Virus record (IMG/VR): IMGVR_UViG_3300049995_000120
Span: 1-64,000 of that record
DNA length: 64,000 nucleotides
Source of the DNA: a virus
Reading direction: 5' to 3' (one strand)
Shown here: positions 1 through 64,000 of the stretch, in pieces
Position numbering within the stretch: the stretch's first letter is position 1
How the letters are laid out: every line of letters begins with the position of its first letter
Program-made: the position numbers and the translations under genes
The notes under the pieces: model-generated
What the model was told of the DNA's origin: nothing
Seen by the model: only the letters and a program-made list of their open reading frames with translations
The model's database searches: none

Positions 1-2
1 AA

Positions 3-167
3 GGCACCCTGCCCGTCGATGGTGACTGGAATGAGGCCTTGTTTAAGTTTTCTGTTCAGCTAGCAAAATCATACGAAATACGCTCGCGTTGTTCCTATTG
101 CCGGCATAAATACACGGAAGAAGACAAATATTCTTGCTCTAAGTGTGGTGCGCCAAAGGAGGCATAA
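3..167 (+). CDS. 5'-truncated hypothetical protein with C-terminal zinc ribbon
   Basis: Open frame from the window edge: ...RCSYCRHK...SCSKCGAPKEA*; the stop overlaps the next ATG (TAATG). Confidence 0.6.
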   Translation, partial: GTLPVDGDWNEALFKFSVQLAKSYEIRSRCSYCRHKYTEEDKYSCSKCGAPKEA

Positions 168-388
168 TGTTTTACGACATCATGAGTATTCTCTGGTTAA
201 TTCTTGCTTGTTATTGCTTGCTCTTTGAGCATGATACAGACCACTTCGTGATCGCTCTTGCTATGGCCATGGCCAATGTCGCATTGAGCGAGATAGGCAA
301 AATCAATAAGATCTTAGATGTAACGGGCTTGAAAATTGCGGCTGAAACTTTGTTCGCCGTAGAGAAGAAACGGAAGGAGAAGTCATGA
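167..388 (+). CDS. small membrane protein
   Basis: AGGAGG SD before ATG167; two hydrophobic segments. Confidence 0.6.
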   Translation: MFYDIMSILWLILACYCLLFEHDTDHFVIALAMAMANVALSEIGKINKILDVTGLKIAAETLFAVEKKRKEKS

Positions 389-615
389 CTTTTATATTAA
401 GAATTATACTAGGTGCGTGGTTTGTTTGTTTCTGTTTGGATTTGTTCCTGTTATTATATACATCAAAACGAATGTATGACTCTGGTGCAAACTGTCAACA
501 CCGGATTCTGTTATTGACACTTATGGTTATTGTGTCCCTTTCTGGCCCATTATTGTTAATCGGCCTGGAAATTTACGGTAAGAGGAATCCCACGTCCCTG
601 GATATTTTTGTCTAG
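385..615 (+). CDS. small two-TM membrane protein
   Basis: ATGA overlap with the previous gene; two hydrophobic helices. Confidence 0.6.
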   Translation: MTFILRIILGAWFVCFCLDLFLLLYTSKRMYDSGANCQHRILLLTLMVIVSLSGPLLLIGLEIYGKRNPTSLDIFV

Positions 616-680
616 ACGTAAACAAGAATTCCCGTATTATCAGCTTGGACGCAAAGTGTAAATACTTCTTCAATAAGAGC

Positions 681-709
681 TTGCAAAGTGGGAGGGTTTG
701 ATGTAGAAT
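681..709 (+). promoter_or_regulatory. sigma70-type promoter for the HNH leader
   Basis: TTGCAA(681-686)-17 nt-TAGAAT(704-709). Confidence 0.6.
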
Positions 710-715
710 GGGGGC

Positions 716-821
716 GCTGAAGGTTGGCGATTTTGTTTGTCAATAGAATACCGCTTTTGTGGAATCGCCAGATCTTCAGCAAACTGACAAACACCACAAA
801 GGCGGTACTCTATTTTAGGAG
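716..821 (+). ncRNA. structured leader RNA of HNH gene (hairpin with loop complementary to the SD-proximal region)
   Basis: 716-732 pairs with 763-780; loop 734-742 is complementary to 785-793; loop 742-762 is complementary to 794-814; AGGAG at 817-821. Confidence 0.7.
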
Positions 822-826
822 TACGA

Positions 827-1381
827 ATGAATAGAATTAAACGATGTTCAAAATGCAAAAAGATAAAATCCGTTTCTGAATTCCATAAAAACAAAGCAGA
901 AGTAGATGGGTTGTGTTATTGGTGTAAAGAGTGTAATAAAGCACATGTAAAAAAATATTATCAAAATAATTCCGAAAAAAGAAAATCATATTCGAGAGAT
1001 TATAGGCAAAAGAATCCGTCTGCCATTTATCAATATAATAAGCGCTATAAGAACAACCATCTTGAAACGACAAGAGCCTTCTTCAGGGTGTATACTCATA
1101 AACGACGCGCTTTAATGCAAAGTAATGGGGGAGAATTTTCGATGACGCAATTTCTTGCGCTTATTGAATTTTATTGCGCTTCTGGAAATTGTTTGGGTTG
1201 TGGTAAAAATTGCAAGTTTGATGCAGATCATGTTATACCCATAATATTGCGCGGAGAAAATACAATTTCTAATATACAGCCTCTTTGTCATAGCTGTAAT
1301 TCAAGAAAACATATTAAGATTATTGATTATCGACCTGATCATGGGGTTTATGCTCAATGGGTTGAGAAAAATATAAAATAA
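827..1381 (+). CDS. HNH endonuclease with N-terminal zinc finger
   Basis: CSKC...CKEC N-terminus; CLGC...DHVIP...N...LCHSCNSRK HNH motif; visibly AT-rich compared with flanks. Confidence 0.9.
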   Translation: MNRIKRCSKCKKIKSVSEFHKNKAEVDGLCYWCKECNKAHVKKYYQNNSEKRKSYSRDYRQKNPSAIYQYNKRYKNNHLETTRAFFRVYTHKRRALMQSNGGEFSMTQFLALIEFYCASGNCLGCGKNCKFDADHVIPIILRGENTISNIQPLCHSCNSRKHIKIIDYRPDHGVYAQWVEKNIK

Positions 1382-1409
1382 AGAGAGCGGTCTTAGACCG
1401 CTCTCAACT
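1378..1409 (-). terminator. intrinsic terminator after the major capsid gene
   Basis: GAGAGCGGTC/GACCGCTCTC hairpin followed by TTTATTT on the minus strand. Confidence 0.65.
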
Positions 1410-1424
1410 AATTCCCAATCAGGG

Positions 1425-2894
1425 TCAGATTCGAGTGCCACCCCAAACAGCATAGTAGCGCTGATTGGCGCGTAGTGAAACACCACCATCCGCAAAGTAG
1501 CTGGAGGCGGGATCAAACTCGCGTGAGTGCTGGAGAGGAGTGTACATCACAGCATCGATGCGGCCCGCGAGTTGCGGGGTGCGCAGGACGATGCGAGGTT
1601 CCACCTTGACAGACAACTTAAAACACCACTTGACGTACTCAACGGCCCAGGAGTACATGCCACTGTCGGTCCACCAGAAGTGCTCGGTGCCGTTCAAGAG
1701 GGCCACGTCTGCCTGTGCCTGACGATAGTCGGCATACTCAAAGTATGTTACTGGGAAGCCACCCGTGATTGTGAGCGGCACCATGTAAATAGTTGAAGCA
1801 TACTGACCAGCGCGCAGATTGGCGTTGTTGACGTTATTGTGCTCGAAGATGCCCATGTCGGTGATGACTGGGTAGCGCACACCATTGATATCGATGTACA
1901 TGCCGGCGCGCATGGCGTTACGCATGTCGATATTACTGGTATCGTTGATGACCCCCACGGTTGTCTGACCGGCCACCAAACTTGAGCAGCGGTTGGTCAA
2001 ATAACGGCAAGGCCAGCAGGCCGATAACTCTTCCCACAACTGGGGGCGCATAACGATCACCCACTGAACCGGAGTAAGGCCCATGTGGTCTGCGTTGAAG
2101 CGCAGGTAGTATTCCAGGGCGCTTAGATATTCTACGATATCCAGGACTGTACCGCACACGTTCTGATAGCCGAAGTTCTTGACATCCGAATCGAGCGCGG
2201 GGCAGGCCACGTTGGTATGGGCATCCACCTGACCGGTCGCGATTTGACGATCCAGACCAGGGAACTCTATATAGCCTCCGCCGGCATTGCTGTTAGCGGG
2301 GTTGCCCTGCCAGACCTGGTTGGTCAGGAGACGTTCCAGGTTGACGCCGGCGATAATCATTTCGCTTTTCGTAACCACGTTGAGTGCATCGGTCTGGCTG
2401 GTCACGGGGCTTAGAGGGCCACCGGAGAGCAGTTGACCGCGCAACACGAGGTCGCGGAAATCGCCGCGATTGAAAGTTTTGAAGACCTTGTCCATTTCAA
2501 TGGTCTGGGTGTCACGTGCGTAACGCCCGAACATTGCGGTAAGGTTACAACCCTTCATAAAGCCGGCTGGTGCGTCAGAGCAGGGATAGGTAGGTTCATT
2601 GCCAGTTGTGGCAGTGAAACCAGTGATACTAGCGAAGATGGGGTTCTCTTCTGTAGTAGGAAGGCGCTGAAGCACCTGCACAATCCCGCCCAGAGGGCGG
2701 ATATGGGCAGTGATTACATCCCGCTCGATCGGGAAAGAACCGAACAACGAGCCATTGCCGTGCAGTTCGGTGAAAGTCCCAAAGTTAGCGGGGGTATTCT
2801 TCTGGTGCATCTGCTCCTTGCTATACAGAGCCTTTAGAGCCTCCGTATTCGCCTGCATGTTGTCATACATGCTTTTGAGCATTTTTTCGTCCAT
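1425..2894 (-). CDS. major capsid protein (probable)
   Basis: 489 aa, directly downstream of the protease/scaffold in the terminase-portal operon; GGAGG SD; followed by a terminator. Confidence 0.75.
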   Translation of the reverse strand: MDEKMLKSMYDNMQANTEALKALYSKEQMHQKNTPANFGTFTELHGNGSLFGSFPIERDVITAHIRPLGGIVQVLQRLPTTEENPIFASITGFTATTGNEPTYPCSDAPAGFMKGCNLTAMFGRYARDTQTIEMDKVFKTFNRGDFRDLVLRGQLLSGGPLSPVTSQTDALNVVTKSEMIIAGVNLERLLTNQVWQGNPANSNAGGGYIEFPGLDRQIATGQVDAHTNVACPALDSDVKNFGYQNVCGTVLDIVEYLSALEYYLRFNADHMGLTPVQWVIVMRPQLWEELSACWPCRYLTNRCSSLVAGQTTVGVINDTSNIDMRNAMRAGMYIDINGVRYPVITDMGIFEHNNVNNANLRAGQYASTIYMVPLTITGGFPVTYFEYADYRQAQADVALLNGTEHFWWTDSGMYSWAVEYVKWCFKLSVKVEPRIVLRTPQLAGRIDAVMYTPLQHSREFDPASSYFADGGVSLRANQRYYAVWGGTRI

Positions 2895-2913
2895 TTGATC
2901 CTCCGAATGAGGT

Positions 2914-4830
2914 TTAGGATGGCTTGGGCTGATCGAATTCTTTCATGATCTGATCAACCACGAAGTATCCAATGTTGGTCGCGCCGGCGGCGGGTGGGAC
3001 CTGAGTTTCCTCAGGCTTTGACTTCGCTAGGGCGGTACGACCATCCACCAAAGTCTCGGAATTGCCAATCACGGAGCGAGCCAGGAGAGCAGAGAGAGAC
3101 GCGATAGGCGTCTGTGCAGCCGCTTTCGTGATCTTCGCTTCGTCTGTTTCTTTCAGGGATTTTACATCACCCTGCAGAGTGGCAACCGTGGCTTCCATGG
3201 TATCAAAGCGATGGTCGATGGCTGTCAACCGCTCGTTGATAACCGCAGAAACCGCGTCGGCAATTTCTTGGACGGTGGGAATGGGATTGGCTGGAGGGGT
3301 TGGAGCCTCAGTTTCTTTAGTGATCGGAGAAGATGCAGGTACGGGGGGAACAGCCGGGGCCGTCTCCGGGGGAGTTGTGGCGGCAGTTGGCTCAACAGTT
3401 TCTTTTGACTGAATGCCAGCCGTCTTTGCCTCCTTTGCCATATCCGCATTCTTTTTCTCAAGATCATCGAGAACTTCGGCAGGGATACCCAATTCGATCA
3501 ACGCCTTTTTCTTGTCGTTGGGAATAGCCATATTTGAATCCTCCTTGAGAACTGTGAAACTGGTGAGCATATTGGCCGCTGACTTGGTAGGCAACGGACT
3601 GATTTCCGCCGTAACATGCTCGATAATTACGGTGGGGTCTTCGGGGTCGCGCACGATGGATTTTATTGGCATTCCGTGGGACACCCGTAGTTCTTTGGGG
3701 TCAATTTGGGACAGGTATTCAGCAAGAGGTTCACAGCCCTTGCGTACTGTCCCCAGGGCGAGAGCGAAACCGGCATCATCATAGGCCAGCCAGGTTGCGT
3801 CTCCCCAGGCATACTCTGGGATATGGTACAGCCAGAGTTCGGGTTGCGGGACAAATCCTTTATCGACTTTATCGACAAAAGATTCATGAGAGTGGGAAGA
3901 GATAATTTCAGGCGGGTTGTCCCGATCCCTGAAATTATTGGAGTAACGCGCGCTCCAGTGCCAGGTGCCATCGGCTTCTTTCCATAACATCAAGCCAGAG
4001 TTGTCAGGATCGACTTCTTTGATTTCCCATCCAAAGATAGTACCGAACCACTCTTTGACTTTATCGCCTAACGACTTATTGGCATTCGCCAGAATCTTCT
4101 TGGCGCGCGCCTGAAGTTTAGAGCGCAATGATTCGGAGAGCCAGGATTCGCCTTCTACTTTACCGGTTGCAGACTGCCCCAGGCGGGAAAGAGCATTGCG
4201 CAAGTGGGGGAGATCGATCGAGCCATCAGCCTTTTTGTAGGGGAGATGACGCTTGGAACGAGGAGTTGTTTTTCCCCCCGAATCTTTCTCGCCGCCCGGT
4301 TCAACGTACAGGAACGCAGAGTCAGGTAGGTCATTGGTGGAAGCGGAGGCCTTGGTTTCTGAATCTTCGCCCCCCTCTGCGCTGGCATCCGCAATATCTT
4401 TATCCAGGCGTTTAGCAAGTTTTTCAGCCAACGATTGAATATTTGATGCCTTTTCAGATACCGTGGGAATATCAATATTCCACAAAACATCCAAAACCAG
4501 ATTTTGGAAGTCGGAAGACGTGGAGCGGAGTTCATTAACGGCGTCCTCGGATTCCCGCCAGGCATCGAGTTCTTCCCAGGTAGTAATTGTGGAAGGGAAG
4601 AAGGATGAAGACTTTTCCGTTTGAGTTTCCAGTTCCTTGAGCAACATTTCTTCCTGTTCCACGGTCAGGTCTTTCTTAGAGCGCCCCTCTGCGGCGTATA
4701 GGGCGCGCATGTGTGCGCCTGCCTTTGCGTTTGTATCATGGCATCCACCAGGCACTACCGCGCCTTTTTCGTCTCCCACCTTTTTACAAACACAAAATTT
4801 ACCATCCTGCTTATATACTTGATAGGGCAT
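2914..4830 (-). CDS. prohead protease / scaffold fusion
   Basis: Central protease-like segment (SNNFRDRD..EII..LWLYH..EIS); Pro/Ala-rich and coiled-coil C-terminus; lies just before the capsid gene. Confidence 0.65.
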   Translation of the reverse strand: MPYQVYKQDGKFCVCKKVGDEKGAVVPGGCHDTNAKAGAHMRALYAAEGRSKKDLTVEQEEMLLKELETQTEKSSSFFPSTITTWEELDAWRESEDAVNELRSTSSDFQNLVLDVLWNIDIPTVSEKASNIQSLAEKLAKRLDKDIADASAEGGEDSETKASASTNDLPDSAFLYVEPGGEKDSGGKTTPRSKRHLPYKKADGSIDLPHLRNALSRLGQSATGKVEGESWLSESLRSKLQARAKKILANANKSLGDKVKEWFGTIFGWEIKEVDPDNSGLMLWKEADGTWHWSARYSNNFRDRDNPPEIISSHSHESFVDKVDKGFVPQPELWLYHIPEYAWGDATWLAYDDAGFALALGTVRKGCEPLAEYLSQIDPKELRVSHGMPIKSIVRDPEDPTVIIEHVTAEISPLPTKSAANMLTSFTVLKEDSNMAIPNDKKKALIELGIPAEVLDDLEKKNADMAKEAKTAGIQSKETVEPTAATTPPETAPAVPPVPASSPITKETEAPTPPANPIPTVQEIADAVSAVINERLTAIDHRFDTMEATVATLQGDVKSLKETDEAKITKAAAQTPIASLSALLARSVIGNSETLVDGRTALAKSKPEETQVPPAAGATNIGYFVVDQIMKEFDQPKPS

Positions 4831-4842
4831 GGTTAACTCCTA

Positions 4843-4913
4843 TAAAAGAAAAAGGGCGAATCCATAATAGGGATTCGCCCAGTACGAGCAACTTCATTTG
4901 CATAAGTATAACA
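4843..4913 (-). promoter_or_regulatory. extended -10 promoter followed by terminator-like hairpin (late head leader)
   Basis: TGtTATACT at 4913-4905; GGGCGAATCC/GGATTCGCCC hairpin at 4880-4854 plus U-tract; then AGGAG and ATG4830. Confidence 0.55.
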
Positions 4914-4933
4914 TAGTTCATGAAATGTTGCAA

Positions 4934-5167
4934 TCACCGGATGGATTGGAGCAATTCCAGGAACTGCCCCGCGTTGGCTTTTGGCTCAAAGCAGACACGG
5001 CGCGGGGTCGTCCAGGCGATAGGTAGGGCGTCGGCGTTGACGAAGACCGTGATGGTCAACATCGCCAGTCCCGACTGGCTACGCGCGTGCGACTGCAATG
5101 AGCGGATCACGTTAAGCCAAGCTGGCCTGATATCTGTAGGAAGCAAAATGGGTGTATCGTTACTCAT
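4934..5167 (-). CDS. hypothetical protein
   Basis: ATGA overlap with the upstream gene in the head operon. Confidence 0.6.
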   Translation of the reverse strand: MSNDTPILLPTDIRPAWLNVIRSLQSHARSQSGLAMLTITVFVNADALPIAWTTPRRVCFEPKANAGQFLELLQSIR

Positions 5168-5670
5168 GGTTTAACTGCCTGTCCTTTCGCAATGGCATCT
5201 GCCATCACCTTGTCGATTTCTCTTTCAAATTCGGGCGCATATTTCTCTTTCAGAGCAACCGAGAACTCCTGTGCATCAATACCTGGTTGAGCGCCTAACC
5301 CTGCTCTTGTCATGGCACTGCGCCCACGTATTACAGCGCCACCTACACCCAAACCAGATCGCAGACTCTTGTGGCTAGTCTTGGCCTCAAAGGGATTACT
5401 CATCAGTGCCCACCTTTCTGATGTTCCACCATCCAACATGAACATGGCCTTATCTTCTGTTTGCGCCGTTCCCTTGATCTCGTTGGCGGTTTCTTCTATC
5501 TTGACCGTGGGTTGTGGTTGGTGGTCCCAAGGTTCAACCAGAAAACGCAGTTCCTCCGCCGCACGATCACAGACGCGCTTAGTAGCGGCGCGAAGGTTCG
5601 CCTTGACCGCGTTGGCAGTCTTAGGATAGAGTTTCGGAAGGATTGCTTTCACGTAAACTTGAGTAGCCAT
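5164..5670 (-). CDS. putative neck/head-completion protein (HK97 gp10-like)
   Basis: Size, position, and LDGGT...PGIDAQEF motif pattern. Confidence 0.45.
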   Translation of the reverse strand: MATQVYVKAILPKLYPKTANAVKANLRAATKRVCDRAAEELRFLVEPWDHQPQPTVKIEETANEIKGTAQTEDKAMFMLDGGTSERWALMSNPFEAKTSHKSLRSGLGVGGAVIRGRSAMTRAGLGAQPGIDAQEFSVALKEKYAPEFEREIDKVMADAIAKGQAVKP

Positions 5671-5676
5671 AAGACC

Positions 5677-6300
5677 TCACGGTAGATGGGGGAGCGGTCC
5701 CTTGGACAGTGGATCGGTGGTTGGCTCCAAGGAGCATTTACAACCGCCGTCGCATTCTAATAAATCCCAACTTTTGGGAGTGACATGGGCATACCAGTAC
5801 GATGCCCTTTTGACCTTCCCGTTCAGACGCAGGCAGGAATTACACGACTCCTTTGGGGCATCGATCGTCCATTTGAGTGGCTTGTCCTTACCTGCCATGG
5901 CGGTAGCCAGTTGCACAATGCGGGTGTATGCCGCAACCCATAATTCGATGCGCTGCATACAGGTGGCCAGTTTACCGCCATTGGCCTTGGAGTTTACTGC
6001 AATGAAATCGGCCACGCCTTCAATGTAGGCGGTCTCGTGCTGTATTTCCTGCATTAGACGGGAACGTTCTTCGGGTGTCTGGTCGGAAAGACTCATGCCG
6101 AATTTCTGCATACCCTCTTCCCATGCCTGGTTGAAACCGCGCGTGATGGTCAGCATCATGGACTGGTAGAAATCAAAGAAGTCCATCGTACCGCCCCACA
6201 GGCCACGCGCATTCTCGCGCAGGAGCATTTTGTAACCGTCTATGGTTTTGACTCTCATGTCAATCCAGAAGGTTATCTTCGTCTGCCGAAGTATCGACAT
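5677..6300 (-). CDS. minor head morphogenesis protein (MuF-like)
   Basis: KW...SCNSCLRLNG...LEC.GGCKCSL cysteine motif, directly after the portal. Confidence 0.65.
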   Translation of the reverse strand: MSILRQTKITFWIDMRVKTIDGYKMLLRENARGLWGGTMDFFDFYQSMMLTITRGFNQAWEEGMQKFGMSLSDQTPEERSRLMQEIQHETAYIEGVADFIAVNSKANGGKLATCMQRIELWVAAYTRIVQLATAMAGKDKPLKWTIDAPKESCNSCLRLNGKVKRASYWYAHVTPKSWDLLECDGGCKCSLEPTTDPLSKGPLPHLP

Positions 6301-7945
6301 GGCTATCTAACTCCACTTTGGTGTTGGGTGCCAGCAGATTCTCGCGCCTTGTTGGATTCAAGCGTGGTTGTTTCTTCTCGCCGTCACCCTCTGGTGCGAC
6401 CGAAACCGGTTTGGGTTCGATATACAATTTCTTCAGTTGTTCCAGAGCCGCATCTGCGCGCTGGAAGATAACGCGCTGGTCTACGCTGGAGGCATTGAGC
6501 AACTTTTCGTTGACTTTCATGATGGCCGCGTCGGCCTTCATGATGACATAGGATGGATCGTTGGTGGTGGTGTCCAGCGGGTTTTCAATCCCTTCAAGGG
6601 TTAGCAGACTTTTATAACGACCTTCTGAGGAGGCGAACAAGGCGATGACTGGCGTTCCATCCAGTAAACGCCCATCTTGTAATTCCAGGGTCTCGAACTG
6701 TTTGCGGGTCAGATCGCCGTCCCCCACCATCTGCTCGCGGGCAACACGTTTATCGATCACGCCCACTTTCACATCCCGCTCGCGTCGCTGCGAGCGCACA
6801 TGTTTGATGTCTGCAACCTGCTGATCTTCGGCATCGTCCTGGAAGTCCCACAGCATTTTCATGGTGGGAGGCAGGAACTTGCGGTTGAACTGCGCTTCCA
6901 TATCGGATATGATCTGCCCTGGCCCCTTGCCGCGCTGTTTCAGGTGAGCCAGGAGGGCATCGGCGCGGGTTGCACCTGCTTCAAGACCTGGGAAGAGATC
7001 GCGCGCATCCACCCCAAAGGCCATAGCGATGGTAGCCATCCCAAGAGTAAGGGAAGTACGCTCATCAAAACCATCAGGCAGGGTGGTGAATGTCACTTGT
7101 TTAACATCGGCATCGGGCATGGCAGAGTTACCGGCCACCACAATCTTGCTGTAGCGGCTGAAACCCTGGTTATCATTCATCTCGTTGGCCATGGCAAAGG
7201 CGGAGCGCATGTCTTCGGGATCGAGACCGCCGCGCGTGATAAGTAGTTCTCGATGAGGGCGCGAACCTAACTTCTCCATTTTATAGACAGCGATGTCGAT
7301 CAGGTTCTGAGCCGCCATGGTGGCGCGACTTATCGCGCAATAGCCAACTCCCATCATTTCATCAATGGCCGATGACATCTGAGAGTTGAACATGACGCGT
7401 GTGTAATGGAGTTTATAGATTTTCCCTTTGGAATCCATATAAAGGACTGGATAAGTGGCTTTCCCCGTGCGTTGGCAGCGGTAACTGTCAAGATGGGCGA
7501 CCGTGATGGGCTGACCGAGGATCGGGCCTGCGGGATCGCCGGGGCCGATGACTTCGGCAAACCAGCCGTTGTCGGTGCCAAGCATGTCTTCCAAGATCTT
7601 GGAGTAAAAAGGATTGAAACCCTCACCAAACTCTGCCCCATCCATCAAGCGCTCTGTTTCTTCTTCGGCCTGTTCTGCAAGTTTCACGTCAGTGTAATCT
7701 CTAGGAACTACCATAAAAGGAATGGCGGTTAATTTGGCAATCATGTTGTACATTGCGCCAGCCAGAGCGTCACCCTTTTTCCAGAATGAACGCAGAGAAC
7801 TATCGCGCGTTGGAGACCACCAGGGAGGAAGTAGGTTGTTGCCAACCGCGAGCGCAAGTAATAGAGGCAGTCCAGTGGCAATGCCTCCTTCAGCCCTGGA
7901 TTGGATTGTGTTTTGAGTCGCTTGCTCAACGAGAGAAGGTGACAT
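6260..7945 (-). CDS. portal protein
   Basis: 561 aa directly after TerL; AKLTAIPF, GWFAEV, IAMAFGV and EQM portal-like segments. Confidence 0.75.
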   Translation of the reverse strand: MSPSLVEQATQNTIQSRAEGGIATGLPLLLALAVGNNLLPPWWSPTRDSSLRSFWKKGDALAGAMYNMIAKLTAIPFMVVPRDYTDVKLAEQAEEETERLMDGAEFGEGFNPFYSKILEDMLGTDNGWFAEVIGPGDPAGPILGQPITVAHLDSYRCQRTGKATYPVLYMDSKGKIYKLHYTRVMFNSQMSSAIDEMMGVGYCAISRATMAAQNLIDIAVYKMEKLGSRPHRELLITRGGLDPEDMRSAFAMANEMNDNQGFSRYSKIVVAGNSAMPDADVKQVTFTTLPDGFDERTSLTLGMATIAMAFGVDARDLFPGLEAGATRADALLAHLKQRGKGPGQIISDMEAQFNRKFLPPTMKMLWDFQDDAEDQQVADIKHVRSQRRERDVKVGVIDKRVAREQMVGDGDLTRKQFETLELQDGRLLDGTPVIALFASSEGRYKSLLTLEGIENPLDTTTNDPSYVIMKADAAIMKVNEKLLNASSVDQRVIFQRADAALEQLKKLYIEPKPVSVAPEGDGEKKQPRLNPTRRENLLAPNTKVELDSHVDTSADEDNLLD

Positions 7946-7954
7946 AATTACTCC

Positions 7955-9637
7955 TTAATCTACGGCGCGCACAACCTTTACACGCGCCACGGGCATGAAG
8001 GTCAAACATAAAGCGTCAGCCCGATCGGGAGAGCGCAAGAGTCGCTTGCGCAACGTATCTTTATCGGTGACTATCAGTTTAGAATTTGTTGGCTTTATAT
8101 GGTATGTTGGCGCTTTTAATTCTTCCACTAATAGATTGTCTGGCGGCAACATGGCACCGGGATCGTTTTTCAACCATTCCCTCACCGCCCACCACAGTTG
8201 ATCACGGACGTACTGGAAGTCACCGTATTCAGTTTTGGTGCCGGGGGTTGGGCTTTCAGATGCTTTAACGCCAACCGCGCGTATACTTAATTGTAATGCG
8301 CGCCCCTTTCGCACCATACTGGGTGCGACGCTGGCCCCGATGGCGGTCGCATCAATAATTGCCAACTCAGGCCCGTATTGCTGATAAATCTCTACAGCGC
8401 GGGAGGACGTTACATCCACGTCTACCCCTGTCCAATATTTAAAAGGCGCTACCCATCCACCGTAACGCAGACAACAGACATTCGCGTCCGTGCCAAATTC
8501 AGCTATATCCTGTCCCATGCGCGGTCTGACACCTGAAGGAGGAACTTCGCCATACTTCGCCACATATAAATCCCACCTAGCGCGCGCCGCACTGATCCAT
8601 GTTTCCTGAATCAGTTGTGTTTCGCCCTCGTAAGGATATTCTCCCATGACTTTATAGCAAAAGGCCGGGTCAATGATCTTTCGTTTTCCTGCAGGGAGTG
8701 GAGAATAGGGAGTACCATCTGGCGCGTGAGCCAATGCGCCTATCAGGAAATTGGGAACATCAAACGTGTCATTTTCGTGGTAGGCCTCGCCCTCCATGAG
8801 AGGACGGGTCCAGGTATTGATACGCTGGACCGTGATCTCGCGCGAAACCGCACCTGGAATCCTGTTTTCTCCAGTAACGACATTGGGATGGGATAAGGCA
8901 GAAAGGGTAATCACCCTGGCCTGATGGTCTCTAATTTTCCGGTAAACGCTCCCTACCTGAGCGCGCGGGTTGAACATTATCAACATCCGGGCATGATCGG
9001 ATGACATACAGGAGTCTGCGCCAGTATAAACCTCGTCAGGAATGGCGTCCCCTTCATCAAATATGAACAAGAGATGTGGGGCGTGCTTACCGGAGAATTT
9101 AGCTTCACGCTGTTCCAGCGTTCCCTGTGTAGGAATAGCCAGACCCCAGATCCACCACTTCTTTTCCTTTTGACCTATGAAACGGCGCTTTACGGTCCAG
9201 TTAGAAAAGAGATTCTTTTTTTTACCCACGAAGTTGTGGATCTCGCCTAACAATAACTGATCCAGGTTTTCAATGGGCGGGGCTGCCGCCAGATAGGTTT
9301 TAGAAAAGGGGAAAGCGTTCAGCCACCACAAAGATACACAAGCTCCCGTGTGGGTTTTCCCTACCGCGTTGGAGGATTTCACGACGGTTACGGGATTATC
9401 ACGCACCGAGTACATGATTTTCTGGCAGTCTTCAGTAGGCTCAACGCTCAAGACTTCCCGACAAAATCCGACTGGATCAGTCTGGTATTTGACGAAGCGT
9501 GCCAGAGCCTTGAAGGACTTGATGCGTTGGATCGCCTCTGCCATCGCTTCCTGGGCCATCAAACCCACGAAAGGGTAAGAGTCCTGGATGGGGAAATCAG
9601 ACGTTATTTTCTGTGAATTCGTCGCTAGAGTCATCAT
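7955..9637 (-). CDS. terL: terminase large subunit
   Basis: Walker A SNAVGKT, Walker B LFIFDEG, nuclease motifs GQDIAEFGTD and SPDRADA; start moved to the ATG with a GAGGA SD. Confidence 0.9.
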   Translation of the reverse strand: MMTLATNSQKITSDFPIQDSYPFVGLMAQEAMAEAIQRIKSFKALARFVKYQTDPVGFCREVLSVEPTEDCQKIMYSVRDNPVTVVKSSNAVGKTHTGACVSLWWLNAFPFSKTYLAAAPPIENLDQLLLGEIHNFVGKKKNLFSNWTVKRRFIGQKEKKWWIWGLAIPTQGTLEQREAKFSGKHAPHLLFIFDEGDAIPDEVYTGADSCMSSDHARMLIMFNPRAQVGSVYRKIRDHQARVITLSALSHPNVVTGENRIPGAVSREITVQRINTWTRPLMEGEAYHENDTFDVPNFLIGALAHAPDGTPYSPLPAGKRKIIDPAFCYKVMGEYPYEGETQLIQETWISAARARWDLYVAKYGEVPPSGVRPRMGQDIAEFGTDANVCCLRYGGWVAPFKYWTGVDVDVTSSRAVEIYQQYGPELAIIDATAIGASVAPSMVRKGRALQLSIRAVGVKASESPTPGTKTEYGDFQYVRDQLWWAVREWLKNDPGAMLPPDNLLVEELKAPTYHIKPTNSKLIVTDKDTLRKRLLRSPDRADALCLTFMPVARVKVVRAVD

Positions 9638-10355
9638 AGTCCTCGAATTCTCCTTCCAGAACGCCGTCAGGTATAGGCACGGTATTATCGGCAAGATATT
9701 TGTCGCGTAGGGCTTTCGTGGTAACAGAGACCATGTGCTTGTATAGAGCGTCAGCATCCTCGACTTTGATACCGAACTTGGTGGCCTCTTCCTTCCAAGT
9801 TACGGACAAACGCAGGGGTTCATGCAGACCCAGGATTTTACAGCGCTGCTCGATACACCATTTGATGGCATCCAGATAGCGAGGATCTCCAAAGCGGTCT
9901 TTGGTGGCCTCGGTGTCGCGCTTGCGCAGATAGGCAGGACGCTTTTTCTCCGGGTCTTCCGCTTCCCCGTATTTATGCCCCCATCGATCTTCAATATCCT
10001 CGATGACTTTCGTGGTCTGTTTTCCCCATGATTTATTCCAGGCATCCCAGGCTGCCGCTTCCAGTTCATCGATGTGGGCAATCTCGCGTGCTTTTGCCTC
10101 GTCATATTGGATGAGGGCTGATTTTACCCACATCTCCCGTAAATCACGCAGGTCTTTCTGGATCTGCCCTGCAGATAATCCTGCATAACCGAACCGCTTC
10201 ACCAATTCTTCTGCTATCTCACCGGGTTTCATCCCGCGCAGATAGAGAGAGGAAATAACTTCCAAGTCGCGCACCTTCTCTCCCTCTGTGCGTTTAGCGC
10301 GTGGGTCGAGGGGTAGTTGACGTTCAACGTCCAGTAAAGCAGTTTCAGGATTCAC
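9597..10355 (-). CDS. terS: terminase small subunit (probable)
   Basis: N-terminal HTH (LYLRGMKPGEIAEEL...QIQKDL), helical body, overlaps the TerL start. Confidence 0.7.
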   Translation of the reverse strand: MNPETALLDVERQLPLDPRAKRTEGEKVRDLEVISSLYLRGMKPGEIAEELVKRFGYAGLSAGQIQKDLRDLREMWVKSALIQYDEAKAREIAHIDELEAAAWDAWNKSWGKQTTKVIEDIEDRWGHKYGEAEDPEKKRPAYLRKRDTEATKDRFGDPRYLDAIKWCIEQRCKILGLHEPLRLSVTWKEEATKFGIKVEDADALYKHMVSVTTKALRDKYLADNTVPIPDGVLEGEFEDYDDSSDEFTENNV

Positions 10356-10368
10356 TCTGGTTTCCTGT

Positions 10369-10788
10369 TTATAAAACGAGGTCTAGCGGGAAGGTCACGT
10401 GCAGCACGTTGGTCACGTAATCGTTCAACCGGCTGGTCTCCAGCACAGCGCTGTCGTTGGCATCCATGTATGCCTGTAGAGTGCCTATATCCCATAGCGT
10501 CGGCGGGATATTGTAAGTGCCTGTTCCCAAGGCAGCCGCCAGCAAGTTCTTTATGGCGGTGTTCTTCGCTGTCCTTTGAGGTTGAGTACTGTCCGGCATG
10601 TCATTGCATATCTTCAGGTCAATGGACGAGACAGGTGCAGTTTTGTGATATCCCGGTACTTCTGAAAAGGGATCGCCTGAACCTGTAATACGCGCCACCG
10701 CAAACACATCAAACATCACCATTCCAGACCCGTTGATTGCCGCTTGTGGTGCGGATTGTATTCGATACTTGAAATCATATTGACTCAT
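10369..10788 (-). CDS. hypothetical protein, possibly virion-associated
   Basis: AGGAG SD; co-oriented between the LamG protein and TerS. Confidence 0.6.
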   Translation of the reverse strand: MSQYDFKYRIQSAPQAAINGSGMVMFDVFAVARITGSGDPFSEVPGYHKTAPVSSIDLKICNDMPDSTQPQRTAKNTAIKNLLAAALGTGTYNIPPTLWDIGTLQAYMDANDSAVLETSRLNDYVTNVLHVTFPLDLVL

Positions 10789-10800
10789 AATTCACACTCC

Positions 10801-13800
10801 TTATGGTGCGGTCAGCACCAGATCTCCCTGCTGCGTTCCGGCTTGCAATGATCCACCGTAGAATGTAGCGGGAATGGTTATAAATCCAGTTGCGGCTGCA
10901 ATAGTGACGCGCACCACGCCGTCGATCATAAGAACCATCTGCGCCGCAGTGTAGATAATCTCAACCAAGTAGGACGTGCCGACCGCAATAACTCCGCCGG
11001 TCACCCATGTGCCTGTGTTCACTGCCCCACCTGCTGCACGGAAGGTAAGGCGCAACGTATTCGCCGCCGACCAGTCAATGTAAATATAGTTGTTGGCATC
11101 ACCCCACCACTCGCAGACGGTGGGCGTGGCGTTGCCGAACTTCAGCACGTCCGCATCGTCGTGCCGCAAGATGCCGCGCACGCGTGACCAGCCAAATATT
11201 GCAAACATGCGGTTTGCTGGAATCGGTTGCGTACAAGTATCCCATCCATCCACGCGCAACCCTCCGCTCTCCACGCTGTTAGCGGCAGAGGTGGGAGTGC
11301 AGGTGAGAGTAACGTCGTCCATCAGGATCACGTAAGCGTCGTCAATGTAACGGTTCTGGACAGCCAAACCCCAGGTTATCATCTTCATTTCCCCGGCAAC
11401 AAGGATCGCTCTAAACACTCTGGAATACAATTTCCAGTCTGTTGAGTTACTATCAGGGAAATAATATATAGATTGGGATGCTTGAATTAATCCAGAGAGA
11501 CCTAAATCATATAGGTCATTCAAGGCATCAAGAACCGCACGTTTGGCCCATACACCATAAGTATAAAACTTACCTACTACTAATGCAGGAAATATTCTTA
11601 TGCCGTGACCATTACACCCGGCATTGAGTTGAAGACTTGCCAATCCCCCTCCATGAACTACAGCGCCCTGGCTAGAGTCTCCCGCTACTAAACTGACGGT
11701 CGCCCACCCACTCGGTATCCACGGGTTAGCCACCGGCCCGACATCAAATGAAGGATTATCCAGCAGATTAGCATACAACTCGATCTGCTGCCAGCCAACC
11801 ACGCCAGTACCCGCCGTATTGATCGGTATAATGCTGATGCTTACGCAATCTGCCACCGAACCATAACGGGCGATAGTAGGAAGTTCAAACGAACACATCA
11901 GCAAGTCAGGTGCACGTTCAGTAGATGCAACCGTACCTGTTATCGTTGCGATAACTGCCGCGTTCGTTTCATCGTATACGATCAATTCTGGTTGCCCCAC
12001 ACCCTCCTCAGAATAAGCCAACGCACGAAGGACATAATTAGCACCTGCCGTCAGCCCTACCCAAGTCTGTTTGAATCCTTCGTCAACCGCATCGTTGCCG
12101 AACACATAGCCCCAGGCGTACACACGCGCACCTGGACTGTCCGATTCCATCGCTGGCGACGTGTTCCAACTGTACGTGCCTGCCATAGCGCCATTGTTGG
12201 CAAAGGCAGAACTGTCGGTAAGCACCGCACCCGCGCCTTCGTTAGCCAGCCATAAACCGACTGTGTTACCGTCACTGGCGGGAGGATTGGAGCGGGGGAT
12301 AGGTGGAGCAGCAATAGCACGTAGAACATTTGACCACCTTACCCACCCGTGAGCACCAGAAACACCAAAAGCATCACGACTAATAATACCAGTAATTCCT
12401 ATGTCAGATATTATCAGTCCCACCCCTGCCGCTGAGGTAACTACTAGTACATCATCTATATAAATACGAATCTTCCTATCTCCTCCATCGTCAAAGGTCA
12501 TTTTATACAAATGCCAATTTCCATCTACTGTTCCTCCTGTCACTTCCGCATAAGTAGTTGCACAGGTTACAAATCCATATAATTGTCCTGCTGCTGTTAC
12601 GAATAATCCCCACCCATTAGTATAGTACGCACCTTTGTAGAAAAGCGTTTGTTGTACACCGTTTTTTGGGATACGAAACCACCCTTCAGCCGTCATTGCC
12701 CCGTCATGCAAGTTCTGGATGCTGGCCGCGTCCGTGACAACTGCCCGATACGTTGTTGACCCTATCACGCTGTACGGTATTATCGGCGTCCCTTGCGCGT
12801 AAAACTGTGGCTCCCACACGCCAGCCGTGATCGTGCCATCTCTCGCAGCCGTCCCTTCTGCATTATCAACAGCCGCGCCAGTTCCCTCGGTCATATTCCA
12901 CTGAGCTATCGTGTTAGCATCAGGTAAAGCAGGAGGGGTTCGTGAGGGTACAAAGTTAGCGACATAACGAACAATATTAGAAACCCGCCACCATCCCCAA
13001 GTCGATAATGGTGATGTAACCCCTACGTAAGCCTTGCCAAATATAAGATTTTCGGCTGCATCAGAAATTATCGCTCCAACACCTGCAACCTGAGGAGCAC
13101 CGTAAGTTATTTCTTTACCATCCACCCATATTCTTATAAGACGAGTCCCGGCATCATCAAAAGTAAAAGCGAAATTGTGCCATGTGCCAGGCCCCCAGTT
13201 TGTGAATCCCCAACTATACGCAGGTGTAGTAGCACAATAGACATATACATTTACACCTTCATTATTAGCACCCGAAAACACAACCTGCCATCCTGTTGCA
13301 CCTGTTGTCTTTGCTACGATTCGCCCACTATCGCCGCTTGATGGAGTTAGAATATATCCCTCAATGGTAAAAGCATTATCGGCAAGATTGTCTAAACCCG
13401 CATCGCTTCCACAATTCAATGTAAATTGACTGGTAGATGCTTTCACCCCCCACTGCCCGCCGCCGTAGTACCTGTCATTCAGCCAACCACGCGTGAGCAG
13501 GTTCGAGCCATGAGGATGCGACCACGCCTCACCCGTGCCCGTCACCAATGCGCCAGGAGTGGCATTGGTGGGCAAGCAGAAGCAGACATCCCATGATCCC
13601 GTCACCGTGCAGGGGTCAACGCCAGCCGCGATAAGGGCGACCTCATCGCCGTTGCCCACGTTGACGCCGTATGCGCCATCGTAGAGTACGCGGCGGTAGA
13701 CGGTGAGACCTTCAATAATTGCAGATACAGCCATACCTCCTCCCAAAAATGCGATAGTATTGGAAATTGTGGATGGAGGTGTAGTTTGTCCAAATGTATG

Positions 13801-14328
13801 GACATCATTAATACTAATTCTAATATAGTTTGTTCCGTCCAGTGTATTCTTAGAATCCCACGAGACGCAAACATTATAGGTGGTTCCAGCAACCCAACCA
13901 GAAATATCAATTTGCGGCGTATACCACGCAATAAAAGACTTTCCCATCGCTAAAGCATTAGTTGTTCTCTTGGATACAACTATTCCATTTGATCCCCACT
14001 CTATAATGTCGTGCTGTAAATTGTCGTTTCCGTTCCATTCGGGAGTAATTCGGAATGTTAAACTTCCTTGATTGTCGTCAATATTGGCGTAAAACAGACT
14101 TCCTGCAATCAACGAACCGCGAGACAAATTGAGTATATCTGGCGTCCCCGTCCCGTCCCTCCGCCCCTGCACAATCGGGGCAGCCGCAAAGACGGTGGTG
14201 GCGCGCTTCGCCATGCCGGGAGTCAGCGTGGCAAGAAGGGGATCAAAGTCCCAGGGTGCATTGCCTAGCGGGGCAGCCGCCATCGCCGGCGAGATTAAGC
14301 CAATACCTTTATAACCAGCGCCTCTCAT
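10801..14328 (-). CDS. large multi-LamG / carbohydrate-binding virion protein
   Basis: Repeated LamG-like modules (FTIEG..GTWHNFAFTFDD..IWVDG; MTAEGWF..NWHLYKMTFDD..IYIDD) and CBM-like NLLDNPSF. Confidence 0.7.
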   Translation of the reverse strand: MRGAGYKGIGLISPAMAAAPLGNAPWDFDPLLATLTPGMAKRATTVFAAAPIVQGRRDGTGTPDILNLSRGSLIAGSLFYANIDDNQGSLTFRITPEWNGNDNLQHDIIEWGSNGIVVSKRTTNALAMGKSFIAWYTPQIDISGWVAGTTYNVCVSWDSKNTLDGTNYIRISINDVHTFGQTTPPSTISNTIAFLGGGMAVSAIIEGLTVYRRVLYDGAYGVNVGNGDEVALIAAGVDPCTVTGSWDVCFCLPTNATPGALVTGTGEAWSHPHGSNLLTRGWLNDRYYGGGQWGVKASTSQFTLNCGSDAGLDNLADNAFTIEGYILTPSSGDSGRIVAKTTGATGWQVVFSGANNEGVNVYVYCATTPAYSWGFTNWGPGTWHNFAFTFDDAGTRLIRIWVDGKEITYGAPQVAGVGAIISDAAENLIFGKAYVGVTSPLSTWGWWRVSNIVRYVANFVPSRTPPALPDANTIAQWNMTEGTGAAVDNAEGTAARDGTITAGVWEPQFYAQGTPIIPYSVIGSTTYRAVVTDAASIQNLHDGAMTAEGWFRIPKNGVQQTLFYKGAYYTNGWGLFVTAAGQLYGFVTCATTYAEVTGGTVDGNWHLYKMTFDDGGDRKIRIYIDDVLVVTSAAGVGLIISDIGITGIISRDAFGVSGAHGWVRWSNVLRAIAAPPIPRSNPPASDGNTVGLWLANEGAGAVLTDSSAFANNGAMAGTYSWNTSPAMESDSPGARVYAWGYVFGNDAVDEGFKQTWVGLTAGANYVLRALAYSEEGVGQPELIVYDETNAAVIATITGTVASTERAPDLLMCSFELPTIARYGSVADCVSISIIPINTAGTGVVGWQQIELYANLLDNPSFDVGPVANPWIPSGWATVSLVAGDSSQGAVVHGGGLASLQLNAGCNGHGIRIFPALVVGKFYTYGVWAKRAVLDALNDLYDLGLSGLIQASQSIYYFPDSNSTDWKLYSRVFRAILVAGEMKMITWGLAVQNRYIDDAYVILMDDVTLTCTPTSAANSVESGGLRVDGWDTCTQPIPANRMFAIFGWSRVRGILRHDDADVLKFGNATPTVCEWWGDANNYIYIDWSAANTLRLTFRAAGGAVNTGTWVTGGVIAVGTSYLVEIIYTAAQMVLMIDGVVRVTIAAATGFITIPATFYGGSLQAGTQQGDLVLTAP

Positions 14329-14337
14329 AGCGCCTCC

Positions 14338-14862
14338 TTATACTATTGGGCGATAGGCGTATTGAACACGGACAGCCAGAGTATCGCCGCCGACAGAGAT
14401 GTTCTTGTTGTCGTATATCTGTAATTGCTGACTTGGACCCAAGATGGTAGTAACGGGGATGGGCGTGGAGAGATAATCGGTATCGCGGAATCCAAGGAGA
14501 TCGGCTACGCCTGGTGCGAAGAGATAGGAACGAACTAAACTGGCGGCCTGGACAACCGAGGCACGTCCAAGAGACCCAGATAAATTGCCAAGGTGGTCAT
14601 AGGTGCGTACTGCCATCTGGCGATTGCCGACCCCTACGCCAGTGGTTAGTGTTGCGAAGATCCACAGGATCTGGTATTCAAAACCAGCCGGTACAACGAG
14701 GCGTCTGTCGTTTCCAAAGCCGGCGGGTGCAGTCCAAGGAACGGCAACTTTCCAGCCTTCGCTGACGATTAATGGATTGGAAGTATTGATAATATTTCCA
14801 TTTGAATCCATCAGAACAACTTTATAGGCGGGACCGCCTGTGATAGGGCAACCTGGTGGCAT
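14338..14862 (-). CDS. hypothetical beta-rich protein, probably virion-associated
   Basis: GGAGG SD; co-oriented with the LamG gene. Confidence 0.6.
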   Translation of the reverse strand: MPPGCPITGGPAYKVVLMDSNGNIINTSNPLIVSEGWKVAVPWTAPAGFGNDRRLVVPAGFEYQILWIFATLTTGVGVGNRQMAVRTYDHLGNLSGSLGRASVVQAASLVRSYLFAPGVADLLGFRDTDYLSTPIPVTTILGPSQQLQIYDNKNISVGGDTLAVRVQYAYRPIV

Positions 14863-14871
14863 AAGAACCTC

Positions 14872-15570
14872 CTAAACTAACTTTTCTTCGGGCCAGCAAA
14901 GCCATTGCCCTGGACAGGGATCAATGACCTTGTGGCAGTAATGATTTTTGACCAACAATTCATCTACTTCATAGAAAGTATGATTACGCCAAGCGAGGGC
15001 GTAATTAACTTCGGCAATCAGGTATGGGCGATATTTTGCAAGAACCTGTTGAGCGCCCTGGAGAACATCCAGATCCCATCCGTCCACATCGCATTTAATG
15101 AAATCCAGACGAGAAACCATGTTGTGCGTGATGCAGAAATCATCCAGAGTCGTCATGTCAAACAGAGCCGTGGTTTTGCCCAGAGTGGGTGTGCCATCAG
15201 TAAGCCAGAGTGTTTCGGCCACATTATGGCCGGTACGGTTTCCGACGGCACTCGTAACCAAGCGGATATTGGAAAAGTCGCAACCCCACCGACCTTTATT
15301 GTAGGCAAGATTGGCTGCAAACATACGCCTTGTTTCAATACAAGGCTCAAACGCAAATACTTTTCCATTGGGAGTCAAGTAACTGAGCAACATGGTGTAA
15401 GAACCAATGTGCGCTCCCAGATCAAATACGGTCCAATCTGGTTGAACATGGTCAATAACCCACTCGTGGGTTTCTGTTTCTGATTCCGCGTACCAATTGC
15501 GCAGATCGTTGTAACCCGCAACGAAGTCATAACTAATCGCGTTTTTGTACGTCCGGGTGACTTTTTCCAT
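14872..15570 (-). CDS. FkbM-family SAM-dependent methyltransferase
   Basis: VFDLGAHIG, FAFEP, TTLDDF, FIKCDVDG motifs. Confidence 0.9.
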   Translation of the reverse strand: MEKVTRTYKNAISYDFVAGYNDLRNWYAESETETHEWVIDHVQPDWTVFDLGAHIGSYTMLLSYLTPNGKVFAFEPCIETRRMFAANLAYNKGRWGCDFSNIRLVTSAVGNRTGHNVAETLWLTDGTPTLGKTTALFDMTTLDDFCITHNMVSRLDFIKCDVDGWDLDVLQGAQQVLAKYRPYLIAEVNYALAWRNHTFYEVDELLVKNHYCHKVIDPCPGQWLCWPEEKLV

Positions 15571-15648
15571 ACCTCTATCCTGATCCTATTATACCACATT
15601 CGTTGCAGGGAAGTAGTTTCCTGCAATTTATCTTGCAGACAGTAGGAA

Positions 15649-15686
15649 CAAAAATACCCTAAGTTTTAGAACTTAGGGTATTTTTG
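15649..15686. terminator. perfect 17-bp inverted repeat, bidirectional terminator or operator
   Basis: CAAAAATACCCTAAGTT-ttag-AACTTAGGGTATTTTTG. Confidence 0.65.
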
Positions 15687-15701
15687 TGGTATAATGAATT
15701 A

Positions 15702-15763
15702 GTAGGTCGAGGAAGCCTCTATAGTCGCGAAGTGTCTACAAGCTCAAATGTCCTCGACTTTTT
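15702..15763 (+). ncRNA. candidate small RNA
   Basis: TGgTATAAT at 15687-15695; GTCGAGGA/TCCTCGAC stem with 37-nt loop and TTTTT. Confidence 0.35.
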
Positions 15764-16205
15764 CGTCTGGAACGAAACAACCGCAAGGGGCGATATGACC
15801 TACCTGTATTTCTATTGGGCAATGGCTGTTCTCTATAAGCTGGCGAATTCGTTCTCTGTCATTTGGACCAGAACTACACCAATAATCAAAACCATCTTTT
15901 CTCCCCCAAGTATAATGGATTATTTCCTGATCGGTTTGTGGTTGAATGATGACTAACTCGTCTGGTTCCATGTCATCTAAAAGAATTACGGTCATATCAC
16001 TATGCAACCCATAATCAACACCGCTGTGGGAAATCTCCATACGATGCGGATCGAATTTCTCTATGTACAAATGGACATCACGTTCTCCGTCTTTAGGAAA
16101 TTTTAAGGGGATATGTGTCCATTCGGTTTTCTTGGGTTTAAATTGGGAGAGAATCGGGGTAAACAGCGCAAGAAAACCAACTTTCAAAAATGATCTGCGG
16201 TTCAT
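15744..16205 (-). CDS. hypothetical protein with twin-arginine-like N-terminus
   Basis: GGAGG SD then MNRRSFLKVGFLALF. Confidence 0.6.
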   Translation of the reverse strand: MNRRSFLKVGFLALFTPILSQFKPKKTEWTHIPLKFPKDGERDVHLYIEKFDPHRMEISHSGVDYGLHSDMTVILLDDMEPDELVIIQPQTDQEIIHYTWGRKDGFDYWCSSGPNDRERIRQLIENSHCPIEIQVGHIAPCGCFVPDEKVEDI

Positions 16206-16510
16206 GAGGCCTCCACTATGTTCGATCTGGGTATGTTCCAATGTTTGTAGTCCGAGCAACCAGTATCCAGAATAAACCGCTCATAAGTTGGAATAACGAC
16301 AACTGCGTCCCACGAACCCATAAGTTCCTCTTGGGAATGATATGGAAAATCGGGTACATTGTATCCCCAAGCGAAAGTTTTGACACCGGCAGTTTTCACT
16401 TGATCTGCCATCCTTGCATCTGGAAAGGTCTGGTTATTAGGTTTTATTTTGAATAACAGGGATGTAAATAGGGTCGCTCCCATGACTTTCAAGAAGGATT
16501 TGCGGTTCAT
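16202..16510 (-). CDS. hypothetical protein with Tat-like N-terminus
   Basis: MNRKSFLKVMGATLF; ATGA overlap with the next gene. Confidence 0.55.
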   Translation of the reverse strand: MNRKSFLKVMGATLFTSLLFKIKPNNQTFPDARMADQVKTAGVKTFAWGYNVPDFPYHSQEELMGSWDAVVVIPTYERFILDTGCSDYKHWNIPRSNIVEAS

Positions 16511-16694
16511 TTGATATGTCGCTTTCTGTTTCTTGTAATGATGCATCGGCTGTTATAATGAGGAAAAGAGCTTGCTTTAATCCTTTTATAAAACCTTCAG
16601 CCTCTTCAATTGGCACAATGTCGGTTTTGTGTTTTTCACACCAAGCAACTTCCTGCTGGATTATAGAATCGATTTGCCAAAGCATAAGTTTCAT
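16437..16694 (-). CDS. hypothetical protein
   Basis: ATGA-coupled within the operon. Confidence 0.5.
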   Translation of the reverse strand: MKLMLWQIDSIIQQEVAWCEKHKTDIVPIEEAEGFIKGLKQALFLIITADASLQETESDISNEPQILLESHGSDPIYIPVIQNKT

Positions 16695-16915
16695 TTCTTT
16701 CTCTCTCTCTTCCCAATTTTGGTTCCTGGCGTGGGATTCTTGGCATAAGCCTTTTCTAACTGCAGAGCAAAATACTTCCCGCAGGATTTCTTGGCATGGG
16801 TTAGATGACGCTTGCGCGCGTTGTGGACCTTCTCAGAACGAATGGATGAATTGCGCCCCTTCTCGCGAGATGAGCGCATCAGAACTTTGATTTTGCCGGT
16901 CTTTTTTTGCTGCAT
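16691..16915 (-). CDS. small basic protein
   Basis: Coupled ORF, very K/R-rich. Confidence 0.5.
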   Translation of the reverse strand: MQQKKTGKIKVLMRSSREKGRNSSIRSEKVHNARKRHLTHAKKSCGKYFALQLEKAYAKNPTPGTKIGKRERKK

Positions 16916-17532
16916 CAGGAATAGACTCCTTCTAGCGCTTCCCGTAGGAGTTGGAGCGCCTGGTTGACCTTATTGAGCCGATCAGAAGACAGACAGAGTT
17001 TTTCTGCCAGACGACTGATCATCCCTATGATTGATTGAATGCTGTTTTCCGAATTTCCGATAATCTGAATGGAGGGGGTTTCGGATTCGTAAGATATAAC
17101 CACGTCTGCCGGCTGAGTGAAGTTGTCGGGGGTTGTGTCTTCGCCAGGGCGCAAAGAGTCAGCCACCATCTGGCTTACGCTCATGGGTTCTTCGTTGACA
17201 CCGCCGTAGGCTGCGCGGTCAAGCCAACCCTGCCAGTCTTGGAACTGCATGGCAAAAGCGTAATGCTCGAAGGAGAGCAAGCCAGTATATTTATCCCGCC
17301 ACTCCTTGGTATAGAAGGCCGCAGCGCGCGCCCACCGCTGGATGGTAGAGCCAGACTTTCCCACGAAAAAACCCACCGCGCTACAGGTATAGGAAAAGGA
17401 ATAGATTTCTTTGCGGTCTTGATAATTCTGGTTAGCGATATCTCCCACTCGCCACTGCATGAGATCCAAAGCGTCGCGCAGGCGCGTCAACTCTTCTTGA
17501 TGATCGATATTTATACAATCGTTGAAGGACAT
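16915..17532 (-). CDS. LmbU-like HTH regulator
   Basis: WRVGD..GKSGSTIQRWAR..LSFEHY..WLDRA..MSV pattern. Confidence 0.55.
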   Translation of the reverse strand: MSFNDCINIDHQEELTRLRDALDLMQWRVGDIANQNYQDRKEIYSFSYTCSAVGFFVGKSGSTIQRWARAAAFYTKEWRDKYTGLLSFEHYAFAMQFQDWQGWLDRAAYGGVNEEPMSVSQMVADSLRPGEDTTPDNFTQPADVVISYESETPSIQIIGNSENSIQSIIGMISRLAEKLCLSSDRLNKVNQALQLLREALEGVYS

Positions 17533-18002
17533 TTAGATACTCCTTTGAAACGCCGGAAGTAGGGTTTGGGACGCTTCTGATAAACGTGGGGTTTGGAAAC
17601 AACTTGGGGTTGGATGTTCACAATAGCCATGAGCGCCAGGTTGCCTTTTTGAGACACGACGCGATGGGTAGGAATCTTGCTTGGAGAAAGACTGAACTCG
17701 GTGCCGATGGTCAGAAAACCAGCAACCAGCATACGCTCGATTTCATCCAGGGTGAACGAAGAATCTTTTCCCCAAGACTGATCGGGGTCGTGGGCAATAT
17801 GGTAATCCCCTCCTACGGACGTATTATAAGCCGCGCGAGACATTTGATATTCCAAGACATCACCCTGATAGCGCAGTTTCCTTCGCTCTGACTTTTTAGC
17901 GGCCCTGCATTTCGGACAATATTTGGTGCGAGTCGCCACACTGCCATCTACGAAAAAGGATATTTCACACTTGATACATTTTACCATAACCTTGGCTCGC
18001 AT
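17511..18002 (-). CDS. zinc-finger hypothetical protein
   Basis: CIKC...YCPKC N-terminus; GGAG SD. Confidence 0.6.
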   Translation of the reverse strand: MRAKVMVKCIKCEISFFVDGSVATRTKYCPKCRAAKKSERRKLRYQGDVLEYQMSRAAYNTSVGGDYHIAHDPDQSWGKDSSFTLDEIERMLVAGFLTIGTEFSLSPSKIPTHRVVSQKGNLALMAIVNIQPQVVSKPHVYQKRPKPYFRRFKGVSKCPSTIV

Positions 18003-18197
18003 TGTATCTCCGTTACATTGATTCTATCATGAACCGTAAAAAACACAAGAGGGAACTTGGTTAAAAGATTGACGAAATGTGACTAATATAGTAAGATAAA
18101 CAACATTGTGTAACCATGAAGAAATCCATCATGATGAATCAAACAACCACTGAACAACCCGCGAAGCCTCGCGGGCTTTGCTTTTCCTGGAGGCAAT

Positions 18198-19052
18198 ATG
18201 AAGGGATATGTACTGGCCATCGGAGATACACATACCTCACACAATCTTGGACTTTTGAACCCCGCCACTACGATAACAGTTGAAAAACCTAACGGCGAAT
18301 TTGAAGAGCAGGAAGTGACGCTCAATCCTTATCAAGATTATTTGTGGTACGACATTTATATACCAGCGCTCAAGGAGGTCAAGAAAATTACGGAGGGAGA
18401 AAAGATGGTGGCAATCCATGGGGGCGATTGGGGGCAGGGGAATAAGTTTACAGCACAAACCAAATATTTATCCGAGGCCAACCAAGTAACGATGGCAGTG
18501 GATGTGATGAAACCCATCCTGGATGTCCCGGCCTGTGTAAAGGCGCGCTTCTCCGCCGGCACGGGCGCACATGATTTCACTGAACACTCCCTGACCCTTC
18601 TGGGGGTGAAATTCTTGCAGCATGAATATCCGCAAATCGACATCAAGGCTAACTACCAAGGGCTGGCGGATGTGTGCGGATTGAGTATCGACTACGCACA
18701 TCACGGTCCAGGGGAGGGGTTGCGGATTTATCTGAATGGAAACAATGTGCGCTTTTATTTGAGCGACCTGATGATCCGTTACCTGTCCAAAGACAAGAAA
18801 ACGCCAAAATTGGTGTTGCGCTGGCACGTACATGGCAATCAAGATGAATTCTTTACACTTGGGAACTACAAATCCCGTATCTTGGTAATCCCCTCCATGT
18901 GTGGGATGAGTTTCCACGCGCGCAAGGCGACGCGTACCAAGATGAGCGTCACCAATGGTTTCGCCTTATTTGAAATCACAGATGGAGTCATAACCAACAA
19001 TTGGAAATTTTATAGAGAAAACGATTTGAGTACAAAGGAGACTTTACTATGA
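18198..19052 (+). CDS. calcineurin-like metallophosphoesterase
   Basis: GDTH, GGD..QGN, GAHD, HHG and HVH motifs; TTGACG-17-TAAGAT promoter at 18069-18097. Confidence 0.8.
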   Translation: MKGYVLAIGDTHTSHNLGLLNPATTITVEKPNGEFEEQEVTLNPYQDYLWYDIYIPALKEVKKITEGEKMVAIHGGDWGQGNKFTAQTKYLSEANQVTMAVDVMKPILDVPACVKARFSAGTGAHDFTEHSLTLLGVKFLQHEYPQIDIKANYQGLADVCGLSIDYAHHGPGEGLRIYLNGNNVRFYLSDLMIRYLSKDKKTPKLVLRWHVHGNQDEFFTLGNYKSRILVIPSMCGMSFHARKATRTKMSVTNGFALFEITDGVITNNWKFYRENDLSTKETLL

Positions 19053-19387
19053 GCGATCTACCACCCCTGCAGATTGGAAAGGAAAAGAAACAGGCTATCT
19101 TTGATGCCATCAATGCCAATATGGATTTCCCCGAACCAGCATTGCCCAGCGATGTAACCACAGAAGATGTTATGGCAGAATATCACATTAATCGTAACAA
19201 GGCCAGGGATATAATGCGCAAGATGGTTGAAAAATACCCGGAGCGATATGCTATGGTGCAGGCCATCCTACCTGAGACGTACCATAATCGTCCAGGATAC
19301 GTGATCAGGCTGGTTGAGCCTCAAGTTCTTTCGGTATCCAGGCCGGAATTATACGCGCCTCTACCAGTTGCATTGACAGAATCTTGA
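19049..19387 (+). CDS. putative winged-HTH protein
   Basis: ATGA overlap; VTTEDVMAEYHINRNKARDIMRKM. Confidence 0.5.
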   Translation: MSDLPPLQIGKEKKQAIFDAINANMDFPEPALPSDVTTEDVMAEYHINRNKARDIMRKMVEKYPERYAMVQAILPETYHNRPGYVIRLVEPQVLSVSRPELYAPLPVALTES

Positions 19388-19721
19388 TGCCCCGCGCCCA
19401 TTCTGCAATAAGAACATCGCGCTGTTGGATTTCTTTGTTCAGAGTTTCAATATACTGATCTCGTTGAGTCAGCGTAATTTTTAACCCTGCCAACTCGGAG
19501 ATCATATCCAGACTTCTTTTTTCCAACTGGTCGATGCGCGTGAGGGCTTGTGTCACCTGGTCTGCCGCCATTCCTGCCGCTTCCGCATAGTCTTTAGAAG
19601 CTCCGGCATCAGTGGATGCTTTCTCCACTGGATACATTTTTCGGGAGCGCCATATTGCATATAAAGAGGTAGCCAATGAGGCCAACAGGATGAGTGCGCC
19701 TAGAATTTCTGTGACGCTCAT
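19305..19721 (-). CDS. membrane-anchored coiled-coil protein (lysis-accessory candidate)
   Basis: N-terminal TM helix followed by a coiled coil. Confidence 0.55.
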   Translation of the reverse strand: MSVTEILGALILLASLATSLYAIWRSRKMYPVEKASTDAGASKDYAEAAGMAADQVTQALTRIDQLEKRSLDMISELAGLKITLTQRDQYIETLNKEIQQRDVLIAEWARGIKILSMQLVEARIIPAWIPKELEAQPA

Positions 19722-19766
19722 GTTTGTTTCTCTGGGTGAATATTAGAATATGTCTTAGTAAAGCGC

Positions 19767-19985
19767 TCACGGTTCATAGGGTACGCCCATGCTCTTGCTG
19801 GCCACATCCTCATCGGTAATACCCTTGATCACCATGAGCAAGACTGGTTGCCAGATACCAATAAAAAAGAGGGCTTGCGTCACAGCTTCAGGTTTGAGGA
19901 ATAGTGTCAGGAAAAACACGATGGATGCAATGATAGCATCCAGAATCGCAATCCAGAACTTCGAGGACTTCAAATTCCTTTTCAT
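19767..19985 (-). CDS. putative holin
   Basis: 72 aa, KSSKFW start, two TM helices, charged C-terminus. Confidence 0.55.
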   Translation of the reverse strand: MKRNLKSSKFWIAILDAIIASIVFFLTLFLKPEAVTQALFFIGIWQPVLLMVIKGITDEDVASKSMGVPYEP

Positions 19986-20125
19986 AAAAAACTCCTTCTT
20001 GCAAGAATGATTGCATTATACCACTATCCGCCAAAACACTCATTGGGAATTTTGCTCATTGAAAATCATTGACATTAGAGCAAGATAGAATTAAAATGCT
20101 AACACTTTGATAGCGAGGAGATTCC

Positions 20126-20383
20126 GTGAAAGCCTATAAATCCGACCAACTTGTTGTGTCTATGCCGCCCCTGGAAGGGATGGCATTGCGTGAAACCGCA
20201 GAGGAGATGCATCTTGGCACCGCTTCTCTGCTACGTATCTTAATTGATCGAGGCTTGAGGGCCAGTCAGGAGATTGAACCGATTTATATAAAAAACAAGA
20301 ATAGACTCTCTAAATTAACCGACCTCCAGTTGCTGGAGATGAAAACAAAGCCAATCCTAAAACCCAAAAATAAATTCTCGTGA
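20126..20383 (+). CDS. putative ribbon-helix-helix regulator
   Basis: LVVSM..ALRETA..SLLRILIDRGL; TTGACA-17-TAAAAT promoter at 20069-20097. Confidence 0.5.
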   Translation: MKAYKSDQLVVSMPPLEGMALRETAEEMHLGTASLLRILIDRGLRASQEIEPIYIKNKNRLSKLTDLQLLEMKTKPILKPKNKFS

Positions 20384-20393
20384 GGAGTATGCT

Positions 20394-21260
20394 ATGCCTA
20401 TCAATCTAAATCCTAACATTAAACCCGAAACCAGTGTGTTTAAGAAAAGTTTTGAGTACGTCAATCTTCCCTTTCCATTTCTGCGCCTGTCCTGGAATAA
20501 TGGCAATTCCCACGCTACCAGCGTCAAGGGTGCAGGAAGCGCGCAGTATTTCGGTGGGTTTCAGCGTGGTTCCAAAGACATCCAGGAAGATTTGGCAACC
20601 ATGAAAAAGACGACCCTGCCAATCTACTTCAAAGAGGAAGAATGGGTAAACACCAAAGATGAGGCCTACATGGCCTGGGGTTCGCGTAGTGTGTGGGCAG
20701 CCCCCATCCTGGCGCGTGTAGACTGGTACGAGGGGCGCGATAAATATACATCCGAAATCAGGTTGAAACACCGTCTGGATTTTCTGGTCTATCTTGCTGA
20801 CCGCGACAAAAACACTCTGATTCCGTGGGGGCCGGCGGTGATCACTGCCTATGGTTTTGCGGCAACTTCCATAGAAAAAGCCTTCAAGGGTTTTGCTCAG
20901 GAAACCCTTGATGTACGCAAGAGGTTCGCCGGCGGCATTGACGCCATGTTCTTCTACCATCTCTACGGGACATTTGGCAACCAGCGCAACGCGCAAAAGG
21001 CCGGCGACACCGCCGCCGTCGTCCCCTGTGTTTATGATAAGCCAGCCGATGAATGGAGTGAGCGGATGTTAGAGAACCGCTTCGTGGGGGATGATATTGG
21101 TCAGGTCCTGGTCGATCTGCAGAAACAGGCCAAAGAGTGGTTTGAAGATACCAACGAAAATCGCCAGAAGAAAAACGGCGCGCCAAAGGCAACCAATATT
21201 CCATTCGGGCAGTTGACTCCCGATACTTTCATGGATGAGACCCCCGATGACCCTCTCTGA
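20394..21260 (+). CDS. putative single-stranded DNA-binding protein
   Basis: Aromatic-rich core with acidic C-terminal tail (DETPDDPL). Confidence 0.4.
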   Translation: MPINLNPNIKPETSVFKKSFEYVNLPFPFLRLSWNNGNSHATSVKGAGSAQYFGGFQRGSKDIQEDLATMKKTTLPIYFKEEEWVNTKDEAYMAWGSRSVWAAPILARVDWYEGRDKYTSEIRLKHRLDFLVYLADRDKNTLIPWGPAVITAYGFAATSIEKAFKGFAQETLDVRKRFAGGIDAMFFYHLYGTFGNQRNAQKAGDTAAVVPCVYDKPADEWSERMLENRFVGDDIGQVLVDLQKQAKEWFEDTNENRQKKNGAPKATNIPFGQLTPDTFMDETPDDPL

Positions 21261-21441
21261 TAAAGAACGGGTAGATAAAATCAATGAAATGATTTGGAGG
21301 TTGGACAGGATACTTGAACACCTTCACAATTGTTTTGGATATTTTGATCGAGAAATTCAGCCTATGCTGAATGATATCAACCACGCCCGTATGGGCATGG
21401 AGAACCTGAAAATCACTTTAGAAAGGAGCGGAAAGAGATGA
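21247..21441 (+). CDS. hypothetical protein
   Basis: Short helical ORF overlapping the upstream stop; start codon uncertain. Confidence 0.45.
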   Translation: MTLSDKERVDKINEMIWRLDRILEHLHNCFGYFDREIQPMLNDINHARMGMENLKITLERSGKR

Positions 21442-21495
21442 GGCGCTTGAGGTCAGAACCAATCTGACGGGAATAAGGATACGCGAATAAGGAAA

Positions 21496-21523
21496 CGGCG
21501 GCAGCAATGCCGCCGCTTTTTTT
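21496..21523 (+). terminator. intrinsic terminator
   Basis: CGGCGGCA/TGCCGCCG hairpin followed by T7. Confidence 0.8.
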
Positions 21524-21596
21524 AAAGAGGCGTTCCCGCCGGAGTCAATAGCGGGAACGCCCAGAAAGGAGAAGCGGCTTGACGATACAATCCGCA
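21524..21596 (-). ncRNA. candidate anti-SD small RNA ending in a terminator
   Basis: TGgTATAAT at 21610-21602; 5' hairpin, unpaired TTCTCCTTT, GGCGTTCCCGC/GCGGGAACGCC terminator. Confidence 0.4.
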
Positions 21597-21612
21597 TCTG
21601 TATTATACCATA

Positions 21613-22386
21613 CTAGGAGAAGGGGCAGACCTCAAGCAGTAAATCACCCAACTCTTGGAAGTCAACTCCTGGACCCTGCCAGTCATAGACCCGATTGAAT
21701 ATTGCATTCCATGGGATTTTGGTGTCGCGAATCTGCACTGGTTCAGGCCAGTTGCGCACAGTTGAAAGATAATAATCGATGAATTTGAATCCGCCTCCAT
21801 GCACACTATCACTGAATTCAACCCATACCGCCGGCACATTATAGGCTTCTGCCACGATCAGGATATGCAGGGAGGACGTGACCACAGTAGCGGCGTTGGA
21901 TATCTTCTGCAGCAGAAATTCAGCATCCTTCATGGGGGAAAGAACTTCCCAATCTGGTCCCCAGTCATATTTGACGGCGAGGCCCACATCCGTGTAATGG
22001 GGAACAACTAGCGACTTTTCTTCAACGTTATGCGGACGGGGGTAAGAATAAAAACGAGGTAGCAGGATAGCCGGATCTGCAAAAATGGCATTGGATATAT
22101 CCACTCCGTATTTGCGTAGCAAATATGCCGTGAGAGGCCCGCGCACTGCTCGCGCTATCGTAGTTTTATCGCAATGTTCAGGTGGCAGATCTTCGGCCAT
22201 GACGCCTGTTCCCCAAAGGATATTCCCTGGATAGGCACAATGAGATAGAGAACCAATCGCCAGGATGGTTCCGAGTACTTTACTCGGTTCTGACCAGTTT
22301 GGTTCGTGTCCTGTAATCGCCTTGTGGAGCAGAGGATTAAGGGCATCGCCAAAGTTGGTACTTCGTATCCAGAAAAGATTGCTCAT
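21613..22386 (-). CDS. polysaccharide pyruvyl transferase
   Basis: NFGD, IGS, WGTG, AVRGPLT, DPA, VVPHY and SSLH..IVAEAY motifs. Confidence 0.9.
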   Translation of the reverse strand: MSNLFWIRSTNFGDALNPLLHKAITGHEPNWSEPSKVLGTILAIGSLSHCAYPGNILWGTGVMAEDLPPEHCDKTTIARAVRGPLTAYLLRKYGVDISNAIFADPAILLPRFYSYPRPHNVEEKSLVVPHYTDVGLAVKYDWGPDWEVLSPMKDAEFLLQKISNAATVVTSSLHILIVAEAYNVPAVWVEFSDSVHGGGFKFIDYYLSTVRNWPEPVQIRDTKIPWNAIFNRVYDWQGPGVDFQELGDLLLEVCPFS

Positions 22387-22406
22387 GGAATACTCCTCTC
22401 TGCCTA

Positions 22407-22484
22407 ATTATATACAATATTCATTGTAAAGTCAATGAGAATCATCAATTAAGCCTTGACGGGAAATTGGTCAGCGAGTAAAAT
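22407..22484. promoter_or_regulatory. divergent sigma70 promoters of the glycan island
   Basis: Minus strand TTGACT-17-TATAAT; plus strand TTGACG-17-TAAAAT. Confidence 0.6.
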
Positions 22485-22507
22485 GGGATTTGACGGGAAA
22501 GGAGTTT

Positions 22508-23203
22508 ATGCCCTTGCGTGTAGTGGTCCCAACTTGTGACAAGTATCTCTGGCTCGTACAGCCATTCACCTATTTATTCAATCGTTACTGGTCAGAACTA
22601 CAACCAGTAGTGGTGGCTGGTTTTTCTCGCCCGGACTTCCATCTTCCCCCGAACTTTACGTTTTACCAGATCGCCCGGGAAGATTATCCAGCCAACAAAT
22701 GGAGCGATGGCATGATTAAGTTGCTCCAGAATCTTCCCGATCAGCATTTTATTTTGCTCCTAGAAGACTACTTCCTTTGCCGCACGGTTGATCATACTGC
22801 CGTTGACTCCTGTTATGAATATATAAAAGATAAACCAGAAGTATTACGTATTGACTTGACGGCTGATCGCCTGTACGCCGGCGGTATGTTTGACTTGGAA
22901 TCATATGGCCGCATGGATATCATTGAGACTCCTCATGGTACTCCCTATCAGTTCAGCACTCAGGCTGGAATCTGGAACAGGGATCGTCTCCTTGAAATCC
23001 TTATACCAGGTCGCTCCGCTTGGGAGTCAGAGTTATATACGCCCGTACCAGATACATTGCGCATCTTGGGAACACGTCAGTATCCAGTACGCTATGTGAA
23101 TGTGATGAAAAGCGGCCAATTGCAACGAGCCGAACTGGATAAGTTAGATCCCGAGCATCAGGAATATCTGGCGAAGCAAGGATGGTTTTCCCGCAATGCC
23201 TAA
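22508..23203 (+). CDS. GT-A-fold glycosyltransferase
   Basis: VVVPTCDKY, LLLEDYF, QAGIW, SAWESE; AGGAG SD. Confidence 0.7.
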   Translation: MPLRVVVPTCDKYLWLVQPFTYLFNRYWSELQPVVVAGFSRPDFHLPPNFTFYQIAREDYPANKWSDGMIKLLQNLPDQHFILLLEDYFLCRTVDHTAVDSCYEYIKDKPEVLRIDLTADRLYAGGMFDLESYGRMDIIETPHGTPYQFSTQAGIWNRDRLLEILIPGRSAWESELYTPVPDTLRILGTRQYPVRYVNVMKSGQLQRAELDKLDPEHQEYLAKQGWFSRNA

Positions 23204-23651
23204 TGGACGCGTTCACTCCCTGGCCTGTCTTGTTACTTCTGCTAGCGCAGGAGGGTTCGTGTATTTCAATAAGTTATCAACTCCGCTAACTTCCTGCCAT
23301 GTAGCACTTGGCGCGCTACTTGGAATCCTGATTAGTCCAGACCTGGACTTGATGGAGACGGGTAATTACTCGCTTGTAATTCTGCGGAAGCGATCCGATT
23401 TCCTTGCTAGACTCTGGCGCTGGTTCTGGTGGCCTTATGCTAGACTATCTAGGCATCGTGGTATATCCCACTGGCCGATCATTGGCACCCTGTTGAGATT
23501 TGTTTATTGCATTGTCCCGGCAATAATTGTTACGGCAATACTAAACCTGTATCTATTAGAAGTACGGCTGAATCTGGATGTCTTACTCCCTTATTTGATC
23601 GGCCTTATGCTGTCCGATTTCGTGCATACGACATTGGACGTGGTGTTTTGA
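23196..23651 (+). CDS. DUF2227-like metal-binding membrane protein
   Basis: MPNGRVH, SPDLD, HRGISHWP and HTTLD motifs. Confidence 0.8.
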   Translation: MPNGRVHSLACLVTSASAGGFVYFNKLSTPLTSCHVALGALLGILISPDLDLMETGNYSLVILRKRSDFLARLWRWFWWPYARLSRHRGISHWPIIGTLLRFVYCIVPAIIVTAILNLYLLEVRLNLDVLLPYLIGLMLSDFVHTTLDVVF

Positions 23652-23661
23652 AAGGATAACT

Positions 23662-23913
23662 ATGGCAGGCAGGCGCAGGAATCCGGTAAAAACCTTGTTT
23701 CGAGTAGAGCATCTAACGCCCAACTCGGTTATTATTATCAAAACCGGGTCTGCAATAGACAACAAACAGCAGATGGGTGCGCTGGCTAATGAACTGGTCA
23801 AGCGCGACCTGCGTACTGTCCTCATTCTGCGTCTGCCCACTCTGGATGAATTTCAAACCCTAGACGAAAAGCAGATGAATCAGTTAGGATGGTTCAAGAA
23901 GGAGGTTATATGA
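23662..23913 (+). CDS. hypothetical protein
   Basis: AAGGA SD; coupled to the next gene. Confidence 0.6.
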   Translation: MAGRRRNPVKTLFRVEHLTPNSVIIIKTGSAIDNKQQMGALANELVKRDLRTVLILRLPTLDEFQTLDEKQMNQLGWFKKEVI

Positions 23914-24152
23914 AAGATTATCAAAAGGAACCATCACCAATCCCCAACAAGTTGCCTTCTATGTGGGATTTGGTAATTGATGATATGCGCCACCGCGACA
24001 AGATTGGTGTTGAGACCTATGGCTGTCACTTGCAACCATTCAATGGGCGGAAGGCATTGCGTGATGCGTATTATGAGTGTCTGGATATGGCAGTTTATCT
24101 ACGCCAAAAGATTTGGGAGGAAGAAAATGACGACAAGTCGAAATCCGCGTAA
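23910..24152 (+). CDS. all-alpha (MazG-like) nucleotide pyrophosphohydrolase candidate
   Basis: R..IG.ETYG..L...NGR..L.DAYYE.LD..VY pattern. Confidence 0.5.
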   Translation: MKDYQKEPSPIPNKLPSMWDLVIDDMRHRDKIGVETYGCHLQPFNGRKALRDAYYECLDMAVYLRQKIWEEENDDKSKSA

Positions 24153-24615
24153 TACGGCTGTCTTTATTCTGGCTGTTTATGATCAGCCTGCGCAACCAGA
24201 ATATCAAGATAACCTCGCCAAGACCATCAAGTCTGTGCAGGCTCTGGGATTCGAGCCGTATATTGTTTCTCCCCACGATGAACTGCTGATTGAATCCAAT
24301 CTGTTTATCAAGTTGGAAGCCCCCTGCGTCCCGGTTGAAATGACTAAACCCTATTGGCGCGAATTCAATTTCATCCTGATGGATAATGTCGTTTTTGATG
24401 ATGCAAACCTGAAGGAGATGTTTGATGCTCCTGATCTACCGCGTCTGTTTACTACCATTCGACTCTGCATGGTCGGTATTGGATTTGAAAATGATGGGAC
24501 AGATTGGACCGGATGGATCAGGAACATTAAGTCTGAAACTTTGCACGTAGTCCCTACAATGCTGTTGAGTATGTCCAAGAAAATGAAATTCCCATGCCCA
24601 AATACGACGCCGTAA
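24127..24615 (+). CDS. degenerate nucleotidyltransferase/GT-A-like protein
   Basis: AVFILA... and ILMDNVVFD segments; located in the glycan island. Confidence 0.35.
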   Translation: MTTSRNPRNTAVFILAVYDQPAQPEYQDNLAKTIKSVQALGFEPYIVSPHDELLIESNLFIKLEAPCVPVEMTKPYWREFNFILMDNVVFDDANLKEMFDAPDLPRLFTTIRLCMVGIGFENDGTDWTGWIRNIKSETLHVVPTMLLSMSKKMKFPCPNTTP

Positions 24616-25481
24616 TCTCTGCTTCTTGCTTCATGTCGCCGCATAATGCGATCCGGATGCTGAAAAGTATCTCTGTCATCCAGGGGCGTGTACTAACGAT
24701 CATTACCTGCCCGCGTCTGGAAGATGCTTATGCTGTCAGGGATGCCCTGCAGAACACGGATATTCCGCTCATCATTCTTCACTCCACCTTTCAGCCGCGC
24801 TATTTCTGCCAATCGCTTGCTTTCGTTTATTGTGAGTTGAATGATATTTCTGGTCGGTATTTCGCGCTGGCTGATGATGATATTGAATTTATAAAAGGTG
24901 ATATCTTCCCGCATTTGGATAACTGTCCGTCTTTTTCTGTGTTTGGTTTTTCTTCTAATCAAGTACGTTATGGTTTTGCTCTCTGGCATGGCAAGAATCA
25001 ATATGGCGAGTACGTAGAAAATCCACTTTGGTTAGACGCGCACAATATGTGGAGCAAATGGGCAAGCAATCTGATTGGCGGTCTGCCTGATAGTTCCGCG
25101 TCATCTCCAAATGCAGCGTTTGTGGAAGTAGAATATCAACACCGCCTGCGTTTATTCACTGGCGAGCCTACTATTGGTTGCACTTATGCGCCCATTCATC
25201 ATTATACGCGCATCGATGACTTAGAAACCCGGCGCGGGACACATAATATCGTTATTGAAGGATTCAAGCTATGGCAGGAAAAATTCGGTCTGGCTCTCAA
25301 TGGACAATTGTTCAATGAGAGTATAATGAACTGGGATGATGTTGACCAAGTATTGCGCGCACCGCATTTCATCCCGCAATATAAACAACACTTGGTATTC
25401 GGTGGCTTGTGGACAGATTGGCAAGCAATATGGGATCGATCAAGCCATGCAATTACCAAAATTTACGAAAGATTGAAATAG
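24594..25481 (+). CDS. GT-A-fold glycosyltransferase
   Basis: YFALADDDIEF DxD motif. Confidence 0.6.
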   Translation: MPKYDAVISASCFMSPHNAIRMLKSISVIQGRVLTIITCPRLEDAYAVRDALQNTDIPLIILHSTFQPRYFCQSLAFVYCELNDISGRYFALADDDIEFIKGDIFPHLDNCPSFSVFGFSSNQVRYGFALWHGKNQYGEYVENPLWLDAHNMWSKWASNLIGGLPDSSASSPNAAFVEVEYQHRLRLFTGEPTIGCTYAPIHHYTRIDDLETRRGTHNIVIEGFKLWQEKFGLALNGQLFNESIMNWDDVDQVLRAPHFIPQYKQHLVFGGLWTDWQAIWDRSSHAITKIYERLK

Positions 25482-25489
25482 GAGGCTAT

Positions 25490-26227
25490 ATGCCAGAAAC
25501 AAAATTCGTCATGGGTCGTGAAATGACTATCTATGATAATGGTCAAATTTCGATCAGCAAACAAAACTATACTCGTTTCACGGGTGGTGCGCTCAAACAC
25601 GCACACGAATGCGGTTATTTGTATGATTGGGAGGTTCTGGTACTCCAGGCATTCGTGCGCGGTCTTCCTGAAAAAGCGGTTCTTGTGAATATCGGTGCAG
25701 GAGCCGGGGCGAGTGGTCTGGCAATGGCTGAGGCGCGCATGGATCTTATCCCACATATTTACACCATTGATGTTGTGAGGAATGGGGGACCAAGTAGCGG
25801 ATTGGTCTCAGAGGCGCTTGCTTTCGTGCGCTATAATACTCCACTGGTAAACCAGATCGAGGGTGATAGTTATGATGTGGGTATGAGTTGGACACGTGGC
25901 CCAGTGGATCTGGTATTTGTGGATGGTGATCATACCTTTTACGGGGTTGAGCGCGATATCAAGGCATGGCTACCCCGCGTCAAACATGGCGGATTTATGC
26001 TCTTCCACGACTACGCACATGAACAATGGTCGGGAGTCAAGCCAGCGGTGGATGCGTTGATGGCTGGTCATGCGCAGATTATGGTCGTTGATCTTCTGGC
26101 GGTATACCGTATTGTTTGGCCCGTACAAATTCAAGAGTCCGCACCCGATGAAGGATTCACTCCTGTTCATATACCTAAAGAAAGAAAACCAAGAAAGGCG
26201 AAGGTGAAAGTTGCCAAAGAAGAGTGA
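25490..26227 (+). CDS. class I SAM methyltransferase (Methyltransf_24-like)
   Basis: VNIGAGAG, GDS, DLVFVDGDH, GGFMLFHDY; GGAGG SD. Confidence 0.85.
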   Translation: MPETKFVMGREMTIYDNGQISISKQNYTRFTGGALKHAHECGYLYDWEVLVLQAFVRGLPEKAVLVNIGAGAGASGLAMAEARMDLIPHIYTIDVVRNGGPSSGLVSEALAFVRYNTPLVNQIEGDSYDVGMSWTRGPVDLVFVDGDHTFYGVERDIKAWLPRVKHGGFMLFHDYAHEQWSGVKPAVDALMAGHAQIMVVDLLAVYRIVWPVQIQESAPDEGFTPVHIPKERKPRKAKVKVAKEE

Positions 26228-26396
26228 ACTCATAGCTGGCTTTGCGTGGGCTAGCGTCTGTGTCATCCCCTGGCTGTGGATATTGAATAGAATCCCATTC
26301 AGCGCAGGTAGCATTTTTGCCGTGATCTTTTTCCTGGTTATCGCCATAATGGCCAGTATGTATCAAGCCGGGACAGAGATCAAGAGGAAACTATGA
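26211..26396 (+). CDS. small two-TM protein
   Basis: Hydrophobic ORF coupled to its neighbours. Confidence 0.45.
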   Translation: MPKKSELIAGFAWASVCVIPWLWILNRIPFSAGSIFAVIFFLVIAIMASMYQAGTEIKRKL

Positions 26397-26551
26397 CCTA
26401 CATTCAACGCATTGGCTTGCTTATAGTGCTATTGGCCGTTATCACTGCGCTTGGAAATCCAACCCCTTCCATTACGGGTCAACTTGAATTTGTTTTTTTG
26501 TGGATAATTGGGTGCGCATTGTTTCTTCATGAACCGAGGAAAGAAAAATGA
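26393..26551 (+). CDS. small two-TM protein (52 aa, not in ORF track)
   Basis: GAGGA SD; MTYIQRIGLLIVLLAVITALG...LWIIGCALFLHEPRKEK; ATGA overlaps at both ends. Confidence 0.55.
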   Translation: MTYIQRIGLLIVLLAVITALGNPTPSITGQLEFVFLWIIGCALFLHEPRKEK

Positions 26552-29500
26552 CCTTGCGCGTAAAAATGATACCAGAAATAAAACAGGTGGTGACTGGGGA
26601 AAGTGGTATTCACACCATCGTGCGCAAATACGCACAATATTTTCCGAAATATGGCATGGAGATTGTGGGTAAGGATGCCGATGATTTTGATATATTTGTC
26701 GTACATGCCGGAATGATGGAAACCCCTTACCCTGCCAATGTGGCCGCGGTGAGCATGATGCACGGTTTGTATTGGACCGCTATGTACAATGCCTCAAATT
26801 GGGAATGGAAAGCAAACGCAGATGTGATTAACTCCATGCGCCATGCGCATGTTATAACCTGTCCTAGTACCTGGGTGGCCGAAACCATTCAGCGCGATAT
26901 GCACCGCAATCCTGTAGTCGTCCCACATGGCGTTGACTGGCAGGAATGGCAGCATAACGAACCCAAAGAGGGGTATGTCATCGGCTACGCCAAGAACCGA
27001 AAGGGAATGGATGTTTGCAATCCCGACTTTCTGAACCCCCTGGCCTATGCTTTCCCCGAAACCCACTTTGCCGCTACCTTCGCCCCCGACAATCCCGAAC
27101 CCAATATCCGAGAATTCGGGGTTCTTCCGTACCCGCAGATGAAACAACTGGTACAGCGCGCCGAAGTGTTTGTTTCGTGTGTGCGTGAGACCTTCGGGAT
27201 CGCTATCCTGGAAGCGATGGCGGCGGGACTTCCGATCGTGGGCTGGCGCGAGGGCGGCATCGTGGATCTCGTGGAACATGGTGTAAATGGCTATCTCGCA
27301 AAACCAGGCGACATGGGGGATCTTTTCCAGGGGCTGGATTACTGTATGCAGCACCGCTCCCAATTGGGCGCTAACGGGCGCGAGATGGCGAAGAAATGGA
27401 CGTGGGATGCCGTCTGCGAAAACCTGCATGATGTGTTCCTGTACGCAATAGCCAAGGCTAAAGAACCGCCCACCTGCGCGATTGTCATCCCTTCATATAA
27501 GTATGCGAAAGTGGTTGGGGGGGCAATTGAAAGCGCCATGCAGCAGACCTATGAGATGCTGACCGATATCGTGGTGGTCGATGACTGCTCGCCCGATGAA
27601 GGTGAGACTGAACGTTTGGTTAAAACTTATATCCAGCGCGATAAGCGCGTGAAATACATACGCCTGCCGGTAAATTCAGGTGTGGCTGTAGCGCGCAACA
27701 CGGGTATCTACAATGTAGACACCAAGTATATCTGCTGCCTGGATAGTGATGACAAGATTTTGCCGCGTTTCCTGGAGGCCTGTATTCCGCCCCTTGAAAA
27801 AGATAGGTCTCTTGGGATAACGTTCTCCAGCATGGAGGCGATTGCCCTGGATGGTAGGGTATATGAGACGCGCTGGCCACCAGATATGCCGCTTTTCGAT
27901 CAGCAACAGTCCGGCAAGAATCAAGTCCCAACCTGCTGTGTCTTCCGCCGCGAGTTGTGGAATAATTTGGGCGGCTATCGTGCGCGCTATGCCCCCGAGG
28001 GCTGTGGCTCCGAGGACGCCGAGTTTTTCCTGCGCGCCGGCGCAAATGGATGGGGTTATCAAAAGGCAACCACAGCGCGTATGTTCATCTACAGTCTGGG
28101 GGGGAATACCACGGGGCGCAAGGACTACCGCGAGCCTAACTGGTTATCCATGCACCCTTGGACCAAGGATGGCCAGCATCCGGTAGCGTCTCTGGCGACT
28201 CCCAAGCGCGGAAGCCATCCTGCCAGGTTCTACGATAGTCCCGCCATCAGTGTGGTAATCCCCGTCGGGCCTGGGCACGAGTTTGATATCGTCAATGCTC
28301 TGGATAGCCTGGAAGCGCAAGACTTCCGCATGTGGGAAGCCATTATTGTTCTGGATAACGTAGATGAAGAATTGATTTCACCCGTATTGAAATCTTATCC
28401 CTATATTCGTGTTTTCAGAACGAAAGCAAATGCACAGGGGACAGGGGCCGCGCGCAACCTAGGTGCATCTCAGGCGCGCGCTGGATTGCTTGTTTTCCTG
28501 GATGCGGATGATTACCTGCTCCCTGAAGTGCTATCATCTATGCTGGACGAGTTCAGCAAGGGTGAGGCTATCGTCTATGGCGATTGTCAGGCAAACGCCA
28601 TTGTTGATGATGTCAAGAAACTAGATGAACGTATGCAGCGCCAGATTCTGGAACGGAACCAAAAGACCAAGAAAACCATCATAAGATTCCCGGCAGCGGA
28701 TTACAACTGCGAACTCGCCCAATCCATGCCCAACAGCGATGACCCCGATAGCCTCTATCTGGTGGCGCATATTACCTGTCTGATCCCAAAACTCTGGCAC
28801 GATGCGATTGGCGGGTTTGATGAGAAGATGGTATCATGGGAAGATGTGGACTGGCATTGGCGATTATCCAAGGCCGGCTACTGTTACCGCCGCCTGCACA
28901 AAGATTTGTTTATGTACCAGTTATCTTCAGGAGGGCGCAGAGAGAAAGGCCGGGAAAATTGGAAGTCATTGTTGCAGTATCTGAAAGGAAAATACAAGGA
29001 GATGCCTAATGTGCCATGTCGATCTTGTGGCGGCAGGGGTACGCCTCCGCCCATAAAACAAATTGTTGATCAAGGAAGCGAGGAGAAGAAAGTTATGTTC
29101 TCTGATGAGAGTTTAATCAAATGCGAGTATATGCACCCCAACCGGGGGCAACATTCGGTGATCGGTGCCGCCACGCGCACCAAATATGGTCAAAGGGCCG
29201 GCGGTGATGTGTTCTTTGTCCACCGCGACGACGTGGCTGCGCAGCCTATGTATTTCAGACCCATCCAATTGGATAATATATCGGTGCCGCAACCGACTGT
29301 CGCACCACCCCCGCCTCCGCCAAGTGTGGTTGTCAACCCTGCTCAACCCGCGTCGGCACCCGTGGAGGAAACACCTGCAACCACTGAATCGATCCCTAAA
29401 AACCTGTTGACAGATGTGGAGAAACCCGAAGGGGAGAAACCCGCACCTGCTCCGGAGCCGATACCAGATATACCGGCAGGCGAGATCAAGGCGACCATAA

Positions 29501-29700
29501 TTGGAGAATATGATGAACTGGATTTGCGTCTGATCCCGAGCATCACGCCGGCTATTGCGAAGCAGATGCGAGAAATTGGCTTGACCACGCCCAGAGCCAT
29601 CATGGATTCTGGACCGGAAGGATTACAGGCCATCAAAGGCGTAGGAGAGACACGCTCCCTAGTCATCGTCCAGTACGTAGCCAAAAAAGCCGGATTATGA
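26548..29700 (+). CDS. multidomain glycosyltransferase: GT4-GT2-GT2, Pro-rich linker, C-terminal HhH
   Basis: ETFGIAILEAMAAG; VVVDDCSPD/ARNTG/LDSDD/ED; ARNLG/LDADD/WED; IPSIT..IKGVGE HhH. Confidence 0.9.
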   Translation: MTLRVKMIPEIKQVVTGESGIHTIVRKYAQYFPKYGMEIVGKDADDFDIFVVHAGMMETPYPANVAAVSMMHGLYWTAMYNASNWEWKANADVINSMRHAHVITCPSTWVAETIQRDMHRNPVVVPHGVDWQEWQHNEPKEGYVIGYAKNRKGMDVCNPDFLNPLAYAFPETHFAATFAPDNPEPNIREFGVLPYPQMKQLVQRAEVFVSCVRETFGIAILEAMAAGLPIVGWREGGIVDLVEHGVNGYLAKPGDMGDLFQGLDYCMQHRSQLGANGREMAKKWTWDAVCENLHDVFLYAIAKAKEPPTCAIVIPSYKYAKVVGGAIESAMQQTYEMLTDIVVVDDCSPDEGETERLVKTYIQRDKRVKYIRLPVNSGVAVARNTGIYNVDTKYICCLDSDDKILPRFLEACIPPLEKDRSLGITFSSMEAIALDGRVYETRWPPDMPLFDQQQSGKNQVPTCCVFRRELWNNLGGYRARYAPEGCGSEDAEFFLRAGANGWGYQKATTARMFIYSLGGNTTGRKDYREPNWLSMHPWTKDGQHPVASLATPKRGSHPARFYDSPAISVVIPVGPGHEFDIVNALDSLEAQDFRMWEAIIVLDNVDEELISPVLKSYPYIRVFRTKANAQGTGAARNLGASQARAGLLVFLDADDYLLPEVLSSMLDEFSKGEAIVYGDCQANAIVDDVKKLDERMQRQILERNQKTKKTIIRFPAADYNCELAQSMPNSDDPDSLYLVAHITCLIPKLWHDAIGGFDEKMVSWEDVDWHWRLSKAGYCYRRLHKDLFMYQLSSGGRREKGRENWKSLLQYLKGKYKEMPNVPCRSCGGRGTPPPIKQIVDQGSEEKKVMFSDESLIKCEYMHPNRGQHSVIGAATRTKYGQRAGGDVFFVHRDDVAAQPMYFRPIQLDNISVPQPTVAPPPPPPSVVVNPAQPASAPVEETPATTESIPKNLLTDVEKPEGEKPAPAPEPIPDIPAGEIKATIIGEYDELDLRLIPSITPAIAKQMREIGLTTPRAIMDSGPEGLQAIKGVGETRSLVIVQYVAKKAGL

Positions 29701-29781
29701 TATAATCTTTAAGTACGTACAATTGTTTATATTACATCCGTTTCTGCCGAACTGACAGTTAGTCAGTTCGGCTATTTATTT
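29698..29781 (+). promoter_or_regulatory. extended -10 promoter followed by terminator-like hairpin (late tail leader)
   Basis: TGaTATAAT at 29698-29706; GCCGAACTGAC/GTCAGTTCGGC at 29746-29772 plus TATTTATTT. Confidence 0.55.
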
Positions 29782-30108
29782 ATGCAGATTATCATATTCC
29801 TGACCTTCATTCTTGCCACTTGGCGCGTTGCGCATCTATTGGCGCATGAGGACGGGCCTTTAGCCATCTTGGTTACTCTGCGTTATGGATTGGGAGTGCG
29901 GTATACTCCTGCCCCGCCTTATGAAAAATATGGCACGAGTATATGGTCAAAAGCAATCATCTGCGTATGGTGTAATTCAGTATGGATTGGGTTAATCTAT
30001 ACCATAATGTATATTATATGGCAACCTTTATGGTTGATCGCCCTCCCCTTCGCCTTGAGCGCGGGGGCAATCTTCTTGGAAGAGGTTTGTGGATTAAAGG
30101 AAACCTAA
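29782..30108 (+). CDS. DUF1360-like membrane protein
   Basis: LATWRVAHLL..EDGP...R...CVWCNSVW. Confidence 0.75.
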   Translation: MQIIIFLTFILATWRVAHLLAHEDGPLAILVTLRYGLGVRYTPAPPYEKYGTSIWSKAIICVWCNSVWIGLIYTIMYIIWQPLWLIALPFALSAGAIFLEEVCGLKET

Positions 30109-31386
30109 ATGGCGCGCGCAAGTATCCCTACCATTTTGGCTCTTGACAGGTTTCAAAAGATAATGGGAATCATCCCGCCTCATTTTGGGCAGGGGACTTC
30201 TGGTACTCGCTTTACCAATTCTTCCTGCAGTGATGTGTGGTATCAATATAGTTGGCAAGCTCGTGACCAGGTAGCGCGCGAAGATCTGGCACTGGAGATA
30301 CATGCCGCCGAAGAAGAACTGGCTGTCGCCATGGGTTATTATCCAGGCCCCAAATACACGGTGGAAGAGGACTATGATTATCCCCGCTTCCACCGCCGTG
30401 AACTCTGGCAGACGGACATGGGCAACGTGCGTTTCGCCCCCAAGAGTATCAATCTGCGGCATGGACGCTTCATAGGACCCGGGCGACGCGCTGTAACGCT
30501 GATCGGGACGGCAACGACAGCCGGCGGAACATTGGTTTATGCAGATCTGGATGGTGATGGATTCGTTGAAAATGCCAGGATTACGATACCTACCACAGTG
30601 ACAGACATTAATGAAATAAAAGCCTTTTTTCCTGGCTATGGTGGTGTCCCTGAATGGGAAATACGCACCGAGAAAGCTAAGAGCCTTGCTGGTGGCAATG
30701 TAGTGATGGACTTTTATGTCTGGCAGTTGGTCAGCCCTGCTTTGTGGGAAGCGTTCCCGTCTGCAGATGGTATTTATCCGGTAGACTTGACGGTTCTCGC
30801 AAACCTGTTGACTTCAGTACAGGTCTATAGAGTTTACCGAGATACTACCCAGACCAGCGTTCAATTCTTATGGAATCCCGATGCGGGTTGTACCTTCTGC
30901 GGTGGGGCTGGTTGTCTGCAGTGTGGTTATGATACGGTGGATGGTTGTATTTATGCCCGTGATTTTTATACGGGAATTGTAGTGCCTGCTCCCGCATCTT
31001 ATGATGCGGCCAGCGGTGATTGGGTCAGCGTAACTTGCGATGCCTGCCGAGATCCTGATATGGTCAAGTTATGGTATGAAAGCGGCGAGATCGATGAGCG
31101 TTATTTATCTGGTTATACCCATGACCCACTTTCAGAAGATTGGGCGCGCATCATTGCCTATATGGCAACCGCGCGTTTTGAACGTCCATTCTGCACCTGC
31201 GGAAATTCTGAGGCGCTGGCGGAATGGCTTCGAGAAGATTTGGCCTTTACCCCGCAGGGGGCAGGATCGAGGTTTACAACTGAAGACGTTACATCTTCCC
31301 CGTTTGGCACCCATCGTGGGGAAGTGATGGCCTGGATGAAGATCAAGAAACTCAAGAAACGTCGCATGGAAGGAATAACAATATGA
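30109..31386 (+). CDS. putative head-tail adaptor, Cys-rich
   Basis: AEEELA..GYYPGP segment; first large gene of the tail operon. Confidence 0.5.
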   Translation: MARASIPTILALDRFQKIMGIIPPHFGQGTSGTRFTNSSCSDVWYQYSWQARDQVAREDLALEIHAAEEELAVAMGYYPGPKYTVEEDYDYPRFHRRELWQTDMGNVRFAPKSINLRHGRFIGPGRRAVTLIGTATTAGGTLVYADLDGDGFVENARITIPTTVTDINEIKAFFPGYGGVPEWEIRTEKAKSLAGGNVVMDFYVWQLVSPALWEAFPSADGIYPVDLTVLANLLTSVQVYRVYRDTTQTSVQFLWNPDAGCTFCGGAGCLQCGYDTVDGCIYARDFYTGIVVPAPASYDAASGDWVSVTCDACRDPDMVKLWYESGEIDERYLSGYTHDPLSEDWARIIAYMATARFERPFCTCGNSEALAEWLREDLAFTPQGAGSRFTTEDVTSSPFGTHRGEVMAWMKIKKLKKRRMEGITI

Positions 31387-31679
31387 AAAAGGTAAAATGG
31401 ACTTCGCCAGATGGGTATATTCACTGCCGGATGTTACCGGATAGTGAGCCTGACGAGTCTGCTGAAATGGGCATTCCGTGTGAACCCCCCGACATCAATA
31501 CAATTGATTGGGAGGGGGTGAAGCGCGATTTACATAATCTTCTGGTAGAGCGTGAACTGATCGGTATGGCTGCCGTCAACCGCGCGCCAGAACTACTCAG
31601 GAGTGCGGCAACGCAGGTGTTGTATAAACGCCTGATCGCGCTCTATCAAACTCCTCTAAAGGAGGAATCAAATGGCTAA
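31383..31679 (+). CDS. hypothetical tail-operon protein
   Basis: ATGA coupling. Confidence 0.6.
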   Translation: MKKVKWTSPDGYIHCRMLPDSEPDESAEMGIPCEPPDINTIDWEGVKRDLHNLLVERELIGMAAVNRAPELLRSAATQVLYKRLIALYQTPLKEESNG

Positions 31680-33177
31680 AACTCCTCTTACTAGCGGCAA
31701 GACCCGAGTATTTATTATACCGGGTCGCGCTCGTGGAGATCACTCGCCATCCTATCAGTCCTGCCAGCGCATGACCGGTATTGCCTGGGGTCAGGGCGAC
31801 ATCACGCGCGTGGAGTGTCCTTCGGATACTCAGTTAGACGCGTTTGAGGAATCAGCGAAGATCAAGGGGTCGAAAGACCGCCCCACAACTTCATTGGAAG
31901 GTCGCTTCCCCTTGGATGTCAAGAGTTATATCCTTGGCCTTGTACGTAAGGGTTGCTCGGTCGATGTCCAGCTTAATGCCGGCGAATGCTCTGACCCCCG
32001 TATCTTCACTGCCTTCAAAAAGAAATTGATCTTGGAGGAAGTGGATTTCACAAACTATACCACGGATGACTTGGGCGCGTTAACCTCTGGTGATCGTGCC
32101 GCGGTAAACGAGACCGGCGAAATCAGCGCAAAAGACTTGTATGAAGTAGTTCCACTGTCTTTCGCTGAACGCGCCGGTAATCTTGTTACCAACGAAGTCC
32201 TGGATGTGGTGATCTGTGATGCTGTATCTTGCGGGGAATGTGAAGAGGAATCCGACGGTTGCCAGAAGATCTTTGCGATCACGAAATCAGCCGGCGGTTC
32301 ACCTACCACTCCAGCAGATATCGTGTTCTCCCTCAATGGTGGGGCGACGTGGTATGCGCATGATATAGATTCTTTAGGCATAGCCGAAGACCCAGATGAG
32401 TTAGACTGCCTAGGTAACTATATCGTGGTGGTTAGTGCAGCTTCCTGCTCTTTGCATTATGCACTGAAGAGCGAATTTGATGGTGTAACAGATCCAACTT
32501 TCACCGAAATCGCTACTGGCTTTGTGGTCGGTGGTTGCCCAGCCGCGATCAAGAGCGTAGGAAACTATGCCTTTATTGCAGGCAAAAACGGCTATGTCTA
32601 TGGAACGTCAGACCCGACTGCGGGTGTGAGCGTCCTGGATGCCGGCGTGGCAACAGCCGATGATCTTTACGCGGTGGATGCACTGGATTCAGAATTCGCT
32701 GTAGCAGTGGGCGAGAACAGTGCCATCATCAAAACTGAAGATGGCGTTACCTGGTCTGCTGTAGGTGGGCCGCCCGGACTCGGTATCGGCGTAACCTTTT
32801 ACACAGTAGCCCTCAAGAGCCAGACAGAATGGTGGATTGGCACCAGCAATGGTCGTCTGTACGCCACTTATGACGGGGGCGTTACCTGGGTACTCCAGGC
32901 ATTCCCCGGCTCTAGCACTGGTGTCGTGTACTTTGTCACCTTTGCCACCGACTCAGTCATGTACCTGGCGCATCAAACCGCCTTGACCAAAGGGCGCATC
33001 CTGCGCTCCTACGATGGCGGACACGAATGGGTGGTTCTCCCTGAAAGCACCGGAACAATTCCGGCTAATGACCGCATCAACGCACTGGCGGTCTGCACAC
33101 TTGATCCGAACATGGTGGTGGGCGTCGGTTTGGCCGATCTCTCTGCCGATGGCTTCATCGTGGTTGGTTCAGGCTAA
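31672..33177 (+). CDS. major tail (tube) protein with C-terminal BNR/beta-propeller domain
   Basis: Directly precedes the chaperone and tape measure; SLNGGATW, TEDGVTW, TYDGGVTW, SYDGGHEW Asp-boxes; AAGGAGG SD. Confidence 0.65.
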   Translation: MAKTPLTSGKTRVFIIPGRARGDHSPSYQSCQRMTGIAWGQGDITRVECPSDTQLDAFEESAKIKGSKDRPTTSLEGRFPLDVKSYILGLVRKGCSVDVQLNAGECSDPRIFTAFKKKLILEEVDFTNYTTDDLGALTSGDRAAVNETGEISAKDLYEVVPLSFAERAGNLVTNEVLDVVICDAVSCGECEEESDGCQKIFAITKSAGGSPTTPADIVFSLNGGATWYAHDIDSLGIAEDPDELDCLGNYIVVVSAASCSLHYALKSEFDGVTDPTFTEIATGFVVGGCPAAIKSVGNYAFIAGKNGYVYGTSDPTAGVSVLDAGVATADDLYAVDALDSEFAVAVGENSAIIKTEDGVTWSAVGGPPGLGIGVTFYTVALKSQTEWWIGTSNGRLYATYDGGVTWVLQAFPGSSTGVVYFVTFATDSVMYLAHQTALTKGRILRSYDGGHEWVVLPESTGTIPANDRINALAVCTLDPNMVVGVGLADLSADGFIVVGSG

Positions 33178-33251
33178 AATCTGTTCCAAGCGTGGAGGGC
33201 CAGGAAACTGGCTCTCCACTACACTTGAATATTCTTCGTACTGGAGATAAT

Positions 33252-33779
33252 ATGACTAAAGAAAAGATTGCCGCATTAGCCGTCGCTGAAGAACTAGCAA
33301 ACCAAGACGGCATCTTGACCCTCTCGACAGGATATCGAGCAAAGATCAGACCGGTCAGCGCCCAACTCCTGGACAGCGCAATGAGCAGGATCAAGGACCC
33401 GCCCGTTCCAGAAATTTATCTGGAAGAAAAAGGGCGGAATGAACCTAATCCCAACGACCCGCAGTATTTGAAAGACCTCGATGAGGCCAACCACAAGCGC
33501 AGTATGGCTTCGGTTGACGTATTGATTTTGATGGGTGTTCAGCTTGTCGATCCCGTACCCAATGATATTGAATGGCTTGTGGGCTTACAGCAATTGGAGC
33601 GCCTTGGCTTATTTGACCTATCTCCCTATGATTTAACCAATGAACGAGATCGGGAGTTTGTGTTCAAGCGCTTTGTGGCCGTTGGAAATGAAGACCTGAA
33701 AATGATTACTGCAAAGATGGGTATCACGGAGGCCGACATCAAAGCCGCCGAGGCCGCCTTTTCAGGTAACAAGGCATGA
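33252..33779 (+). CDS. tail assembly chaperone (G-like)
   Basis: Between tail tube and tape measure; GGAG SD. Confidence 0.7.
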   Translation: MTKEKIAALAVAEELANQDGILTLSTGYRAKIRPVSAQLLDSAMSRIKDPPVPEIYLEEKGRNEPNPNDPQYLKDLDEANHKRSMASVDVLILMGVQLVDPVPNDIEWLVGLQQLERLGLFDLSPYDLTNERDREFVFKRFVAVGNEDLKMITAKMGITEADIKAAEAAFSGNKA

Positions 33780-34032
33780 TGAGGATATACGGGAATATCC
33801 CGTAAATCCCAAGTATCAGGTCGCGACAGGAATAAAACACTCGCAGCGCTTCGCGGAATGGGAAGCCTGCATTACCGCCAGATTGGATATCTGGCGATGG
33901 GAGAACAACTTATATACGCCGCAGTTGAAGTCTTATGTACTGGCGTGGTATAACCTGCATAACTTGGTGCTCCTCCACGAGGAAGAGGCCAAGGCCGAAA
34001 AGCAGGAACGGGAGTCAAAGAGTAAATCGTAA
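33760..34032 (+). CDS. frameshift-extended tail chaperone segment (T-like, +1 frame)
   Basis: 90-codon frame FQVTRHDED...KSKS* with no usable start near its 5' end, ending in a TAATG overlap with the tape measure start. Confidence 0.65.
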   Translation, partial: FQVTRHDEDIREYPVNPKYQVATGIKHSQRFAEWEACITARLDIWRWENNLYTPQLKSYVLAWYNLHNLVLLHEEEAKAEKQERESKSKS

Positions 34033-37000
34033 TGGTTCTCCAAGTAACGGGTGTCCAGTTTGTCAATCAAGGTCTTGCTTCAACCCTGCAGGGGTTGACG
34101 CAGTATAACAACACCTTGCTGAAGACCACGCAGACTGTGATTAATTCCACGCGCAATATCAACAATGCCTATTCCGAAGTATCCCAAAAATCCATCAAGA
34201 ATTTCACGGGTATTGGAAAGATTGCCATGGATTTTTCCAATAATATATCTACGGCTCATGGTGGGCTATTGCGATTCACGGGCGGCCTAAAAAACTTGAT
34301 CCTGGTGATGTCAGGTTTTATCCTGCTGAAGCGTGTTATCAATGATATTTTTGACACGCTGAAAAATTTGTGGGGGACAATGGTAGAAGGCGCGAGCATG
34401 ACCCAGTTGCTCACGATTCGTTTCCAGAACCTGACAGCGATCAGTATTCAAAATACACAGGGTATCCAAGATTACGCCACCGCGCTTCGTATGGCTAAAG
34501 GACCAGCGCAGGATTTATTGGACTGGGTGAACGTGATGGCTTCCAAAACCGTGTTTAGCCGTGACGCAGTGGCCGATGTTGTTGGCCTGGGTATGGCCTT
34601 TGATTTGACGGCAGAGCAATCCCAAACTCTGGCGAAAGCTATGATTGACTGGGCATCTGGTATGGGTTTGCAGGGCGATGCTTTACAGCGCATGATCGTG
34701 AACTTCGGTCAGATGATGCGGATGGGGAAGATCACACAGCGCGAGTTGCGCGACCTAGCCATTGGCGGTTTGTTCCCGGTCAATGAAGCCCTGCGCCGGA
34801 TTGGAGAATCTGCCGGCATGTCGGGCGATGAACTCAAGGGTTTCATGCAGAAAACCGCCACATCCGGTATGCCTGTCAATGCCCTGCTCAAAGAGTTTGT
34901 GGAGATTGCGGAAGAGCGCTTCCCGAATGCTGGTGAACGAATGGCGCAAACCTGGGCCGGCGTTACCCAAAACATTAAAGACTTTGTAACCACCATTCTT
35001 GGTGCAGCCCTGCTAGGCCCCACCATGAACAAAATCGTCAAGTCCTTATCCGATTTGTTGAATAGGGCTTTGTCACCATCTGTGCGCGGAACAGCCACCG
35101 TTATTGGCGAAGTTCTGGCGGAAAGTCTGGATAAGGTAGTTCACAATCTAAAAATATTTATATCGGTTATTGGTGATCTCTTAAAGTCTTTCGGTATTGT
35201 ATTCCCTTCCGTCAACCAGATCGTAGCAGCCTTTCAGGTTCTTACAAACAATATTTCGTGGGGGTTGCGCGAAGCATCGACCGCAATCAGAGATTGGATT
35301 GACACATCAGGCAATACAATGGCGGAAGGGGCCAGCAAGTTTCTGAAATGGGGCATCAACCTAGTCTATCAGTTTTCAGTGGGTCTTATTCAAGGAGCGA
35401 CAACTTTCCTCGCCGCGGCCATGAACGTGATAGCGTTCATCCTTTCGCTTTTCTTGGGTCCCGGTTCTCCGCCGCGTGTTGCTCCAAAGATCGATATATG
35501 GGGCAAGTCGGCCATGAATGAATTCCTGAAGGGCATGACCAAGGCTGACTTTGATATCTTGAAAGACCTGCAAGGGCCAATCCAATCCGCCCTCAATGTA
35601 ATGGCTGCGCTAGGTATGATTGCCAAAGAATCGGTGGGGAAAATATTTGCGGATGTATCCAGGCAGATCATCCTTGCCATGCACCAACTCGAAACGACAG
35701 GTAAAGTCAGTGAAGCAGTGTTCAGGTCCATCCGTAAGGCCGGCGGGGAATTAGGGGACGAATTGGAAGAACTGGCGCGCCGCCAGTTCGCGTTACTCGC
35801 CGCCATGAAAGAAGTAGAGAAAGCGCAGAAGGCTCTCACGGATGCCAAAAAGGCTGATGAATTAGCCAGCAATAAGGTGGATGAGTTAACCAAACAATAT
35901 CGCGCCCTGGTGGAGGCTGGCGCGAGTAAAGATATCCTGGACGCCAAGCGCGAGGAAATCAAGGCGGCGATGGATCAGCATGACCTCACCAAAGAGGCCG
36001 TATCGGATGCGCAAGACCGCGTTGATTCTGCGAATGAAGCACTTGACCCTTTGAAGGAAGCCGTCGATCTGCAGGAGCAGATGGTACAGCAGATGATTGC
36101 GCTGGCGCAGGCGCAGGTAGACGCAACCAAGGCTGGTAGTGAAGGTGCCGCTGGTTTTGCCAGCGCACTTGGCGATGCTCTGGCTGATTTTGATGATGAT
36201 ATGTGGGCCACCCGTATCAAAATGCAAATGCACCAACATGGTATGCAAAGAGAACTAGAGGGCATGGTTACGAATATGCAGACCAAGTTGTCAGAGATGT
36301 GGAAACCCATTTCAGAAAAGTGGTCAAAAGATGTCCAGCCGGCGATTGATAATTTAACCAAGTCTTTTGAGAAATTGTCTAAAGTTATTGATGGTATTGT
36401 ATCACCACTTACAGGCAAGGAAGGTGGCACAGATACTTTTGCAAAAAATCTCGGAAAAATTGTTGGTTATATAATTGGTCTTAGAATTATTATTGGGATA
36501 GGTACTTGGTTGTTCAGTCCTTTTGCTATTCTAGCCAAATGGCTGGGAAGCATTGCCGGGACTTTATTGGGCGTAAAAGTAACACTTGGCGGAATTTTAG
36601 CATTCTTCGGCACTATTGGGGGTCTGTTAACAGGTATCGGGGTAGGGCTTATATTAATTTACTTGCTGCGAGATCGAGTAAAAATGGTAATGGCCTCTTT
36701 GGGGAATTTAATTATGACCTTTTTCGTCTGGCTTTTTAATTATGGCATACCAGAACTCGTAAGATTTGCTAACCTAGTATTAGATTATATCTCCGATACC
36801 TTCTTGCCACAGGTTTTGGGCGCTATCACTTCTTGGATTACAGGAGAAAATGGTCTTATTGTACAGTTAGTAAAATTGGGTGTGTCAGTGGGGATTGCTT
36901 TTGCCAAGGCGATTTTACAAGGCATCACAAATGTTTTGGGGTTAGCCAATCTTGGTTCACTATTGCCAGATATTGATATTGATCTGACAGGCATAGTCAA

Positions 37001-37304
37001 TGATATCTTCGCTGATATTTTCGGTGGAGGCAAGGCAACTGGCGGATTGATAACACAAAAAGGTCTCTATGCCATGGCTGAACGAGGCCCCGAAATGGTA
37101 ATCCCCGCCGGCCTTACATCCTCCTTCCTGAAAGCGGCCCACGCCATGACTTCATATAACCGCCAGCCCGTCAGCGCGCGCCCGATCTTTGCGGGTACTA
37201 ATAACAATTCCTCAAACCGCAACTACAATCTTTCCATGACCACCATGAAGTCTAGCGGGAACGTGGCCAGAGATTTCGCAATTATGGAGACACTCGCCGG
37301 ATGA
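34032..37304 (+). CDS. tape measure protein
   Basis: 1090 aa; GQMMRMGKITQRELRDL tape-measure domain, coiled coil, hydrophobic helices, ATGG..ERGPE C-terminus. Confidence 0.9.
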   Translation: MVLQVTGVQFVNQGLASTLQGLTQYNNTLLKTTQTVINSTRNINNAYSEVSQKSIKNFTGIGKIAMDFSNNISTAHGGLLRFTGGLKNLILVMSGFILLKRVINDIFDTLKNLWGTMVEGASMTQLLTIRFQNLTAISIQNTQGIQDYATALRMAKGPAQDLLDWVNVMASKTVFSRDAVADVVGLGMAFDLTAEQSQTLAKAMIDWASGMGLQGDALQRMIVNFGQMMRMGKITQRELRDLAIGGLFPVNEALRRIGESAGMSGDELKGFMQKTATSGMPVNALLKEFVEIAEERFPNAGERMAQTWAGVTQNIKDFVTTILGAALLGPTMNKIVKSLSDLLNRALSPSVRGTATVIGEVLAESLDKVVHNLKIFISVIGDLLKSFGIVFPSVNQIVAAFQVLTNNISWGLREASTAIRDWIDTSGNTMAEGASKFLKWGINLVYQFSVGLIQGATTFLAAAMNVIAFILSLFLGPGSPPRVAPKIDIWGKSAMNEFLKGMTKADFDILKDLQGPIQSALNVMAALGMIAKESVGKIFADVSRQIILAMHQLETTGKVSEAVFRSIRKAGGELGDELEELARRQFALLAAMKEVEKAQKALTDAKKADELASNKVDELTKQYRALVEAGASKDILDAKREEIKAAMDQHDLTKEAVSDAQDRVDSANEALDPLKEAVDLQEQMVQQMIALAQAQVDATKAGSEGAAGFASALGDALADFDDDMWATRIKMQMHQHGMQRELEGMVTNMQTKLSEMWKPISEKWSKDVQPAIDNLTKSFEKLSKVIDGIVSPLTGKEGGTDTFAKNLGKIVGYIIGLRIIIGIGTWLFSPFAILAKWLGSIAGTLLGVKVTLGGILAFFGTIGGLLTGIGVGLILIYLLRDRVKMVMASLGNLIMTFFVWLFNYGIPELVRFANLVLDYISDTFLPQVLGAITSWITGENGLIVQLVKLGVSVGIAFAKAILQGITNVLGLANLGSLLPDIDIDLTGIVNDIFADIFGGGKATGGLITQKGLYAMAERGPEMVIPAGLTSSFLKAAHAMTSYNRQPVSARPIFAGTNNNSSNRNYNLSMTTMKSSGNVARDFAIMETLAG

Positions 37305-39874
37305 GCAAACTTGTTCGCCGTTTTACCTATCATACTGTTCCAGAAGTGGCCGCTGGATATATTCTCGATCCGACAGCAGGTTATTTCAGCATCATCGTTC
37401 CAGAAGAAAGAACCAACTACGTCTGGAATCCTAGTTTTGAAACCAACGATGATCAATGGTCTGCTTCAGGGGCCAGCGCCTTTGCGCGGGTCTCAACTTA
37501 TGCGCGTCGGGGTTTATATAGTCTGCAATGTACGCCTACCGCCGCCCTCACTGATGGTATAGGCTATTCCGATCCTGGTCTGGGTGGTCTTCCCGCAGGT
37601 TACTTTTCCTATAGTATAGACCTGTGGGCTTACCCCGGCGTCCCAATGATTTTTGAGGCGACCACTGGTGGAGTTACCCGATCTGTAATTACTGTAGGCA
37701 AGGGGCGATGGGAAAGAATAGGGGGCGTCCATCACGCAGCCCTGGCTGGTGGAGCCTCACTCACCATCCGCAAGAATAATTCCTGGTCTACTTATCCTTT
37801 CTATGTGGACGGCGCACAGATTGAATCGGGACTCTATCCCACTACCTATATTGATGGCGACCAGGTGGGTTATAAACAAGGACTCTTAGATTATTTCTGG
37901 CTTGGAAACCCACATGACAGTTTCAGCAAGCGTACAGCCAACTGCCGTTCAGGGGGTAAAGTCGTGCCGCTTAAAGACCTGGGATTGGAAGTGATGAGCT
38001 TTACAGGCTTGGGAATGGCAGGCGTTGAAAATGACATCATGGATTTCGGCACCTTGGATGGCGGCGAATATCACGACACCCATATGCCTACGCGCCAGTT
38101 CACGATCACGGGTGCAATCTTCGGTAAACTGCATGGGAAGATACAACAGAAGCGGAAAGATATCATTGATGTACTCAAACCCGATTTGGTTATTCCCAAA
38201 CAGGCTATGGTCTTGCGCTATGAATTTGGCAGGGGCTGTGAGAAAGATGGTCTTGTTCTGGAACTACCCTCAGTATATGTAGAAGGAATGGGGGGGCAGT
38301 TTGACAACTTCCACCAGGAACGCATCGCACTAACCTTCAATGCCCCCTGGCCATACTTATTGGAAGACGGCTATGAGGGGAAGATCATTGATGACCTGGA
38401 CTCCACAGATGACGATGCCTGGTCTTTCCGAGATACAGGTGGTCAGTGGCACAACTACGCACATGCTACCAGCGGTGGAGGAGCCGCCAAAATCTATGAC
38501 ATCCTGCAGTCTGACCATTGGGGCGGACTCTTCTTTGCAGGAGATTTCGATACATTCGCGGGAGTCGCAAGCCAGAGATTGGCCTTTATGGATCTGGGGA
38601 CACGCGCCATCACACAGTTTAACCCATGGGCAGATGGTACTATTTTGGTTCTGCATGAATCGCCGCGCGGTTATCTATATATGGGCGGGGAATTTGATAA
38701 CATTATTGGCGCAAAACCTCACCTGGCCTATATGGATGCGGTTGGCGCAATTCAAGATTTGGCCGGCGGGGCTGATGACACAGTTCGGGCTATTGCAACC
38801 ACCTATAACAACGATGTTTATATAGGAGGCGATTTCGCCAATGTGGGAACAGGTGGTGGCGCAATTGTAGCCGCTTTTATCGCCATGTATGATGATGACG
38901 CCGCGGTGTGGGTCAATATAACGCCTGCCGGCGCGTGTGATGGCATAGTCAGGAAAATCCTGGTCGGCGCAGATGGAAAGATTTATGTGGGCGGTCATTT
39001 TTCTAATATTGATACCGTACCTTGTTCGCGCGTGGCGGTATACGATCCTGTTACGGGGGTATGGGATAATCTGGGAGATGGACTCACAGGCGGGAACGTA
39101 TCGGATATGTGCTTTGGCGCGGATGGTCGTCTGTATGCCGTGGGTTCATTTACGGGACCGCCAGCCTATTTTGCTGTATTCAACGGCGCGAATTGGGAGC
39201 AATTAGGGTCAGGAATTCAAACAACGATTATCGGCACCACGGCTATTTACAAAATTTGTCGTGGCCCAGACGGGAAACTGTGGTTGGCAGGAGATTTCGC
39301 CATAAAAGGCCCGTTCCAGAATGCCAATTTTGAATATTGTTCCTGGGATGGTTCTACCTTTGGCTACCTAGACGCGCAACCGCCAGGTCAGGCAGATGGT
39401 CAAGCCTGCGATGGTCTGGATATCTGCGTCACGAATGGCAATGAAATCGCCGTCAGTTTTGATTACGGAACTGCAACACCTGGTGCTCGTTTCTACTGTG
39501 GTCAGGCGCAGACCTTTACCAATAACGGCAGTTCAATTGCGCATCCTACTCTGGTTTGCCAGATCACAGGTGGGCAGTATGGGTATATGTACATCCGAAA
39601 TGTCACTACAGGAGACGAATTGCGCTTCGCCATGCTCATGGATGATGGGGGTAGGTTCTGGGTAGACATGACTCCCGGCAAGATTCGCTCCTGGTCTAAC
39701 TACCGCCCCGTGGAACAGACGCTATTTGATGGCTCAGATTTAGCCACGTTCAAATTAGCACCTGGCGCGAACAGGATTGTAGTGTTCTCACACCGCTCTG
39801 AGGCCGGGGCGGTGGCAGAGACGGGTATGTACTGGCGGAAAAACTATTGGAGCGCGGATAGCGGGGTGGCCTGA
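37301..39874 (+). CDS. distal tail protein with CBM and beta-propeller insertions
   Basis: NYVWNPSFE CBM; RQFTITG..APWPY..NNGS..LAPGANRI Dit-like frame; repeated YMGGEF/YIGGDF/YVGGHF blades. Confidence 0.7.
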   Translation: MSKLVRRFTYHTVPEVAAGYILDPTAGYFSIIVPEERTNYVWNPSFETNDDQWSASGASAFARVSTYARRGLYSLQCTPTAALTDGIGYSDPGLGGLPAGYFSYSIDLWAYPGVPMIFEATTGGVTRSVITVGKGRWERIGGVHHAALAGGASLTIRKNNSWSTYPFYVDGAQIESGLYPTTYIDGDQVGYKQGLLDYFWLGNPHDSFSKRTANCRSGGKVVPLKDLGLEVMSFTGLGMAGVENDIMDFGTLDGGEYHDTHMPTRQFTITGAIFGKLHGKIQQKRKDIIDVLKPDLVIPKQAMVLRYEFGRGCEKDGLVLELPSVYVEGMGGQFDNFHQERIALTFNAPWPYLLEDGYEGKIIDDLDSTDDDAWSFRDTGGQWHNYAHATSGGGAAKIYDILQSDHWGGLFFAGDFDTFAGVASQRLAFMDLGTRAITQFNPWADGTILVLHESPRGYLYMGGEFDNIIGAKPHLAYMDAVGAIQDLAGGADDTVRAIATTYNNDVYIGGDFANVGTGGGAIVAAFIAMYDDDAAVWVNITPAGACDGIVRKILVGADGKIYVGGHFSNIDTVPCSRVAVYDPVTGVWDNLGDGLTGGNVSDMCFGADGRLYAVGSFTGPPAYFAVFNGANWEQLGSGIQTTIIGTTAIYKICRGPDGKLWLAGDFAIKGPFQNANFEYCSWDGSTFGYLDAQPPGQADGQACDGLDICVTNGNEIAVSFDYGTATPGARFYCGQAQTFTNNGSSIAHPTLVCQITGGQYGYMYIRNVTTGDELRFAMLMDDGGRFWVDMTPGKIRSWSNYRPVEQTLFDGSDLATFKLAPGANRIVVFSHRSEAGAVAETGMYWRKNYWSADSGVA

Positions 39875-40977
39875 TGACCACAGAGTATGAATTAACTCTA
39901 TATGACCCGCGCGGTACTGCTATTACCAAACAACTGACCGCATTTTCATCTCTGGAATACACGCGCAAGATCAACGAGGTTGGATCTTTAGTTCTAAAAC
40001 TCCCATCTCAGTTTCCTTTGTGGTGGTTCGGGCGTGATTATCGCATTGAGGTCTGGCGCTCCATTGATGGACGCCCTGCCTACCTTGACGGGGATACACA
40101 GTGGTTGATCCGCAAGATCAATATCTCACGCGAGGGCGGAGATCGCGTCCTGAATGTCACGGCATATGACCTGAACCATCTCCTGAAACGGCGTATCGTG
40201 GCCTATGATGCAAAATCAGTATATGCCGATAAATCCGATTACGCCGATGACATGATGAAAGAAATCTTCTCTGAGAATTTTGGGATTGGTTGTATTGATG
40301 CTCTTCGCGATTGGAGCGAGTGGATTTCCATTCAACCCGATTTTGGCCTCGCCATGCCGATCGAGAAAGAGTTCGCGCGCCGCACGGTGTTCAACATCTT
40401 CCAGGAAATGGCGGAATATAGTTACCAAAACGGTATCTATCTGGCTTTTGACATCGTGCGATTGACCAGCAGTATGGTAGAGTTTCGCACTTATGTCAAC
40501 CAGCGCGGGGTCGATCATAGTAAGGGCAGCCTATCTCCGCTTCTCTTCGGGGCAAAGTATGGCAACCTTACCAATGACGACTATCTGGATGATAGTAGCG
40601 AGGAAGCCACCTTCATATATGCTGGTGGCAAGGGCGAGGATGCAGCACGAGTGGTGGAAGACGCACAAGATGACGCGCGCATAGGGGTTTCTCCCTTCGG
40701 GCGGATTGAATATTTCATCGATGCGCGCGAGACGGATGTAGCGGCAGACGTAAAGGACGAAGCCGAAGCCGAACTGCGCAAGCGCGTTCCCAAGCGAATC
40801 ATCTCTGGCAAGGTCGCAGATATAGATGGTTGTCGATATGGTCTGCATTATAAAATGGGGGATAAGGTCACGGTGGAAACCGATGAGGTATCCATGGATG
40901 CGTATATTGATTCTGCACACGTCACGGTTTCTGGTAGTACGGAAACCATTGATGTTGGACTGGAGGCAACATGGTAA
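39874..40977 (+). CDS. baseplate hub / Gp37-like minor tail protein
   Basis: Follows Dit; YAGGKGE..R, FGRIEYFID, YGLHYKMGD motifs. Confidence 0.7.
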   Translation: MTTEYELTLYDPRGTAITKQLTAFSSLEYTRKINEVGSLVLKLPSQFPLWWFGRDYRIEVWRSIDGRPAYLDGDTQWLIRKINISREGGDRVLNVTAYDLNHLLKRRIVAYDAKSVYADKSDYADDMMKEIFSENFGIGCIDALRDWSEWISIQPDFGLAMPIEKEFARRTVFNIFQEMAEYSYQNGIYLAFDIVRLTSSMVEFRTYVNQRGVDHSKGSLSPLLFGAKYGNLTNDDYLDDSSEEATFIYAGGKGEDAARVVEDAQDDARIGVSPFGRIEYFIDARETDVAADVKDEAEAELRKRVPKRIISGKVADIDGCRYGLHYKMGDKVTVETDEVSMDAYIDSAHVTVSGSTETIDVGLEATW

Positions 40978-43154
40978 ATCATTTCGATCCTGTCCAATTC
41001 AATTTGCTCCAGCGCCAGAAAACCTTGGAAAAAGAACTGGACCGCACGAAAGTCATTGAATACCCAACGGGCGGTGGCGGCGGCGCGCACGCGCTTCTTT
41101 CCGCCACCCATACCGATACCGTAGCAGCCACCCCTCCTGGACGCGGTAGTCTCGTTGTGGGTAGCGCCGCCAATCTGTGGGCAGAGTTCCCGCTGACTGG
41201 CTTTGGCGGGTATATCCTGACGCGCACCCCCACCGATCCTTCCTGGAGCAATATCATCCAGATCAGCAACGATGCACGGATCGGGTTGATCATCAAGGCC
41301 AACAGCGCTACCCAAACCGCCAATCTACAGGAGTGGCAGTCTAGCGCGGGTGCTTTATATACCGCCGTTGACCATATCGGCAACATAGTATTTCTTAATA
41401 CGCTACACAGCCTTGAGTCGGGGATTATTTATAAAAATGCAGAACTATGGTGCCATGATTTCAACTACGGAAATAACGGCACTGTAACCACAGTCGGCTA
41501 TAACACATTCTTGGGAACAGACGCCGGTAATCTCACTTCGGGTGCAACAGCTACAGCGGCAAATGAAAGTTCTTATAATACCGGTATAGGTCATAGAGCT
41601 TTATATGTTAATACAACTGGCTATCGAAACACAGGCGTTGGTTGTTTTGCCCTGCGTTATCATACTGGCGGTTATCGCAACGTGGCGGTTGGATCATATG
41701 CTCTCCTGGCGAGTAACACAGGCAATTATAACGTTGGTATAGGCGATAATGTAGGCATCAGCAACACAAGTGGCTCTTATAATACTTTTGTGGGTCAGGA
41801 AGCTGCTTACAACAACACTACTGGAGCACACAATATCGCTATCGGTCGCCATGCCTTACATGACAATGACACAGGCGGCACTAATATAGCTATCGGGAAT
41901 TATTCCTTATTTAGTCCCGATACTCCTTCTAATAATATTGCTATCGGCTATGACGCCATGACCCTGCTTAATAACACCGGCGAATATAATATTGCAATTG
42001 GTCGCGCCTCGCTTACGAAAGGAATAAGACACAATGTTATAGTTGGCCATCACGCTCATATAAACGGCAATATGGGCGAGTACAACTGCGCGTTAGGCAA
42101 CTATACCCTGAACCAAAATACTTCCGGGACCCTGCTCGTCGCCGGCGGATACGAAACCCTATATGCGAATGTGTCTGGAAACTACAATACGGCTTATGGT
42201 TCTTATGCCATGCGATCAAATACCGCTGGTCACTATAACACTGCGGTGGGTTATGAGGCATTATATAGTGCTGTGCCAACTGGTTTAATCATCACAGCAT
42301 TCTCGGACTATAGCGCTACCGTACCAGGTACAGTGCGCGCCACATCGACTGGTCATGGACTTCCGCCTGGAATTACAAACGGCGTTGAGATTTCAGGAAC
42401 CGGCGGTCTTTATGACGGCGTTTATTCTGTAACACAAATCGACGCAGATCATTTCTATTTCACCCATGCTTGGGCAGGTGCGACTGGGGGTTGGTGGAGT
42501 TTTCATGTGGAAGGGCAATCCAATACAGCCTGCGGTGCTCTGGCAGGCCGTAGTATTACGACTGGCTCTTCTAATTCTTTCTTGGGCGATAGCGCCGGCT
42601 ACCATGCCTCCCAAAAAGTTGATGCCTACAACTCTATGGCATTGGGTTTCGGTGCGTATACCACCGCCGACAATCAAGTCGTTATTGGAAATGGCTCTAT
42701 AACACAAGTTGTCCTAAATGGCGGAGCGATTATCAACGATCAGGCATTTGACGCAGACACCCGTATCGAAGGTAATTCTTTAACTCACATGCTATTCCTG
42801 GATGCTTCAGCGGCAACCGAGAATATAGCTTTGGTAACTACAGGTGCGCCAAACTGGCAGACCATGGATAGAGGCTTGTTCCTGGGTGACGCCAGCACCG
42901 TTCCTACAGGAAATCCCGCCGCCGGCGTATTTATTTATTCAGAAGCAGGAGCAGCAAAATGCCGGGGCGGCGGCGGCACGATCTCCACCTTTGGTCCCAG
43001 TGAACCTCACTGTCCTGTATGCGGGTTTGACTATATGCTGGAGTGGGAAAACGAAACGTTTGGCTATCTCGCCGTCTGCATCAATTGTCTGAGTAAAGAG
43101 TTGGGTGATAGGAAATGGATCTTGCGGGAGAAGGTAGGCCGACATGGCAACTAA
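40971..43154 (+). CDS. tail fibre / receptor-binding protein
   Basis: Many N(T/I)A(V/I)G..AL..NT.G repeats; C-terminal CPVC...CINC. Confidence 0.75.
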   Translation: MVNHFDPVQFNLLQRQKTLEKELDRTKVIEYPTGGGGGAHALLSATHTDTVAATPPGRGSLVVGSAANLWAEFPLTGFGGYILTRTPTDPSWSNIIQISNDARIGLIIKANSATQTANLQEWQSSAGALYTAVDHIGNIVFLNTLHSLESGIIYKNAELWCHDFNYGNNGTVTTVGYNTFLGTDAGNLTSGATATAANESSYNTGIGHRALYVNTTGYRNTGVGCFALRYHTGGYRNVAVGSYALLASNTGNYNVGIGDNVGISNTSGSYNTFVGQEAAYNNTTGAHNIAIGRHALHDNDTGGTNIAIGNYSLFSPDTPSNNIAIGYDAMTLLNNTGEYNIAIGRASLTKGIRHNVIVGHHAHINGNMGEYNCALGNYTLNQNTSGTLLVAGGYETLYANVSGNYNTAYGSYAMRSNTAGHYNTAVGYEALYSAVPTGLIITAFSDYSATVPGTVRATSTGHGLPPGITNGVEISGTGGLYDGVYSVTQIDADHFYFTHAWAGATGGWWSFHVEGQSNTACGALAGRSITTGSSNSFLGDSAGYHASQKVDAYNSMALGFGAYTTADNQVVIGNGSITQVVLNGGAIINDQAFDADTRIEGNSLTHMLFLDASAATENIALVTTGAPNWQTMDRGLFLGDASTVPTGNPAAGVFIYSEAGAAKCRGGGGTISTFGPSEPHCPVCGFDYMLEWENETFGYLAVCINCLSKELGDRKWILREKVGRHGN

Positions 43155-43677
43155 ATATCATTTATATATTGAGGCTATATTCAATTCTGAGCGCACGATT
43201 CCATGTTCTATATTTTGTGATCTGGATAGCGAGAAGCCCACTACTGGCTTAATTCCAGGTGACAGGATTTTTTGCAAAGACACAGGAAAATTTTATAAAG
43301 CCATATCTTCTACGAACTTGGTGGAAATTGGCGGGGGTGGAGGATCTCCTTATTGGGGCAATATACTTGGCGCAATTACCGACCAGACGGATTTAATAGC
43401 CGAATTTGATGAAAAAGCCAACGCCACACATGCTCACATTGAAACCGATGTTACGAATCTGGTGAACGATCTGGCAGGCAAAGAGGCTGCCAATGCAAAT
43501 ATTCAAACGCACATCACCAGCCCCCATGCTCCGAGCAACGCGCAGAAAAACAGCGATATTACAACACAGGAGATTCAAGCCAAACTCACGGGCGAGATCA
43601 ACACTCACACACATCCGGGCGGCGGGGGCGGGTTATCGCACGGACAAGTGATGTCGAGAATCTTCATAGGAGGATGA
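43144..43677 (+). CDS. putative tail fibre-associated protein
   Basis: WGNILGAITDQTDL and HAH/HTH metal-trimer motifs. Confidence 0.55.
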   Translation: MATKYHLYIEAIFNSERTIPCSIFCDLDSEKPTTGLIPGDRIFCKDTGKFYKAISSTNLVEIGGGGGSPYWGNILGAITDQTDLIAEFDEKANATHAHIETDVTNLVNDLAGKEAANANIQTHITSPHAPSNAQKNSDITTQEIQAKLTGEINTHTHPGGGGGLSHGQVMSRIFIGG

Positions 43678-43681
43678 GTCC

Positions 43682-44581
43682 ATGTTTTTAGATTCTGTAA
43701 CCAAAAGTTTTGAGGTTTATCTAGGCGGCGCTGTCGCCGCTAATCAACTACCAATTTACGCCAGTTATGTAGATCATACAGCCAGTGCAGCGACACCTGG
43801 AGCAAGCGATACTCAGACCAATGGCGTAACGGCGGTAACGGCAGTAGCGGCTCCGGCGGCATCCACCCAACGCCAGGTCAAGATGTTGAGCATCTACAAT
43901 GCCGATACCGCCGCCGTTACCATCTATTTTAGGCTGAATAACAACAGCACCTATCGAATTCTACGGAAATGTACTTTGGCACCTGGAGAAACTTGGGTTT
44001 ATACACCAGAAACAGGATTTAAAGTATTAGATATTTTGGGGATGGAAAAAATAGGTGGTTCACTGGTAAGAATGGCTCCCCTGTTGGGGTACTCCACCAA
44101 AGATGCGGCTAACCTAACTGCAGTAACCGCCTTGGCGACTGGCGTATGTCATGCGTATTATTTAGGCGTGGCCCCGTTTGCAACCAGCGCAATCAATTTA
44201 CTCGTCAATGTCACTACCGCCTTGGTGACAATCACATGGGCCGAAACAGCTATCTATAAAGGAACTCCAGCACTCAATGGCGCTTGCCCTGACCTCACGC
44301 GCTTAGGATATGCAGATGTAAGCGCAGTTTATAACAGCACAGGGCGCAAGAACACCACCATTAATCTTACCGTGCCGGCTAATCCTGGCGATAACCTGTG
44401 GGTATTAATTGGCGCAGCCGCTACAACCATGTGCCAAATCCGCGGGGCACTGGCTGACGACTTGCAGTGTGGAATAATCAACACACTAACGGCGCGTCCA
44501 TCGCTCACCCCAGGTCCTGTTGCCGGCACACTGGCCGGCGCTACCGTTGTGCCAGGTTGGGTTGTGGTTAAGTTGAATTGA
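43682..44581 (+). CDS. putative minor tail protein
   Basis: Ala/Thr-rich beta protein in the tail operon; GGAGG SD. Confidence 0.6.
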   Translation: MFLDSVTKSFEVYLGGAVAANQLPIYASYVDHTASAATPGASDTQTNGVTAVTAVAAPAASTQRQVKMLSIYNADTAAVTIYFRLNNNSTYRILRKCTLAPGETWVYTPETGFKVLDILGMEKIGGSLVRMAPLLGYSTKDAANLTAVTALATGVCHAYYLGVAPFATSAINLLVNVTTALVTITWAETAIYKGTPALNGACPDLTRLGYADVSAVYNSTGRKNTTINLTVPANPGDNLWVLIGAAATTMCQIRGALADDLQCGIINTLTARPSLTPGPVAGTLAGATVVPGWVVVKLN

Positions 44582-44615
44582 ACCTTATGATATAATAGGA
44601 TAGAAAGGAGCACCT

Positions 44616-45035
44616 ATGGAACTCACACTCAGAGAAATCGTAAGCGCCGGCGAAGCCATCGGAAAGATGGCACAGAAAAAGAACTTGAAGCCGAAAGTTT
44701 TTTACTGGCTGACGGTGACACAGCGCAAACTGCAGAATAGTCTGGATGCCTTCCAGCAGTCCCGCATGATGACCTTGTATAAGTACGCTAATCCTGTAGA
44801 AAAGACGGACAACTTTGAATTCAAAGACAAAGAGGCGCGCAAAAAGTTCAATGAAGAGATGGACGAGTTTATGAAGCAAACAGAGAGCCACGAGATCAAC
44901 AATATCTTGTTCTCTGTTTTATACTGCGATCCCTCTCTTGAACTGACCCCGGCCCTGGTGACTATGCTTGGACCTTTAATAGTGATGGACGATTTACCAG
45001 ACGGTGAAAAGGCCGGTTTGAATGAACCAAAGTAA
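44616..45035 (+). CDS. hypothetical protein
   Basis: AAGGAG SD and upstream TGaTATAAT. Confidence 0.6.
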   Translation: MELTLREIVSAGEAIGKMAQKKNLKPKVFYWLTVTQRKLQNSLDAFQQSRMMTLYKYANPVEKTDNFEFKDKEARKKFNEEMDEFMKQTESHEINNILFSVLYCDPSLELTPALVTMLGPLIVMDDLPDGEKAGLNEPK

Positions 45036-46002
45036 AATTGTTGATCTGGATGTCTGGTTCCGGAACGGGGGTATTAATTGGGATCTTACCAAACTCAACC
45101 AGGATGTGGTGGCGATCCAGGCCGGCATAGGAACATGGCAGAACCCGCTTCTAAAAGAGCAGGTGGACGGCGCATACGCCAATGGCGTACCTTACTTTAC
45201 CTGGTGGATACCCGACATCAGCGATGGTCCCATCACTAGCCAGGTCGATTTCTACCTGAGTTTATATGGAGTGCGCGCGTCAGCAACCTGCATCGATATC
45301 GAACCGCCATGGGGCGGTATGCGCTGTGTCAATGCTTCAGAAGCGTTGGCTGCCAATCATCGCGTCGAGGATATAACTGGATACCAGCCTCTCAACTATT
45401 CCAACAAGAAATACATCACCGAAGACCTGAAAACACCCGCATGGTTGCCCGACTACTGGTGGTGGATCGCTCAATATATTTATAAGCCTTGGTCAATCAG
45501 TTTCTACACCGATTACACTTCTTTCCTTGCGAAATATGCGAACAAACTCCCACAAACGGCCTATGATTTGGGACTTGCTTCCAAGGTAATCGGTTGGCAG
45601 TTTACGATGAAGGGAAACGCACAGGCGCTGTGCGCCAACGCCAAAACGTTAGATCCCATATATATTTATGGTATCAAAGAATGTGATTGCAGCGTTTCCA
45701 CCATTGAAAAGGACGACTTTCTCCACCGCATCCAACTCGGATCAATACTCCCTCCACCTCCCCCTCCAATTGAAGGAACATGGTATATCGTTAATGTCCC
45801 TGAACGCAACATCCGCTACCAGCCTAATGCTGTAACGGGGAAGATAATCACCACACTCCATTCAATGAATTGGGTGAAGATATCCAAAATCGTATCAGGT
45901 TTTCCTGGTCAATGGGGGGTTACAATTGCCTATAGCATCAACGGCGTGATTTCGCCTTGCTTGGGCAACTATATATACATGAACAATCTGACAACTCAAT
46001 AA
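45022..46002 (+). CDS. endolysin, GH25-like muramidase with SH3-like C-terminal domain
   Basis: IVDLD, CIDIE, WWIAQY, WQFT; poly-Pro linker; RNIRYQPN. Confidence 0.75.
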   Translation: MNQSKIVDLDVWFRNGGINWDLTKLNQDVVAIQAGIGTWQNPLLKEQVDGAYANGVPYFTWWIPDISDGPITSQVDFYLSLYGVRASATCIDIEPPWGGMRCVNASEALAANHRVEDITGYQPLNYSNKKYITEDLKTPAWLPDYWWWIAQYIYKPWSISFYTDYTSFLAKYANKLPQTAYDLGLASKVIGWQFTMKGNAQALCANAKTLDPIYIYGIKECDCSVSTIEKDDFLHRIQLGSILPPPPPPIEGTWYIVNVPERNIRYQPNAVTGKIITTLHSMNWVKISKIVSGFPGQWGVTIAYSINGVISPCLGNYIYMNNLTTQ

Positions 46003-46055
46003 TAAATAGAAGAGCGCCACGAGACAACAGCAATCAGAACAGCAGTGGTGCTCTT

Positions 46056-46334
46056 TCATGTAGTATGTTCGTATATCATTACGCCAACTTGGGGTTGGGG
46101 CCAAGCGAATCTACCCAACTTTTCTGCAAATGGATAGGGGCACCCGCGATTAAGTATTCCCATAGATACGATATTGGTGCGTAGCGCGCCATGTAATATC
46201 GCATCAGCATGGCGTTCTAGTTCTTTTATATGCCTACCACATGCAATCTCATCAAATTTTAAATCGGGGGTAACTATCCTGTGATGACATCTGCGTGATG
46301 TACAAAACAGGCATTGAGTTTTTCTCATATTCAC
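46056..46334 (-). CDS. hypothetical Cys/His-rich protein
   Basis: CLFC..CH..C..H pattern. Confidence 0.45.
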   Translation of the reverse strand: MNMRKTQCLFCTSRRCHHRIVTPDLKFDEIACGRHIKELERHADAILHGALRTNIVSMGILNRGCPYPFAEKLGRFAWPQPQVGVMIYEHTT

Positions 46335-46438
46335 GCGCCTTCTTTCATGTTAATATTCTCGCGGCAACGATAACACTTACCCAAAACAAAAGACCAAAGA
46401 CGATACTCCAAATGATTAATTTTAGTTGCATTCCGGGT

Positions 46439-46873
46439 TTAGAGTTTGGTTGCATAGCACAGCACCTGTCCCTGCCAAGGCACTATATTAACTTGGCAAC
46501 CAATCTTCATTAACAAGATGATGATCTGTTCAATGGTGCAGGCGTAAATCCAGCGCGGGTCAGCTTTCATCAGTGCAAAACTGAAATAGACTCTCGGAAA
46601 GCGGCCATTGAGGAACAGCCAGTCCAGTAAAGCAAGCGGATCTTGTAGCCATTCCAGCAGGCCAGAACAGACTGCACAGTCACCGCACACATCTGGGCGC
46701 TCAACGTCAAGGTTCACACAGTAATCCACGCCACTATTATTCACACAATCTACATTGATGGTGTTGTGATGTAATTCCGCCAGCCACTGGTCGCCGCAAC
46801 CGAAATCCACAGCCGTCCAGTCCTTTTCAATAGCGCCGGCCAGTTTGTTTACCCGATCATGGACATTGATCAT
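46439..46873 (-). CDS. class I SAM methyltransferase (short)
   Basis: VDFGCGD, NVD, SGLLEW motifs. Confidence 0.7.
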   Translation of the reverse strand: MINVHDRVNKLAGAIEKDWTAVDFGCGDQWLAELHHNTINVDCVNNSGVDYCVNLDVERPDVCGDCAVCSGLLEWLQDPLALLDWLFLNGRFPRVYFSFALMKADPRWIYACTIEQIIILLMKIGCQVNIVPWQGQVLCYATKL

Positions 46874-47444
46874 GTTTTATTTCAACCTCTTGCATAGCTG
46901 CCAAGTATTCTTTAATTTGTGCAATGGAATCAAAGTTTAGTTCCTTATGTGCGTTAACCGCCGGTTCATAAGAATATAAACAACAAGTACCATCGTGAAA
47001 TAATTCAATAGTTTGATGTTTGTTCAGCCTCTTGCACAACTTCGCAAGGCTTGGATGCTTGGGTACGCGTCGCTCAACATAATCATAGGCTTCGCGGGGA
47101 GGCCACCCCGCTAAAGTTTTGCCAACAAGAAATCCATCAACGGTTACGGTCTGGCCAGCTTCGGAATGACCTTCCGTGTAGTGTATGACATCCCCCTTTT
47201 CCCATGGTTCTGTTTCACTCAGGACGCGCCACTTGCCGCGACGAGGCTTGGTACTACATTCTGCGATAAGATCAGTCTTAAGTTTTTTCGCCGCATTGGC
47301 TATTCCGTCAATCCTATAACGGTCCAGTTGGCAAGAATAAGTATTTTTCAATGAACCAATGCTAGTTATAGGCGATGACTGAATGTCGTTTAGCAATAGC
47401 TCATAGCACTTCATAATCTCTACTGCAAATTCTTTGTAATTCAT
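46857..47444 (-). CDS. hypothetical protein
   Basis: Coupled ORF with SD. Confidence 0.55.
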   Translation of the reverse strand: MNYKEFAVEIMKCYELLLNDIQSSPITSIGSLKNTYSCQLDRYRIDGIANAAKKLKTDLIAECSTKPRRGKWRVLSETEPWEKGDVIHYTEGHSEAGQTVTVDGFLVGKTLAGWPPREAYDYVERRVPKHPSLAKLCKRLNKHQTIELFHDGTCCLYSYEPAVNAHKELNFDSIAQIKEYLAAMQEVEIKHDQCP

Positions 47445-47445
47445 C

Positions 47446-47634
47446 TTATCCTTCCTTTTTCCGCTCCTTGTGGTTCTTATAAAACGGGTTTTGGATTTCA
47501 GAATCGCACTCCGGGCAGATCAGTTTCTCCCCGTCGTCTTTGAATGCAGGGAAATTACACCTGCAATTGGGGCAGATGGCGGTGCCCACCACGCCGGCTA
47601 CGATATCATATGCTACATCATATTTGAATTTCAT
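47446..47634 (-). CDS. zinc-ribbon protein
   Basis: CPNC...CPEC. Confidence 0.55.
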   Translation of the reverse strand: MKFKYDVAYDIVAGVVGTAICPNCRCNFPAFKDDGEKLICPECDSEIQNPFYKNHKERKKEG

Positions 47635-47846
47635 CTCTGGCCCCGGTTGATGCGGCGGGATTCCTTCGCCATCTTGCGTCGCGCCTTGCTCTGCTTCTTA
47701 TCCTTGCGCGTCACGCCCACACGCGGTTGTGGCTCTGCCTTCAGCCTCGTGCGCTTGCGGGGACTGTTCTTTATATAACGCAAACCATTCCCCCGTTTCA
47801 AAAGGTCGCGAATGGATTTTAAAAATTCCAATTGGTTGCCTGTCAT
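47631..47846 (-). CDS. small basic protein
   Basis: ARRKMAKESRRINR tail; ATGA coupling. Confidence 0.55.
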   Translation of the reverse strand: MTGNQLEFLKSIRDLLKRGNGLRYIKNSPRKRTRLKAEPQPRVGVTRKDKKQSKARRKMAKESRRINRGQR

Positions 47847-48169
47847 TTATTTGCCTTTTTCCTTAACTTAATACCCAACTTGAACCTGAGAAAACGACGG
47901 ATGGCAGGAAGGAAATCGAGTTTCAGCCAGCGGCGAAGTCTACCAGCCAGGGTTCTCGCTTTCTGTAATTCACATCCATTGCAATTTTCATAGTTATGAA
48001 TGCGGAACATCATTAGCGACCAACATCCCATCTCTCCGCAGACCGCACCAGGATATTCACACCATTTGGGTTGAGGGTATAATTGGGCGCAGACCTCCCA
48101 AGTTAAACTATGTAAACCAACCAATTGGTTAAATCCCTCCTCGGTTAATTCGTGAAAATATTTAATCAT
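47843..48169 (-). CDS. Cys-rich hypothetical protein
   Basis: AGGAG SD; TTGACT-16-TATAAT promoter upstream. Confidence 0.55.
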   Translation of the reverse strand: MIKYFHELTEEGFNQLVGLHSLTWEVCAQLYPQPKWCEYPGAVCGEMGCWSLMMFRIHNYENCNGCELQKARTLAGRLRRWLKLDFLPAIRRFLRFKLGIKLRKKANK

Positions 48170-48267
48170 GCTTCTCCTTTTCTAGTTGTGATTATTATAA
48201 TCCAGATTATCAAAAAGTCAATGGTTTTAGATGAGAAAACTTATCATTGATAACCATTAATAAAGCA

Positions 48268-49629
48268 TCATTTTACGTAACTGTTGATGTCAACTGTCGT
48301 TGCATTATGGAAAACAGGATAAACATTGTCTGAAAGAAGTTCAATCGTTCCCCTATTGAGTGGTTTGGCGATATTTCTGGTCTTGGTGAAGGTAAGATAT
48401 GAAACGTTCTGCCGTCCAGGTTCGGAGCATTGGGTGAGTATTGCGATAATATCGGCATCAAAAATGACTTGGGCGCTGCCGCGCACGTCCTTGCTAGTGG
48501 GAGTCGCCGTTGAGCCTATAATATCTTTGGTGGTCGAAAGCACAGTTATACCTGCCAGATCAAGATCCAGGGTGCTGCGTTTCACAAGTCTGGACAGTAT
48601 GCTGGAGCGCGGCGTTTCATCCATATCCACATAACCAGACATCATCAACAAATAATCCAGGACAAACAACTCTATTCCCAGGTTCTTTTTGGCGCGCGCC
48701 AGTTCGGCATGGAACTCCTGCGGAGTCAGGGATTTGTCAGAAATATATATGGGTAAGGCTTCCAAGTATTCTATGTCACCCAAATAATTCTGGAAAACAT
48801 CATCCTTTATGTTTCCGCTGTCCATCTGGAAGGTGCTGATATGTTCTCTGGTGCTGATGACCCTTTTAATAATTTGCGCTTCGCTCATCTCGAAGGAGAA
48901 GATAGCCACCGCATGATTGCCGTTCTCGGGTAATGATGCCTGTACAGCCATCTGTGTCGCCAACTTGGTCTTGCCCGAGGATGGCGGTCCCGAAATATAA
49001 AGCACTTCGCCTTTCTGAACACCACCCGTGAAGTCATCATAATCGTAGAAACCGGTCTTGATCCCCCAGATATTGGATGGATTGGCTCTGCGCTGCTCCA
49101 CGTACTCGTAATTATTCTTTAGGCCAGCGCTGATATGGCGCAGCCCTTTATCGGCGCTCTGGGTGGCGCTCACGACATTATCCAGCACCTTCCCGATCCC
49201 CTCATCGATCAGCTGGCTCTCGTCCAATGCCACCTGCGCCATGCGATTAGCTTGTTCGAGTAGCGCGCGTCTCTGGCTTTTCTCCTTGACGATCTTGGCA
49301 TAAGCAACAAGGTTGAAAGAAGATACATTATTGATAATGGCAGTAAGGCCGGCAGGTCCCCCCACATCTTCCAGATCTCCATCTTTCCCCATCCGATCGA
49401 TAATCGTCAGGAAGTCAACGGGAGTATTCTGCTCCCGCACCTTCTGTATAGCGCGCCAGATTGCGCGCGGGGTGCTGAAATAAAAATCAGACTCCTCCAA
49501 AAACCCAATCTCATCCATACCGGGGGAGTTGATCAAAACCGCTCCCACCAGTGACTCTTCTGCATCCCTGGACTGTGGAGGAAGGATGACTTCCTGCTCT
49601 AGCGTATCAACCACTTGGTTTATCTCCAA
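48268..49629 (-). CDS. dnaB: DnaB-like replicative helicase
   Basis: PPQSRDAE N-domain; GPPSSGKT, FSFEM, VLDYL and RGSAQVIFDAD motifs. Confidence 0.9.
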   Translation of the reverse strand: MEINQVVDTLEQEVILPPQSRDAEESLVGAVLINSPGMDEIGFLEESDFYFSTPRAIWRAIQKVREQNTPVDFLTIIDRMGKDGDLEDVGGPAGLTAIINNVSSFNLVAYAKIVKEKSQRRALLEQANRMAQVALDESQLIDEGIGKVLDNVVSATQSADKGLRHISAGLKNNYEYVEQRRANPSNIWGIKTGFYDYDDFTGGVQKGEVLYISGPPSSGKTKLATQMAVQASLPENGNHAVAIFSFEMSEAQIIKRVISTREHISTFQMDSGNIKDDVFQNYLGDIEYLEALPIYISDKSLTPQEFHAELARAKKNLGIELFVLDYLLMMSGYVDMDETPRSSILSRLVKRSTLDLDLAGITVLSTTKDIIGSTATPTSKDVRGSAQVIFDADIIAILTQCSEPGRQNVSYLTFTKTRNIAKPLNRGTIELLSDNVYPVFHNATTVDINSYVK

Positions 49630-50512
49630 ACGCAGACTCTAGAAGTTGCTCCTTCCACCATTCGGGGAAGCCAGCGATCAACCCTCTCTGTACCTTGGAC
49701 CAGAAGTGAGCGAAGAGAATGTTTTTCATCTCCTCCTCGCATTCTTTCTTAGTGTCTTCCTTGATTTCCGTAATCAGAGCAGGTATGTCGCGCGGTGAGC
49801 CTTCCAGAGTGCCGGCATCGCGCAGGTGCTGAACCGCTTTCAGCCAGCGCGCGGGGGTGCGGTAGCGATCAATCAACGTTTGAAGTACATCGCCTTGCGT
49901 CGGGTTGGCCTTGCGCCACTCGCCTCCCTGAACCTCTTTGAATGCTTCTGAAACATACTTTCCAATGGCTATTTTCTTCTCAGATGTAAACAGGGTGTAG
50001 TTCTTGACCACCACCCCCTCGATCTTGGTGCCGCCTAAAATCGATTTGGTTTCCAGGAGTTCCTTCAACATCTCCGCGTTCTCCACTTTACCCTCATAGA
50101 GAACCGGGACACACTCCAGATCAATTAAACCAAACTCGATTTCCTTTTCTTCGGGAGTGAGATAGTCTTCCAAGCCTGTCTGGATATCGAATCCGATCAT
50201 GTAATTCTTGGGTATCCGATCATAGCAGAGTGTGTTGTGTTTTGGCTTGGTGAGATATTCACAGCGATAAATCCAGCCGGCGTGTAAGTTGGGCTGCAGG
50301 GACTTGATGGTTTGGCAGGCGTTTTCAAACATGGTTTCGGGGCTGTCGATCACCAGTTGTGCGCCTTTGGAGCGCGCCATCAGTTCGCCTTCAATAAGTC
50401 CAAAACTTATTTGTGACCCATCGATCTTCTCTTCCACCAAAACCGGGTCATTGAATATCCCCTCGATCATTTTATGCCCTAAAGCGAATACGGTTGGATA
50501 TGAACCTATCAT
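49607..50512 (-). CDS. ATP-dependent RNA ligase (Rnl2-like nucleotidyltransferase)
   Basis: Motif I EEKIDGS, III CEY, IIIa GFDI, IV EGVVVK, V KYVSEAFKE. Confidence 0.8.
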   Translation of the reverse strand: MIGSYPTVFALGHKMIEGIFNDPVLVEEKIDGSQISFGLIEGELMARSKGAQLVIDSPETMFENACQTIKSLQPNLHAGWIYRCEYLTKPKHNTLCYDRIPKNYMIGFDIQTGLEDYLTPEEKEIEFGLIDLECVPVLYEGKVENAEMLKELLETKSILGGTKIEGVVVKNYTLFTSEKKIAIGKYVSEAFKEVQGGEWRKANPTQGDVLQTLIDRYRTPARWLKAVQHLRDAGTLEGSPRDIPALITEIKEDTKKECEEEMKNILFAHFWSKVQRGLIAGFPEWWKEQLLESAFGDKPSG

Positions 50513-50976
50513 GTCTTGTCTCCTGCTCTATAAATCTGAGGCCGCTCAGATTCCTTTCTCTGAAAAGCCTGCGGCCAGTATTCGTATATCTGTCCGAGAG
50601 TCGGCGGCTGGCGCTTCTGACCGCGCCAGTCATGATTCTCCCACCAATCCGCAAACTTATCCAGGGTCTCTTCATCGGGCCGTGTTGATAAAAACTCCAG
50701 CATATCCTGACCTTCTTTGCGGTCCCAATGGTAGTTCATGCCAAAGCGCGAGTGACAGGTGGCCTTGATGGTCTGCACACGTGTCAACCCGTCAATCATG
50801 GCTGTAAATGTTCCCTTGCGCGCGGGCGTATCCGATTCGTTGGTGAACGCAATGCGCGCGGCCGAAACAACAGCCAATACGATCTCCTCAGACACTCCGC
50901 CAGGAGTACAACTGTCCAGAATCTCTCGGATGGTTTCCCTGAACTGCCCTAGTTTCTCTTGACTTATATTACTCAT
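50509..50976 (-). CDS. replication-initiator C-terminal-like protein / helicase loader candidate
   Basis: FADWWENHDWRGQKRQPPTLGQIYEYW motif; first gene of the ligase-DnaB operon. Confidence 0.5.
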   Translation of the reverse strand: MSNISQEKLGQFRETIREILDSCTPGGVSEEIVLAVVSAARIAFTNESDTPARKGTFTAMIDGLTRVQTIKATCHSRFGMNYHWDRKEGQDMLEFLSTRPDEETLDKFADWWENHDWRGQKRQPPTLGQIYEYWPQAFQRKESERPQIYRAGDKT

Positions 50977-51223
50977 TTTATTTTCTTTCTTATGTGCAGG
51001 CGCAATGATGCCCATTCCATCTATGGACATCTGGGTGTGCAGGCGCTACTGGTCATTACAGTGAGTAGCCCACTCCCCTCCAAGCCACCTGCTTTTGGCA
51101 GGACGCCCCAGGTCTGTTCAATTTACGCTTGCTTGGAAGTCCCATAACAGGACGGTCGCGAATTTCACGCTCTTACGTACTCTGGGCTTTTGTGCGCAGC
51201 GGTTCATGATGGAGATGATTATA
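50977..51223 (-). ncRNA. ~240-nt structured non-coding leader / ncRNA candidate
   Basis: TATAAT at 51223-51218; several hairpins and long-range complementary pairs; no convincing ORF. Confidence 0.45.
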
Positions 51224-51296
51224 CCGCGATATAAGGCGCTATGTCTCTGGCAGTTAGTAAGTTAAACGCATTCCTGCCAAACTGGCTAAATTGATC

Positions 51297-51527
51297 TTAG
51301 TCGGGGGCAGGCACAAGAGGATCATGATAATTTAAAATTCTGGCAACATCATAAAGAGAAATTAAACCTTTTTCAGTTAGCAATTCAATAAGGTTTGCAA
51401 CTGCCAATTCAACGCTGATTCCATCCAGATCATTGGCGTCATGTTCATAAAAAATATGTACAATCCAAGTGGTTAACTCAACAGGATTGGCCTTGAAAGA
51501 AGAATAGGGTTTATATTGAATTTTCAT
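51297..51527 (-). CDS. hypothetical protein
   Basis: MKIQYKPY...; AAGGA SD lies inside the upstream hairpin. Confidence 0.45.
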   Translation of the reverse strand: MKIQYKPYSSFKANPVELTTWIVHIFYEHDANDLDGISVELAVANLIELLTEKGLISLYDVARILNYHDPLVPAPD

Positions 51528-51701
51528 ACAGCAAAAATCCTTATGGTATGTCTCGTGTCCTGTGGCCTTCCCGCGCCCTCCATGGGGAAAGGACATAAGA
51601 CATCCCATAAGGATTCTTGGGAGAGCGCCATTCTGGAAGCCACGCCAGGTAGGGTCAAATCACTACGCCATTATTGTATGATAATGGCATAGTTTTGTCA
51701 A
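51528..51701 (-). promoter_or_regulatory. promoter and long hairpin leader with an alternative pairing
   Basis: TTGACA-17-TACAAT; interrupted stem of about 30 bp at 51533-51618; loop elements complementary to 51620-51643. Confidence 0.55.
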
Positions 51702-51709
51702 GAGGGATT

Positions 51710-52258
51710 TCACGGTGATTTTTTATTGATGTCTATCGTGAAAGACGGTTCTCCGATCCGTTTCAATTGAGCATCGCTCTCGATACGGAAGGGAAAGGCC
51801 AGCACATACCACTCAATGTAGACCGGGCTTACGCTCCCGTCAGCGTTCACACATTGTACGAGAGTCGGCGCGGCATCTCCAGGGGGGTATAGACTGTTGG
51901 GTTCAGCATTAGAAACAACAGAATTTGCATAACTCTCCCCTAGTATTTTATCAGGGCTGGTAAGGCGAGTAGAGTAGGGAATGGGATAAGCGATGGATGG
52001 GCAGATTTCAATGATCTTGCCGTCATAGGTGATCATATAAGAATAGGTAGCGATGGTGCTGTTACGCGCCAGATAAGTTTCAATCACAATCTGTCGTTCC
52101 AGACTGTAGCCTCCCAAGTCGGGGATGGGCTGGTTCTGTACGATCGAGACTCCACCCTGTTTCTGCTGGCTCTGCTCAATATCATTTACGCTAGGGCTCA
52201 TAGCACAGGCGACCAGAATCAGGCTCAATATTACAATAGCGAAAACAAGTTTCTTCAT
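51710..52258 (-). CDS. lipoprotein
   Basis: MKK-hydrophobic-LVAC lipobox; AAGGA SD. Confidence 0.7.
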   Translation of the reverse strand: MKKLVFAIVILSLILVACAMSPSVNDIEQSQQKQGGVSIVQNQPIPDLGGYSLERQIVIETYLARNSTIATYSYMITYDGKIIEICPSIAYPIPYSTRLTSPDKILGESYANSVVSNAEPNSLYPPGDAAPTLVQCVNADGSVSPVYIEWYVLAFPFRIESDAQLKRIGEPSFTIDINKKSP

Positions 52259-52626
52259 CGGCAGTTTCCTTTCTGTTGTAGCCACTGGAGGGTGGTCGGG
52301 TTGACCGTATCCCTCTTCATGGTTGATATTTGGGTACACATCTTGGTAATAATCGCTTTCTGTTGCGCCTGATAAGCGGCGACCAACGATTCGTTATCCT
52401 GGACTTCTGATATCTTGGTTTCCAGGCGCGCATATTCCAGGATATAGGCCTGGAGCATGTTGTTATTGGAATCGGTGAAACTCTTGCTTGACTCTACCGA
52501 TTTACGCTGGATGAACAGCCACCACGGGTAGAGTTGCTCGGTGGCAGCCATGTAGCCAACCACCAATCCACCTATTAACAAAACACAAATCACGAGGATC
52601 AGTAAACCAGCCATAAAACTTTTCAT
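52255..52626 (-). CDS. membrane-anchored helical protein
   Basis: N-terminal TM; ATGA-coupled to the lipoprotein. Confidence 0.65.
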   Translation of the reverse strand: MKSFMAGLLILVICVLLIGGLVVGYMAATEQLYPWWLFIQRKSVESSKSFTDSNNNMLQAYILEYARLETKISEVQDNESLVAAYQAQQKAIITKMCTQISTMKRDTVNPTTLQWLQQKGNCR

Positions 52627-52641
52627 GACATTCTCCTTTTG

Positions 52642-53049
52642 TTATTGGGAAGCCGGCGGAATCCACTGGCTCCCGACGACTTCAATATTTCTCGACTGGC
52701 GGGTGCCATCAATGCTCACCTTATGATTTTCCACCAATCGGTTTAGAAGATAATGAACGCGCTCCATCGAGCCGAGGCACATAGCATCGCGCGCTTCGGC
52801 CAGGGAGGGAGAGTTCCCATTATGATTCGCTTTGTAATCGCATATAAACTTATATAGTTGATTCATAGTGGGAAGCGAAGCTAGGCGCACACTATGGGTA
52901 TATCCTTCTTCCTTCTGCAGTAATTGATACACGCGCTGGCGCGAGATATTAAACCGCGCCTTGATGGCCTCCCAGGATTCACCATTTGCGATCATTTCCT
53001 TTATTTTCTGCAGTCGATACGTAACATAGACCGGATCGAGTTTAGTCAT
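52642..53049 (-). CDS. HTH plus LexA-like DNA-binding-domain protein
   Basis: ISRQRVYQL HTH; FICDY...NSPSLAE...SMERVHYLLNRL...RNIEV. Confidence 0.7.
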   Translation of the reverse strand: MTKLDPVYVTYRLQKIKEMIANGESWEAIKARFNISRQRVYQLLQKEEGYTHSVRLASLPTMNQLYKFICDYKANHNGNSPSLAEARDAMCLGSMERVHYLLNRLVENHKVSIDGTRQSRNIEVVGSQWIPPASQ

Positions 53050-53444
53050 TGGACTGTCTTTCTAACGTCGTAATATTTTATGGTGATAACGCGTTGTCCT
53101 GTATCAATTGACGTGGCAACGCAAGGATCATCGTCCTTGTCATAAACTTTCTCGAAAGAAAGCTCCATATTTCTCGGGTCAACCTTATCTTTCTTGATAT
53201 CGTCCAACAAGGATTTTAGTAGTTTAATTGCCCTTTGGCGCGCGTTGGTTATTGGTGAATCGTTTTCTTTTTTCTTGCGGCGCGGCAGGTCGTTCCAGTT
53301 GGAAATAGCCTCTTCTTTGATATGGTTGAGTGGCCCTTCCATTTTACACTTATTGCAAACAACCCAAAATACGGTATCGCCGGCAACGCGTAAGTCTTTG
53401 GCGGTTGCATTACAGTAGGGATTAGGGCAGCGTTTAATTTTCAT
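53046..53444 (-). CDS. Lar-like (restriction alleviation) zinc-finger protein
   Basis: KRCPNPYC...VVCNKC..EGP...EAISNWN. Confidence 0.65.
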   Translation of the reverse strand: MKIKRCPNPYCNATAKDLRVAGDTVFWVVCNKCKMEGPLNHIKEEAISNWNDLPRRKKKENDSPITNARQRAIKLLKSLLDDIKKDKVDPRNMELSFEKVYDKDDDPCVATSIDTGQRVITIKYYDVRKTVQ

Positions 53445-53659
53445 TTGTTCTCCTTTTTGACCCAGAACCACTTGGGGTTATTATCCGTCTGGCGCACCCC
53501 GTTGATGGAGTATGTGGTGCCTTTTCCTAAAATGCGATATTTTAGACCCGAAAACGCCTGTTTGTCTCTTGAACAAACATCATATTCCACGATCCGGCCA
53601 TCTTCCAGAAGAGCCTCACGCACGATCTCGGTTGATTTGGAATCAGGGTAAGTCATCAA
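53441..53659 (-). CDS. hypothetical protein
   Basis: Coupled ORF. Confidence 0.45.
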   Translation of the reverse strand: MMTYPDSKSTEIVREALLEDGRIVEYDVCSRDKQAFSGLKYRILGKGTTYSINGVRQTDNNPKWFWVKKENK

Positions 53660-53969
53660 TATAACGCCATGATTCTACTTCCACAGGATGAAGGGAATAG
53701 GCCTCAAAATCATTATAGATGATCCCATCACAATCTGTTACAAACCAATGATGAGATTGATATTTTCCTATTCCTATCCTAAAAGGCAACACTGCTGCTT
53801 TTACCCATACCAATTTTCCCGTGGTCGGGCAACCGCAGCACGCGGAGCGCCACCCATTTTTAAAAACAGGCGACGCCATTTCTATTTTATGTAGGTCTAT
53901 TTCCTCACGTAACATACCTACTTCTAACTCGATCCGATGTAATCGATCATCTAATTCTTTCGTTATCAT
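53643..53969 (-). CDS. hypothetical protein
   Basis: GGAGG SD; coupled. Confidence 0.5.
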   Translation of the reverse strand: MITKELDDRLHRIELEVGMLREEIDLHKIEMASPVFKNGWRSACCGCPTTGKLVWVKAAVLPFRIGIGKYQSHHWFVTDCDGIIYNDFEAYSLHPVEVESWRYIDDLP

Positions 53970-54232
53970 TTTTCATCCTCCAATGCCGCCGGCGTGGCGT
54001 TGAATAATAAAGGCTGAAATGAACTCGCCTCATAATTTATTTTTACAAACGTATTACACAAACATTTGGTGCAGTAAAACCAATCAAAATAAAGTCTGCG
54101 CTTGGCCCCCGTACCCGGAAGTTGTTGTATATCTCGATACTTAACACCGCCATAAGCGAAGTTGTGATCGCATAATTCAATCGGCAACATGGTTGATGGT
54201 CTGCTTTTAGGGGATTCGTTCCAGTCACTCAT
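53966..54232 (-). CDS. hypothetical zinc-binding protein
   Basis: CDH...FYCTKC; ATGA coupling. Confidence 0.5.
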   Translation of the reverse strand: MSDWNESPKSRPSTMLPIELCDHNFAYGGVKYRDIQQLPGTGAKRRLYFDWFYCTKCLCNTFVKINYEASSFQPLLFNATPAALEDEK

Positions 54233-54465
54233 TTGTATTCACCTTTTACCAAATCTGAGGGTTTTATTTGCGCCAACTCTATTGCTCCAGTTTCCACTCG
54301 ATCACAACCACCATATATTGTTCGCCTGAAAATCAATTGCGCCTTTTCGCTGATTTCACCTACCGTTAATTCGTGGTCACTCTCAACCTCTATTTGTCGT
54401 TCAACAATCGCCTTAACTTGAACGGTATAGATATACTTTTCGGGGAATAATCTTGGAGTTATCAT
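54229..54465 (-). CDS. hypothetical protein
   Basis: Coupled ORF. Confidence 0.5.
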   Translation of the reverse strand: MITPRLFPEKYIYTVQVKAIVERQIEVESDHELTVGEISEKAQLIFRRTIYGGCDRVETGAIELAQIKPSDLVKGEYK

Positions 54466-54998
54466 TTATATGCGCCTTCCACAAAATCGGTCTCTCCCGG
54501 TGGAAGAAGGTTTTGCATGACAGAACTCTCCTGCCAGAGTTGGGTGATAGTTTTCTCTCCTTCGGCCAGCATCCAGGGCATAAGAGGCGCATAACCGGGT
54601 GATAACTGCTGTAAAAACCAAGTGCCATCCAGCGCGGTGCGGAGCATAAAAAGAGACATGCGAAGTGATTTATCCAGACGCGTATTCAAAGAAGATCGAT
54701 TTCCAGCCCTTACGGGTAGAGCGGCGATATCAATACGACCTGGAATTGAAGCGCCGTTGTTGGTTTCAATGATGTAATGAATGCGAAATCCCTCGCGTGT
54801 TTGTGTTTCAATCTGAAACTTGCCACGCTGGAAGCGCATGACCATTCCACCCAAGCGGTTGATCGATTCAACAATCTCGGACTTGAGCCGCTCAAGATTC
54901 TTGGTGGTAGTCTGTCCCTGCCAGCCGGCCTCGCGCGTGACATCATCATAATATGGAACCTTGACACTACTTTTAGGGGTTTCGGGGATGAAGTTCAT
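54462..54998 (-). CDS. hypothetical protein
   Basis: AAGGA SD before MNFIPETP. Confidence 0.55.
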   Translation of the reverse strand: MNFIPETPKSSVKVPYYDDVTREAGWQGQTTTKNLERLKSEIVESINRLGGMVMRFQRGKFQIETQTREGFRIHYIIETNNGASIPGRIDIAALPVRAGNRSSLNTRLDKSLRMSLFMLRTALDGTWFLQQLSPGYAPLMPWMLAEGEKTITQLWQESSVMQNLLPPGETDFVEGAYK

Positions 54999-55848
54999 TC
55001 CATTCCTTCCCTGGAAATTGGTCGCGCTTGTATCCATCTAGCAGTGGCATAGGGACAACTTTTCCGCCTACCTCCACTTGTTTAAGAAAAAAAGGCACGG
55101 CTGTATAATTACATTGATTGCGAAGACGACGAAACCACTCTATATCGGCTGGCCGGCGTTCAGGACCGCTCTCGCAACCTGCCACCACCCAGTTTATTTG
55201 AGGGCACCCCGATTGATAATAAGGCCATTCATGCTTCCAGCGATATCCTTGAAGGGCGTCGGTCATTACTGCGCCGTTCAGCATGATATAGGTCAAGTTG
55301 ATTTCGCCCAACAGCGGCTCTGCACTGATCCATCTTAGCGTAGCAGGAATATTCAGCAGGAGTGGGATGCGCAAATCTGCATATTCCTGATTTTCTGCAC
55401 TAACCCCCACCCAGACATTAGGAAGCGGCTCGGTCAAATTCAGATCCTGCATGGCTTGTTCTATAACAATCTTTGCGCGCGCTGGGCGCTTGGTGAGGAT
55501 CAAAAAAGTATGTTGTGGACAGTCGTGCATCGTTATCCATAGCAGATTGATCCATGGTTGCGTTATATATTCCCCCGTATCATCCACAAACAAATCTGCC
55601 ATAGAATCCACGAAGATGCGCTTCGGTGTTTTCCAACTTCTTGGCTTGTCCAGCACGTTCAAAACTTGCTGGTAGATCCCGGTCCAACCCTTCTCGTCTA
55701 CAACACATTGGTATTGCGGCACTCCCATCCCTCGCAGGCGCTTGGCGAAACGTTCCGCCCAACAATGGTCGCAACCCGTACTTGCCTTGTGGCAACCAGT
55801 GGTAACATTCCATACACAATCAACGTAGGGTATTTTGGTGGTTGACAT
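54973..55848 (-). CDS. DUF5131 (phage Gp37/Gp68) radical-SAM-like protein
   Basis: WNVTTGC...GCDHCWA, SMADLF, LTKRP, SAEPLL, GCESG, PFFLKQ. Confidence 0.9.
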   Translation of the reverse strand: MSTTKIPYVDCVWNVTTGCHKASTGCDHCWAERFAKRLRGMGVPQYQCVVDEKGWTGIYQQVLNVLDKPRSWKTPKRIFVDSMADLFVDDTGEYITQPWINLLWITMHDCPQHTFLILTKRPARAKIVIEQAMQDLNLTEPLPNVWVGVSAENQEYADLRIPLLLNIPATLRWISAEPLLGEINLTYIMLNGAVMTDALQGYRWKHEWPYYQSGCPQINWVVAGCESGPERRPADIEWFRRLRNQCNYTAVPFFLKQVEVGGKVVPMPLLDGYKRDQFPGKEWNELHPRNP

Positions 55849-56322
55849 CTAAATTGGCTCCTTGGGATTATGCCATTTCCAGTGTTTGCCCCGATGAGTA
55901 TGGCCCATTTTGTATTTCATTTGACGCCCCCATTTATTACGAGACATTATAAGTTCGTGACACCCACATTGACAAGGCACCAAGGTGCGAGGCAATTTTC
56001 TTTTTTTAATGGTTTCTAAAAGTTGCTCAATCCGCTTTTGGGTTTTCTCCAAAGGCCAAGAACGAATATGATTTTGAGCATGTAAAGAGGGAGAGATTAT
56101 CATAAGATTATCAATAGTGTTATCATCAGTAATGCCGTTGATATGATGAACATACTCTTTAGATTCTAAAAACCGCCGCAAATAGTTTTCCATGACTAAT
56201 CTATGTTCAAAAACATAGCCATTTTTCTTGGCTTTTGGATGATTTGGACAACGAACCAAAATATATCTCTCTGAGCGTACTTTATGCCCAATCGGCAGAG
56301 GGGTCCATGTGTCCATTATCAC
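55849..56322 (-). CDS. HNH endonuclease
   Basis: EHRLVME...VHHINGITDDN..DNL; C-terminal CQCGC. Confidence 0.85.
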   Translation of the reverse strand: MIMDTWTPLPIGHKVRSERYILVRCPNHPKAKKNGYVFEHRLVMENYLRRFLESKEYVHHINGITDDNTIDNLMIISPSLHAQNHIRSWPLEKTQKRIEQLLETIKKRKLPRTLVPCQCGCHELIMSRNKWGRQMKYKMGHTHRGKHWKWHNPKEPI

Positions 56323-56573
56323 TCCGCGATGGGGAGTCGTTTTGCCACATCAGGATGTAGCAGAACCAGCAGGGTGTACGCCAGAAGTTTTCCTTCCGCC
56401 GTTCCCATAAAATAATGCTTGAGGAGAACTCCCAGATCGGGTAGTTGCCCGAGCGACCAAGCATTCAAGGTGATGCGGCTCAATTTTGTTTCCCTGCTCA
56501 ACTGCAGGATAGCCCGGTCTCCTCGAAACTTGCTCATCGCTTCAATAACAATGGTATTTCGTATTTCAGTCAT
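56319..56573 (-). CDS. Cro/XRE-like HTH protein
   Basis: LSRETKLSRITLNAWSLGQLP; AGGAG SD. Confidence 0.55.
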   Translation of the reverse strand: MTEIRNTIVIEAMSKFRGDRAILQLSRETKLSRITLNAWSLGQLPDLGVLLKHYFMGTAEGKLLAYTLLVLLHPDVAKRLPIAE

Positions 56574-56595
56574 AAAAACTCCTTTCTAGTTCGTA

Positions 56596-56662
56596 GTTTA
56601 CCACCCTCCCCGTTATCTGTCAATGCCAATATCTTGACAGAATTACCCTTTCCCTTTATAAT
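56596..56662. promoter_or_regulatory. back-to-back divergent sigma70 promoters
   Basis: Plus strand TTGACA(56634)-17-TATAAT(56657); minus strand TTGACA-17-TAAACT. Confidence 0.7.
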
Positions 56663-56684
56663 GCTCCTAGAAAGGAGATTTTTT

Positions 56685-56915
56685 ATGATAGGTATGCTCT
56701 GGTTTGATAACGATCCCAAAAAAACCATCGCCGTCAAGATACGTGGGGCGATTGAATATTACAAAGAGAAATACGGCGCAACGCCTACGGTTTGTTACAT
56801 GAACCCCGCCATGCTCCGCCAAGAACCCATCTCAAAGTCTGACGTGGGCGTGGATCTCATAACCAACAAATCATTACTTTATAACCATTTCCTGATAGGA
56901 GTTTCCAATGTGTAG
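56685..56915 (+). CDS. conserved small hypothetical protein
   Basis: AAGGAG SD; MIGMLWFDND...YY.EKYG..P..C. Confidence 0.65.
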   Translation: MIGMLWFDNDPKKTIAVKIRGAIEYYKEKYGATPTVCYMNPAMLRQEPISKSDVGVDLITNKSLLYNHFLIGVSNV

Positions 56916-57489
56916 TGGATTCGGTATTATCATAGACAAGAAATTGGATCTCTGGTTTGCTGAACCAGACCTGGTAGGGGATTGTTCCCATACCACCATA
57001 TTAAAGCGCAAGGGAATTGTTGAAAGAAGCAGTGTTTTCACGCGGCCTTTTGTGCGCGTTCAATATCCGGGGTGGAGCGAAGATAATTTTGAGTTTGATG
57101 AACTAGAGACACTTCCATCATGGGCGTTAGAAAACGGAATTGAAATTCACCAAAAGTGTGATCAACTCCTGGGGCGTTGTAGGGCCGCCTATTTTTCCTT
57201 TGCCGAGACGATTCGTCCCTTTCGTGTCCAGTTTGAAGCCATTAACTCTGATGCTACTTTAGCATTAAGGTGGGTTCGCACATCCTGTTGGTCTGATGAT
57301 AAGTTGACGTGTTTGGAACAAAGCAAGAAATACGATGAGGCAATTGCCCAGTATCGCGCCATAATCGATCCGGCCTTTCATAAATTCATGGAATCGGCGC
57401 GTGAACCCCTCAAGGTTTTAGTCCAATCCTGGTCTTCAATACCCGGCTTTGTACCTCCGCCAGAGGACTTCGACTTCAATGTGCAATGA
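56908..57489 (+). CDS. hypothetical protein
   Basis: AGGAG SD; coupled. Confidence 0.6.
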   Translation: MCSGFGIIIDKKLDLWFAEPDLVGDCSHTTILKRKGIVERSSVFTRPFVRVQYPGWSEDNFEFDELETLPSWALENGIEIHQKCDQLLGRCRAAYFSFAETIRPFRVQFEAINSDATLALRWVRTSCWSDDKLTCLEQSKKYDEAIAQYRAIIDPAFHKFMESAREPLKVLVQSWSSIPGFVPPPEDFDFNVQ

Positions 57490-57699
57490 GGGTTCGCTTC
57501 TCTACCAGAACTGGGTACACCTTGTCCCGCAGGTAAAGCGCGGCGATAACAAAGCCGAGATCAGGCGCAAGACGGGCGAGATCACGCCGGCCTCCGAGTC
57601 TGCGCGGTTGGCCTATCAGGCGCATTGGACTTCCTGTTCTGTCTGCCAGAATGAGCATTTAAACGCAGACGAATATGCCAAAATGAGAGGATGGCTGTA

Positions 57700-57921
57700 A
57701 TGGAATATAAAATACTTTTCTGGGGTAATAACACCACCATGAAAGTCATGGAAGATACACTCAACGAATGGGCTACATCAGGATGGCGCGTGGTCTGTTC
57801 AGTTGGAAATTATTATATCATCTTGGAGCATATACAAAAGAAATCCCTATCGACCTGGAATGTGCAGGCTGAACACGTAGATCTCCCGATCCCCGTCAGT
57901 AATTGCGGCGGCGCTTCCTAG
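57700..57921 (+). CDS. DUF4177-like small protein
   Basis: MEYKIL...LNEWATSGWRVV. Confidence 0.55.
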   Translation: MEYKILFWGNNTTMKVMEDTLNEWATSGWRVVCSVGNYYIILEHIQKKSLSTWNVQAEHVDLPIPVSNCGGAS

Positions 57922-57961
57922 CGCGGCTCTAATTCTCAAAAAATTTCACAAGGAGGATGCT

Positions 57962-58849
57962 ATGAACGACACCCTGAAGTTTTGGGTAAAGATTTTTGGT
58001 TTCATTTTTGCTGCCTTGGTCATCGCCTATTCATCGGTGCTGACCTATCTCATGGCCGGACGCTTGGTGCCAGGAAATTTCATCTTGCAGTTAGCTACCG
58101 TCCTGCTCTTTGACGGTGGTGCGCTAATCTGGTTTTTCCAATTCGTCTGCCATGCCAAAGGAACGGCGCAGTGGGGCTTCGCCGGCTTGGGTTTTGTTGT
58201 GGGCTTACTTGGCGCGGTAGTAATGGCTGCCGGCGAACTGATCATGTCTCAAAATCTGGTGGTATTCAGTGATATGTCTCGCTTGGGTTGGCTTTTAATT
58301 GGTACGGTGGTGGTAGCGCTTATCACCCACATCACCCTCACTTATCTGTTCCACATCAGCGATCCGGCCCTCATGAACTCCATTGAAAACGCTCAGGCTG
58401 TTGCTAAAATCGTGCGCGGCGCTTCCATCGACGCCCACGCTGAACTTGATCGCAAACAGCACGAATTGGGGCGCGGCATAGCTGACTCCATTTATGCCCA
58501 GGCGATTCAACAGATCGAAACGGTCACAGCCTTCCACATCCGCAACAAACGCTTAGAAAAGGGTAAAACCGATGAGTTTCTGCACGGTAATGTTCTGTCT
58601 GGTGTAGCGAGGGATGTTCCTTTGATGCCCATGACTACCACTCCAGGCGGTAATGGGCGCAAGCAGATTTACAGTCACAAACCCGCCAATGCCAAACGTG
58701 GCCTCTTCAAGCGCGGCGCACCCAAGCGCGGCCCTGCGGCTTTTAACGCCAGCGCGGCTCCCACTGTGATCGTCACCGCCCCTCCCGGTGTGCAGGAGGC
58801 GCACCAACCTCGCCCCCCGTCCCCAACGAGTTTCGACAACAAGCAGTAA
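57962..58849 (+). CDS. four-TM membrane protein with cytoplasmic tail
   Basis: AAGGAGG SD; four hydrophobic helices then a coiled and Pro-rich tail. Confidence 0.75.
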   Translation: MNDTLKFWVKIFGFIFAALVIAYSSVLTYLMAGRLVPGNFILQLATVLLFDGGALIWFFQFVCHAKGTAQWGFAGLGFVVGLLGAVVMAAGELIMSQNLVVFSDMSRLGWLLIGTVVVALITHITLTYLFHISDPALMNSIENAQAVAKIVRGASIDAHAELDRKQHELGRGIADSIYAQAIQQIETVTAFHIRNKRLEKGKTDEFLHGNVLSGVARDVPLMPMTTTPGGNGRKQIYSHKPANAKRGLFKRGAPKRGPAAFNASAAPTVIVTAPPGVQEAHQPRPPSPTSFDNKQ

Positions 58850-58971
58850 AAGGATTAAGAATCTGCCGCGTATGTGGTGAAGAGTTTGAAGGCGCGCGCA
58901 ACGCCCGTTATTGTTCTTGGAAATGCAAACAAAGAGCATATAGATTCCGCAAACTAACTGTGGTAAAATAG
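58813..58971 (+). CDS. -1-frame zinc-finger extension (frameshift product or gene remnant)
   Basis: RICRVCGEEFEGARNARYCSWKCKQRAYRFRK in a frame with no start codon ahead of it. Confidence 0.5.
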   Translation, partial: PPVPNEFRQQAVKGLRICRVCGEEFEGARNARYCSWKCKQRAYRFRKLTVVK

Positions 58972-58975
58972 TTTT

Positions 58976-59085
58976 GTCTAGGAATGAGCGGAATTTTAAT
59001 TTGCTTATATAGAGCCGTTACTTTGTTAATTCCGCTGTTCCTAGACCCAACAGCAAAACAAAGTAGCGGCTTTATATTTTGGAGG
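58976..59085 (+). ncRNA. structured leader RNA of HNH gene (same topology as 716-821)
   Basis: TGgTAAAAT at 58961-58969; 58976-58995 pairs with 59028-59046; 59000-59005 with 59052-59057; 59007-59026 with 59058-59077; GGAGG at 59081. Confidence 0.7.
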
Positions 59086-59089
59086 CTAT

Positions 59090-59578
59090 ATGCAAATCAT
59101 ATATTCAATTAGCGGGGATGAGATTTTCGTGGACGACGATGATTATCCACTATTGAATCGCCATAGATGGAGTGTAACTCGTGAAGGATATGTAATAGGA
59201 CAGATTGCAGATCGTTCTATTACGATGCATCTGCTAATAATGGGGAAAAGAAAAGGACATGAGGTTGATCATATTAATGGCGTAGGATGTGATAACAGAA
59301 AATGCAATTTGCGGTTTTGTACTCATTCTGAAAATATGCGAAATAGTATTTCTCAGATATTCTTTTTCTGGAGAAGAACACCAAAAAAGCCTTCACGAGC
59401 GCGTTCATTACCACCTATACATTATGGCCCTCAAAAGATTGTTCCCTTTCGTTGTAAACAATGTGGTCATTTATTTCAAGGAAAACCCAACAGCAGATAT
59501 TGTTCTGCTGCTTGCAAACAAAAACATTATCGTTTCCGTAAACGCATACAACACAACATCGTAGACATTTCTCCGTGA
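59090..59578 (+). CDS. HNH endonuclease with C-terminal zinc finger
   Basis: MHLLIM..VDHING..DNRKCNLR..SEN; CKQC...YCSAAC. Confidence 0.85.
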   Translation: MQIIYSISGDEIFVDDDDYPLLNRHRWSVTREGYVIGQIADRSITMHLLIMGKRKGHEVDHINGVGCDNRKCNLRFCTHSENMRNSISQIFFFWRRTPKKPSRARSLPPIHYGPQKIVPFRCKQCGHLFQGKPNSRYCSAACKQKHYRFRKRIQHNIVDISP

Positions 59579-59663
59579 TCGTAGACAAAATCGTAACAAT
59601 TTGTCTAGCGCGGCGCTCAATCTTTTATTCATGCCAGCGCGGCGCAAGATAAATTGTATGCTT

Positions 59664-60032
59664 TTACAGGTCTGCAACCAAGCCAAACTCGACCTCGACC
59701 CCTGCGCGGCCTTGGCGCTTTTCTCCCCCAAGATCTCTGGTGATATAGCGATCATCCACAAACACCACGCCTTTGGCAGCATCACATAGCGCTTTTAGCA
59801 GGTTATCAATATCGCACTGGTAGAGCGGTCCCGTGCGCACTACCAGCCAGCGTACAAAAAGCGGTACACGCGGCGGGAGCATTGGCCAGTCGTTTTGTAG
59901 CATCTGTGCCTTGTAGCCCCAAGCGAGAGCGGTCTGGTTCTGGATATACTTTTGCGCCTTGGGTATCCACAGGCCTCTCGTAGTCATGCGGGTATAGGGA
60001 ATCAACTGAAAGTCTTCAAACACGAATTTCAT
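59664..60032 (-). CDS. rusA: RusA-like Holliday junction resolvase
   Basis: DIDNLLKALCDA..GVVFVDDRYI. Confidence 0.85.
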   Translation of the reverse strand: MKFVFEDFQLIPYTRMTTRGLWIPKAQKYIQNQTALAWGYKAQMLQNDWPMLPPRVPLFVRWLVVRTGPLYQCDIDNLLKALCDAAKGVVFVDDRYITRDLGGEKRQGRAGVEVEFGLVADL

Positions 60033-60044
60033 ATAACCTCTTTC

Positions 60045-60197
60045 AAAAAATAGCCCCCCGATTACGGGGGGCTTGCCTTACATCTTCACTACCACAGGGA
60101 GGGGAGAAAGATTAGCCACATTGAGGGGGGCTATCTCGTGAAAATTGTAAGGTGCTATAGTGGGAGGCTAGCGCCCTCAGGATCGCTCGACCTCTGC
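60045..60197 (-). ncRNA. candidate ~150-nt small RNA
   Basis: Consensus TTGACA-17-TATAAT (60230-60202); multi-stem fold with C-rich loops; AGCCCCCCG/CGGGGGGCT terminator plus U-tract. Confidence 0.55.
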
Positions 60198-60226
60198 CTG
60201 AATTATAGCCTCTCCTTTTCCGCGTG

Positions 60227-60442
60227 TCAAGCCTCCTTTCCCTCTTCTGACTTGTAAACCAAGCGGACGGTATGGCAATTTTCATCGATGATCTTAACTT
60301 CGCCCTTTTCCCACTCTCCCGACTGGATTTTCTCCTTCATATTCGCGCCGTTTTGGTTGGCCTCACGCAGGTCATGGTACGGACCCCACATATCCCCGTC
60401 TCCCTGGAAGGGCGTATACAGGACATAGAGCGGTTTATTCAT
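60227..60442 (-). CDS. hypothetical early protein
   Basis: GGAGG SD. Confidence 0.55.
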   Translation of the reverse strand: MNKPLYVLYTPFQGDGDMWGPYHDLREANQNGANMKEKIQSGEWEKGEVKIIDENCHTVRLVYKSEEGKEA

Positions 60443-60450
60443 CGTCCCTC

Positions 60451-60855
60451 CTATATAAACACTACAGAGACTGGTAGACTGGGTGGTTCAACCCAATCTG
60501 GCTGGTCGTGGATTTTTCTCTGGTAAGCGCTCCACCAAACTTTTTGATACTGCTCCAGGCTCATCATATTGTAGGCACAGGCATTACCCCAGTAAAGCGC
60601 TTCCGCGGCGCTTGCCAGAGCTAACTTGCGCCCCGTCATCTTCTCCCAGACCGCCATATCGGTAGGGTGTACGATCGACACGCCGGCAGCCTTGAAGATC
60701 TGGCCGTCCACATGCCTACCTATGATGGTACAGGTTTCCATCGTTTGAGATTCGCCCCCATTCAGACCCGGGTCGTACCAATTCAATGTGAATTGGATTG
60801 TTACCTTCATCCCGAACAATTGAAACGATACGTGATCAACTTCATCTTTATTCAT
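60451..60855 (-). CDS. hypothetical early protein
   Basis: GAGGA SD; GRKLALA motif. Confidence 0.55.
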   Translation of the reverse strand: MNKDEVDHVSFQLFGMKVTIQFTLNWYDPGLNGGESQTMETCTIIGRHVDGQIFKAAGVSIVHPTDMAVWEKMTGRKLALASAAEALYWGNACAYNMMSLEQYQKVWWSAYQRKIHDQPDWVEPPSLPVSVVFI

Positions 60856-60956
60856 ATTATCCTCTCAACTTGAACATGCCGGTCACAGACCGGATAAAGC
60901 CTCCCGCTATACCTACCAGAATCAAGGGGGCGATACAGAACACACTACACAGCATT

Positions 60957-61198
60957 TCAAACATCCTCTTCTCCTTTCTTAAACCTGCCCCGCGCGTCGC
61001 GCTTGGCAGCGATAGCACGGGCGATTCCGCCCTTATGACCGTGTTGATGATTTTCACAACCTATCTCTGAAAATATCTTGCGATCTTCAGCGGGGATATT
61101 CCTCAACCAGGCGCGGCCCACCAGCGGATAGCGGCGCTTGAACATCCCCGTAAACTGCTCCCGGTCATGCTTTATCAAAATGTCTAGCGCATCCATCA
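60957..61198 (-). CDS. small protein with KGG-like motif
   Basis: IG...GHKGGIARA...RDARGRF; start codon uncertain. Confidence 0.5.
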
Positions 61199-61424
61199 CG
61201 CCCACCTTAACCAGCGGATCAGATTGCCAACTGGGTGGATTAAATCAACGCCGGCCAGCGCAAACAGGACTATAGCGGCGCACAAACTTAACATGACCAG
61301 CCAGCAGACCTCCGAGAAGGTGAAAGGTTTACTTTTTTCCATAGGCGACTCCAAGTGGCGGGTGAATTCTCCGCCCCGCTCTACCCTCCAACGCTCCAAA
61401 CTGAAGGGCAGAGAGAGGGGACAA

Positions 61425-62102
61425 TTAATCAGCCATGGCCGGCGCTTGTACCATGGCCTCCCATTGCTTCTGTGTTTCTGCCTGAGCAAGTTCATCTACC
61501 TCGTTCTTTGCCTCTGTCAGACAGTAATCATACCCATAAAACCCCCAGCACGAGTCGACCTCTTCGCCGTCTTTATCCGCTATCATAAACCCCCATACAT
61601 CCCCGGTAAGGTGCTGATCGTATACCTTGACCTCTGTCAGCAGACCCTTTTCTGCCTTGCTTCTCACGAAGCGGGTAAATAACTTCTTCCCCCATTCCTT
61701 GACCGCGTCGGCCTTGCTGATATAAATCCACCCTACCCTACTCGAATCCCAGCCCGCGTGATACCAATTCCGCTCAATACAGGTAGACATTGTGATCCCG
61801 CTATGATCGTACAAGAACAAAGGCAGAACTATATTATCCTTCTCGAATTCGGCCAGCAGGGCGGGGATATCGGCATCACTCAGGAACTGGTAACGCGCGG
61901 ATTCATAATCCAAGTAATCAATTCCCAGTTCGGTTTGCAGCCATTCGCGCGGCGTCATTTCGGGCTGTTCATCCCCCAAGTTATAGCGGTTATGCCAACA
62001 AACCATGGTGCCGGCGTTATCCCAATCTTTCCGGGGGTTAATATCACAAACATCATCTTGCTCGATCTTGATTGTATAGCCTTTATACTCTTCTGTGTCC
62101 AT
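61425..62102 (-). CDS. conserved phage early protein
   Basis: AAGGAG SD; LYDHSG..WDS..GWIY..GDVWG..DSCWGFYG. Confidence 0.7.
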   Translation of the reverse strand: MDTEEYKGYTIKIEQDDVCDINPRKDWDNAGTMVCWHNRYNLGDEQPEMTPREWLQTELGIDYLDYESARYQFLSDADIPALLAEFEKDNIVLPLFLYDHSGITMSTCIERNWYHAGWDSSRVGWIYISKADAVKEWGKKLFTRFVRSKAEKGLLTEVKVYDQHLTGDVWGFMIADKDGEEVDSCWGFYGYDYCLTEAKNEVDELAQAETQKQWEAMVQAPAMAD

Positions 62103-62191
62103 TTTGACTCCTTTCCTTTCTATGCCGGCCTCATCACCGGCTCAGGGGAGTCCTCCTCGCTCCCCTTCACGGGGTATACCGCCCGTTACGG

Positions 62192-62620
62192 TTACAGCCA
62201 ATAATGCTTAAGTGCGTAGCCGTCATGATGCTCTGTAAATGTCTTTTTCCACCCCTCGCCGTTATAGTGGTCAGGCGAAGGACAATCAGTGGTATGTTTC
62301 TCTCCCGGCGTTAAGCAGGAATAAACAGGATATAGGGAATAACTCAGCTTGTACACCAGATGGTAGCCCATATCCATACCACACCCGCCGACCTTGCAGC
62401 CCTCGTGCCGCTCGTCATATCCCTCTAGCAGTTGCGCGGCTTGCCATGAGATACGGCGCGGCTGGTTATCCTGCATCACGTAAAGATCGATAACCCGGTA
62501 CATGCCTGAGCGTGACACATGCTTCAACACTGTGTATACTGTGTCCCCCGGTTTAATGATCTTGCGTAATTCGTCTTTGACCTCTTCCAGCGCCTTGTCT
62601 TTGCGTTCTTTAGCGTTCAT
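62192..62620 (-). CDS. conserved phage early protein
   Basis: AGGAG SD; VYTVLKHVSRSGM..GCGMDMG. Confidence 0.7.
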   Translation of the reverse strand: MNAKERKDKALEEVKDELRKIIKPGDTVYTVLKHVSRSGMYRVIDLYVMQDNQPRRISWQAAQLLEGYDERHEGCKVGGCGMDMGYHLVYKLSYSLYPVYSCLTPGEKHTTDCPSPDHYNGEGWKKTFTEHHDGYALKHYWL

Positions 62621-62709
62621 TTTGGACTCCTTTTTTCCTTTAATTATAGTTCTTTCTGATCGTATTTATAGTGTCATTCGTCATTGATTTATACGATGAA
62701 TGTCATATA

Positions 62710-63651
62710 CTACGCGGCGCGTACCAGGTTTACCCGCCACTGGCAGCGGATTCCTATGCTATCAAATGCCACCGGACCGCCGCGATCATTCTGGGGGTAC
62801 ACAATCTCCGCCCAATCGACTCCTATAAACTCAGCTATGGTCTTTCCGATCTTTGCCTTTAGTGACACTACCGCTCCGCCGCTTTTCCCGTTCATACCCA
62901 ACCACAACCGACACGGCTCATCCGCTATCAGGCGCAACCAGTCTACCAGAGTCTTGGCCGGCAGTAACATACCCCGCCCGATCAAAATATAATCTCTCTT
63001 ACCGGTTGGAGCGCCTTTAACGGCCTTGTATAAATCTTCTGGTCCGATGAGCGCCCCGCCGTTTTCCAGACTATATTTAACCTCCCTTACTTCCCCCTCT
63101 TCCGCCGGCTTGCTTCTCGCCTTGCTTTTATTATTCTCGGCCAACCAGGCAGACTCGGCCTCTGCTAGAGGGGCGATCCGCTCTTCAATCGCAGTTATAC
63201 TTAACCGCTCCCAGCGATCACACAGCGGCGGTTTAATCCTCATGCGCGCCGCGGCGATATTGGCAGCATTAAATAGAACATTCGTTGCGTTCTTTACTTT
63301 CAGTTTGGCACCTTCCGTATAAACGCCGATCCCTTGACGCTTGCTATCCCTCAGCATTATTAATTCAACCGACAGCGAATCGCGGCGCTCTTCCAGTAAA
63401 TAGACGCGGCGCGCCTCTTTATTGACAGGTACGCGGCGTAACCCTTCCCATTTTATAGTATACGACTCCAGTGGTTTGCTCAACGCTGCGCGGCGCGTGT
63501 CTAACTCCGCTTGACAATCGGCAAGATCCGACTCCCGCTCTTTTATAGTAGCAGAGAAATTCTTATACTCCCCCGTCATAAACTCCAGATGTTGTACCGC
63601 TCCTGTATAGTCGCTCAACGCGGCTCTTAATCCCTGTTCTTTTTTTCTCAT
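62710..63651 (-). CDS. coiled-coil hypothetical protein
   Basis: AAGGAG SD; 313-aa ORF. Confidence 0.6.
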   Translation of the reverse strand: MRKKEQGLRAALSDYTGAVQHLEFMTGEYKNFSATIKERESDLADCQAELDTRRAALSKPLESYTIKWEGLRRVPVNKEARRVYLLEERRDSLSVELIMLRDSKRQGIGVYTEGAKLKVKNATNVLFNAANIAAARMRIKPPLCDRWERLSITAIEERIAPLAEAESAWLAENNKSKARSKPAEEGEVREVKYSLENGGALIGPEDLYKAVKGAPTGKRDYILIGRGMLLPAKTLVDWLRLIADEPCRLWLGMNGKSGGAVVSLKAKIGKTIAEFIGVDWAEIVYPQNDRGGPVAFDSIGIRCQWRVNLVRAA

Positions 63652-63929
63652 GGCTTGACTCCTTCATCAAAATATATTCTTAGGTTCTCCTGAAAATCCT
63701 TATCATCCTTATAGATGAACGCTAAACAAACCCGCGCGCCGGCGCGGCCATTGACCGCTATATATAGGTCAATAATCCGATAATGTCGCTCCCGCTCCTG
63801 TACCCGCTTTACAGATTCCGTGATTGACTCGTCCAAGATCCGCGGCGAATCGCCGCGCGGATTCGCGGCGATTCTTTTCTCCCCGTCTGCAGCAGTTTTT
63901 ATCTCGGTAACATACTCTAACTGATTCAT
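63648..63929 (-). CDS. hypothetical protein
   Basis: GGGGAG SD; ATGA coupling. Confidence 0.55.
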   Translation of the reverse strand: MNQLEYVTEIKTAADGEKRIAANPRGDSPRILDESITESVKRVQERERHYRIIDLYIAVNGRAGARVCLAFIYKDDKDFQENLRIYFDEGVKP

Positions 63930-64000
63930 GCTGGACTCCCCTCTGTATAAGTCGCTAATTGCCAGTATAGCGGATAATTGGCCGGTATCGGGACCTTGCC

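What the first reader, a model, noticed from the sequence alone, without database searches (positions are those of the whole stretch)
681..1381. HNH nuclease cassette with a dedicated pseudoknot-like leader RNA (copy 1 of a repeated architecture)
Seen: a promoter (TTGCAA-17-TAGAAT), then a ~17-bp stem (GCTGAAGGTTGGCGATT / AATCGCCAGATCTTCAGC) enclosing a 30-nt loop. The loop holds element a' (TGTTTGTCA), complementary to TGACAAACA just 3' of the stem. It also holds element b' (AATAGAATACCGCTTTTGTGG), complementary over 21 nt (one mismatch, one GU) to CCACAAAGGCGGTACTCTATT, which ends 2 nt before the AGGAG of the HNH gene. a and b lie in the same order as a' and b', so they cannot form one simple hairpin. 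The unrelated HNH at 59090 has the same topology with no evident sequence identity, so the structure rather than the sequence is conserved. Established analogy: P1 C4 and P4 CI RNAs are processed from a leader and silence the downstream gene through bipartite pairing. Inference: a portable RNA-plus-HNH module in which the hairpin is a cis or trans antitoxin or timer for a toxic homing nuclease. A more speculative reading is that the ~20-nt loop acts as a guide or specificity element. I know of no named family that fits; it is not HEARO/IscB, as there is no RuvC.
Basis: partly seen in the sequence, partly recalled or inferred. Interest (0 to 1): 0.88.

Follow-up and report, generated by a model that had tools for sequence, protein, structure and literature searches.

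The report
Interlocked-helix leader RNA before HNH genes
Two unrelated selfish DNA-cutting (HNH homing-endonuclease) genes of this uncultured sediment phage, and a third in an unrelated phage, each sit behind their own promoter and a ~100-base RNA leader. The leader has two long, interlocked helices that are kept by matching mutations and end just before the ribosome-binding site, so it most likely gates how much nuclease is made.

Summary
The sequence facts are correct. Copy 1 has a promoter-like site, a 17-bp bulged hairpin S1 (716-732/763-780) and a 21-nt loop segment b' (742-762) that pairs with b (794-814), ending 2 nt before AGGAG. Copy 2 (58976-59089) has the same layout. The two leaders are weakly but significantly alike (45% identity, almost without gaps, p~0.001).

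A covariance model built from them found a third member in front of an HNH_3 gene in an unrelated 37-kb phage. It has the same promoter motif, the same spacing and an interlocked S1 that the model did not include. Across the three leaders, 14 of 14 S1 positions and 17 of 21 S2 positions show double compensatory changes. a'/a is not conserved.

No Rfam family matches, although the P1 positive control scores 68.8 bits against C4. S1 and S2 cross, and the two nested folds are close in energy in copies 1 and 3 (about 2 kcal/mol); copy 2 favours S2 by about 6.

Best reading: a promoter-leader-nuclease module that moves between phages and whose 5'-UTR gates translation in cis. The direction of control is not settled. 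A processed C4-like trans RNA is possible. A guide RNA is unlikely.

This scan has noted other loop/RBS leaders before nuclease genes in other phages, but none resembles this one in sequence.

The parts
681..709 (+). Copy 1 promoter-like site: TTGCAA, 17-nt spacer, TAGAAT. The predicted +1 is about 716, the first base of S1.
   Evidence: This is a consensus match only; such matches are not enriched over shuffles.
716..732 (+). Copy 1, S1 5' arm
   Evidence: 17 pairs with 763-780; -22.8 kcal/mol on its own
733..741 (+). Copy 1, L1: U-rich linker inside the S1 loop.
742..762 (+). Copy 1, b' (S2 5' arm). It lies in the S1 loop and abuts the S1 3' arm with no spacer.
763..780 (+). Copy 1, S1 3' arm, with G771 bulged
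781..793 (+). Copy 1, L3: A/C-rich linker.
794..814 (+). Copy 1, b (S2 3' arm). It ends 12 nt before the ATG. Bases 805-811 can instead pair with the SD region 818-824.
817..829 (+). Copy 1 ribosome-binding site: AGGAG 817-821 and ATG 827-829
827..1381 (+). HNH1: a 184-aa HNH endonuclease (PF01844/PF14279) with an N-terminal Cys4 finger. Orphan: its closest relatives are at most 43% identical.
1383..1405 (.). Terminator-like G+C hairpin between HNH1 and the convergent capsid-position gene
   Evidence: called on the - strand only; bidirectional use is inferred
58959..58972 (+). Copy 2 promoter motif TGTGGTAAAATAGT (extended -10). The predicted +1 is about 58976, the first base of S1.
   Evidence: The same 14-mer precedes the tmRNA cluster. 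TGTGGTACAATAG precedes the third leader.
58976..58995 (+). Copy 2, S1 5' arm, with G58986 bulged
59007..59027 (+). Copy 2, b' (S2 5' arm)
59028..59046 (+). Copy 2, S1 3' arm
59057..59077 (+). Copy 2, b (S2 3' arm). It ends 12 nt before the ATG.
59081..59092 (+). Copy 2 ribosome-binding site: GGAGG 59081-59085 and ATG 59090-59092
59090..59578 (+). HNH2: a 162-aa HNH_3 endonuclease (PF13392) with a C-terminal zinc ribbon. Orphan.

Best explanation
This is a self-contained cassette of promoter, leader and nuclease gene that moves between phages. The mRNA is predicted to begin at the first base of a 14-19-bp hairpin, S1.

The 30-32-nt S1 loop carries a 21-nt segment, b'. That segment pairs with the 21 nt (b) that end 3-4 nt before GGAG, forming helix S2.

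S1 and S2 cross. The leader must therefore be one of two things:
- a long-stem H-type pseudoknot, with no spacer between b' and the S1 3' arm, a U/A-rich L1 and an A/C-rich L3; or
- a two-state switch between 'S1' and 'S2'.

S1 is transcribed first, so the RNA is born in the S1 state. b then has to invade the S1 loop.

In either case a large, stable structure occupies the whole stretch just upstream of the Shine-Dalgarno sequence, where a 30S subunit would otherwise dock. I infer that the leader acts in cis to hold down or delay translation of a potentially harmful homing endonuclease. It probably also protects the 5' end of the mRNA.

Shown here: the anatomy, the conservation and the portability. 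Inferred: the promoter and +1, the translational effect and its direction.
For: **Structure**
- Both helices are present in both copies.
- On a sequence-only alignment, S1-inner is 100% paired with 4 of 7 pairs changed on both sides. S2 is 97.5% paired with 7 of 20 changed on both sides. Sliding the partner columns drops pairing to about 40%.

**Third member**
- Model R1, which encodes S2 plus sequence, found it at L153:555-665, immediately upstream of an HNH_3+AP2 gene.
- Its 14-bp S1 was not in the model, yet it is interlocked in the same way.
- There is no spacer between b' and the S1 3' arm, and b ends 12 nt before the ATG, as in both window copies.
- Structure-anchored comparison of the three leaders gives double compensatory changes at 14 of 14 S1 positions and 17 of 21 S2 positions.

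**Portability**
- The host contig G001 shares only the HNH_3 domain with this genome.
- The promoter motif TGTGGTAMAATAG is shared.

**Specificity**
- Among 4,917 SD-plus-start candidates in about 200 fetched loci and this genome, only these three leaders reach the combined score, plus one plain long hairpin that scores through S2 alone.

**Energetics**
- S1 alone is -22 to -25 kcal/mol and S2 alone is -26 to -33.
- The two nested states differ by 1.6-5.9 kcal/mol.
- S1 is the minimum-energy fold until about 90-105 nt have been made.
- The nested refolding barrier is 28-31 kcal/mol.

**Precedent**
- T-even homing-endonuclease genes are translationally restrained by leader hairpins. One of them (seg43 of Aeromonas phage 25) ends just upstream of the RBS without covering it (PMC2988022).
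- Structured standby sites upstream of the SD can change initiation more than 100-fold (PMC3936740).
Against: - No RNA data exist for this phage, so the promoter, the +1 and the transcript ends are predictions. The promoter scan is not enriched over chance.
- S2 stops short of the SD in all three leaders, so the RBS is not directly occluded.
- Predicted SD and AUG accessibility in the S1 and S2 states is not consistent between copies.
- In copy 1, b' pairing would actually free the SD from a local -9 kcal/mol anti-SD hairpin. That points to activation. The feature is weak in copy 2 and absent in the third member.
- Pseudoknots near the 5' end can also promote translation, as in tisB (PMC7708055) and IncI repZ (PMC8053102).
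- ViennaRNA cannot score pseudoknots. Steric feasibility of full S1+S2 with L1 of 9-11 nt is my own estimate.
- The family has only three distinct members.
Confidence: 0.5

Rival explanations
1. A C4/CI-like riboregulator. The S1 hairpin (65-71 nt) is cut from the leader and is more stable than the mRNA. It accumulates and silences later transcripts in trans through b':b pairing next to the RBS, giving a burst of nuclease and then shut-off.
For: - The layout resembles P1: a promoter, then a 17-bp bulged stem enclosing the recognition sequence, 3-5 nt, then target elements, with the last one ending 10-12 nt before the AUG (searches compared).
- Regulator and target lie on the same transcript, as in P1 c4 and P4 CI.
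- b':b pairs of the three leaders differ at most positions, so they would be orthogonal, as P1 and P7 are (PMC5320573).
Against: - There is no Rfam C4 or c4-a1b1 hit even at E<=10, while P1 scores 68.8 and 51 bits.
- C4 presents short elements in a hairpin loop and a junction, in the order b' then a'. Here a single 30-nt loop holds a 21-nt element.
- The CCA-like tail after S1 is present only in copy 2.
- Nothing shows a cleavage between S1 and b.
- A cis interaction explains the same facts without an extra step.
Confidence: 0.15
2. An mRNA stability and processing element only. S1 or S2 serves as a 5' protective structure or as an RNase III site (about two helical turns) that sets the half-life of the nuclease mRNA, without gating ribosome binding.
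For: - S1 starts at the predicted +1 in all three leaders.
- S2 is 21 bp, about two helical turns, the length I recall RNase III substrates needing (own knowledge, not checked here).
- S1 is a 14-19-bp helix, bulged in copies 1 and 2 but uninterrupted in the third member, and in the bulged copies it resembles phage RNase III sites (my own knowledge of T7 and lambda).
Against: - It does not explain why b is held exactly 12 nt from the AUG in all three leaders.
- It does not explain why two crossing helices are needed.
- No processing data exist.
Confidence: 0.15
3. A transcription attenuator. S2 followed by UAUUUU acts as an intrinsic terminator, and S1, which forms first, acts as the anti-terminator.
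For: A conserved U-run (UAU(A)UUUU) follows S2 in all three leaders. S1 and S2 are alternatives in nested folds.
Against: - The base of S2 is A-U rich and part of the U-run lies inside the stem.
- The S2 loop is 27-31 nt.
- S1 and S2 share no nucleotides, unlike known attenuators.
- The terminator scan does not call it, though that scan only allows loops of 3-8 nt.
Confidence: 0.07
4. A DNA-level element. The interleaved inverted repeats would be a protein operator (autorepression, as for I-TevI), a recombination site or a cruciform, rather than an RNA.
For: Compensatory change preserves DNA hairpins as well as RNA ones. I-TevI represses its own promoter (PMC2988022).
Against: - G-U (G-T) pairs are tolerated in the helices.
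- The element always lies between a promoter-like site and the SD, on the sense strand, at fixed distance from the AUG.
- Arm sequences turn over completely, which no sequence-specific DNA-binding protein would tolerate.
Confidence: 0.04
5. A guide RNA. The loop sequence would program the HNH nuclease to a DNA target.
For: None beyond the constant association with HNH genes.
Against: - The loop's only complement in the phage genome is its own leader.
- The three nucleases belong to two unrelated HNH families with ordinary zinc-finger or AP2 DNA-binding modules.
- There is no RuvC domain and no match to any Rfam family (which includes HEARO).
Confidence: 0.02

Closest known systems
RBS-controlling leader hairpins of T-even phage homing-endonuclease genes (I-TevI, I-TevII, I-TevIII, segB, mobE; seg43 of Aeromonas phage 25), review PMC2988022
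   Same: A structured RNA directly upstream of a free-standing or intron-borne homing-endonuclease gene that limits its translation. The seg43(25) hairpin likewise ends just upstream of the RBS without covering it.
   Different: - Those are single hairpins that usually contain the SD. They are bypassed by a late promoter placed inside the hairpin.
- Here there are two long crossing helices. The SD is left outside, the predicted start is at the base of S1, and the leader travels with its own promoter.
P1/P7 C4 antisense RNA with its a1b1/a2b2 targets (Rfam RF01695, RF03163) and P4 CI RNA
   Same: - Regulator and target lie on one transcript in the same orientation.
- A bulged stem of about 17 bp encloses the recognition sequence.
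- The last target element lies about 10-12 nt before the AUG.
   Different: - No covariance-model match.
- C4 has three stems, with 7-8-nt elements in a loop and a junction in the order b' then a', and a 22-nt spacer between a2 and b2.
- C4 is cut out by RNase P and acts in trans for immunity.
- Here one 21-nt element lies in an open loop and abuts the stem. Processing is unknown.
Activator pseudoknot of IncI-alpha/IncB repZ/repA mRNAs (Asano and Mizobuchi 1998, as cited in PMC8053102)
   Same: The loop of an upstream hairpin pairs with a sequence just 5' of the RBS of the controlled gene, giving a pseudoknot.
   Different: There the pairing is only a few nucleotides (own recollection). It activates translation, depends on leader-peptide translation and is blocked by an antisense RNA. 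No antisense RNA and no convincing leader peptide is seen here.
5' pseudoknot of the tisB toxin mRNA (PMC7708055)
   Same: [quoted passage not shown]
   Different: It lies about 100 nt from a sequestered RBS and is required for translation. It is small and unrelated in sequence.
Other loop/RBS leaders before phage nuclease genes noted in this scan (e.g. e1-5610869, e1-6001539, e1-5625626, e1-3721453)
   Same: Covarying leader RNAs shared by unrelated homing-endonuclease genes in uncultured phages, read as brakes on translation.
   Different: By their notes, a hairpin loop pairs with the RBS itself (kissing loops). Here the loop pairs with the 21 nt next to the RBS. No look-alike by sequence was found. 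I did not check those notes.

Membership tests
Rfam C4 antisense RNA (RF01695) / c4-a1b1 (RF03163) | Scores at or above the family's gathering threshold with the covariance model | tested here: not met
   No C4-clan hit at gathering or at E<=10 on 300-nt windows around both leaders. The positive control on P1 gives 68.8 and 51 bits.
Rfam C4 antisense RNA (RF01695) | A long closing stem P1 enclosing two hairpins P2 and P3, with b' in the P3 loop and a' in the junction | tested here: not met
   - A closing stem of similar length and bulge is present.
- The enclosed 30-32 nt form only marginal A-U/G-U mini-hairpins in copy 1, and none is conserved.
Rfam C4 antisense RNA (RF01695) | Recognition elements ordered b' then a' against targets a2 then b2, separated by a spacer, with b2 at the RBS | tested here: not met
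   - In P1, b' UCACUAAC precedes a' CUGUCAA, and a2 and b2 are 22 nt apart.
- Here the order is a' then b' against a then b, with no spacer, and a'/a is not conserved.
Rfam C4 antisense RNA (RF01695) | Processed from the leader (RNase P) to a stable ~77-nt RNA that acts in trans | not testable with these tools
   No RNA run holds this phage.
T-even type homing-endonuclease leader hairpins | Located directly upstream of a homing-endonuclease gene | tested here: met
   Three of three leaders precede HNH genes.
T-even type homing-endonuclease leader hairpins | The hairpin sequesters the Shine-Dalgarno sequence | tested here: inconclusive
   - S2 ends 3-4 nt before GGAG in all three leaders.
- A local anti-SD hairpin is strong only in copy 1.
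- Computed SD and AUG accessibilities differ between copies and between states.
T-even type homing-endonuclease leader hairpins | A late promoter inside the hairpin gives transcripts that escape repression | not tested
   The late-promoter type of this phage is unknown. A TAGAAT lies inside b' of copy 1, but that alone is no evidence.
HEARO / IscB omega-RNA (HNH-associated guide RNA) | Rfam HEARO match, and an HNH inserted in a RuvC nuclease | tested here: not met
   No Rfam hit. The proteins are 160-184 aa with HNH plus zinc-finger or AP2 modules only.
Classical H-type pseudoknot | Two helices in the order S1a-S2a-S1b-S2b with loops able to span the stems | tested here: inconclusive
   - The strand order is met, and both helices covary.
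- There is no spacer between b' and the S1 3' arm. L1 is 9-11 nt and U/A-rich. L3 is 10-13 nt and A/C-rich.
- Whether 14-19 bp and 21 bp can form fully at the same time could not be computed. My estimate is that only about 14 bp of S2 fit.

The most novel reading that the evidence does not exclude
The leader is a C4/CI-like riboregulator that belongs to the mobile nuclease cassette. The 5' hairpin would be released, outlive the mRNA and shut off later transcripts through b':b pairing. Each homing endonuclease would then bring its own orthogonal RNA timer into whatever phage it invades.
Probability: 0.15. Interest if true: 0.75.

Novelty: new variant of a known kind. Interest (0 to 1): 0.55.

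Why it matters
Homing endonucleases must be expressed enough to spread but not enough to harm the phage they ride in. How free-standing ones manage this outside the T-even phages is largely unknown.

Here two unrelated HNH families carry the same promoter-plus-leader unit, and the unit occurs in two unrelated phages. That points to a transferable expression-control cassette, not a regulatory signal of the host phage.

The RNA itself is unusual. Two helices of 14-21 bp cross each other, both are kept by compensatory change, and the alternative folds are close in energy. That makes it a compact natural test case for pseudoknot-versus-switch control of translation, and possibly a useful orthogonal part. 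If other scan notes on loop/RBS leaders hold up, structured leaders may be a general attribute of phage homing-endonuclease genes.

Tried and rejected
1. **RNA evidence.** No RNA holder is listed for this phage. The four DNA runs laid on 1-3000 hold identical sequence in short contigs, with no joint that would mark the cassette borders.
3. **Relatives of the phage.** The capsid-position protein has no match in IMG/VR patterns or GenBank phages. The leader plus HNH1 has no blastn match in phages.
4. **First architecture scans** of 77 and 73 HNH loci were negative. They had false negatives from a wrong start codon and from a G-U extension bug. I redid them without assuming a start codon.
5. **Pattern scans gave only chance hits apart from the third member.**
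   - CAAAG..GCGG..TATTTT..GGAG in IMG/VR and in metagenomes.
   - TTTATATTTTGGAGN{4,5}ATG in IMG/VR (69 loci) and in GTDB genomes (120 loci, capped).
   - The promoter-to-SD pattern in IMG/VR.
6. **The genome search with model R1** on the two records known to hold the third leader returned nothing, because the first-look filter missed it. That blank means nothing.
7. **a'/a as a third helix** is rejected: it is not conserved and is sterically incompatible with S1 and S2.
8. **The SD / anti-SD / SD-mimic switch** is attractive in copy 1, weak in copy 2 and absent in the third member.
9. **Leader peptides.** Open frames span both leaders (TTG at 724; ATG at 58984, 42 codons), but they lack credible start signals and their length is not beyond chance.
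10. **Other HNH genes of this genome** (55849-56322 on the minus strand; the one inside the intein; the one after the tmRNA cluster) lack the leader.
11. **No third copy** in the 80.5-kb genome by nhmmer or by the covariance model.

Full report
**Setting.** The window is the first 64 kb of an 80.5-kb IMG/VR virus record from freshwater sediment, estimated 72% complete.
- The protein at the capsid position has no relative in IMG/VR patterns or GenBank phages.
- Family scans found four HNH genes, and an ORF read after the tmRNA cluster looks like a fifth from its motifs (not scanned against Pfam).
- Two of them are free-standing, low in G+C and have their own promoter-like site:
  - HNH1 at 827-1381 (PF01844);
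  - HNH2 at 59090-59578 (PF13392).
- Both are orphans. The nearest proteins are at most 43% and 36% identical.

In copy 1:
- TTGCAA, 17 nt, TAGAAT (681-709) puts the predicted +1 at 716, the first base of S1.
- S1 (716-732/763-780) has 17 pairs and one bulge.
- Its 30-nt loop holds b' (742-762). b' pairs over 21 positions (one mismatch, one G-U) with b (794-814).
- b ends 2 nt before AGGAG.

Copy 2 repeats the plan:
- an extended -10 at 58961-58969, with the predicted +1 at 58976;
- S1 with 19 pairs and a bulge;
- b' 59007-59027 paired with b 59057-59077;
- GGAGG, then the ATG at 59090.

In both copies b ends exactly 12 nt before the ATG.

The structure is more than chance:
- The folds are far more stable than shuffles (z -3.65 and -4.2).
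- The S2 helices rank among the five longest in the genome.

**The two leaders are homologous, and both helices covary.**
- A nearly gapless MAFFT alignment gives 45% identity. The permutation test, run on the best ungapped match count, gives p~0.0008. nhmmer does not connect the two.
- On that sequence-only alignment, S1-inner is 100% paired with 4 of 7 pairs changed on both sides.
- S2 is 97.5% paired with 7 of 20 pairs changed on both sides. Slid controls fall to about 40%.

**A third member in an unrelated phage.**
- A covariance model of S2 plus sequence (R1) hit L153:555-665. The score is 18.7 bits, with E 0.11 over 187 kb and 0.001 within the locus.
- The hit fills the spacer before an HNH_3+AP2 gene that is 31% identical to HNH2.
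- It has the promoter motif TGTGGTACAATAG, against TGTGGTAAAATAG in copy 2, with the +1 again at the base of a hairpin.
- It has a 14-bp S1 that the model did not contain, interlocked with S2 in the same way.
- There is no spacer between b' and the S1 3' arm. L3 is A/C-rich. b again ends 12 nt before the ATG.
- The identical leader occurs in two IMG/VR contigs of one 37-kb phage. That phage shares only the HNH_3 domain with this genome by tblastx.
- Anchored on structure, the three leaders show double compensatory changes at 14 of 14 S1 positions and 17 of 21 S2 positions. This alignment is fitted to the structure, so the count leans towards it.

**How specific is it?**
- Across 4,917 SD-plus-start candidates in about 200 fetched loci and this genome, only these three leaders reach the combined S1+S2 score. 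One plain long hairpin at 51527 (minus strand) scores through S2 alone.
- That set includes 160 HNH loci from IMG/VR.
- Further pattern scans of IMG/VR, metagenomes and GTDB genomes gave no other member (with scripts 43, 77, 108, 117, 119, 120).
- The family is therefore real, portable and, as far as these searches reach, small.

**Known families.**
- Rfam gives nothing at gathering for the whole window and no C4-clan hit at E<=10 around either leader.
- The same search on P1 finds C4 at 68.8 bits and c4-a1b1 at 51 bits.
- The P1 annotation and sequence show where the anatomy differs:
  - C4 is a 17-bp bulged stem enclosing two hairpins;
  - b' (8 nt) lies in a loop and a' (7 nt) in a junction, in the order b' then a';
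  - a2 and b2 are 22 nt apart.
- The overall layout is alike: a closing stem, a few nucleotides, then targets ending about 10-12 nt before the AUG. The anatomy is not.

**Energetics and topology.**

| Leader | S1 alone (kcal/mol) | S2 alone (kcal/mol) |
|---|---|---|
| Copy 1 | -22.8 | -26.2 |
| Copy 2 | -25.1 | -32.6 |
| Third member | -21.9 | -25.7 |

- The nested S1 and S2 states differ by only 1.6-5.9 kcal/mol.
- S1 is the best fold until 90-105 nt have been transcribed. After that S2 takes over, and copy 1 flips back to S1 between about 110 and 130 nt.
- The nested refolding barrier is 28-31 kcal/mol.
- The helices share no nucleotides but cross each other. The RNA is therefore either a switch held by topology or an H-type pseudoknot.
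- My estimate (inference): L1 of 9-11 nt lets about 14 bp of S2 stack on an intact S1.

**Function.**
- S2 never covers the SD, and computed SD and AUG accessibilities are inconsistent between copies.
- In copy 1, bases 805-811 of b can pair either with the SD (-9.0 kcal/mol) or with b'. That would make b' an activator. The feature is weak in copy 2 and absent in the third leader.
- What is constant is a large structure occupying the entire pre-SD region, at a fixed distance from the AUG.
- Two precedents bear on this:
  - translational restraint of homing-endonuclease genes in T-even phages (PMC2988022);
  - the strong effect of structured standby sites on initiation (PMC3936740).
- Given these, I favour a cis-acting brake or delay on translation (confidence 0.5).
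- Pseudoknots that promote translation exist too (PMC7708055; PMC8053102), so the direction of control remains open.

**Other notes of this scan** describe loop/RBS leaders before nuclease genes in at least seven other phage genomes. None resembles this leader in sequence. I did not test those notes.

Noticed in passing
window 58747-58971 (+): A frame without a start codon encodes a zinc-ribbon tail (ICRVCG...RYCSWKCKQRAYRFRK). It is 44% identical over 59 aa to the C-terminus of HNH2 (E 1e-11). It overlaps the end of ORF 57962-58849 in another frame and stops inside the copy-2 promoter motif. It looks like the remnant of an earlier HNH_3 gene at the same site.
   Followed up: partly
L002:411-2873 (genome 69.9-72.4 kb, outside the window): A DNA methyltransferase ORF carries an intein-like insert (CLSDDTEIL ... 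FITGNS). Its middle has no nuclease motif. A complete HNH_3 gene (L002:841-1641) is read in another frame over the same DNA.
   Followed up: no
L008:13041-13370 (genome 77041-77370): A phage tmRNA with a 33-residue tag follows the same 14-nt promoter motif, TGTGGTAAAATAGT, as leader copy 2. About 470 nt of apparently non-coding, structured sequence and another HNH gene (L008:13842-14227) come after it. That HNH gene lacks the S1/S2 leader.
   Followed up: partly
window 51527-51700 (-): After a TTGACA-type promoter-like site, the leader of the gene starting at 51527 holds one of the longest hairpins of the genome (51532-51561 with 51590-51619). The hairpin ends in a U-run just before the start codon. 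This is a different architecture from the HNH leaders.
   Followed up: no
window 58959-58972; L153:538-550: The motif TGTGGTA(A/C)AATAG doubles as the last codons and stop (V-V-K/Q-stop) of the upstream reading frame, both in copy 2 and in the unrelated 37-kb phage. A near match, TGTGGTATAATAGG, lies at 15585-15598 (-).
   Followed up: partly
window 59596-59657: A long imperfect hairpin lies between HNH2 and the convergent RusA gene (59664-60032, minus strand). It is probably a bidirectional terminator. A perfect TTGACA-17-TATAAT on the minus strand at 60230-60202 would drive RusA towards HNH2.
   Followed up: no
L282/L283 and L236 (IMG/VR contigs): The 14.8-kb contig joins the two ends of the 37.3-kb contig at over 99.9% identity. 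The 37-kb record is therefore probably a complete circular or circularly permuted genome.
   Followed up: partly

What the first reader, a model, noticed from the sequence alone, without database searches (positions are those of the whole stretch)
58959..59578. Second HNH cassette with the same leader topology and unrelated sequence
Seen: extended -10 TGgTAAAAT; stem GTCTAGGAATGAGCGGAATT / AATTCCGCTGTTCCTAGAC around a 32-nt loop. Element a' TTTGCT pairs with AGCAAA 5 nt after the stem. Element b' ATATAGAGCCGTTACTTTGT pairs over 20 nt (two GU) with ACAAAGTAGCGGCTTTATAT, followed by TTT-GGAGG and the ATG. Stem length, internal bulge, loop size, element order and distance to the SD all match 716-821, yet this HNH is of a different subtype. 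The GU-tolerant differences argue for RNA-level pairing. Different b sequences would make the two cassettes mutually orthogonal. The third HNH (55849), embedded in an operon, has no such leader.
Basis: partly seen in the sequence, partly recalled or inferred. Interest (0 to 1): 0.85.

Follow-up and report, generated by a model that had tools for sequence, protein, structure and literature searches.

The report
Two-helix leader RNA before phage nucleases
Two unrelated selfish DNA-cutting-enzyme (HNH) genes in an uncultured sediment phage each sit behind their own promoter and a roughly 110-base leader built to one unusual plan, two 20-base-pair helices that cross each other, which most likely limits how much nuclease is made.

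Summary
Leader 2 has an extended -10 promoter, a 19-bp stem P1 around a 32-nt loop, and a 21-bp pairing P2 between that loop and the stretch ending 3 nt before the SD. Leader 1 (716-826) repeats this plan with the same spacings. Its letters differ: 24 of 38 pair positions change on both sides and still pair.

In 80.5 kb these are the only two places with two crossing compact helices both at or below -28 kcal/mol. None was found among 159 HNH loci from other phages. Neither leader matches any Rfam family, int-alpA included.

The nucleases belong to different families (PF13392, PF01844). Each sits in an AT-rich promoter-leader-gene-hairpin unit.

P1 and P2 cannot both form fully and have similar predicted stability. 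In leader 1, P1 hides the SD and P2 frees it. In leader 2 no such effect is predicted.

My best reading (about 0.5) is a cis-acting RNA element that restrains nuclease expression. Processing, attenuation and DNA-level roles remain open.

No relatives of this phage and no RNA data were found. This scan has already reported other, differently built leader RNAs before homing-endonuclease genes on other DNA, so I rate this a new variant of a known kind.

The parts
58959..58969 (+). Extended -10 promoter TGTGGTAAAAT of cassette 2 (-10 hexamer at 58964-58969, 6 nt before P1)
   Evidence: Read. TGTGGTAAAAT occurs 3 times on this strand against about 0.02 expected. One copy heads the tmRNA cluster at genome position 77042. 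A TGTGGTATAAT variant lies near 15685.
58976..58995 (+). P1 5' arm, leader 2
   Evidence: The duplex with 59028-59046 scores -28.5 kcal/mol with 19 pairs. The isolated hairpin scores -23.6.
59000..59005 (+). a' (TTTGCT) in the P1 loop
   Evidence: Pairs with 59052-59057; 19 of 2000 shuffles do as well.
59007..59027 (+). b', the 3' two-thirds of the P1 loop; it abuts the P1 3' arm with 0 nt between
   Evidence: 21-bp helix with 59057-59077, 2 G-U, no mismatch. Duplex -30.0 kcal/mol.
59028..59046 (+). P1 3' arm, leader 2
59052..59057 (+). a (AGCAAA), in the linker between P1 and b
59057..59077 (+). b, the partner of b'; it ends 3 nt before the SD and is followed by a U-rich run
59081..59085 (+). 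Shine-Dalgarno GGAGG, 4 nt before the ATG
   Evidence: Read.
59090..59578 (+). HNH2, 162 aa: an HNH_3 nuclease core plus a C-terminal CxxC...YCSxxCKQxxYRFRK zinc ribbon where its relatives carry an AP2 domain
   Evidence: PF13392 at E = 2e-8 and phrog_99 at 7e-15. The invariant motif residues are kept. GenBank phage relatives are annotated as HNH homing endonuclease or AP2.
59596..59657 (.). 20-bp hairpin between the convergent HNH2 and rusA genes; probable two-way terminator and 3' end of cassette 2
   Evidence: RusA is PF05866 on the minus strand at 59664-60032.
58936..58948 (+). Candidate anti-RBS arm upstream of the cassette's own promoter, complementary to the SD-AUG stretch 59081-59093. 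It would exist only on read-through transcripts.
   Evidence: Duplex -16.5 kcal/mol; 18 of 300 shuffles do as well, so this is borderline.
681..709 (+). Promoter of cassette 1, TTGCAA-17-TAGAAT, with the -10 lying 6 nt before P1
716..780 (+). P1 of leader 1 (arms 716-732 and 763-780; 9 bp, a bulged G, 8 bp; 30-nt loop)
   Evidence: Duplex -28.1 kcal/mol; isolated hairpin -21.1.
734..742 (+). a' of leader 1 (TGTTTGTCA); pairs with a at 785-793 (TGACAAACA)
   Evidence: -11.0 kcal/mol; 1 of 2000 shuffles does as well.
742..814 (+). b':b helix of leader 1 (arms 742-762 and 794-814; 20 pairs, 1 G-U, 1 A-C mismatch)
   Evidence: Duplex -29.3 kcal/mol; isolated hairpin -25.6.
805..825 (+). Alternative 7-bp hairpin in leader 1 that pairs the 3' half of b with the SD (AGGAG at 818-822)
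   Evidence: It is present in the minimum-energy fold. The SD is unpaired 0.01-0.02 of the time with P1 forced and 0.79-0.95 with P2 forced. On its own it is not significant: 69 of 300 shuffles do as well.
827..1381 (+). HNH1, 184 aa: a Cys-rich N-terminal part plus a classical HNH motif
   Evidence: PF01844 at 1e-8, PF14279, and phrog_1035 at 4e-28. Conserved residues are kept.
1383..1405 (.). GC-rich hairpin between the convergent HNH1 and the 489-aa gene; 3' end of cassette 1
58973..58981 (+). TTTGTCTAG. Its other two copies in the genome lie at 607-615 and 59600-59608, so all three are next to the cassettes.
   Evidence: CTAG is 3.5-fold under-represented in this genome, 88 found against 314 expected. 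Unexplained.

Best explanation
Each of the two HNH genes is a self-contained, AT-rich expression cassette of foreign origin: promoter, structured 5' leader, SD, free-standing homing-type nuclease gene, then a hairpin at the 3' end.

The leader acts in cis as RNA. It holds two helices of about 20 bp. P1 starts at or next to the predicted +1. P2 (b':b) joins the loop of P1 to the 21 nt just before the SD. The two share no bases, but they cannot both be complete, because a closed 30-nt loop cannot wind two helical turns around a tethered strand.

P1 is transcribed and folds first. P2 is thermodynamically equal or better once b has been made. Which state a transcript adopts sets how its ribosome-binding region is presented and how stable it is, and so keeps nuclease synthesis low or delayed.

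Shown here: the helices, their statistical rarity, the shared architecture with compensated letters, the near-equal predicted energies, and the nuclease family assignments.

Inferred: that the helices act in RNA, that the transcription start lies at the foot of P1, that the two states exclude each other, and that the regulated output is translation. The translation link is predicted clearly only for leader 1, where P1 leaves the 3' half of b free to hide the SD and P2 frees the SD.
For: - Anatomy and significance.
- Same spacings in both copies, with 24 of 38 pair positions changed on both sides and still paired.
- 6 G-U pairs against 1 A-C mismatch on the sense strand (counted from the pair table printed and the sequence). 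The sense strand of leader 2 folds about 9 kcal/mol better than the antisense strand.
- Near-equal energies for the two states: leader 1 -39.7 against -36.7, up to -43.0 against -44.6; leader 2 -37.2 against -40.7.
- On the growing chain, P1 is the best fold at lengths 60-66 nt and P2 takes over at 92-94 nt. The barrier between the states is 33-35 kcal/mol in a model without pseudoknots.
- Leader 1: SD unpaired 0.01-0.02 under P1 and 0.79-0.95 under P2.
- The promoter assignment for leader 2 is backed by recurrence of TGTGGTAAAAT at two other sites in the genome, one heading the tmRNA cluster.
- Precedent: stable RNA structures at or just upstream of the RBS control I-TevI, I-TevII, I-TevIII, segB and Aeh1 mobE. 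Aeromonas phage 25 seg43(25) has a very stable hairpin that ends just before a free RBS (PMC2988022).
Against: - There are only two copies, both in one genome. No relatives were found that would allow a real covariation test.
- The sequence is identical in four other sediment metagenome runs, so there is no natural variation to read.
- In leader 2 the predicted SD accessibility is about the same in both states, 0.33-0.45.
- The SD-hiding pairings are not significant on their own: 69 of 300 shuffles for leader 1 and 18 of 300 for the upstream arm of leader 2.
- The significant a':a pairing has no role in this model.
- No trigger for a switch is known.
- The antisense fold of leader 1 P2 is more stable than the sense fold, so a DNA-level or antisense role is not excluded.
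Confidence: 0.5

Rival explanations
1. The leader is a processing and stability element. P1 is a protective 5'-terminal hairpin. The near-perfect 21-bp P2 is an RNase III-type substrate whose cleavage detaches the leader and sets the 5' end, and so the lifetime, of the nuclease mRNA. This would resemble the RNase III sites in T7 early mRNA and in the lambda N leader (established knowledge, recalled from memory).
For: Both helices are about two helical turns long, the size class that RNase III cuts. P1 carries a central bulge or internal loop, as phage RNase III sites do. P1 begins 6 nt after the -10, at the predicted +1. In leader 2 the SD accessibility does not depend on the state, which fits a control that does not work through SD masking.
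Against: The host and its RNases are unknown. There are no RNA data. This model does not explain why P1 and P2 are interleaved, nor why a':a exists.
Confidence: 0.17
2. The leader is a transcription attenuator. P2, with its A-rich 5' foot and U-rich 3' tail (UUUAUAUUUU in leader 2, CUCUAUUUU in leader 1), would act as a weak intrinsic terminator just before the SD. P1 would act as the anti-terminator by blocking completion of P2. Termination would yield a leader RNA of about 100 nt and no nuclease mRNA.
For: In both leaders the 3' arm of P2 runs into a U-rich tract placed before the SD, and the 5' arm begins A-rich. P1 forms first on the growing chain.
Against: The consensus terminator scan does not call P2. 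The foot of P2 is A-U rich rather than G-C rich. Its loop is 29-31 nt, which is unlike known intrinsic terminators.
Confidence: 0.1
3. The repeats act in DNA. They could be boundary or recombination sequences of the mobile cassettes, or operators bound by the nuclease or a phage regulator. This would resemble the promoter-stem-loop (PeSL) cassettes of T4-type phages, or the I-TevI operator that overlaps its own promoter.
For: All three copies of TTTGTCTAG in the genome lie next to the cassettes, and two of them flank leader 2 plus HNH2, in a genome where CTAG is avoided. The cassettes are AT-rich islands. The antisense fold of leader 1 P2 is at least as stable as the sense fold. For the precedents see PMC2839356 and PMC4122927 (found, abstracts only), and PMC2988022.
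Against: G-T pairs outnumber A-C mismatches 6 to 1 on the sense strand. The two copies share no sequence that one protein or recombinase could recognise. The position between +1 and the SD, and the identical distance to the ATG, fit an mRNA role. No recombinase or transposase gene is attached to either cassette.
Confidence: 0.1
4. P1, a':a and part of b':b form one compact three-helix (ABCABC) pseudoknot, which a protein recognises. The protein could be the nuclease itself, acting as an autogenous translational repressor as T4 gp32 does at its leader pseudoknot.
For: All three pairings are individually non-random. b' abuts the 3' arm of P1 with 0 nt between in both leaders, which is the geometry needed for coaxial stacking. 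The linker lengths of 11-13 nt are about what is needed to span the helices (inference).
Against: The full-length helices cannot coexist, by geometry and topology (inference). No protein-binding evidence exists. The two nucleases are unrelated, so each would need its own way of recognising its leader.
Confidence: 0.08

Closest known systems
RBS-sequestering RNA hairpins of T-even phage homing-endonuclease genes (I-TevI, I-TevII, I-TevIII, segB; mobE of phage Aeh1), reviewed in PMC2988022
   Same: A stable RNA structure lies directly in front of a phage homing-endonuclease gene, combined with a dedicated promoter. Its presumed purpose is to restrain or delay nuclease synthesis. Leader 2 also has a candidate anti-RBS arm upstream of its own promoter, the arrangement used by I-TevI.
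   Different: In the known cases one hairpin contains the SD, and the promoter lies inside or after its 5' arm. Here the promoter precedes two interleaved 20-bp helices, and the large helices stop 3 nt short of the SD. There is no sequence or Rfam relationship.
seg43(25) of Aeromonas phage 25: a very stable hairpin immediately upstream of a free RBS (PMC2988022)
   Same: A long, stable helix whose base ends just before an unsequestered SD of a free-standing homing-endonuclease gene. Its function is likewise untested.
   Different: It is described as a single hairpin. No second, crossing helix is reported.
Other leader RNAs before phage homing-endonuclease genes reported by this scan on other DNA, and the Rfam int-alpA motif (RF02996)
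   Same: Structured leaders that travel with nuclease genes of different families within one phage, and that are read as translation locks (AI notes that I did not check).
   Different: Those leaders use a hairpin loop that pairs with the RBS itself. Here the loop pairs with the 21 nt upstream of the SD. int-alpA gives no match anywhere in this genome, even at E up to 10.
hok-type toxin mRNAs with sequential, mutually exclusive foldings (established knowledge, recalled from memory)
   Same: A toxic gene product is kept untranslated by a structure that forms first during transcription and must be rearranged or processed before translation can start.
   Different: The hok system relies on long-range 5'-3' pairing, 3' trimming and an antisense RNA. 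None of these is seen here.
PeSL promoter-stem-loop cassettes of T4-type phages (PMC2839356, PMC4122927)
   Same: A promoter plus stem-loop modules at the borders of accessory gene cassettes in phage genomes.
   Different: PeSLs are conserved in sequence between copies and act through DNA homology. The two leaders here share architecture but not sequence.

Membership tests
T-even type RBS-sequestering hairpin of homing-endonuclease genes | The stable helix contains the SD and/or the start codon | tested here: not met
   P2 ends at 59077 in leader 2 and at 814 in leader 1, which is 3 nt before the SD in both cases. Only leader 1 has an extra 7-bp SD hairpin, and it is not significant alone (69 of 300 shuffles).
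T-even type RBS-sequestering hairpin of homing-endonuclease genes | A dedicated promoter placed so that its own transcripts lack the inhibitory 5' arm | tested here: inconclusive
   Leader 2: the arm at 58936-58948 lies upstream of the -10 and pairs with the SD-AUG stretch at -16.5 kcal/mol, but 18 of 300 shuffles do as well. Leader 1: no such arm (286 of 300 shuffles do as well).
Rfam int-alpA (RF02996) and every other Rfam 15 family | Covariance-model match at or above the gathering score | tested here: not met
   No match at gathering score in the window or in the rest of the genome except tmRNA. Only noise hits at E up to 10 over both leaders. RF02996 gives no match at E up to 10.
H-type or three-helix RNA pseudoknot (all helices present at once) | The crossing helices coexist in one molecule | not testable with these tools
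   The folding tools used exclude pseudoknots. From helix lengths (19, 6-9 and 21 bp) and linkers (0, 4-5 and 11-13 nt), I infer that the full helices cannot coexist.
Intrinsic terminator / attenuator | A G+C-rich stem with a short loop, directly followed by a U-tract | tested here: not met
   The consensus scan does not call P2 in either cassette. A U-rich tract is present, but the foot of the stem is A-U rich and the loop is 29-31 nt.
Free-standing homing endonuclease gene | An intact nuclease motif of a homing-endonuclease family | tested here: met
   PF13392 and PF01844/PF14279 score above their cut-offs. Invariant motif residues are kept. Relatives are annotated as homing endonucleases.
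Free-standing homing endonuclease gene | Presence/absence polymorphism between related genomes (mobility) | tested here: inconclusive
   No related phage was found. No contig in four other runs skips the cassette.
PeSL mobile regulatory cassette | Sequence conservation between copies, allowing homologous recombination | tested here: not met
   The b strands share 5 of 21 bases in register, which is chance level. Overall MAFFT identity is about 45%.
RNase III processing site | Double-stranded RNA of about two helical turns | tested here: met
   P1 has 19 pairs and P2 has 20-21 pairs. Cleavage itself cannot be tested here.

The most novel reading that the evidence does not exclude
The leader would be a new class of portable RNA lock built from three mutually crossing pairings (P1, a':a, b':b; ABCABC order) that are topologically frustrated. 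The first-formed hairpin physically prevents the more stable helix from completing, which would give a one-way kinetic gate for a toxic nuclease mRNA. Because only complementarity matters and not sequence, each cassette would carry a private, mutually orthogonal version, and the design could move between unrelated nuclease families.
Probability: 0.2. Interest if true: 0.75.

Novelty: new variant of a known kind. Interest (0 to 1): 0.55.

Why it matters
Homing endonucleases are selfish and potentially harmful to the phage that carries them. How they are kept in check is known in detail only for a few T4-family genes. This leader would add a second design principle: two long helices that exclude each other by topology rather than by competing for the same bases. 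It would also show that such leaders are modular, since one plan serves two unrelated nuclease families with non-cross-reacting sequences. If it works as a kinetic gate, it would be of interest as a compact, programmable and orthogonal part for controlling toxic genes. Together with the other leader families that this scan has reported, it supports the view that structured 5' leaders are a general companion of phage homing-endonuclease genes.

Tried and rejected
- Rfam at gathering score and at E up to 10 over both leaders gave only noise. int-alpA is absent.
- GenBank phages at blastn sensitivity gave no match for either cassette.
- Searches of IMG/VR and JGI metagenomes with HNH2, HNH1, the upstream 295-aa gene and RusA found only distant relatives and no kin phage.
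- A degenerate pattern built from what the two b-SD regions share found nothing in IMG/VR.
- A topology scan of 80 HNH_3 loci and 79 HNH1-like loci from other phages found only weaker crossings in G+C-rich coding DNA. I inspected the best candidates and rejected them: L040 and L051, and L142 and L127 (z = -1.9 and -1.1).
- Sequencing runs: no RNA holder was listed. Contigs from four other freshwater-sediment runs are identical, with no variant and no joint across the cassette.
- In one of those runs the contig pieces covering the cassette have higher word depth than the flanks, and contigs break near 58948-58976 and near 59100. By the tool's own rules this cannot be used as evidence of copy number or mobility.
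- A possible third leader at 51532-51650 (minus strand) is a long SD-containing hairpin with only a weak crossing helix (z = -2.7). I do not count it as a member.
- The inverted repeat at 56569-56689 is two divergent RBS modules.
- A leader peptide was considered. Open frames of 42 and 36 codons start at base 9 of P1 in both leaders and stop 23 and 8 nt after the HNH start codon. I judge this unlikely, because there is no usable SD and the start codon lies inside P1.
- I did not build a covariance model. With two unalignable sequences it would only describe 'any long hairpin'.

Full report
**Source.** The window is the first 64 kb of an 80.5-kb IMG/VR virus record. The same sequence occurs in freshwater-sediment metagenomes. 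The phage is very divergent. Most large proteins have no Pfam family, and no kin phage was found in GenBank phages, IMG/VR or JGI metagenomes.

On the + strand:
- TGTGGTAAAAT at 58959-58969.
- P1 arms at 58976-58995 and 59028-59046: 9 bp, two G-U pairs plus one bulged A, then 8 bp, around a 32-nt loop.
- a' at 59000-59005 and b' at 59007-59027 inside that loop.
- A 5-nt linker, then a at 59052-59057 and b at 59057-59077.
- TTT, GGAGG at 59081-59085, and ATG at 59090.

b':b is 21 bp with two G-U pairs and no mismatch.

Leader 1 has the same order of parts:
- Promoter TTGCAA-17-TAGAAT at 681-709.
- P1 arms at 716-732 and 763-780.
- a' at 734-742 and b' at 742-762.
- a at 785-793 and b at 794-814.
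- AGGAG at 818-822 and ATG at 827.

Three spacings are identical in the two leaders. There are 6 nt from the -10 to P1, 0 nt between b' and the 3' arm of P1, and 12 nt from b to the ATG. The length from P1 to the ATG is 111 against 114 nt.

**It is not chance.**
- Both leaders fold better than all 200 shuffles, with z = -4.4 and -3.6.
- The genome has five ungapped helices of 19 bp or more within 120 nt, against none in ten Markov shuffles. Two of the five are the b':b helices.
- I scanned both strands of the genome with RNAduplex for pairs of compact helices in which the second starts in the loop of the first and ends beyond it. Only these two loci have both helices at or below -28 kcal/mol.
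- The next best cases are weaker and lie in G+C-rich coding DNA, or are of another kind.
- The short a':a pairing is also non-random: 1 of 2000 shuffles for leader 1 and 19 of 2000 for leader 2.
- So three pairings, all crossing one another, recur in both leaders.

**The two copies share a plan, not letters.**
- In register the b strands share 5 of 21 bases.
- Of 38 aligned pair positions, 24 differ on both sides with pairing kept, 2 differ on one side, 11 are identical and 1 is unpaired in one copy.
- A one-base offset raises b-strand identity to about 11 of 20 by my manual alignment, which is not convincing.
- Whether the copies descend from one ancestor or converged, pairing has been selected.
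- Predicted cognate loop-to-tail duplexes are -29 kcal/mol, against -12 and -15 for the crossed combinations.

**What the genes are.**
- HNH2 (59090-59578) is an HNH_3 protein (PF13392).
- Its relatives are mostly AP2-bearing homing endonucleases of phages.
- Instead of AP2 it ends in a zinc ribbon. That ribbon is 60% identical (E = 1e-12) to a ribbon encoded just upstream, in the -1 frame at the end of gene 57962-58849.
- HNH1 (827-1381) is a classical HNH (PF01844, phrog_1035) with a Cys-rich N-terminal part.
- Both keep the invariant motif residues.
- Both lie in AT-rich DNA, convergent with their neighbours, and end at a hairpin (1383-1405 and 59596-59657).
- Each is therefore a self-contained promoter-leader-gene-terminator unit.
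- The promoter of leader 2 belongs to a recurrent phage promoter type. TGTGGTAAAAT also occurs at 67435 and at 77042, where it heads the tmRNA cluster, and TGTGGTATAAT occurs near 15685.

**How the leader may work.**
- P1 and P2 share no bases, but b' lies in the loop closed by P1.
- Winding two helical turns around a strand of a closed 30-nt loop requires threading. I therefore infer that full P1 and full P2 exclude each other, and that a':a is incompatible with either one.
- The isolated hairpins score -21.1 and -25.6 kcal/mol in leader 1, and -23.6 and -26.0 in leader 2.
- Ensembles with P1 forced or P2 forced differ by only 1-5 kcal/mol.
- On the growing chain P1 is the best fold from 60-66 nt, and P2 takes over at 92-94 nt. 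In leader 1, P1 returns at 109 nt, once the 3' half of b can pair with the SD.
- The barrier between the states is 33-35 kcal/mol in a model without pseudoknots.
- In leader 1 the consequence is clear: the SD is unpaired 0.01-0.02 of the time under P1 and 0.79-0.95 under P2.
- In leader 2 it is 0.33-0.45 in both states.
- Leader 2 instead has a 13-nt stretch upstream of its own promoter (58936-58948) that is complementary to the SD-AUG region. That is the I-TevI arrangement, but the match is only borderline: 18 of 300 shuffles do as well.
- The sense strand carries 6 G-U pairs against 1 A-C mismatch.
- The sense fold is more stable than the antisense fold for three of the four helices. This favours RNA but does not prove it.

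**Comparison with what is known.**
- Phage homing-endonuclease genes are the classical case of control by RNA structure at the RBS: I-TevI, I-TevII, I-TevIII, segB and Aeh1 mobE.
- One case, seg43(25) of Aeromonas phage 25, has a very stable hairpin that stops just before a free RBS. Its function is unknown (PMC2988022). P2 resembles that case.
- Earlier notes of this scan describe several other leader RNAs before homing-endonuclease genes on other phages, including members of Rfam int-alpA.
- Those leaders use a loop that pairs with the RBS itself, and int-alpA is absent here.
- Among 159 HNH loci of the same two protein families from other phages, none has a comparable leader.
- So the theme is known, while this architecture matches no Rfam family, none of those 159 loci and nothing in the one review I read (PMC2988022). 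I have seen it in one genome only.

**What stays open.**
- Which step is regulated: translation, decay or processing, or termination.
- The role of a':a.
- Whether TTTGTCTAG marks cassette borders or a protein-binding site. All three copies in the genome lie beside the cassettes, in a genome that avoids CTAG.
- Whether the cassettes are still mobile.

Noticed in passing
window 58747-58968 (+), against 59453-59545: The -1 frame at the end of gene 57962-58849 encodes a CxxC...YCSxxCKQxxYRFRK zinc ribbon with no start codon of its own. It is 60% identical in protein (E = 1e-12), and about 62% identical in DNA, to the C-terminus of HNH2. The promoter of leader 2 overlaps its last codons. It could be a frameshifted extension of the upstream gene, a remnant of an older nuclease gene, or the source of the HNH2 tail.
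   Followed up: partly
window 607-615, 58973-58981, 59600-59608: TTTGTCTAG occurs three times in the 80.5-kb genome, against about 0.3 expected per strand. All three copies lie next to the two cassettes, and two of them flank leader 2 plus HNH2 exactly 627 nt apart. CTAG itself is 3.5-fold under-represented in the genome. This is unexplained.
   Followed up: partly
window 51525-51699 (-): A promoter-like TTGACA-17-TACAAT is followed by a leader with a 20-22-bp helix (arms 51598-51619 and 51532-51553). Its 3' arm contains the AAGGA before the ATG at 51527 of a 76-aa ORF with no known family. A weaker crossing helix is also present. The fold z-score is only -2.7.
   Followed up: partly
window 56569-56692: Two divergent genes start with nearly the same RBS module, CTAGAAAGGAG(A)TTTTT(T)ATG, on opposite strands. 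This reads as an 18-20-bp inverted repeat but is not an RNA fold (z = -1.0).
   Followed up: yes
L005 13033-14230 (genome 77033-78230): The same TGTGGTAAAAT promoter heads a phage tmRNA (Rfam RF00023, 55.8 bits) with a 33-residue tag. It is followed by about 470 nt of unassigned, apparently structured RNA and then a fourth small HNH gene that has no two-helix leader.
   Followed up: partly
window 59045-59055 and 59485-59495: The 11-mer ACCCAACAGCA (end of P1, the linker and the start of a) recurs exactly inside the HNH2 coding region, against about 0.09 expected for the region. Its significance is unknown.
   Followed up: no
window 58984-59112 and 724-834 (+): In both leaders a start codon (ATG in leader 2, TTG in leader 1) sits at bases 9-11 of P1. 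It opens a frame of 42 or 36 codons that runs through the whole leader and stops 23 or 8 nt after the HNH start codon. A coupling uORF cannot be excluded, but there is no usable SD.
   Followed up: no
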